Virus record (IMG/VR): IMGVR_UViG_3300044513_000589
Direction: 5' to 3' (one strand)
DNA: 20,000 nt
Source of the DNA: an uncultured virus (IMG/VR IMGVR_UViG_3300044513_000589)
Lineage: Duplodnaviria; Heunggongvirae; Uroviricota; Caudoviricetes
The notes beneath the pieces are model-generated. The model saw nothing but the letters and a program-made list of their open reading frames with translations. It was not told where the DNA came from and ran no database searches. The translations under genes and the position numbers were made by a program. This document shows positions 1 to 20,000 of this stretch, one piece after another. Every line of letters starts with the position of its first letter. Within the stretch, counting starts at the first letter, position 1.

Positions 1-53
1 TGTATGACAAAGTTGACGCTGAGGTGAGCATCGATGAAGGATCTGTGGATTGA
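1..53 (+). CDS. cobS: 3' end of upstream gene, probably cyanophage CobS-like AAA+ ATPase (partial)
   Basis: The frame from nt 3 reads YDKVDAEVSIDEGSVD-stop (TGA 51-53). This resembles the '(L)YDKVDA' C-terminus I recall for cyanophage CobS, and the position upstream of gp45 fits. Only 16 codons are visible. Confidence 0.6.
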   Translation, partial: YDKVDAEVSIDEGSVD

Positions 54-660
54 GTATCAGCGGGCGGTCTCTGAGACCTTCCCTGATCTAGAAAACATCT
101 GTGACTGGGCAGACTGGGAGGAGAAAGGAACCTCCCTCTCTGCTAAGATCTACAGCAACCAATACATTGCTAAGTCACGAGAGGTTTTGATTTGGAGTGA
201 GAAGTCGTGTATCTATAACACGATCATCTATCCTAAGACTGGATCTAACCTCCCTTGCTTTGGGATGGACTTGATGGGTTTCTTTGAGAAGAAGGTCATC
301 TTGGTATTTGACTTCCAGCATCCAGTAGAGAACTACCTGTTCTCTCATCCAGATCTCCCTAAGGCAGAGGGTGACTATAGGTTCTTTGAGCCAGGTAATC
401 ACTTCTCTGAGAACATCTATGTTGCCAAGTGTACGATGTCTGAGGTTAATGATCACCTTGAGATGTTCAAGAAATACTTGACCATTTACAAGGATATGGT
501 AGAATGTAAGAAGCCCAATGGGCTGGACATGTCTTCCACTTACTCTGACTTCGATAAGTACATGACGCGACTTGATCCTGTTGGTGGATATCTTGCTAGT
601 ACATTTGGTAAGGAGAAGGCAGAGTCTTTGGTCAATGACTTCCTCTTTACCTATGGTTAA
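34..660 (+). CDS. pebS: Phycoerythrobilin synthase (ferredoxin-dependent bilin reductase)
   Basis: Motifs IYNTIIYPKTGSNLPCFGMDLM, VILVFDFQHP, YRFFEPGNHFS, YSDFDKYMTRLDPV and VNDFLF match phage PebS. Both catalytic Asp residues (GMDLM, LDPV) are present. Confidence 0.92.
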   Translation: MKDLWIEYQRAVSETFPDLENICDWADWEEKGTSLSAKIYSNQYIAKSREVLIWSEKSCIYNTIIYPKTGSNLPCFGMDLMGFFEKKVILVFDFQHPVENYLFSHPDLPKAEGDYRFFEPGNHFSENIYVAKCTMSEVNDHLEMFKKYLTIYKDMVECKKPNGLDMSSTYSDFDKYMTRLDPVGGYLASTFGKEKAESLVNDFLFTYG

Positions 661-1075
661 CTCTTGGTCCCTGCTTTATGATGCTATGGAAGAAGATAAA
701 ATTGTTTTGAACTATGACAGAGAACCTGTTGTAGATTATGTCGGACCTGACAGTATTTTTAATGTGAACGTAAACGAATCTCTCCCTCATTATCGATTCA
801 ATGAGGACGCAGTTCTTAAAACTGCCAAGGACTATATTGCTTCGACGTATCGTCAGCACTATACTTCTGATAAATCTCCCACTCAGACTCTTGATCTGAT
901 TGCTTCCATTGGCGATGGTGAACCCTTCTGCCGCAGCAATGCGATTAAGTATTTGAGCCGTTATGATAAGAAGGGCAGTGCCAAGAATGACATCTTGAAA
1001 GCAATTCACTACTGCGTCCTACTGTATAATTTTGTTGAACAATCTACTGAGACTGAAACCTATGAGACTTTCTAA
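653..1075 (+). CDS. DUF3310-like conserved cyanophage protein
   Basis: HY...QTLDLI...FCRSNAIKYLSRYDKKG...DILKAIHY pattern. The start is placed at ATG 653 (MVNSWSLL), overlapping the pebS stop, rather than at 572. Confidence 0.75.
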   Translation: MVNSWSLLYDAMEEDKIVLNYDREPVVDYVGPDSIFNVNVNESLPHYRFNEDAVLKTAKDYIASTYRQHYTSDKSPTQTLDLIASIGDGEPFCRSNAIKYLSRYDKKGSAKNDILKAIHYCVLLYNFVEQSTETETYETF

Positions 1076-1742
1076 TCGAACCGTACAGATCCTGAAGACG
1101 TTCGTTAATATCAATAAGTCTATCCAGTTTCGGAAGGGTAACGAAATTTCTACTCTGGCTATCCAGAAGAATGTTCTTGCTCGTGCTCCTGTTGATGAAG
1201 ATTTCCCCCAGGACTTTGCTATCTATGATCTTGGTGAGTTTGTACAGGTGCTTAACCTGTTTCAGGATGGTGAACTCACCTTCGATAGTCCAAGTTATGT
1301 AACTATCTCTTCTGGTCGCAACCAGGCACGATACTTCTTTGCTGATCCTAGCATCATCACTGCTCCTCCCACTAAAGCACCTTCCCTTCCTAGTGTTGAG
1401 GTTGAGTTTGATCTCAGTCGCGATGATCTCCAGCGAGTTGTCCAGTCTATTAACATCTATAAGGTAGAAGATATTTCTATCGTAGGTGAGCCTGGTGGTC
1501 ATGTGTCTATCGTTGTTCGTGACCGTAAGAATGATTCTTCCAATACCTATTCTGTAGATGTTGGTGAGGCAGACGCAAACTTCTGCTTCAATCTCAAGGC
1601 AGAGAATCTAGTCGGTAAGGTTATTCCTGGCGACTACAAAGTCAAGATCAGCTCTAAGGGTGCTAGCACCTGGCGTTGTACCTCTGACAGTCTTGAGTAC
1701 ATGATTGCTCTAGAGCCAGATTCTAAGTATGAGGCAGGTTGA
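1062..1742 (+). CDS. gp45: DNA polymerase sliding clamp (T4 gp45-like)
   Basis: MRLSNRTVQILKTFVNINKSI, FPQDFAIYDLGEF, YFFADPSII and C-terminal YMIALEPDS. Start placed at ATG 1062. Confidence 0.95.
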   Translation: MRLSNRTVQILKTFVNINKSIQFRKGNEISTLAIQKNVLARAPVDEDFPQDFAIYDLGEFVQVLNLFQDGELTFDSPSYVTISSGRNQARYFFADPSIITAPPTKAPSLPSVEVEFDLSRDDLQRVVQSINIYKVEDISIVGEPGGHVSIVVRDRKNDSSNTYSVDVGEADANFCFNLKAENLVGKVIPGDYKVKISSKGASTWRCTSDSLEYMIALEPDSKYEAG

Positions 1743-2328
1743 TATTGAAGTCATAGATGATTTTGTTTCTCCTTCTTATCTGAAGGAGTTACAAACTCTA
1801 CTGACAGGCACCGACTTCCATTGGCATTTTCAGAGTTCACAATCTCTGGACTATTCTTCTGAGAAGCTGGAAGACTTTGGGTTCTCACAGGGCATTGTCC
1901 CTCCCTGGGAACCCAATCGATTTTTAGATACAGGTTGTGCTTTCTTTATTGCTCCATTGATCTATCAGATCAAAGACAATCTACAGGCAGATAATATCAT
2001 GCGCTGTAGACTAGACATGACCGTACTTCATAAACCACCATATCTTCACCCACCACACATTGACATTGGTGAAGATCATGTTGCTTGTATTGTGTACATC
2101 AATGAAACTGATGGTGACACCGTGATCTATGACAAGCAACTGACAAATATGGAACTGGCACAATGGAAGCTTGACATGACCTTGAACCTCCCCGATAATG
2201 TAGAGGTCAAGAGACGTATCTCACCCAAGCCAGGACGTGTGGTATTATTTAATGGAAGGTATGCCCATACAGGGCACTCTCCTAGCGAGCATCAGTCTCG
2301 CATCTTGATCAACTCTGTCTTTACTTGA
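1729..2328 (+). CDS. 2OG-Fe(II) oxygenase superfamily protein (HxD type)
   Basis: N-terminal VIDDF, HID, IVYINETDGDT, PKPGRVVLFNG...H and RILIN give the HxD...H...R double-stranded beta-helix pattern. Confidence 0.8.
   Translation: MRQVDIEVIDDFVSPSYLKELQTLLTGTDFHWHFQSSQSLDYSSEKLEDFGFSQGIVPPWEPNRFLDTGCAFFIAPLIYQIKDNLQADNIMRCRLDMTVLHKPPYLHPPHIDIGEDHVACIVYINETDGDTVIYDKQLTNMELAQWKLDMTLNLPDNVEVKRRISPKPGRVVLFNGRYAHTGHSPSEHQSRILINSVFT
2171..2199 (+). promoter_or_regulatory. Sigma70-like (early) promoter inside the oxygenase gene, upstream of gp44
   Basis: TTGACA (2171-2176), 17-nt spacer, GATAAT (2194-2199). Confidence 0.65.
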
Positions 2329-2330
2329 TT

Positions 2331-3278
2331 ATGAGTGACTTTCTTTGGGTAGAAAAGTATCGCCCTAAGACTATTGATGAATGTATTCTTCCTGCTGAAA
2401 CGAAGAGTACATTCAACTCCTTTGTTGCCAAAGGAGAACTGCCCAATCTTCTTCTGTCTGGCTCTGCTGGTATTGGTAAGACTACCATTGCTAAAGCATT
2501 GTGCGAAGAGTTGGGTCTAGACTATATTGTTATTAATGGATCCGATGAAGGACGATTTCTCGACACGGTACGAAACACCGCAAAGAGCTTTGCTTCGACC
2601 GTCTCACTACTTGGTGCTGACAACAAGCACAAAGTCATCATTGTTGACGAAGCTGATAACACGACCCACGATGTACAACTCTGCCTACGGGCGTTTATTG
2701 AGGAGTTTCATCGCAACTGTCGATTCATCTTCACTTGTAACTACAAGAACAACATCATTCCAGCGCTCCATTCTCGCTGTACAGTCTTCGATTTCGCAAT
2801 CAAAGGCAAAGCAAAAGCCAGTCTCGCAGCCCAATTCTTTAAGCGTGTCGGGACTATACTTGAGGGAGAGGGGATCTCGTATGATCCAGCAGTCGTGGCA
2901 GAGGTTATTCAGAAGCACTTCCCTGACTTCAGGAGAGTCCTCAATGAACTCCAGCGATACTCAGCGTCGGGATCCATCGACACTGGCATTCTGGCGTCGC
3001 TGAGTGAGGTACACATTGGTAACCTCGCTGCTTATCTAAAGGGCAAGCAGTTCAGCAAGGTTCGTCAATGGGTAGTTGATAACCTTGACAATGACGCAAA
3101 CACTATTCTGAGAACTCTTTATGACAACCTTTATCAAACGCTTGAGCCCGCTTCCATTCCTCAAGCAGTGCTCATCATCGGCAAGTACCAGTATCAGTCT
3201 GCTTTCGTTGCCGATCAAGAGATCAACCTTTTGGCAGCTCTGACGGAGATGATGTGTGAGTGTGATTTCAAAGCTTAG
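2331..3278 (+). CDS. gp44: Clamp loader large subunit (T4 gp44-like AAA+ ATPase)
   Basis: FLWVEKYRP, Walker A GSAGIGKTT, Walker B IIVDEAD, ALHSRC, FPDFRR and ADQEIN. Confidence 0.97.
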   Translation: MSDFLWVEKYRPKTIDECILPAETKSTFNSFVAKGELPNLLLSGSAGIGKTTIAKALCEELGLDYIVINGSDEGRFLDTVRNTAKSFASTVSLLGADNKHKVIIVDEADNTTHDVQLCLRAFIEEFHRNCRFIFTCNYKNNIIPALHSRCTVFDFAIKGKAKASLAAQFFKRVGTILEGEGISYDPAVVAEVIQKHFPDFRRVLNELQRYSASGSIDTGILASLSEVHIGNLAAYLKGKQFSKVRQWVVDNLDNDANTILRTLYDNLYQTLEPASIPQAVLIIGKYQYQSAFVADQEINLLAALTEMMCECDFKA

Positions 3279-3795
3279 GAATCCTCTTAGGGAGTCCTAC
3301 CAAACATTCAAGGAACTTGTCAACGGACAAGAGTTTCCTTGGTATTATTACGAACATAGTGTAGAAGGGAAGAACGATGAGTTCGACAACGTTCCTTTCT
3401 ACGGTCACACTATTCTGGCTAGACCTGGGTATGGAAACGCTTTGTACTCTACTCCCATGTCTCCTTATATAGAGTTAGCCAACCTTGTACTTTCTGACAT
3501 CTTCGAGTATAATAATATCGATGTGAACGTAGTTCATAGGATCAATGTGAACTGTACTCATTGGTCAAGTGACCTCCCTTCCGTCCCACATGTTGATCAT
3601 GATTTCCCACACAAGAATCTAGTCATTTATCTTAGCGGATTTGACTTTGGCGAAACTTGTCTGTGGAAAGATGGTAAATGTGTCTCCCGATATATACCAG
3701 TCGAAGATGGTATTATCACTTTTGAAGGACTACATAACATAGAACAACCAAGAGCTGGTTGTAGAAGAATTGTTTTAGTTGCTACTTATTCATGA
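3256..3795 (+). CDS. 2OG-Fe(II) oxygenase superfamily protein (HxD type)
   Basis: FPWYY, RINVN, PHVDHDFPH, LVIYL, GET, distal H (GLH) and RRIVLVATY. The GTG start is uncertain. Confidence 0.72.
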   Translation: MSVISKLRNPLRESYQTFKELVNGQEFPWYYYEHSVEGKNDEFDNVPFYGHTILARPGYGNALYSTPMSPYIELANLVLSDIFEYNNIDVNVVHRINVNCTHWSSDLPSVPHVDHDFPHKNLVIYLSGFDFGETCLWKDGKCVSRYIPVEDGIITFEGLHNIEQPRAGCRRIVLVATYS

Positions 3796-4652
3796 AATCT
3801 TTGAAGACGCCATTGCGATACCCTGGGGGAAAGTCCAGAGCAGTTCCTAAACTGTTTGAATATCTTCCTAAGGAAATTAGCGAGTATCGAGAGCCATTCC
3901 TAGGTGGTGGTTCTATGGCGATTGCTATTACTAAAGCGTATCCAGATGTCCCTATCTGGGTGAATGATCTTTACGAACCTCTGTATAACTTCTGGGTAAA
4001 TCTTCGTGAGTTCGGTACCAGCATGACTGAAGAACTCAGGTCGTTGAAGAAAGAAAACCAGAACACAGAGACTGCTCGTGCCCTCTTCGATTTTTGTAAG
4101 GTACAGGTCAATGATAAGGATGTTGATCCTCTCCAGCGTGCTGTGGCTTTCTATGTTGTTAATAAGTGTTCGTTTAGTGGACTCACTGAATCGAGTAGTT
4201 TCTCAGGACAGGCTTCAAACAACAACTTCACCATGAGAGGTATTGAAAAACTTCCTGAGTACAGCGATCTTATTGCTGACTGGAAGATTACTAATCTTTC
4301 TTATGAAGAAGTAGTTGCTGATTGTACTCACAAGACACCTATCGGTTCTGTGAACGAGACTGCTTTCATTTATGTTGATCCTCCGTATAACATCAAGGAT
4401 GTTTTGTATGGAAAGAAGGGCAACATGCATAAAGGATTTGATCATGCTAAGTTCGCTGATACCATGGACTCGGTTCTTAGTAATGTGATGATCTCATATA
4501 ACAACCACCCAGATATCCAACAGAGATTTGATGAGTGGCATCAGTATGACTGGGATCATACTTATACGATGCGATCTACTGGAGACTACATGAAGAACCA
4601 GCAAGAGCGTCGTGAACTTCTGTTGACGAATTATGGATGGTGTGTTGACTGA
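3792..4652 (+). CDS. dam: DNA adenine methyltransferase (Dam/D12 class)
   Basis: PLRYPGGKS, SAM-binding EPFLGGGS, WVND and catalytic DPPY. Confidence 0.95.
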   Translation: MKSLKTPLRYPGGKSRAVPKLFEYLPKEISEYREPFLGGGSMAIAITKAYPDVPIWVNDLYEPLYNFWVNLREFGTSMTEELRSLKKENQNTETARALFDFCKVQVNDKDVDPLQRAVAFYVVNKCSFSGLTESSSFSGQASNNNFTMRGIEKLPEYSDLIADWKITNLSYEEVVADCTHKTPIGSVNETAFIYVDPPYNIKDVLYGKKGNMHKGFDHAKFADTMDSVLSNVMISYNNHPDIQQRFDEWHQYDWDHTYTMRSTGDYMKNQQERRELLLTNYGWCVD

Positions 4653-4864
4653 TGGGTGGAAGTTTAGGTGTACGGGTAAAGAATGGCTATTGCTCTCTCT
4701 ATCACACGAAGAGAGGAGTTCTCAGTACCTTCTGCCCCAATTCGCAATCCGCCATCATCAATGGCGATGAGATCCATGTCACCCTGAACAGTGGCAGCAT
4801 TGCGATCTATGAAATTAATTCTAATGGGACAGGTGTCCGTGGACCTGTCAAAATTATCACATGA
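4652..4864 (+). CDS. Hypothetical protein (70 aa, beta-rich)
   Basis: Coupled on both sides (TGATG with dam, ATGA with the next gene), and fills the gap exactly. Confidence 0.7.
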   Translation: MGGSLGVRVKNGYCSLYHTKRGVLSTFCPNSQSAIINGDEIHVTLNSGSIAIYEINSNGTGVRGPVKIIT

Positions 4865-5460
4865 AGTATGTCAACATCAGTTCGCCAATCTTATATAAGG
4901 ATCGCTTTGAATTTGACGAGCGCTATGTTGAAAAAGCCGACGAGCTATTCCGACTGGTTACCAAGTACAGCGTTGATACACCTGTAGAGAGGGGTGGATC
5001 ATCCACAGCAAATCTCTATGGGATTAAGGAGCATCGTCTTCCGCATACGGATCCTCTCTTTAATCCATTTCTTTATTGGTTGGATGAGAAACTTGCTTAT
5101 CTGAAAAAGGTATGGAAGTATGAAAATTCTTTCCCCCACTTTATTTCTAATAGTTGGTTCAACGAACACTTCAGAGGAGACTGGACTGACGAACATGCTC
5201 ACGGTCCCTGTATTGTCTGTACGGCATACGTACGCAAGCCAGAAGACTCTGGGAACCTATTGGTAAGAGATCCACTCACTGAGGTTAGAACCAGTGAACC
5301 CATGGACATACAACCATGGAGATTAATCCCTGTGGAGCAGGGAGACGTTGTTTTCTTTCCTGGGTGGCTGAGACATAAGACAGAACCAAGTCAATCAGAC
5401 ACCAGACGTTTGACATTAACTTTGAATATCACACCTAATTATGAGTGCGGAACTTTCTGA
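4861..5460 (+). CDS. 2OG-Fe(II) oxygenase-like protein, TIGR02466-like (HxH type)
   Basis: SWFN, HAH, YVRKPEDSGNLLVRDP, GDVVFFPGWLRH and RLTLTLN. Confidence 0.85.
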   Translation: MKYVNISSPILYKDRFEFDERYVEKADELFRLVTKYSVDTPVERGGSSTANLYGIKEHRLPHTDPLFNPFLYWLDEKLAYLKKVWKYENSFPHFISNSWFNEHFRGDWTDEHAHGPCIVCTAYVRKPEDSGNLLVRDPLTEVRTSEPMDIQPWRLIPVEQGDVVFFPGWLRHKTEPSQSDTRRLTLTLNITPNYECGTF

Positions 5461-5818
5461 TTATTTGAACTCGATCAATCAAACTAAGGAGCACCTTGGT
5501 GATGATGCGATGAAAAAATACCCAGCGTACATTGTGAACCGCTGTCTCTCTGGTCACATTGATGCTATCTTGTTTGCTAATGAGATGAACAAGATGGCTC
5601 ATCTGGACAATAGACTTCAATATGACTTTTTTATAAATACATTGAGAAAACGCAAACGTTTTTCACCTTGGTTGAAGAAAGAACAGATCACTGATCTGGA
5701 TCTTGTCAAGCGTCACTATGGTTATAGTAACGAAAAAGCAAAGATCGCTCTCACTCTTCTCACCGAAGAACAACTTGAATTTATTAGATCCAGACATGAG
5801 ATGGGAGGACGAAAATGA
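5441..5818 (+). CDS. gp62: Clamp loader small subunit (T4 gp62-like)
   Basis: YLNSINQTK, YPAYIVNRCLS, ANEMN, QYDFFINTLRKRKRFSPW and YGYSNEKA. Confidence 0.95.
   Translation: MSAELSDYLNSINQTKEHLGDDAMKKYPAYIVNRCLSGHIDAILFANEMNKMAHLDNRLQYDFFINTLRKRKRFSPWLKKEQITDLDLVKRHYGYSNEKAKIALTLLTEEQLEFIRSRHEMGGRK
5632..5639 (+). promoter_or_regulatory. T4-type late promoter within gp62, upstream of regA
   Basis: Exact TATAAATA. Confidence 0.55.
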
Positions 5819-6264
5819 CAGCAACCTTTGCTGACCAGGAGGTTAAATGGACTCCTGATGATATGGTCGAAGTGAGTTTGACTGAGCCAGATGATTTCCT
5901 GAAGGTGCGAGAAACACTTACGAGGATCGGAGTAGCATCCCGTAAGGAAAAGAAACTCTACCAATCCTGCCACATCCTTCACAAGCAAGGTAGGTATTAC
6001 ATTGTTCACTTTAAGGAACTGTTTGCCCTTGATGGTAAGAAAGCAAACCTTTCTCTTAATGATGTACAACGCCGTAATAGAATCATTCAACTCCTGTCTG
6101 ACTGGGGTCTAGTTGGTATTGTCAACGCTGCTGATGTAGTAGACGTGGCACCTTTGAGCCAGATCAAAGTTCTTTCTTACAAAGATAAGAATGGTTGGAC
6201 GTTGGAATCAAAATATAATATTGGCAAAAAGAAAACAAATTCTGTAGAAGCAACTTCTGCTTGA
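5815..6264 (+). CDS. regA: Translational repressor RegA
   Basis: PDDFLKVRETLTRIGVAS, LYQSCHILHKQGRYYIVHFKELFALDG and RRNRIIQLLSDWGL. Confidence 0.97.
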   Translation: MTATFADQEVKWTPDDMVEVSLTEPDDFLKVRETLTRIGVASRKEKKLYQSCHILHKQGRYYIVHFKELFALDGKKANLSLNDVQRRNRIIQLLSDWGLVGIVNAADVVDVAPLSQIKVLSYKDKNGWTLESKYNIGKKKTNSVEATSA

Positions 6265-6270
6265 TAAATA
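6263..6270 (+). promoter_or_regulatory. Late promoter (NATAAATA) overlapping the regA stop codon
   Basis: GATAAATA at the start of a non-coding gap. Confidence 0.65.
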
Positions 6271-6274
6271 GTTC

Positions 6275-6349
6275 TGTCGCTCTCGTGCGGCACGCTACAC
6301 ATACGGAAAACGCTACCTTGGGGGATCGGTTATCCGATCCTCTTTTTTT
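6275..6349 (+). ncRNA. Candidate small RNA between a late promoter and an intrinsic terminator
   Basis: No ORF. 5' hairpin TGTCGC-TCTCGT-GCGGCA (6275-6292), two ACGCTAC copies (6292-6298, 6310-6316), then a terminator. Confidence 0.4.
6320..6349 (+). terminator. Rho-independent terminator
   Basis: GGGGGATCGG-TTAT-CCGATCCTCT stem (10 bp including two G-U pairs) with a T7 run at 6343-6349. Confidence 0.88.
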
Positions 6350-6372
6350 ATAAGTTTTGACTATATAATTAC

Positions 6373-6416
6373 GGTTGCCTTCGGGGACCACACAACGCAA
6401 TCTCGCTTTCAGGAGA
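6373..6416 (+). promoter_or_regulatory. Structured hsp20 5' UTR; ROSE-like RNA thermometer candidate
   Basis: Hairpin 1 is GGTTGCC-TTCG-GGGACC (6373-6389, cUUCGg loop). Hairpin 2 is TCTCGCT-TTC-AGGAGA (6401-6416), which pairs UCGCU with the SD AGGAG and leaves a bulged G. Confidence 0.6.
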
Positions 6417-6423
6417 GCTAAAA

Positions 6424-6870
6424 ATGACTGGACTGTCTAAGTGGACATCGAAAGATGCTGACAAATTTTTTGATGCTGTAAACAAATACAGCGTAGGAAT
6501 GGATGACATCATCCATAGACTACATTCATATGGATACCACCAACCTGGCGGACAATACCCACCATATAACATTGTGAAGGAATCCAATGTCAAGTGGCGT
6601 ATTGAAGTAGCACTTGCTGGATGGGATAAGAACGACATTGAGGTAAGCACAGAGACAAACGTTCTTCTCATTCGGTCCAAGGCAGCGAAGGACACCATGG
6701 AAGAAGAGTACATGCATCGTGGTGTGGCGACGAGAACCTTCGCTAGAGGATTCAACTTGGCTGATGATGTTGAGGTAGGAGATGTGACCTTTAAGGATGG
6801 TCTTCTTATAATCCCCCTCAAGAAGATCATTCCAGAACATCAGGCACTAAAGGTGTATGAAATCAACTAA
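6424..6870 (+). CDS. hsp20: Small heat shock protein (Hsp20/IbpA-like)
   Basis: YPPYNIVK, IEVALAG, YMHRGVATRTFARGFNL, DGLLII and KIIPE. SD AGGAG at 6411-6415. Confidence 0.96.
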   Translation: MTGLSKWTSKDADKFFDAVNKYSVGMDDIIHRLHSYGYHQPGGQYPPYNIVKESNVKWRIEVALAGWDKNDIEVSTETNVLLIRSKAAKDTMEEEYMHRGVATRTFARGFNLADDVEVGDVTFKDGLLIIPLKKIIPEHQALKVYEIN

Positions 6871-6873
6871 ATA
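6867..6873 (+). promoter_or_regulatory. Possible late promoter overlapping the hsp20 stop codon
   Basis: CTAAATA (TAAATA core). Confidence 0.45.
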
Positions 6874-6900
6874 ATTCTGCCCAAATATCGTCGGCGCACG

Positions 6901-6930
6901 GGGGCGGCTTGACAAAGACCAAGCCGCCCC
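6901..6930. repeat. Perfect 11-bp inverted repeat (terminator-like hairpin)
   Basis: GGGGCGGCTTG-ACAAAGAC-CAAGCCGCCCC, followed only by a weak tail (TTATAATTT). Confidence 0.85.
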
Positions 6931-6937
6931 TTATAAT
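6909..6937 (+). promoter_or_regulatory. Consensus sigma70-like promoter for the operon containing gp43
   Basis: TTGACA (6909-6914), 17 nt, TATAAT (6932-6937); 22 nt before ATG 6960. Confidence 0.88.
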
Positions 6938-6959
6938 TTGTATGGACTTGTAGTTAATC

Positions 6960-7319
6960 ATGGTTGAAGCAGAACGCATTAAACTTATCCTCACTAAAGT
7001 AGGTGAGCATGTTATTGCTGATGTTCAAGAAGCAGTAGATAAGGAAACTGGTGATCGTAAGGCTTATATTCTGACCGTTCCCTATACGGTACAGATTGCT
7101 GAGCAGCCTGAAAGCCAAGTGGACCTTGACACTTTTGAAGATCAGGAAGTAAAGATTAGATACCGCCCCTGGTGCCCCTTCACTATCGATCAGCGCATTG
7201 CTATTGAGTGTGACTATGTGGTTTCTATCATGGACCCAGCACCTAGTCTTCTTCAAACGTATCTGAGTAATGTACGTGCCAAGCAAGGCGATCGTTATGT
7301 TGATGATGACAAAGAATGA
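6960..7319 (+). CDS. Conserved hypothetical protein, paralog 1 (possible Sm/SH3-like barrel)
   Basis: IKLILTKVGEHVIADVQE...PY...PWCP...VVSIMDPAPSLLQTY pattern shared with the next two ORFs. Confidence 0.8.
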   Translation: MVEAERIKLILTKVGEHVIADVQEAVDKETGDRKAYILTVPYTVQIAEQPESQVDLDTFEDQEVKIRYRPWCPFTIDQRIAIECDYVVSIMDPAPSLLQTYLSNVRAKQGDRYVDDDKE

Positions 7320-7795
7320 GTATTAAACTGATTTACATGAGGACGGGTGAGGAAGTAATCTCTGAAGTAAAAGAGATTGCCCACCCCGAGAGTGGTGAAC
7401 CTATTGGTTACCACATGCATAAACCTTTCCGTCTGGATATTGTCCAGCAGAATATTGAATTCAATAGTGAGAAGGGTTATCAATTGGAGTGGTTCCCCTG
7501 GGCACCTCTCAGTAAAGACAGAGATTTCTTTATCCCAGGATCACAAGTGATCACTGTCTATGAGCCACTAGACTCTCTGATTTCGCAGTATGTTTCTGCC
7601 ATTGATGAGACCAGATACGAAGAGAATTTCCGTAAGCATGAGGCAAGATTTAATCTCAGTTACGAAGATATTGATCTCGATGATATGTTTGACGAAGCTG
7701 AGAAAATGTTAGCCGAATTGGAGGAAGACAATGGAGATAGTCCTGCTGCTGCTGAAGACGGGGGAGTACGTCCTGAGTCAAGTGGAGACACTTGA
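7316..7795 (+). CDS. Conserved hypothetical protein, paralog 2, with acidic C-terminal tail
   Basis: IKLIYMRTGEEVISEVKE...PF...PWAPLS...VITVYEPLDSLISQY. ATGA overlap with the previous ORF. Confidence 0.82.
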   Translation: MSIKLIYMRTGEEVISEVKEIAHPESGEPIGYHMHKPFRLDIVQQNIEFNSEKGYQLEWFPWAPLSKDRDFFIPGSQVITVYEPLDSLISQYVSAIDETRYEENFRKHEARFNLSYEDIDLDDMFDEAEKMLAELEEDNGDSPAAAEDGGVRPESSGDT

Positions 7796-7967
7796 CGAGG
7801 AGCCTGCTTGCCACCTCTACCTACCATACAAAGTAGTTAATGGTATGTTGGAACCTTGGCCAGAATACACAGTGGACCAAGACGTGTTGCTTTATACCTC
7901 ATTCATTGCTACAATACTAGAACCCGACCCAGCGTTGGTGGAAAAGTACAAGGTTCTGACTGAATGA
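7731..7967 (+). CDS. Conserved hypothetical protein, paralog 3
   Basis: IVLLLLKTGEYVLSQVE...PY...PWPEY...IATILEPDPALVEKY. SD GGAGG upstream; ATGA overlap with gp43. Confidence 0.8.
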   Translation: MEIVLLLLKTGEYVLSQVETLDEEPACHLYLPYKVVNGMLEPWPEYTVDQDVLLYTSFIATILEPDPALVEKYKVLTE

Positions 7968-10465
7968 GTTTTTATACGAACGTACAACTGGTCGGTGATG
8001 ACCTTCTCTATCTTGGATATCAAGAGGGACCTGGCGGTCTGCTTGAGCGTATCCAAAGACGGATGAAGTTCTCTCCGACTTTGTTTGTTTGTACCGATAA
8101 GAAGACGAACTACAAGACTCTGGATGGCAGGTATGCTAAGCCTGTCAAGTTCGAGTCTGTCCGAGAGGCACGAGGATTCGTTGACAAGTATAAGGATGTA
8201 GATGGGTTTGATGTCCATGGATATGACCGTTACCTCTATCAATATATCTCCGAGGAATTTCCAGGAGAAGTGGACTACGATCTTAAAACTCTTAAGATTA
8301 CGTCTCTTGATATTGAAGTTGCGTGTGAAAATGGTTTCCCTAACGTGCGTGAGTGCGCTGAACCTCTTCTGTCGATCACAGTCCAGGATTACACTAGCAA
8401 ACTCATTAAAGTATGGGGAACTAAGCCCTACCATACGGATCGCAAAGATGTGGAGTATATCCTTTGCGACGGTGAAGAACATCTTCTCCGTTCTTTCCTG
8501 GCTTATTGGCAGACTTCATTCCCAGATGTTCTTACAGGGTGGAATGTCGAGCTGTATGATGTGCCTTATATTTGTGGACGTTTGGAACGTCTGTTTGGGG
8601 AAAAGGAGATGAAGCAGATCTCCCCTTGGGGTATTGTCCACAGGGAGGAGATGGAGATCAAAGGTCGCCAGCAGATCTTGTACAACATGTACGGCATTAA
8701 CGTGCTGGACTATCTTGATCTGTATAAGAAGTTCACTTATACAAACCAAGAATCTTATCGCCTTGACCACATTGCCTTTGTGGAACTCGGGCAGAACAAG
8801 TTGGATCACAGTGAGTTCGAGAACTTCAAGGAGTTCTACACTCGTGACTGGCAGAAGTTCATCGACTACAACATCAAGGACGTGGAGCTTGTTCTACGCC
8901 TTGAGGAAAAGATGAAGTTGGTTGAGCTTGCCATCGCCTTGGCTTATGACGCCAAGGTGAACATGAAAGATGTGTACTATCAGGTACGCATGTGGGATAC
9001 TCTTATCTACAATTATTTGAGGGACAAGAACCTCGTAGTTCCCCCTGCGAAACGTAGTTCAAAGAATGAGAAGTATGCTGGTGCGTATGTTAAAGAGCCT
9101 GTTCCTGGGAGATACGAGTGGGTCGTCTCATTTGACCTCAACTCGCTATATCCTCACCTCATCATGCAATACAACATCTCGCCAGAGACGTTGGTTGCTC
9201 AAAAGCATCCATACGCAACCGTAGATAAGTTGCTCAACCAAGCAGTTGAGCCTGACCCTAGGTATGCTTTGTGTGCTAATGGATCACAGTACCGTAAGGA
9301 CATTCATGGTTTTCTTCCCCAGATGATGAAGAAGATCTACGATGAACGTGTTCAAAGCAAGAAGTTAATGCTTGCTGCCAAGCAGGAGTATGAGAAGAAT
9401 CCTTCTAAGGAAATCGAGAAGGCAATCAGTAAGTACAACAACATCCAGATGGCTCGTAAGATCCAACTGAACAGTGCTTATGGTGCCATCGGTAACCAAT
9501 ACTTCCGCTACTATAACCTCGCTAACGCCGAGGCAATCACCTTGTCTGGTCAGGTGTCGATCCGCTGGATCGAAAACAAAATGAACCAGTACCTAAACAA
9601 CTTACTTAAAACGGAGAACCAGGACTATGTTATTGCCAGTGATACTGACAGCATCTATCTCTGTCTTGATGTACTCGTTAATCGCGTATTTGATGTACCG
9701 AATGTTCCTAAATCGCGCATCGTCAACTTTCTCGATGCTGCCTGTAAGGATCAAATCGAACCCTTCATCACAAGATCATACGAAGAACTAGCCACATACG
9801 CTAACGCTTATGATCAGAAGATGTTCATGAAGCGTGAGAACATTGCTGACCGTGGTATCTGGACTGCTAAGAAGCGATACATCCTCAACGTCTGGGACAG
9901 CGAGGGTGTACGCTATGCTGAACCCAAGCTTAAAATGATGGGTATCGAAGCAGTCAAGTCTTCTACACCTGCTCCCTGCCGCAAAGCAATTAAGGAAGCC
10001 CTGACAATCATGATGTCAGGAAGTGAGGATGATCTGATATCTTACATAGATAGATTCAGGGATGAATTCGACTCGTTACCGCCCGAAGATATTGCGTTTC
10101 CGAGGTCGGTCAATGGAATATCCAAGTTCAAGGCGCAAGGTACCGTCTATTCAAAGGGCTGCCCTCTACATGTTCGTGGAGCGTTGCTTTATAATTTTCA
10201 TGTCGGTCAGAAAGATCTAGAAAACAAGTACCCACTCATCCAAGAGGGTGAGAAAATTAAATATCTCTATCTCAGGAAGCATAACAAGATTGGCGAAAAT
10301 GTTATCTCCTTCCTTAATACATTCCCAAGAGAACTGGGTCTAGAGAACGCCATTGATCGCACCACTCAGTTCCAAAAAGCCTTTCTCGATCCTTTACAGA
10401 TCATCACCGACGTGATAGGATGGGAGACTGAGAAAGTATCCAACCTAGAATTTTTATTCGCATGA
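7964..10465 (+). CDS. gp43: Family B DNA polymerase (T4 gp43-like)
   Basis: Exonuclease motifs DIE, GWN...YD and YN..D; polymerase motifs DLNSLYPH, K...NSAYG and SDTDS. Uninterrupted 833 aa. Confidence 0.99.
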
Positions 10466-11478
10466 GTTTTCTACATGATGTTGTCAAGGAAATTGACAAT
10501 GATTACGCAGGTCTCCTATCCGAAGGATCTGTGGGTGATATCGGAGGGTATATTGACTCTGGCTCTCATATCTTCAACGCCCTTGTTAGCGGCAGTATTT
10601 TTGGTGGCATTCCCTCAAACAAAATTACCGCAATCGCAGGAGAATCTTCGACAGGTAAGACATTCTTCTGCCTGGGTATGGTATCAAGCTTCCTCTCTTC
10701 AAACCCTGACGCAGGTGTTGTCTACTTTGAAAGCGAATCGGCAATCTCAAAGACCATGATTGAAGAGAGAGGTATCGATTCCTCTCGTATGATCCTGGTT
10801 CCTGTGACTACGGTACAAGAGTTCCGCACACAAGCCATCAGGATCCTTGATAAGTATATGGAACAAAAGGAAGACGATCGCAAGCCCCTGATGTTTGTGC
10901 TTGACTCCCTGGGTATGCTGTCTACTACTAAGGAGATTGAAGACTCTGAGGCAGGTAAGGAGACTCGTGACATGACACGAGCACAGGTTACTAAGTCCAT
11001 CTTCCGTATCCTCACCCTTAAGTTGGGTAAGGCGAATGTTCCTATGATCGTGACCAACCACACCTATGATGTGGTGGGTGCCTATGTGCCAACCAAAGAA
11101 ATGGGCGGTGGTAGTGGACTGAAGTACGCAGCATCGACTATCATATATTTGTCCAAGTCGAAGGAACGCGATGGCAAAGAGGTGGTGGGTAACATCATCA
11201 AAGCAACAGCAGCAAAGTCTCGTCTTACTAGAGAAAATGCTAGAGTAGAAACGAGATTGTTCTATGATTCACGGGGACTTGACAAGTATTACGGCTTACT
11301 GGAACTGGGTGAGAAGTACGGAGTATTCCAGCGCAAGGGCAATCGCATCCTTGTTGGGGAATCTTCCGTTTATCCTTCTGTTATTCTTGGTGATCCAGAG
11401 AAGTATTTCACGCCCGAAGTAATGGAACAGCTTGATTGGGCTGCTGGTCAAGAATTTAAGTATGGTTCTGAAAAATGA
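10462..11478 (+). CDS. uvsX: RecA-like recombinase UvsX
   Basis: Walker [26 protein letters not shown] and [12 protein letters not shown]. Confidence 0.97.
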
Positions 11479-12095
11479 AAGTAGATTTGTTTCCCACTAG
11501 CGTCTATCGCTACCATGTAGAAGAACCTGAAGCACTTAAGCAACGGGTAATCGAATTCTACAATGAGAATAAATTCAAAGATGAGAATCTAACTCCTCAA
11601 GATTGGAATTGCCAACTCTTTACCACCTTTGGTAGTGGATACTTTCCTATCTCTGAGGCAATCGAAGCCTTCTCTCCCCACTTTGATGAGTTCCAAGAAG
11701 AGACGAAGAATTATGGTAATGTAATTCTCACTGACCTTTGGCTCAACTGCTATGAATCTACAAACTGGCAGGAAAAACACACCCATTCCCCTGGTCAATG
11801 GTCTGCTGTATACTATGCGGTGTTTGATCCTAACGAACACCGTGGCACAAAGTTCTTAGATCCCAATGAGCATGTCCGTGCTGCTAATGGTTTCAAAGAA
11901 AACGCAGCGGAACCATGGGTACAGGAAGGTGACTTGATTATCTTCCCCTCTTATCTTGAGCATTCTGCTCCTTTGAACAAGTCTAGTAAGCTTCGTTCTA
12001 CTATTTCATTTAACTTCTTTGTGGAGCAAGAGATCTATGAAGGTGGAGACACTGATTTTGAAAAACTTGTTGTTGGACCAGGAGTATCTACGTAA
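11475..12095 (+). CDS. 2OG-Fe(II) oxygenase-like protein, TIGR02466-like (HxH type)
   Basis: [33 protein letters not shown] and RSTISFN. Confidence 0.88.
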
Positions 12096-13401
12096 GACTC
12101 TTCCCTTCATCAAGCCTGAATACTTCTCGGAGAGCACTGAGAGAGTGCTCTTCGGAGTAATCGACAATTTCTACAAAAACTACACTGAAATCCCCGCAAA
12201 AGAAGCATTGACTATTGAGGTCCAGAACCTCAGGAACCTTACTGATGATCAGTTCAAGGGTATCAATGCTCTAATCGATTCTCTTGACGATGAGAAGTCT
12301 GATCATAAGTGGATTATCGATACTACTGAGAAGTGGTGTAAAGAACGTGCTATATACTTAGCACTAATGGAGTCTATCAAGATCGCTGATGGCAGCGATG
12401 AGAAGAAGACTCCTGATGCTATCCCACACATTCTCAGCGAGGCTCTTAGCGTCTCGTTTGACAACCACATTGGACACGATTACATAGACGATTATGAGGA
12501 AAGGTACGATTCTTACCACAAAGTTGAATCTAAGATCCCCTTTGATATTGAACTCTTCAACAAAATTACGAAAGGTGGTCTCCCTAACAAGACTCTCAAT
12601 GTCGCTCTTGCTGGTACGGGCGTCGGGAAATCTCTATTCATGTGCCACATGGCTAGCGCCTGTCTCATGCAGGGAAGGAACGTTCTCTACATCACTCTTG
12701 AAATGGCAGAGGAGAAAATTGCTGAGCGAATTGACGCAAACCTCCTCAACGTAAATATTCAGGACCTTACAACTCTTCCGAAGATGATGTATGAGAATAA
12801 GGTCATAAATATTGCTAAGAAGACCCAAGGCAAACTGATCGTTAAAGAGTACCCTACTGCCTCTGCTCATGCTGGACACTTCCGTGCTCTCCTCAGCGAT
12901 CTCAATCTCAAAAAGTCTTTTAAGCCTGATATCATATTTGTGGATTATCTCAATATTTGTACCTCTTCGCGTTACAAAGGGGCTGCCAATATTAATTCCT
13001 ATACACTTGTTAAGTCTATTGCTGAGGAGCTTAGAGGTTTGGCTGTCGAAGCCGAGGTCCCTATCGTATCTGCCACCCAGACCACTCGTTCTGGTTATGG
13101 TAGCAGCGATGTTGAGCTTACTGACACTTCTGAATCCTTTGGTCTCCCTGCTACTGCTGATCTTATGTTTGCCCTTATTTCTACAGAAGAGCTCGAACAG
13201 GTTGGACAGATTATGGTGAAGCAGTTGAAGAACCGATACAATGATCTTACGGTTAATAAGAGATTTGTCGTTGGTATTGACAGGGCAAAAATGAGACTGT
13301 ATGATTGTGAACAGTCGGCACAGCAAAACATTCTTGATTCAGGTCAAGAGGTTGTGTCTTTCTCCGATATGAAATCCAAGTTTGGGGAATTTCAATTTTG
13401 A
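12037..13401 (+). CDS. gp41: Replicative DNA helicase (T4 gp41-like, DnaB family)
   Basis: AGTGVGKS, ITLEMAEE, KEYPT, FVDYLNI, SATQTTR, SESFGLP and KQLKNRY. Start placed at ATG 12037, with GGAG at 12023-12026. Confidence 0.97.
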   Translation: MKVETLILKNLLLDQEYLRKTLPFIKPEYFSESTERVLFGVIDNFYKNYTEIPAKEALTIEVQNLRNLTDDQFKGINALIDSLDDEKSDHKWIIDTTEKWCKERAIYLALMESIKIADGSDEKKTPDAIPHILSEALSVSFDNHIGHDYIDDYEERYDSYHKVESKIPFDIELFNKITKGGLPNKTLNVALAGTGVGKSLFMCHMASACLMQGRNVLYITLEMAEEKIAERIDANLLNVNIQDLTTLPKMMYENKVINIAKKTQGKLIVKEYPTASAHAGHFRALLSDLNLKKSFKPDIIFVDYLNICTSSRYKGAANINSYTLVKSIAEELRGLAVEAEVPIVSATQTTRSGYGSSDVELTDTSESFGLPATADLMFALISTEELEQVGQIMVKQLKNRYNDLTVNKRFVVGIDRAKMRLYDCEQSAQQNILDSGQEVVSFSDMKSKFGEFQF

Positions 13402-13577
13402 ACAAACACGAAAAGCGTCGCGATGCTCTCGGATTATTCTATGAGTCTGTGCTAAAGCCAGACTCTGAACTCCGACAGTGTGCTCATAACCAAGAGTGCT
13501 TCCATGAACTCATGGAATGGAGGCAAGAAGTGTTAGAGTACCTCGACCATCGTCGAAACCAAGAATTCCACTATTGA
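13398..13577 (+). CDS. Small hypothetical protein (59 aa; absent from the ORF track)
   Basis: The TTG start overlaps the gp41 stop (TTGA). Reads MNKHEKRRDALGLFYESVLKPDSELRQCAHNQECFHELMEWRQEVLEYLDHRRNQEFHY and fills the gap up to the next promoter. Confidence 0.75.
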   Translation: MNKHEKRRDALGLFYESVLKPDSELRQCAHNQECFHELMEWRQEVLEYLDHRRNQEFHY

Positions 13578-13603
13578 CAATCGCCTAGCATCCATCTTAT
13601 AAT
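13574..13603 (+). promoter_or_regulatory. Sigma70-like promoter for mazG
   Basis: TTGACA (13574-13579), 18 nt, TATAAT (13598-13603); 22 nt before the mazG ATG. Confidence 0.85.
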
Positions 13604-13625
13604 TTCTTGATACCAGCAAAATATT

Positions 13626-14030
13626 ATGTCTATTGATTTTGACCGCTACGAACAGTTCGTTGACGCTGTAACGTCTGATGCTTCTAAGGATTTTGTCGAT
13701 CTTGCTGACCGTCTTGTTGAGCTTGATCGAGAAGGTGCCAATATTGAGCGTCTTCTTACTGCTGGCGTTGGCATTAATGCTGAAGGTGGTGAGTTTCTTG
13801 AGATCATTAAGAAGATGGTCTTCCAAGGTAAGCCTTGGAACGACGATAATCGAGAGCATCTCATTATTGAGTTGGGTGATCTTCTCTGGTACGTAGCACA
13901 GGCAACACAGGCACTTGGTGTGTCCTTTGATGAGGTCATTGAAGTCAACGTGAAGAAGCTAGAGAAGCGTTACCCTGGTGGTGAGTTTGATATTTACTAC
14001 AGCGAGAACCGCTCTGCTGATGATCGCTGA
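13626..14030 (+). CDS. mazG: MazG-like nucleotide pyrophosphohydrolase
   Basis: AEGGEFLEIIKK, ELGDLLWY and NVKKLEKRYP. Confidence 0.95.
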   Translation: MSIDFDRYEQFVDAVTSDASKDFVDLADRLVELDREGANIERLLTAGVGINAEGGEFLEIIKKMVFQGKPWNDDNREHLIIELGDLLWYVAQATQALGVSFDEVIEVNVKKLEKRYPGGEFDIYYSENRSADDR

Positions 14031-14227
14031 TGCTTAGCTTCTGGATCCACTTGGTAGCATTCTTCCAAGTTGTAGTGATGAATTGTATTCAACCTGTCAA
14101 CTGGAAGTATTGCTATCGGGTGGACCAGTGGTTGATTCCAGATCTTGTAGAAGGATACGAGCTCTGGTCTGGTAAGAAGCATCCTTATCAGAATGAAAAA
14201 GAATACTTGTCTGAGCATGATCGTTAA
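14030..14227 (+). CDS. Small hypothetical protein with hydrophobic N-terminus
   Basis: TGATG coupling to mazG; MLSFWIHLVAFFQVVVMNCIQPVNWKYC. Confidence 0.72.
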   Translation: MLSFWIHLVAFFQVVVMNCIQPVNWKYCYRVDQWLIPDLVEGYELWSGKKHPYQNEKEYLSEHDR

Positions 14228-14813
14228 TTTATTTCCCACTTCTATCTACAAGGCAGAGATGCCTGAGTATATCAACTGGGTAGAGAAGAGGTGGACTGAA
14301 CATAGATTTAACACTGATGAAAGTTTGACTGGTGAGATGGAGGGTCAGGTGCTTGTTCACCATGACTCTTACCTCACCTCTTTTTTTGTTGAGCTTAATG
14401 AGCACCTCAAAGAGTACCTTGAGACTTTCTTGGTTGACTATGACATCCACTTCATGAAAACTTGGTACTCTGTTACTGATGAAAAAAGGTCTGTTCCCCA
14501 CCATAATCACGATCCTGCTCATATTTCATGGGTCTACTATGTCTCTGGGGAAGACCCTCTCTGCTTTGCCAAAGAAAACTTTAATGAGTGGTTTCCAGAA
14601 GCTTTCGCTGGCAAGGAAAAGAACTTTAATAATGGGACCGTCTACCAGATGAATGTGAAGCCAGGTGATCTCCTGATCTTCCCATCTAAATTGTTCCACC
14701 ACACTTACAATACGATGCCTAGGGTCAGTGTGGCTGGTGACGTACTGCTCACAAACAAGAACCTAAATACTGAAGGAGGATTACTACATCCGAAGTATTG
14801 GAAACAGTTCTAA
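14217..14813 (+). CDS. 2OG-Fe(II) oxygenase-like protein, TIGR02466-like (HxH type)
   Basis: LFPT, TWY, HNH, ISWVYY, PGDLLIFPSKLFH and RVSVAG. Start placed at ATG 14217 by analogy with 11475 (MxVxLFPT). Confidence 0.85.
   Translation: MIVNLFPTSIYKAEMPEYINWVEKRWTEHRFNTDESLTGEMEGQVLVHHDSYLTSFFVELNEHLKEYLETFLVDYDIHFMKTWYSVTDEKRSVPHHNHDPAHISWVYYVSGEDPLCFAKENFNEWFPEAFAGKEKNFNNGTVYQMNVKPGDLLIFPSKLFHHTYNTMPRVSVAGDVLLTNKNLNTEGGLLHPKYWKQF
14763..14769 (+). promoter_or_regulatory. Possible late promoter upstream of the 395-aa ORF
   Basis: CTAAATA, 44 nt before ATG 14814. Confidence 0.45.
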
Positions 14814-16001
14814 ATGGCAGGTCAAGGGCTCACTTGGGCACAGTTCAATAGAAGTGGTAGATACGAAAACAACCTGAGGGAGATCCACAAGAAGTCTGTT
14901 GCTGGATCCCCTCTGCTTTTAGTTGAGCCTGTAAGTGGACTGGAAGGTAGTGGTATTCACCTTACCTTTGATGAAATGATATTTACCGTGGGAAAGGTTG
15001 AATTTCAGTTCAATCCTTCCGACTATACTGAAGATGAGTTTGTACAGAAGGTCACTGCTCGTGTACCTGACAGTATGAAAAAAGTTTCCATTACCTTTAC
15101 TCATGGGCAGAAGAAAGTTGGTAGTGGAAAAGTATTAAAAGGACCAGAGTTTGGTGGCAAACCCCCTGCTGGGGCAACGTTGACCGCAAGGTGGGGATAC
15201 CTTGCCACGTTGACCGAGGTTTTGGATCCGAGTTACAAACTTGATACTCCTAGTTCACAGGAGATGGGTGAGTTGATGTTCATCAATGATATGAACACTG
15301 CGATTGCGGAATCCATTGACGCAGAACTGGCTAACCCCAACTCTAGAATGGATAAGAACTGCCCTGGCATCACAGTCAAGGTAGGTAGTCATGAGTTTGA
15401 TCATGTTGTTGGTGTAAATAAGGTTGCTGGTACACCCAAAGCTGACCTAGCACTGGTAGCATGTGTCAATAAAAAACTTAAGAACGTTGGATTCCTATCT
15501 CACAAGATGGGTAGTAAGGCAAAGGACTTCGGACAGTGGTCTGGTCTTACTGCTAAGGCAGGAAAAGTTATCTCTGACCATCCTGAGGTACTTAGATTCA
15601 TTGCTGATGTCAAGGCATGGACTGATGCCAATCCTGAGTGGGCAAAACCATCTGGTGTTGCTGTTCGTAGGGAGATTCAGGACAGAGATCTGATGATGTA
15701 TGCTGTCTATGGACCTGACTTTGGTAAGAAGTTTGGGACTGAGAACGTCCACGCTGTACTACAGGGTAATCCCAAATTAAATAAGCGTGGAGATGTATAT
15801 GTCATGACGGCTTCTCACGTCAATGATAATGGCGATGACTTGACTGGTGATTTTATCCCTGCTTTGGTGGCAATGAAGAAGGGTGCTTGGGAGAAGATTC
15901 AAGATCCCAATGCGAAAGGAGTAAGATCCGACTTTGGTATTCGTGGTATGAGAATATCCATCTACACCTACGGTGGTAGAAAGATTACAGATGAAATCTG
16001 A
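14814..16001 (+). CDS. Hypothetical protein with possible PD-(D/E)XK restriction-endonuclease-like domain
   Basis: Upstream helix Glu (MGEL), then TPKADLALV...GFLSHK, a PxxD...SxK arrangement. Confidence 0.55.
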   Translation: MAGQGLTWAQFNRSGRYENNLREIHKKSVAGSPLLLVEPVSGLEGSGIHLTFDEMIFTVGKVEFQFNPSDYTEDEFVQKVTARVPDSMKKVSITFTHGQKKVGSGKVLKGPEFGGKPPAGATLTARWGYLATLTEVLDPSYKLDTPSSQEMGELMFINDMNTAIAESIDAELANPNSRMDKNCPGITVKVGSHEFDHVVGVNKVAGTPKADLALVACVNKKLKNVGFLSHKMGSKAKDFGQWSGLTAKAGKVISDHPEVLRFIADVKAWTDANPEWAKPSGVAVRREIQDRDLMMYAVYGPDFGKKFGTENVHAVLQGNPKLNKRGDVYVMTASHVNDNGDDLTGDFIPALVAMKKGAWEKIQDPNAKGVRSDFGIRGMRISIYTYGGRKITDEI

Positions 16002-17194
16002 TGGCAAACGTAACGCAACTAAAACACCTAGAGCATATTGAAGATGAGATGCTGAACTATGGCGTCGAAGGATGTCATGCGGCAGTGTCTGCTATGAGGG
16101 AACTTCTCCGTATGCTTGGTAAGAAGCCATCTACGGGGTTCCTACAGACCAAATGGGACGGTGCTCCCTCTGTTGTTTGTGGCACAGATCCTGAGTCGGG
16201 GAACTTTTTTGTTGGCACTAAGTCTGTCTTTAATAAAACTGAGCCTAAACTGTGTTTTACTGAGGAATATATCGATGCTATGTACTCTGGTGACTTGGCA
16301 GAGAAACTGAAGTTCTCTCTCAAGTATTTCTCTCAGTTAGGTATTGATGGTGTGGTCCAGGGAGACCTCCTGTTTACCTCAGACAAGAAATATGAAAAGG
16401 TAGATGGAGAAGACCTCATCACTTTCAGACCTAATACTATTACCTATGGTATACCTAGGGATCATCCCATCGGTAAGGTCGTTGATAGAGCCAAGATAGG
16501 AGTAGTTTTCCACACTCACTATGTTGGTGATGATCTACCTAACATGGCTGCTCAAGCAGGCGCGAAGGTTAAGGGATCGATTGATGTTGCGGTCATCGGA
16601 AATGATACTCCCTACCATGACATTGCCGTAGACAGAAACATTCTTACGAAGTTCAAAAATAATGTTGATGTTATTGAAAGAATGTGCCAGATTTGTGGTC
16701 CTTTTCTTGACAATCTGGTTGATAATATCGGTACCACTGGTGATGCTAAATTCCACGTCGCATCTTACCTCAAACAGTTCTTTAACAATGAGATTAAGAA
16801 CGCTAGAAACGTGGGTGATCCTACCAGAACTCTCAAGGCTCTTGGTGAGTTCTACCATAGCAAGATGCTGAAGGAGATTGATAAGGTCAAGTCTGATAAA
16901 GGTAAGACCAAGAAGAGGGAACTTCTCTATACAGGTCTGGAATACCTAGAGAAGAATGCTAAAGAGTTTCGTGCCATGCTAGCCCTATATAAAAAACTAC
17001 AGGAGAACAAGCAACTGGTCATTGATCAGCTTGATCATCTGGAAACATTTAGAACTCTGGTCCAGACGGACAAAGGATATAAAGCCACGAACCCTGAAGG
17101 GTATGTGTTACATCACAATGGCGACATGATTAAGTTGGTGAACAGAATTGAGTTCTCTTACATCAACTTTACCCTGTCAAAAGAATGGAAGTAG
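16001..17194 (+). CDS. DUF6267-like protein with ligase/nucleotidyltransferase-like motifs
   Basis: HLEHIED, TKWDGAP (KxDG), FFVGTKSVFNK, QGDLLF, PEGYV and IKLVNR. Confidence 0.75.
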   Translation: MANVTQLKHLEHIEDEMLNYGVEGCHAAVSAMRELLRMLGKKPSTGFLQTKWDGAPSVVCGTDPESGNFFVGTKSVFNKTEPKLCFTEEYIDAMYSGDLAEKLKFSLKYFSQLGIDGVVQGDLLFTSDKKYEKVDGEDLITFRPNTITYGIPRDHPIGKVVDRAKIGVVFHTHYVGDDLPNMAAQAGAKVKGSIDVAVIGNDTPYHDIAVDRNILTKFKNNVDVIERMCQICGPFLDNLVDNIGTTGDAKFHVASYLKQFFNNEIKNARNVGDPTRTLKALGEFYHSKMLKEIDKVKSDKGKTKKRELLYTGLEYLEKNAKEFRAMLALYKKLQENKQLVIDQLDHLETFRTLVQTDKGYKATNPEGYVLHHNGDMIKLVNRIEFSYINFTLSKEWK

Positions 17195-17736
17195 TAGATT
17201 ACAAGTGCGTGTACTTTACGTTTGGTAGGTTCCAACCTCCAACAATAGGACACGAGGAAAATTTCAAAGCAGTCAAAGGTAAGGCAGGTACCTGTGACTG
17301 GTATATCTACTTGTCTCAGACTGTTGATAAGAAAGGTAGCAACCCCTTGACACCAGATAGGAAACTCTTCTATGCTAAGAAGATGTTCCCCCAGTTGAGG
17401 AACAATATCAGGAGTGGTCCTAAGGATCCAGTGGCTATCTTACAAGAGTTACAAGCAGAAGGTTATGATGATGCCGTCTTAGTTGTCGGCTCTGACAGAG
17501 TACCCGCAATGCAATGGATTAAAAAGTACAATGGCAAGGACTTTTATTTTAGAAAACTCGAAGTTATCTCTTCAGGCGAACGCGATGCTGACGGTGACAC
17601 TTTTGCTATTTCTGGCACAAAAATGCGACGCGCAGCGGTAGCAGGAGACTTCAAAACATTCCGTCAAGGCATACCTAAAGCCTTATCTGATAAGGATGCT
17701 AGGGAACTTATGGAAGAGATCCGAAAAAATATGTGA
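17185..17736 (+). CDS. Cytidylyltransferase-like (HIGH superfamily) nucleotidyltransferase
   Basis: FTFGRFQPPTIGH, NPL, VVGSDR and ISGTKMR. Confidence 0.9.
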   Translation: MEVVDYKCVYFTFGRFQPPTIGHEENFKAVKGKAGTCDWYIYLSQTVDKKGSNPLTPDRKLFYAKKMFPQLRNNIRSGPKDPVAILQELQAEGYDDAVLVVGSDRVPAMQWIKKYNGKDFYFRKLEVISSGERDADGDTFAISGTKMRRAAVAGDFKTFRQGIPKALSDKDARELMEEIRKNM

Positions 17737-17744
17737 CATAAATA
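17737..17744 (+). promoter_or_regulatory. Late promoter (NATAAATA)
   Basis: CATAAATA immediately after the stop at 17736, 22 nt before ATG 17767. Confidence 0.75.
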
Positions 17745-17766
17745 ACAATACAACTATCTAGATGAG

Positions 17767-18855
17767 ATGAAATCTTTCAGCGACTTTAAGAAGACCAGAG
17801 AAGTTGCGGAGCAAAGTGTTCTCCGTGATAAATACTATCGTGAAGAAATTTATAAAGTAGGTGAGTGGGTACTCACCGAGTCAGGCAACGTCGGTAAGAT
17901 CGTTCGCCGTGGTCCTAACTATGTTATCTGTGTCACCGCTGAAGATACTTCTTTCCGCACCTGGGTGAGGGACATCAAAGAAGTATTTGAAATTGGAACA
18001 GACGCATACCGCGAATATGTAATGTCACTTACTCCTGGTCAGAAAGTTCAAAAGCCTGCTGGGAGTGTCAAAGTCAAACAAGTAATCCCCACAGACCCCA
18101 AAAAAGATAAGATGGACAATCACGAGAGTCTGGTACACGCAGTCGCTGCTCACCTCAGTTCCAAATCGGAATCTTGGAGATATGATAAGTCTCCTATCGC
18201 TGGTAACAAGAACGTCAAAGGTCTTGGTGCCGCAGGTGTAGGTGGTGGTGACGCCCCTGGCATGAAACTTGCTGAACCCAAAGGTACAGAAGGTAAGCCA
18301 GCAGTCAAGAAACCTCAGCACGCTTGCGCTACTAAGGTTGAGCACTCGGAGTGGGGCGAGGGTAACTGTATTAAAGAGATGCACACTCTCGATGAAGCGG
18401 GCAACATCTCTCACTATGATGTAATGTTCGAGCATGGTCTTGAGCAGAACGTACCTGTTCAGGTCCTGAACGTTCTGGTCAGCGAGATGCATGAGCACGC
18501 TATCAACATCGAAAAGAACCAGGAGGTTCTGGACGAGAAGAAAAAGAAACTTGATCCTGTCGGTAAAGAAGACGGCGACGTTGACAACGACGGTGACAAA
18601 GATTCTTCTGATTCCTATCTTATGAATCGTCGTCGTGCTGTTGCTAAGGCAATGGGCAAGAAGACTAAGAAGGAAGAAGTAGAACTTCAAGACGAAGGTA
18701 TGAAGCAGGCACGCGATAATGTTGGTGCCTCTACTTGCTGGGACGGTTATGAAGCCAAGGGTACTAAAAAGAAAGGCGGTAAGGAAGTTCCTAACTGCGT
18801 GAAGAAAGAGAGCACCTTCTCCGACTGGAGAAAGGAGATCTCTGAAAAAAAGTAG
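17767..18855 (+). CDS. Lys/Glu-rich modular late protein, probable internal head protein (0-frame product)
   Basis: Late promoter upstream; N-terminus MKSFSDF; short modules (DGDVDNDGD, CWDGY...VPNCV). Ends GAA AAA AAG TAG. Confidence 0.8.
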   Translation: MKSFSDFKKTREVAEQSVLRDKYYREEIYKVGEWVLTESGNVGKIVRRGPNYVICVTAEDTSFRTWVRDIKEVFEIGTDAYREYVMSLTPGQKVQKPAGSVKVKQVIPTDPKKDKMDNHESLVHAVAAHLSSKSESWRYDKSPIAGNKNVKGLGAAGVGGGDAPGMKLAEPKGTEGKPAVKKPQHACATKVEHSEWGEGNCIKEMHTLDEAGNISHYDVMFEHGLEQNVPVQVLNVLVSEMHEHAINIEKNQEVLDEKKKKLDPVGKEDGDVDNDGDKDSSDSYLMNRRRAVAKAMGKKTKKEEVELQDEGMKQARDNVGASTCWDGYEAKGTKKKGGKEVPNCVKKESTFSDWRKEISEKK

Positions 18856-18911
18856 CCTCGGCGGTAGTTGATATCATGCCCGAGATCGATGATCCATCGG
18901 GCAACCCCGAG
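18833..18911 (+). other. Candidate programmed -1 ribosomal frameshift signal
   Basis: In-frame A_AAA_AAG (18846-18852), internal AGGAG (18833-18837) and downstream stem-loops (18857-18911). The -1 frame runs open into ORF 18876. Confidence 0.75.
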
Positions 18912-19469
18912 CAAACTTCCGCCAAGAAGATGCCCAAAGTCCCTCAACAGACTGAGGCAAAATGTAATAAGTCTGGTGAAGGAAAAGAGTGTCCTCTTCA
19001 CGGTAAGCACGCTTGCCCTGAACTAAAGGAGGAGACTATTGATGAGAAGAGAGGATTGTACGCCAATATCCATGCTAAAAGAAAGCGTGGAGAGTCTCCT
19101 GCGAAACCAGGCGATGATGATTATCCAGCAAAGGATGCGTTTAGAAAATCCGCCAGAACAGCCAAGAAAGAATCCTACAGATTAGCCGAGGTTGCTCCTT
19201 CTGGTGCTAAGTATGAGCGCATGGTGAAGCATATTAAAAAGTCCTACGCTAAGGACGGTAAGCTCACCAAGGATGAGAAGTCTATTGCTTATGCTACCGC
19301 TTGGAAGCATAAGAATAAGATGAAGAAAGAACACTGCGACATGGAGTTTGATGTCGTAGCACATCAGTGTGGTCACTGTAATGCTACTGGGTATCATCCA
19401 ACTGGCGAGAAGTGTGATCAGTGTGATGGTAAAGGCACACTTCAGACGGCTAACGATGGAGTTGATTGA
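18876..19469 (+). CDS. Lys/Glu-rich modular protein with C-terminal CxxCxxxG zinc-finger pair; probably the -1 frame extension of the previous ORF
   Basis: The frame is open from 18846. Modules CPLHGKHACP, GLYANIHAKRKRG, YERMVKHIKKSY...IAYATAWK and CGHCNATG...CDQCDGKG. Confidence 0.8.
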   Translation: MPEIDDPSGNPEQTSAKKMPKVPQQTEAKCNKSGEGKECPLHGKHACPELKEETIDEKRGLYANIHAKRKRGESPAKPGDDDYPAKDAFRKSARTAKKESYRLAEVAPSGAKYERMVKHIKKSYAKDGKLTKDEKSIAYATAWKHKNKMKKEHCDMEFDVVAHQCGHCNATGYHPTGEKCDQCDGKGTLQTANDGVD

Positions 19470-20000
19470 TGGCACAGTGGAATAAATCTACTCAGGCATA
19501 TAGAGCACAGGACACTACCAACTTTGAGGTAGTGATGATTGCCGATGAAGATGGCAACCCCATCAACTCGTTTGGTGCTGCTTCCAACATCCCCATTGCT
19601 GGCGGACAGATTGAAGGATACAATTACGTTCATAAGTTTGGTGCTAACACAGACCTAGGAAACGGATCTTACGAAGCTATTTGGGATGGCAACGCTGCTT
19701 ATCCTTGGACAACTTTAGACAGTCCTGCCACTGCTCTCACTACAAATATTGCTGCTCTAAACAATGGAGCAGAAGTTACCATCCAAGGTCTCAACGAAAA
19801 CTGGGAACTAACTACAGAAGTTCTTACACTTGACGGCACAGCACAAACGACACAGAATTCTTACAAGCGTATCTTCAGGGCATTCTGTTCTGGCTCACAA
19901 GCATTGGGTGCTGACTTCACATTGTCAAAAGCTGCTGTTGTAGTTCTAAAAATTCAAGTTGCTCACCAGCAAACTTTGATGTCTGTTTATACTGTTCCTG
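19469..20000 (+). CDS. Hypothetical protein, probable virion structural protein (truncated by window end; absent from the ORF track)
   Basis: TGATG coupling. Reads MAQWNKSTQAYRAQDTTNFEVVMIADEDGNP...VHKFGAN...IWDG...IQGLNENW...YKRIFR...QTLMSVYTVP, open to the window end. Confidence 0.8.
   Translation, partial: MAQWNKSTQAYRAQDTTNFEVVMIADEDGNPINSFGAASNIPIAGGQIEGYNYVHKFGANTDLGNGSYEAIWDGNAAYPWTTLDSPATALTTNIAALNNGAEVTIQGLNENWELTTEVLTLDGTAQTTQNSYKRIFRAFCSGSQALGADFTLSKAAVVVLKIQVAHQQTLMSVYTVP

Follow-up and report, generated by a model that had tools for sequence, protein, structure and literature searches.

The window, the whole stretch of 20,000 nucleotides that was analysed, comes from an uncultured virus (IMG/VR record IMGVR_UViG_3300044513_000589). 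Judged by its open reading frames and their database matches, it derives from a T4-like cyanophage; the labels given to its replication genes are a reading of translations, not database matches. The nearest record, G001, matches ORF1 of the window at 99%. The cassette lies at the end of this ORF, the gene after a 'cytidyltransferase', and its neighbors are the cytidyltransferase gene and a virion gene of phrog_8198/1645. ORF1 encodes 362 aa (17767-18855) and its last codons, read from the sequence, are TCT GAA AAA AAG TAG. After the TGA at 18843-45, the -1 frame is open for 207 codons, up to 19469, and passes through ATG 18876. The predicted products are a 362-aa 0-frame protein and a 567-aa fusion. 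A preliminary description of this DNA had placed A_AAA_AAG in phase before the TAG, with the -1 frame leading from the TGA into the ORF at 18876; these coordinates all check out, and the two product lengths it gave agree with those recomputed here (Table 1).

Table 1. Features of the frameshift cassette and its surroundings in the window.
Feature	Position	Strand	Remarks
Late promoter-like site, T4 type, CATAAATA	17737..17744	+	22 nt before ORF1
ORF1, 0-frame product	17767..18855	+	362 aa; Lys/Glu-rich modular late protein; orthologue of P-HM1 gp163 / P-HM2 gp164
N-terminus like T4 capsid-targeting sequence (CTS)	17767..17811	+	residues 4 and 7 aromatic; V-x-E first occurs at residue 15
Internal CTS-like motif	18817..18846	+	ends in gp21-type I-x-E directly before the two slippery lysines
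SD-like stimulators (candidate)	18827..18837	+	GGAG 18827-30 (15 nt before heptamer); AAGGAG 18832-37 (8 nt)
-1 frame stop TGA	18843..18845	+	just 5' of heptamer; dispensable (L007/L044 lack it)
Slippery heptamer A_AAA_AAG	18846..18852	+	0-frame phase, directly before TAG
0-frame stop TAG	18853..18855	+	adjoins heptamer
-1 frame extension (predicted)	18846..19469	+	205 new residues; elsewhere annotated as own ORF from ATG 18876
3' stimulatory structure (predicted)	18860..18923	+	outer stem 18860-69/18914-23; inner hairpin 18877-18903
Alternative register (predicted)	18873-77 with 18889-93	+	holds covarying pair 18873/18893
Cys/His knuckle C-x8-C-x2-H-x4-C	18963..19016	+	Cys/His invariant in alignment A1; putative metal-binding module
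Basic module	19047..19175	+	in -1 extension here; in 0-frame ORF in P-HM1, P-HM2 and Syn1
CxxCxGxG-type zinc-finger-like module	19341..19454	+	end of extension; weak Pfam DnaJ_CXXCXGXG / Anti-TRAP match, E 0.03, below cut-offs

Both ORF1 and its extension are built as mosaics from short modules, some basic and others of Cys/His type. The best PHROG match of ORF1 is phrog_22379 (E 7e-155), and residues 15-129 match the C-terminal part of the long cyanophage 'cytidyltransferases' (phrog_395 positions 212-327). No Pfam family was found for ORF1, the AlphaFold2 model was uninformative (pLDDT 39.5), a tblastn search with residues 252-298 returned no match, and the ESM Atlas gave just one match, at 0.75, to a hypothetical cluster. 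The gene had been held not to belong with tail-assembly chaperones or with capsid and tail genes, and in keeping with this, PHROG and Pfam yielded no chaperone, capsid, tail or Ig-like family. Across loci, the extension adds about 32 to 218 new residues among the matches listed. By tblastn, the basic module of the extension is also matched in the small, podovirus-sized phages S-RIP1, S-RIP2, P-GSP1, HTVC168P (a Pelagibacter phage) and CRP-810 (a Roseobacter phage).

The 'cytidyltransferase' is split in the window. Its catalytic part is a 183-aa ORF (17185-17736), and the first part of ORF1 (17767-18150) corresponds to what is the C-terminal domain in the long form. In S-PM2, S-RIM32 and Sf-CH11, the gene of the small C-terminal domain is annotated as a ribonucleotide reductase subunit, a label that is probably wrong. 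Further upstream, a 395-aa ORF (14814-16001) before the DUF6267 gene matches only PHROGs of unknown function (phrog_13937 and phrog_27473).

The window contains GAAAAAAAGTR once, where 0.04 occurrences would be expected by chance, and 9 of 200 shuffles contain it too. We take the decisive evidence for the cassette to be conservation rather than such chance statistics. With no more than the downstream module as query (alignment A1, which starts at the Met), a search found 29 metagenome and 34 IMG/VR loci, of which 62 were kept after exclusion of L028, a locus with no upstream DNA. The sequence GAAAAAAAG is retained in 62 of these 62 loci, as well as in P-HM1, P-HM2 and the window. The spacer between heptamer and Met is 17, 20 or 23 nt only, and preserves the frame in 65 of 65. 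Not all loci are independent, several being near-copies of the window; once one junction with an N is removed, there are 44 distinct junctions, with the 0-frame stop at once in 38 and one codon later in 6. Inside ORF bodies, Glu-Lys-Lys is never written GAA AAA AAG (0 of 24) and Lys-Lys is written AAA AAG in 45 of 404 cases, both counts being from related, non-independent sequences. A third lineage with the cassette was reached by protein search (L135 and L136).

Two wider pattern scans extend this set. In the first, the heptamer and the V-E-V/I-M-P motif were fixed and any gap of 6-21 nt was allowed, so the heptamer is present by construction, but phase and stop are not. At least 120 matches were found. 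Among the 120 listed, the gaps are only 8, 11, 14 or 17 nt, all in -1 phase, and the 0-frame stop lies within 0-1 codons of the heptamer in every one; TAA, TAG and TGA are all used. The second scan did not require the heptamer, and of its 120 listed matches, 81 are cassettes and 16 in-frame fusions, while 23 are unrelated or unclassified sequences, the last two groups being divided by a lysine-content rule. In four of the listed cassettes, TCA or GCA takes the place of GAA ahead of the slippery lysines, so that the slippery A is retained though the Glu is lost to Ser or Ala. The heptamer, the adjacent stop and the -1 phase of the next ORF, which the preliminary description had proposed to look for in homologous loci, are conserved.

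Ten cultured isolates, picked by junction similarity and covering five or more genera, all carry the cassette: S-PM2, S-RIM32, Syn1, S-H9-2, Sf-CH11, Sf-FP1, Sf-FR1, MED4-213, P-HM1 and P-HM2. At the same locus it is absent from six other cyanophages (Syn9, S-SSM7, P-SSM2, Sf-FS3, S-ShM2 and ACG-2014h). These data bear on the reading in which the junction is a homopolymer error of sequencing or assembly, or a recently broken gene, and the true gene is continuous. In-frame relatives do exist, as that reading would have it, but the 16 listed are entirely without the slippery site and have the same downstream module. Moreover, the same seven-A junction recurs in the ten isolates and in 100 distinct junction sequences among the matches listed, and contigs (not raw reads) from two DNA runs of different studies bridge the site without gap or indel; in the small parts of two metatranscriptome assemblies that were searched, the junction is not covered. 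Sequencing error is ruled out because all 62 module-found loci keep GAAAAAAAG with frame-preserving spacers, and the broken-gene form of this reading is likewise refuted by the conservation data, leaving it a negligible probability.

Six cassettes (L344, L346, L350, L387, L397 and L431) have a longer spacer of 50-53 nt from heptamer to V-E-V/I-M-P, and it encodes an additional Cys-x-Cys module. The same module follows the CTS in the stand-alone gene of ACG-2014h, and these cassettes are possible intermediates between the stand-alone and frameshifted layouts. The cytidyltransferase gene of P-SSM2 has A_AAA_AAG in phase two codons ahead of its stop (L079:5306); the -1 frame shuts after 10 codons, and this heptamer is probably due to chance. 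At L003:2929 and at L084 (reverse strand), an A-rich lysine run is followed by ATGA, in which the stand-alone module overlaps the stop of the upstream gene; the two frames are here, too, in a -1 relation.

None of the ten isolates has an annotated join. The extension is a separate ORF or, in Sf-FP1 and MED4-213, absent from the annotation, and all 120 of the longer protein-database homologues listed for it are called from the Met of ATG 18876. In every record the annotation is one of separate genes, and the A-run could simply encode Glu-Lys-Lys ahead of a downstream ORF for which ribosomes initiate or re-initiate at Met 18876. The module does stand alone in ACG-2014h, Syn9 and S-SM1. The preliminary description had noted that ATG 18876 lacks a clear SD; this proved to be weak evidence, as an interrupted SD-like site (-6.4 kcal/mol) lies 5' of it and the ATG of ORF1 itself has none (-1.3). 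Yet a non-coding spacer would not vary solely by threes, remain open and retain the same residues. The Met is internal in the 16 in-frame fusions among the 120 matches listed, the heptamer outlives the loss of the Glu codon, and the predicted hairpin buries Met 18876. The stand-alone versions also bring their own CTS-like start, which here sits in the ORF1 frame, and no late promoter is found near the junction. Two independently started genes are accordingly an improbable description of this locus, though frameshifting may be accompanied by some additional independent initiation.

On the 5' side, the AGGAG and GGAG described earlier at 8 and 15 nt before the heptamer are present at 18833-37 and 18827-30. 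An internal SD stimulates -1 frameshifting when it lies 9-14 nt upstream (PMC5009743), and the candidates of the window are just outside this range. The commonest spacings in the family are 8, 9, 11 and 12 nt. The anti-SD was taken from a Synechococcus rRNA operon (L090), and of 100 distinct junctions, 91 pair with it more strongly than their synonymous recodings do; at seven control positions further upstream, the number is 35-50 of 100. SD strength does not exceed the synonymous expectation in the 20 representatives examined first, nor in the window's own clade. By the comparison over the 100 junctions, the SD-like site appears to be selected across the family.

The slipperiness of A_AAA_AAG is tied to a single lysine tRNA (PMC5009743). 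On the one Synechococcus chromosome checked (G002; 44 tRNA matches), which is not known to be the host's, a single tRNA-Lys with anticodon UUU was found. The same genome entry includes a 194-kb contig (L082, contig C1 of G002) with cyanophage-type genes and four tRNAs, which looks like a phage genome binned with Synechococcus.

On the 3' side, the minimum-energy fold of the window has -27.2 kcal/mol (z -3.24), and none of 200 shuffles is as stable; against synonymous recodings, z is -4.2. Over 20 loci, the folding minimum falls exactly at the 3' side of the heptamer (offset 0), with -21.3 kcal/mol against -7.0 to -12.4 elsewhere; in the wider set of 100 loci, the values are -17.4 against -7.4 to -10.7. 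Compared with synonymous recodings, the mean z is -3.1 in 20 representatives and -2.4 in the 100 loci, 75 of which have z < -1.65. The other 25 do not reach this value, and in the S-PM2 clade the 3' structure is weak (z up to +0.8). The inner hairpin proposed earlier (TGCCCGA 18877-83 with TCGGGCA 18897-903, with a GATC/GATC core) is in the minimum-energy fold, where 18877-18903 covers the region of the Met codon. The outer stem proposed with it, CTCGG with CCGAG, fared differently: its sequence is present, but the fold instead pairs GGCGG 18860-64 with CCGCC 18919-23, and just 29.6% of its cells are paired in 38 distinct homologues. It was rejected as a family feature.

Covariation had been named in the preliminary description as a further mark of a functional stem, and one fully compensatory pair was found, while the outer stem as drawn there is specific to the window's lineage. 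The helix that holds the pair is 91% paired in the first set; of 38 rows, 19 have A-U at this pair and the other 19 G-C, and none has it broken. The pair links an Ile/Val change to a silent Asp change. On a tree of the 32 complete ORF1s (12 of the 44 are incomplete and were excluded), it changed at least 4 times, a count that recombination could inflate. A second register, favored by the window and incompatible with the first, is 65% paired with several compensations, and registers vary between clades. RNAalifold on 42 junctions gave no consensus structure, only 2 pairs. Since the two registers are mutually exclusive, RNAalifold finds no consensus and the S-PM2 clade is weakly structured, stability is better conserved than register. 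From the comparisons with recodings, a 3' hairpin is under selection across the family. An H-type pseudoknot through the loop CCTGA, which seemed possible in the P-HM1 clade, was rejected, its complement being missing in other clades (alignment A2).

The heptamer, its phase, the stop, the 3' structure and the 5' SD-like site are hence conserved beyond what the protein sequence demands, which supports the dnaX/IS3-type reading put forward earlier. Three sequence features of that class were found (the heptamer in phase, a coding -1 frame and 3' structure), and by these the cassette would work like dnaX and IS3. A programmed -1 ribosomal frameshift of this type in a late gene of T4-like cyanophages is very probable. 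In the proposed mechanism, the ribosome would be held by SD pairing behind and by the hairpin ahead, and two tRNA-Lys(UUU) would slip from AAA AAG to AAA AAA. The slipped ribosome would bypass the adjacent stop and add 205 residues to a minority of chains. That tandem -1 slippage of two tRNA-Lys yields a minority 567-aa chain is held with high confidence. The frames could also be joined by the polymerase, if slippage on the A7 run put an extra A into some transcripts. In favor of this are the homopolymer at the site and the many IS elements that rely on transcriptional slippage instead (PMC5009743). The run, however, is always seven A (six and a wobble A) closed by a G in fixed codon phase. 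It has a stop next to it and, at a distance suited to ribosomes, an SD-like site, all of which are features of translation. Slippage by the polymerase is thus very unlikely, a shade more so than two separate genes.

In E. coli dnaX the frameshift truncates the protein, whereas the cyanophage shift would bypass a stop and extend it; the gene is unrelated, and the cyanophages have no single family-wide stem-loop. What the two share is an identical A_AAA_AAG with an SD-like site 5' and structure 3' (PMC5009743), and a single tRNA-Lys(UUU), here from the one Synechococcus genome checked. Like orfA/orfAB of the IS3 family, the cassette has a bacterial -1 signal and would give a short 0-frame product and a longer transframe fusion (PMC5009743), but the cyanophage gene is late, encodes no transposase, and its frames overlap solely at the slippery site. 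The phage G/GT chaperones and the capsid or tail extensions (lambda, T7/T3 gene 10, A2, A118) also combine a late gene with a -1 shift near its end and a minor, C-terminally extended form, and among Ig-like phage extensions, in-frame and out-of-frame versions coexist in relatives, as they do here (PMC5009743, PMC10885494). The cyanophage gene differs in having no match to these families and an extension of basic and Cys/His modules, and its place between a cytidyltransferase gene and a virion structural gene is not that of a tail-assembly chaperone, which is found between the major tail and tape-measure genes. Judged by these sequences, the cassette is not a tail-chaperone or a capsid/tail-extension frameshift.

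Several features connect the gene with late expression. Promoter-like sites were compared with TATAAATA, the eighth base of which, beyond TATAAAT, we take to belong to the consensus. All 34 loci with a complete ORF1 start have such a site 22-24 nt before ORF1, with no more than 1 mismatch (27 are exact), and in the same loci no late promoter with fewer than 2 mismatches is found near the junction. TATAAAT is the late promoter consensus of PMC3037559, and P-HM2 genes 164 and 165, the orthologues of ORF1 and extension, are both classed as late in PMC5082946.

Other features point to the phage head. In the T4 CTS, residues 4 and 7 serve targeting and residues 8 and 10 processing, and L/I-x-E is the cleavage motif of T4 gp21 (PMC9026906). 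Compared with T4 IPI, IPII and IPIII, the ORF1 start fits at positions 4 and 7 and does not fit at the processing positions 8 and 10; ORF1s of the S-PM2 type have no CTS-like start. The stand-alone genes in ACG-2014h, the phage-like contig of G002, Syn9 and S-SM1 have a CTS at the start, followed by a downstream-like motif. Counted as motifs alone, predicted L/I-x-E cleavage sites number 7 in ORF1 (2.7 expected, p 0.0125), 55 in eight ORF1 orthologues (25.5 expected) and 3 in the extension (1.0 expected, p 0.067), and the excess sits at module edges. Three syntenic S-SM1 proteins, SSM1_190/191/192, were detected in virions with 25, 10 and 7 counts (PMC3037559, Table S8). Two of these genes are similar to ORF1 in sequence (E 1e-19 and 7e-13), and in the third the junction motif was recognized by eye.

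The likeness to T4 IPI-III and gp67/gp68, which are cut by gp21 (PMC9026906), therefore lies in a CTS-like N-terminus, L/I-x-E motifs, a late promoter and virion-detected homologues. The cyanophage protein is much longer and mosaic, and its sequence was compared with the T4 internal proteins at the CTS; the available text of PMC9026906 mentions no frameshift for the T4 internal proteins. On this model, the CTS-like N-terminus would target the protein into the prohead core as cargo, where both chains would enter and gp21 would cut at L/I-x-E between the modules. With an I-x-E site immediately ahead of the slippery lysines, the frameshift would determine in what proportion the basic and Cys/His peptides encoded downstream are packed compared with those encoded upstream. 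If the cut at this site is made, the outcome would be released peptides rather than two intact isoforms. A dosage role also fits the basic module, which comes before the shift in P-HM1, P-HM2 and Syn1 but after it in the window, and the range of about 32-218 residues in the extensions. That the protein is prohead-core cargo cut by gp21, with the frameshift dosing its downstream peptides, has about an even chance of being right.

Alternatively, the frameshift may be real in a protein that acts in the infected cytoplasm, for example by late nucleic-acid or metal binding, and is not processed head cargo. S-PM2 carries the cassette, and its p142/p143 are not among the virion proteins of Table S8 of PMC3037559. 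The CTS match is partial, and virion detections of such proteins may be co-purification, according to PMC10665884. Against a cytoplasmic role stand the enrichment of L/I-x-E at module edges, the virion detection of three syntenic S-SM1 homologues (PMC3037559), and the late promoter and late expression. It is an alternative held at less than even probability.

A further reading builds on head cargo and resembles the logic of Gag/Gag-Pol: a core-targeted polyprotein would be cut by the prohead protease to basic and Cys/His peptides, and a -1 shift after a cut site would dose the downstream ones. This is tentative, and we consider it less likely than not. Within it, modules that move between the 0 and -1 frames, and between frameshifted, in-frame and stand-alone layouts, would make the slippery site an evolvable dosage dial for head cargo.

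The literature searched holds no description of a frameshift in this cyanophage cassette; most subscription papers and the genome-wide frameshift catalogues were outside its scope, and a prior listing in the catalogues is possible. The mechanism is a textbook one, which limits the surprise. What appears to be new is its use in a cyanophage late gene, probably to dose cargo peptides packed into the head. If true, programmed frameshifting in T4-like cyanophages would extend beyond tail-chaperone and capsid/tail genes, and would occur in S-PM2, Syn1, P-HM1/2 and at least 120 IMG/VR contigs. It would also mean revising a whole group of annotations, which either list the extension as a small gene of its own or omit it. 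Existing infection proteomes of S-PM2 or P-HM2 offer a test both of recoding by cyanobacterial ribosomes and of the role of a lysine-rich, mosaic late protein. Should the Gag/Gag-Pol-like reading hold, the dosage dial may be sensitive to the single lysine tRNA of the host.
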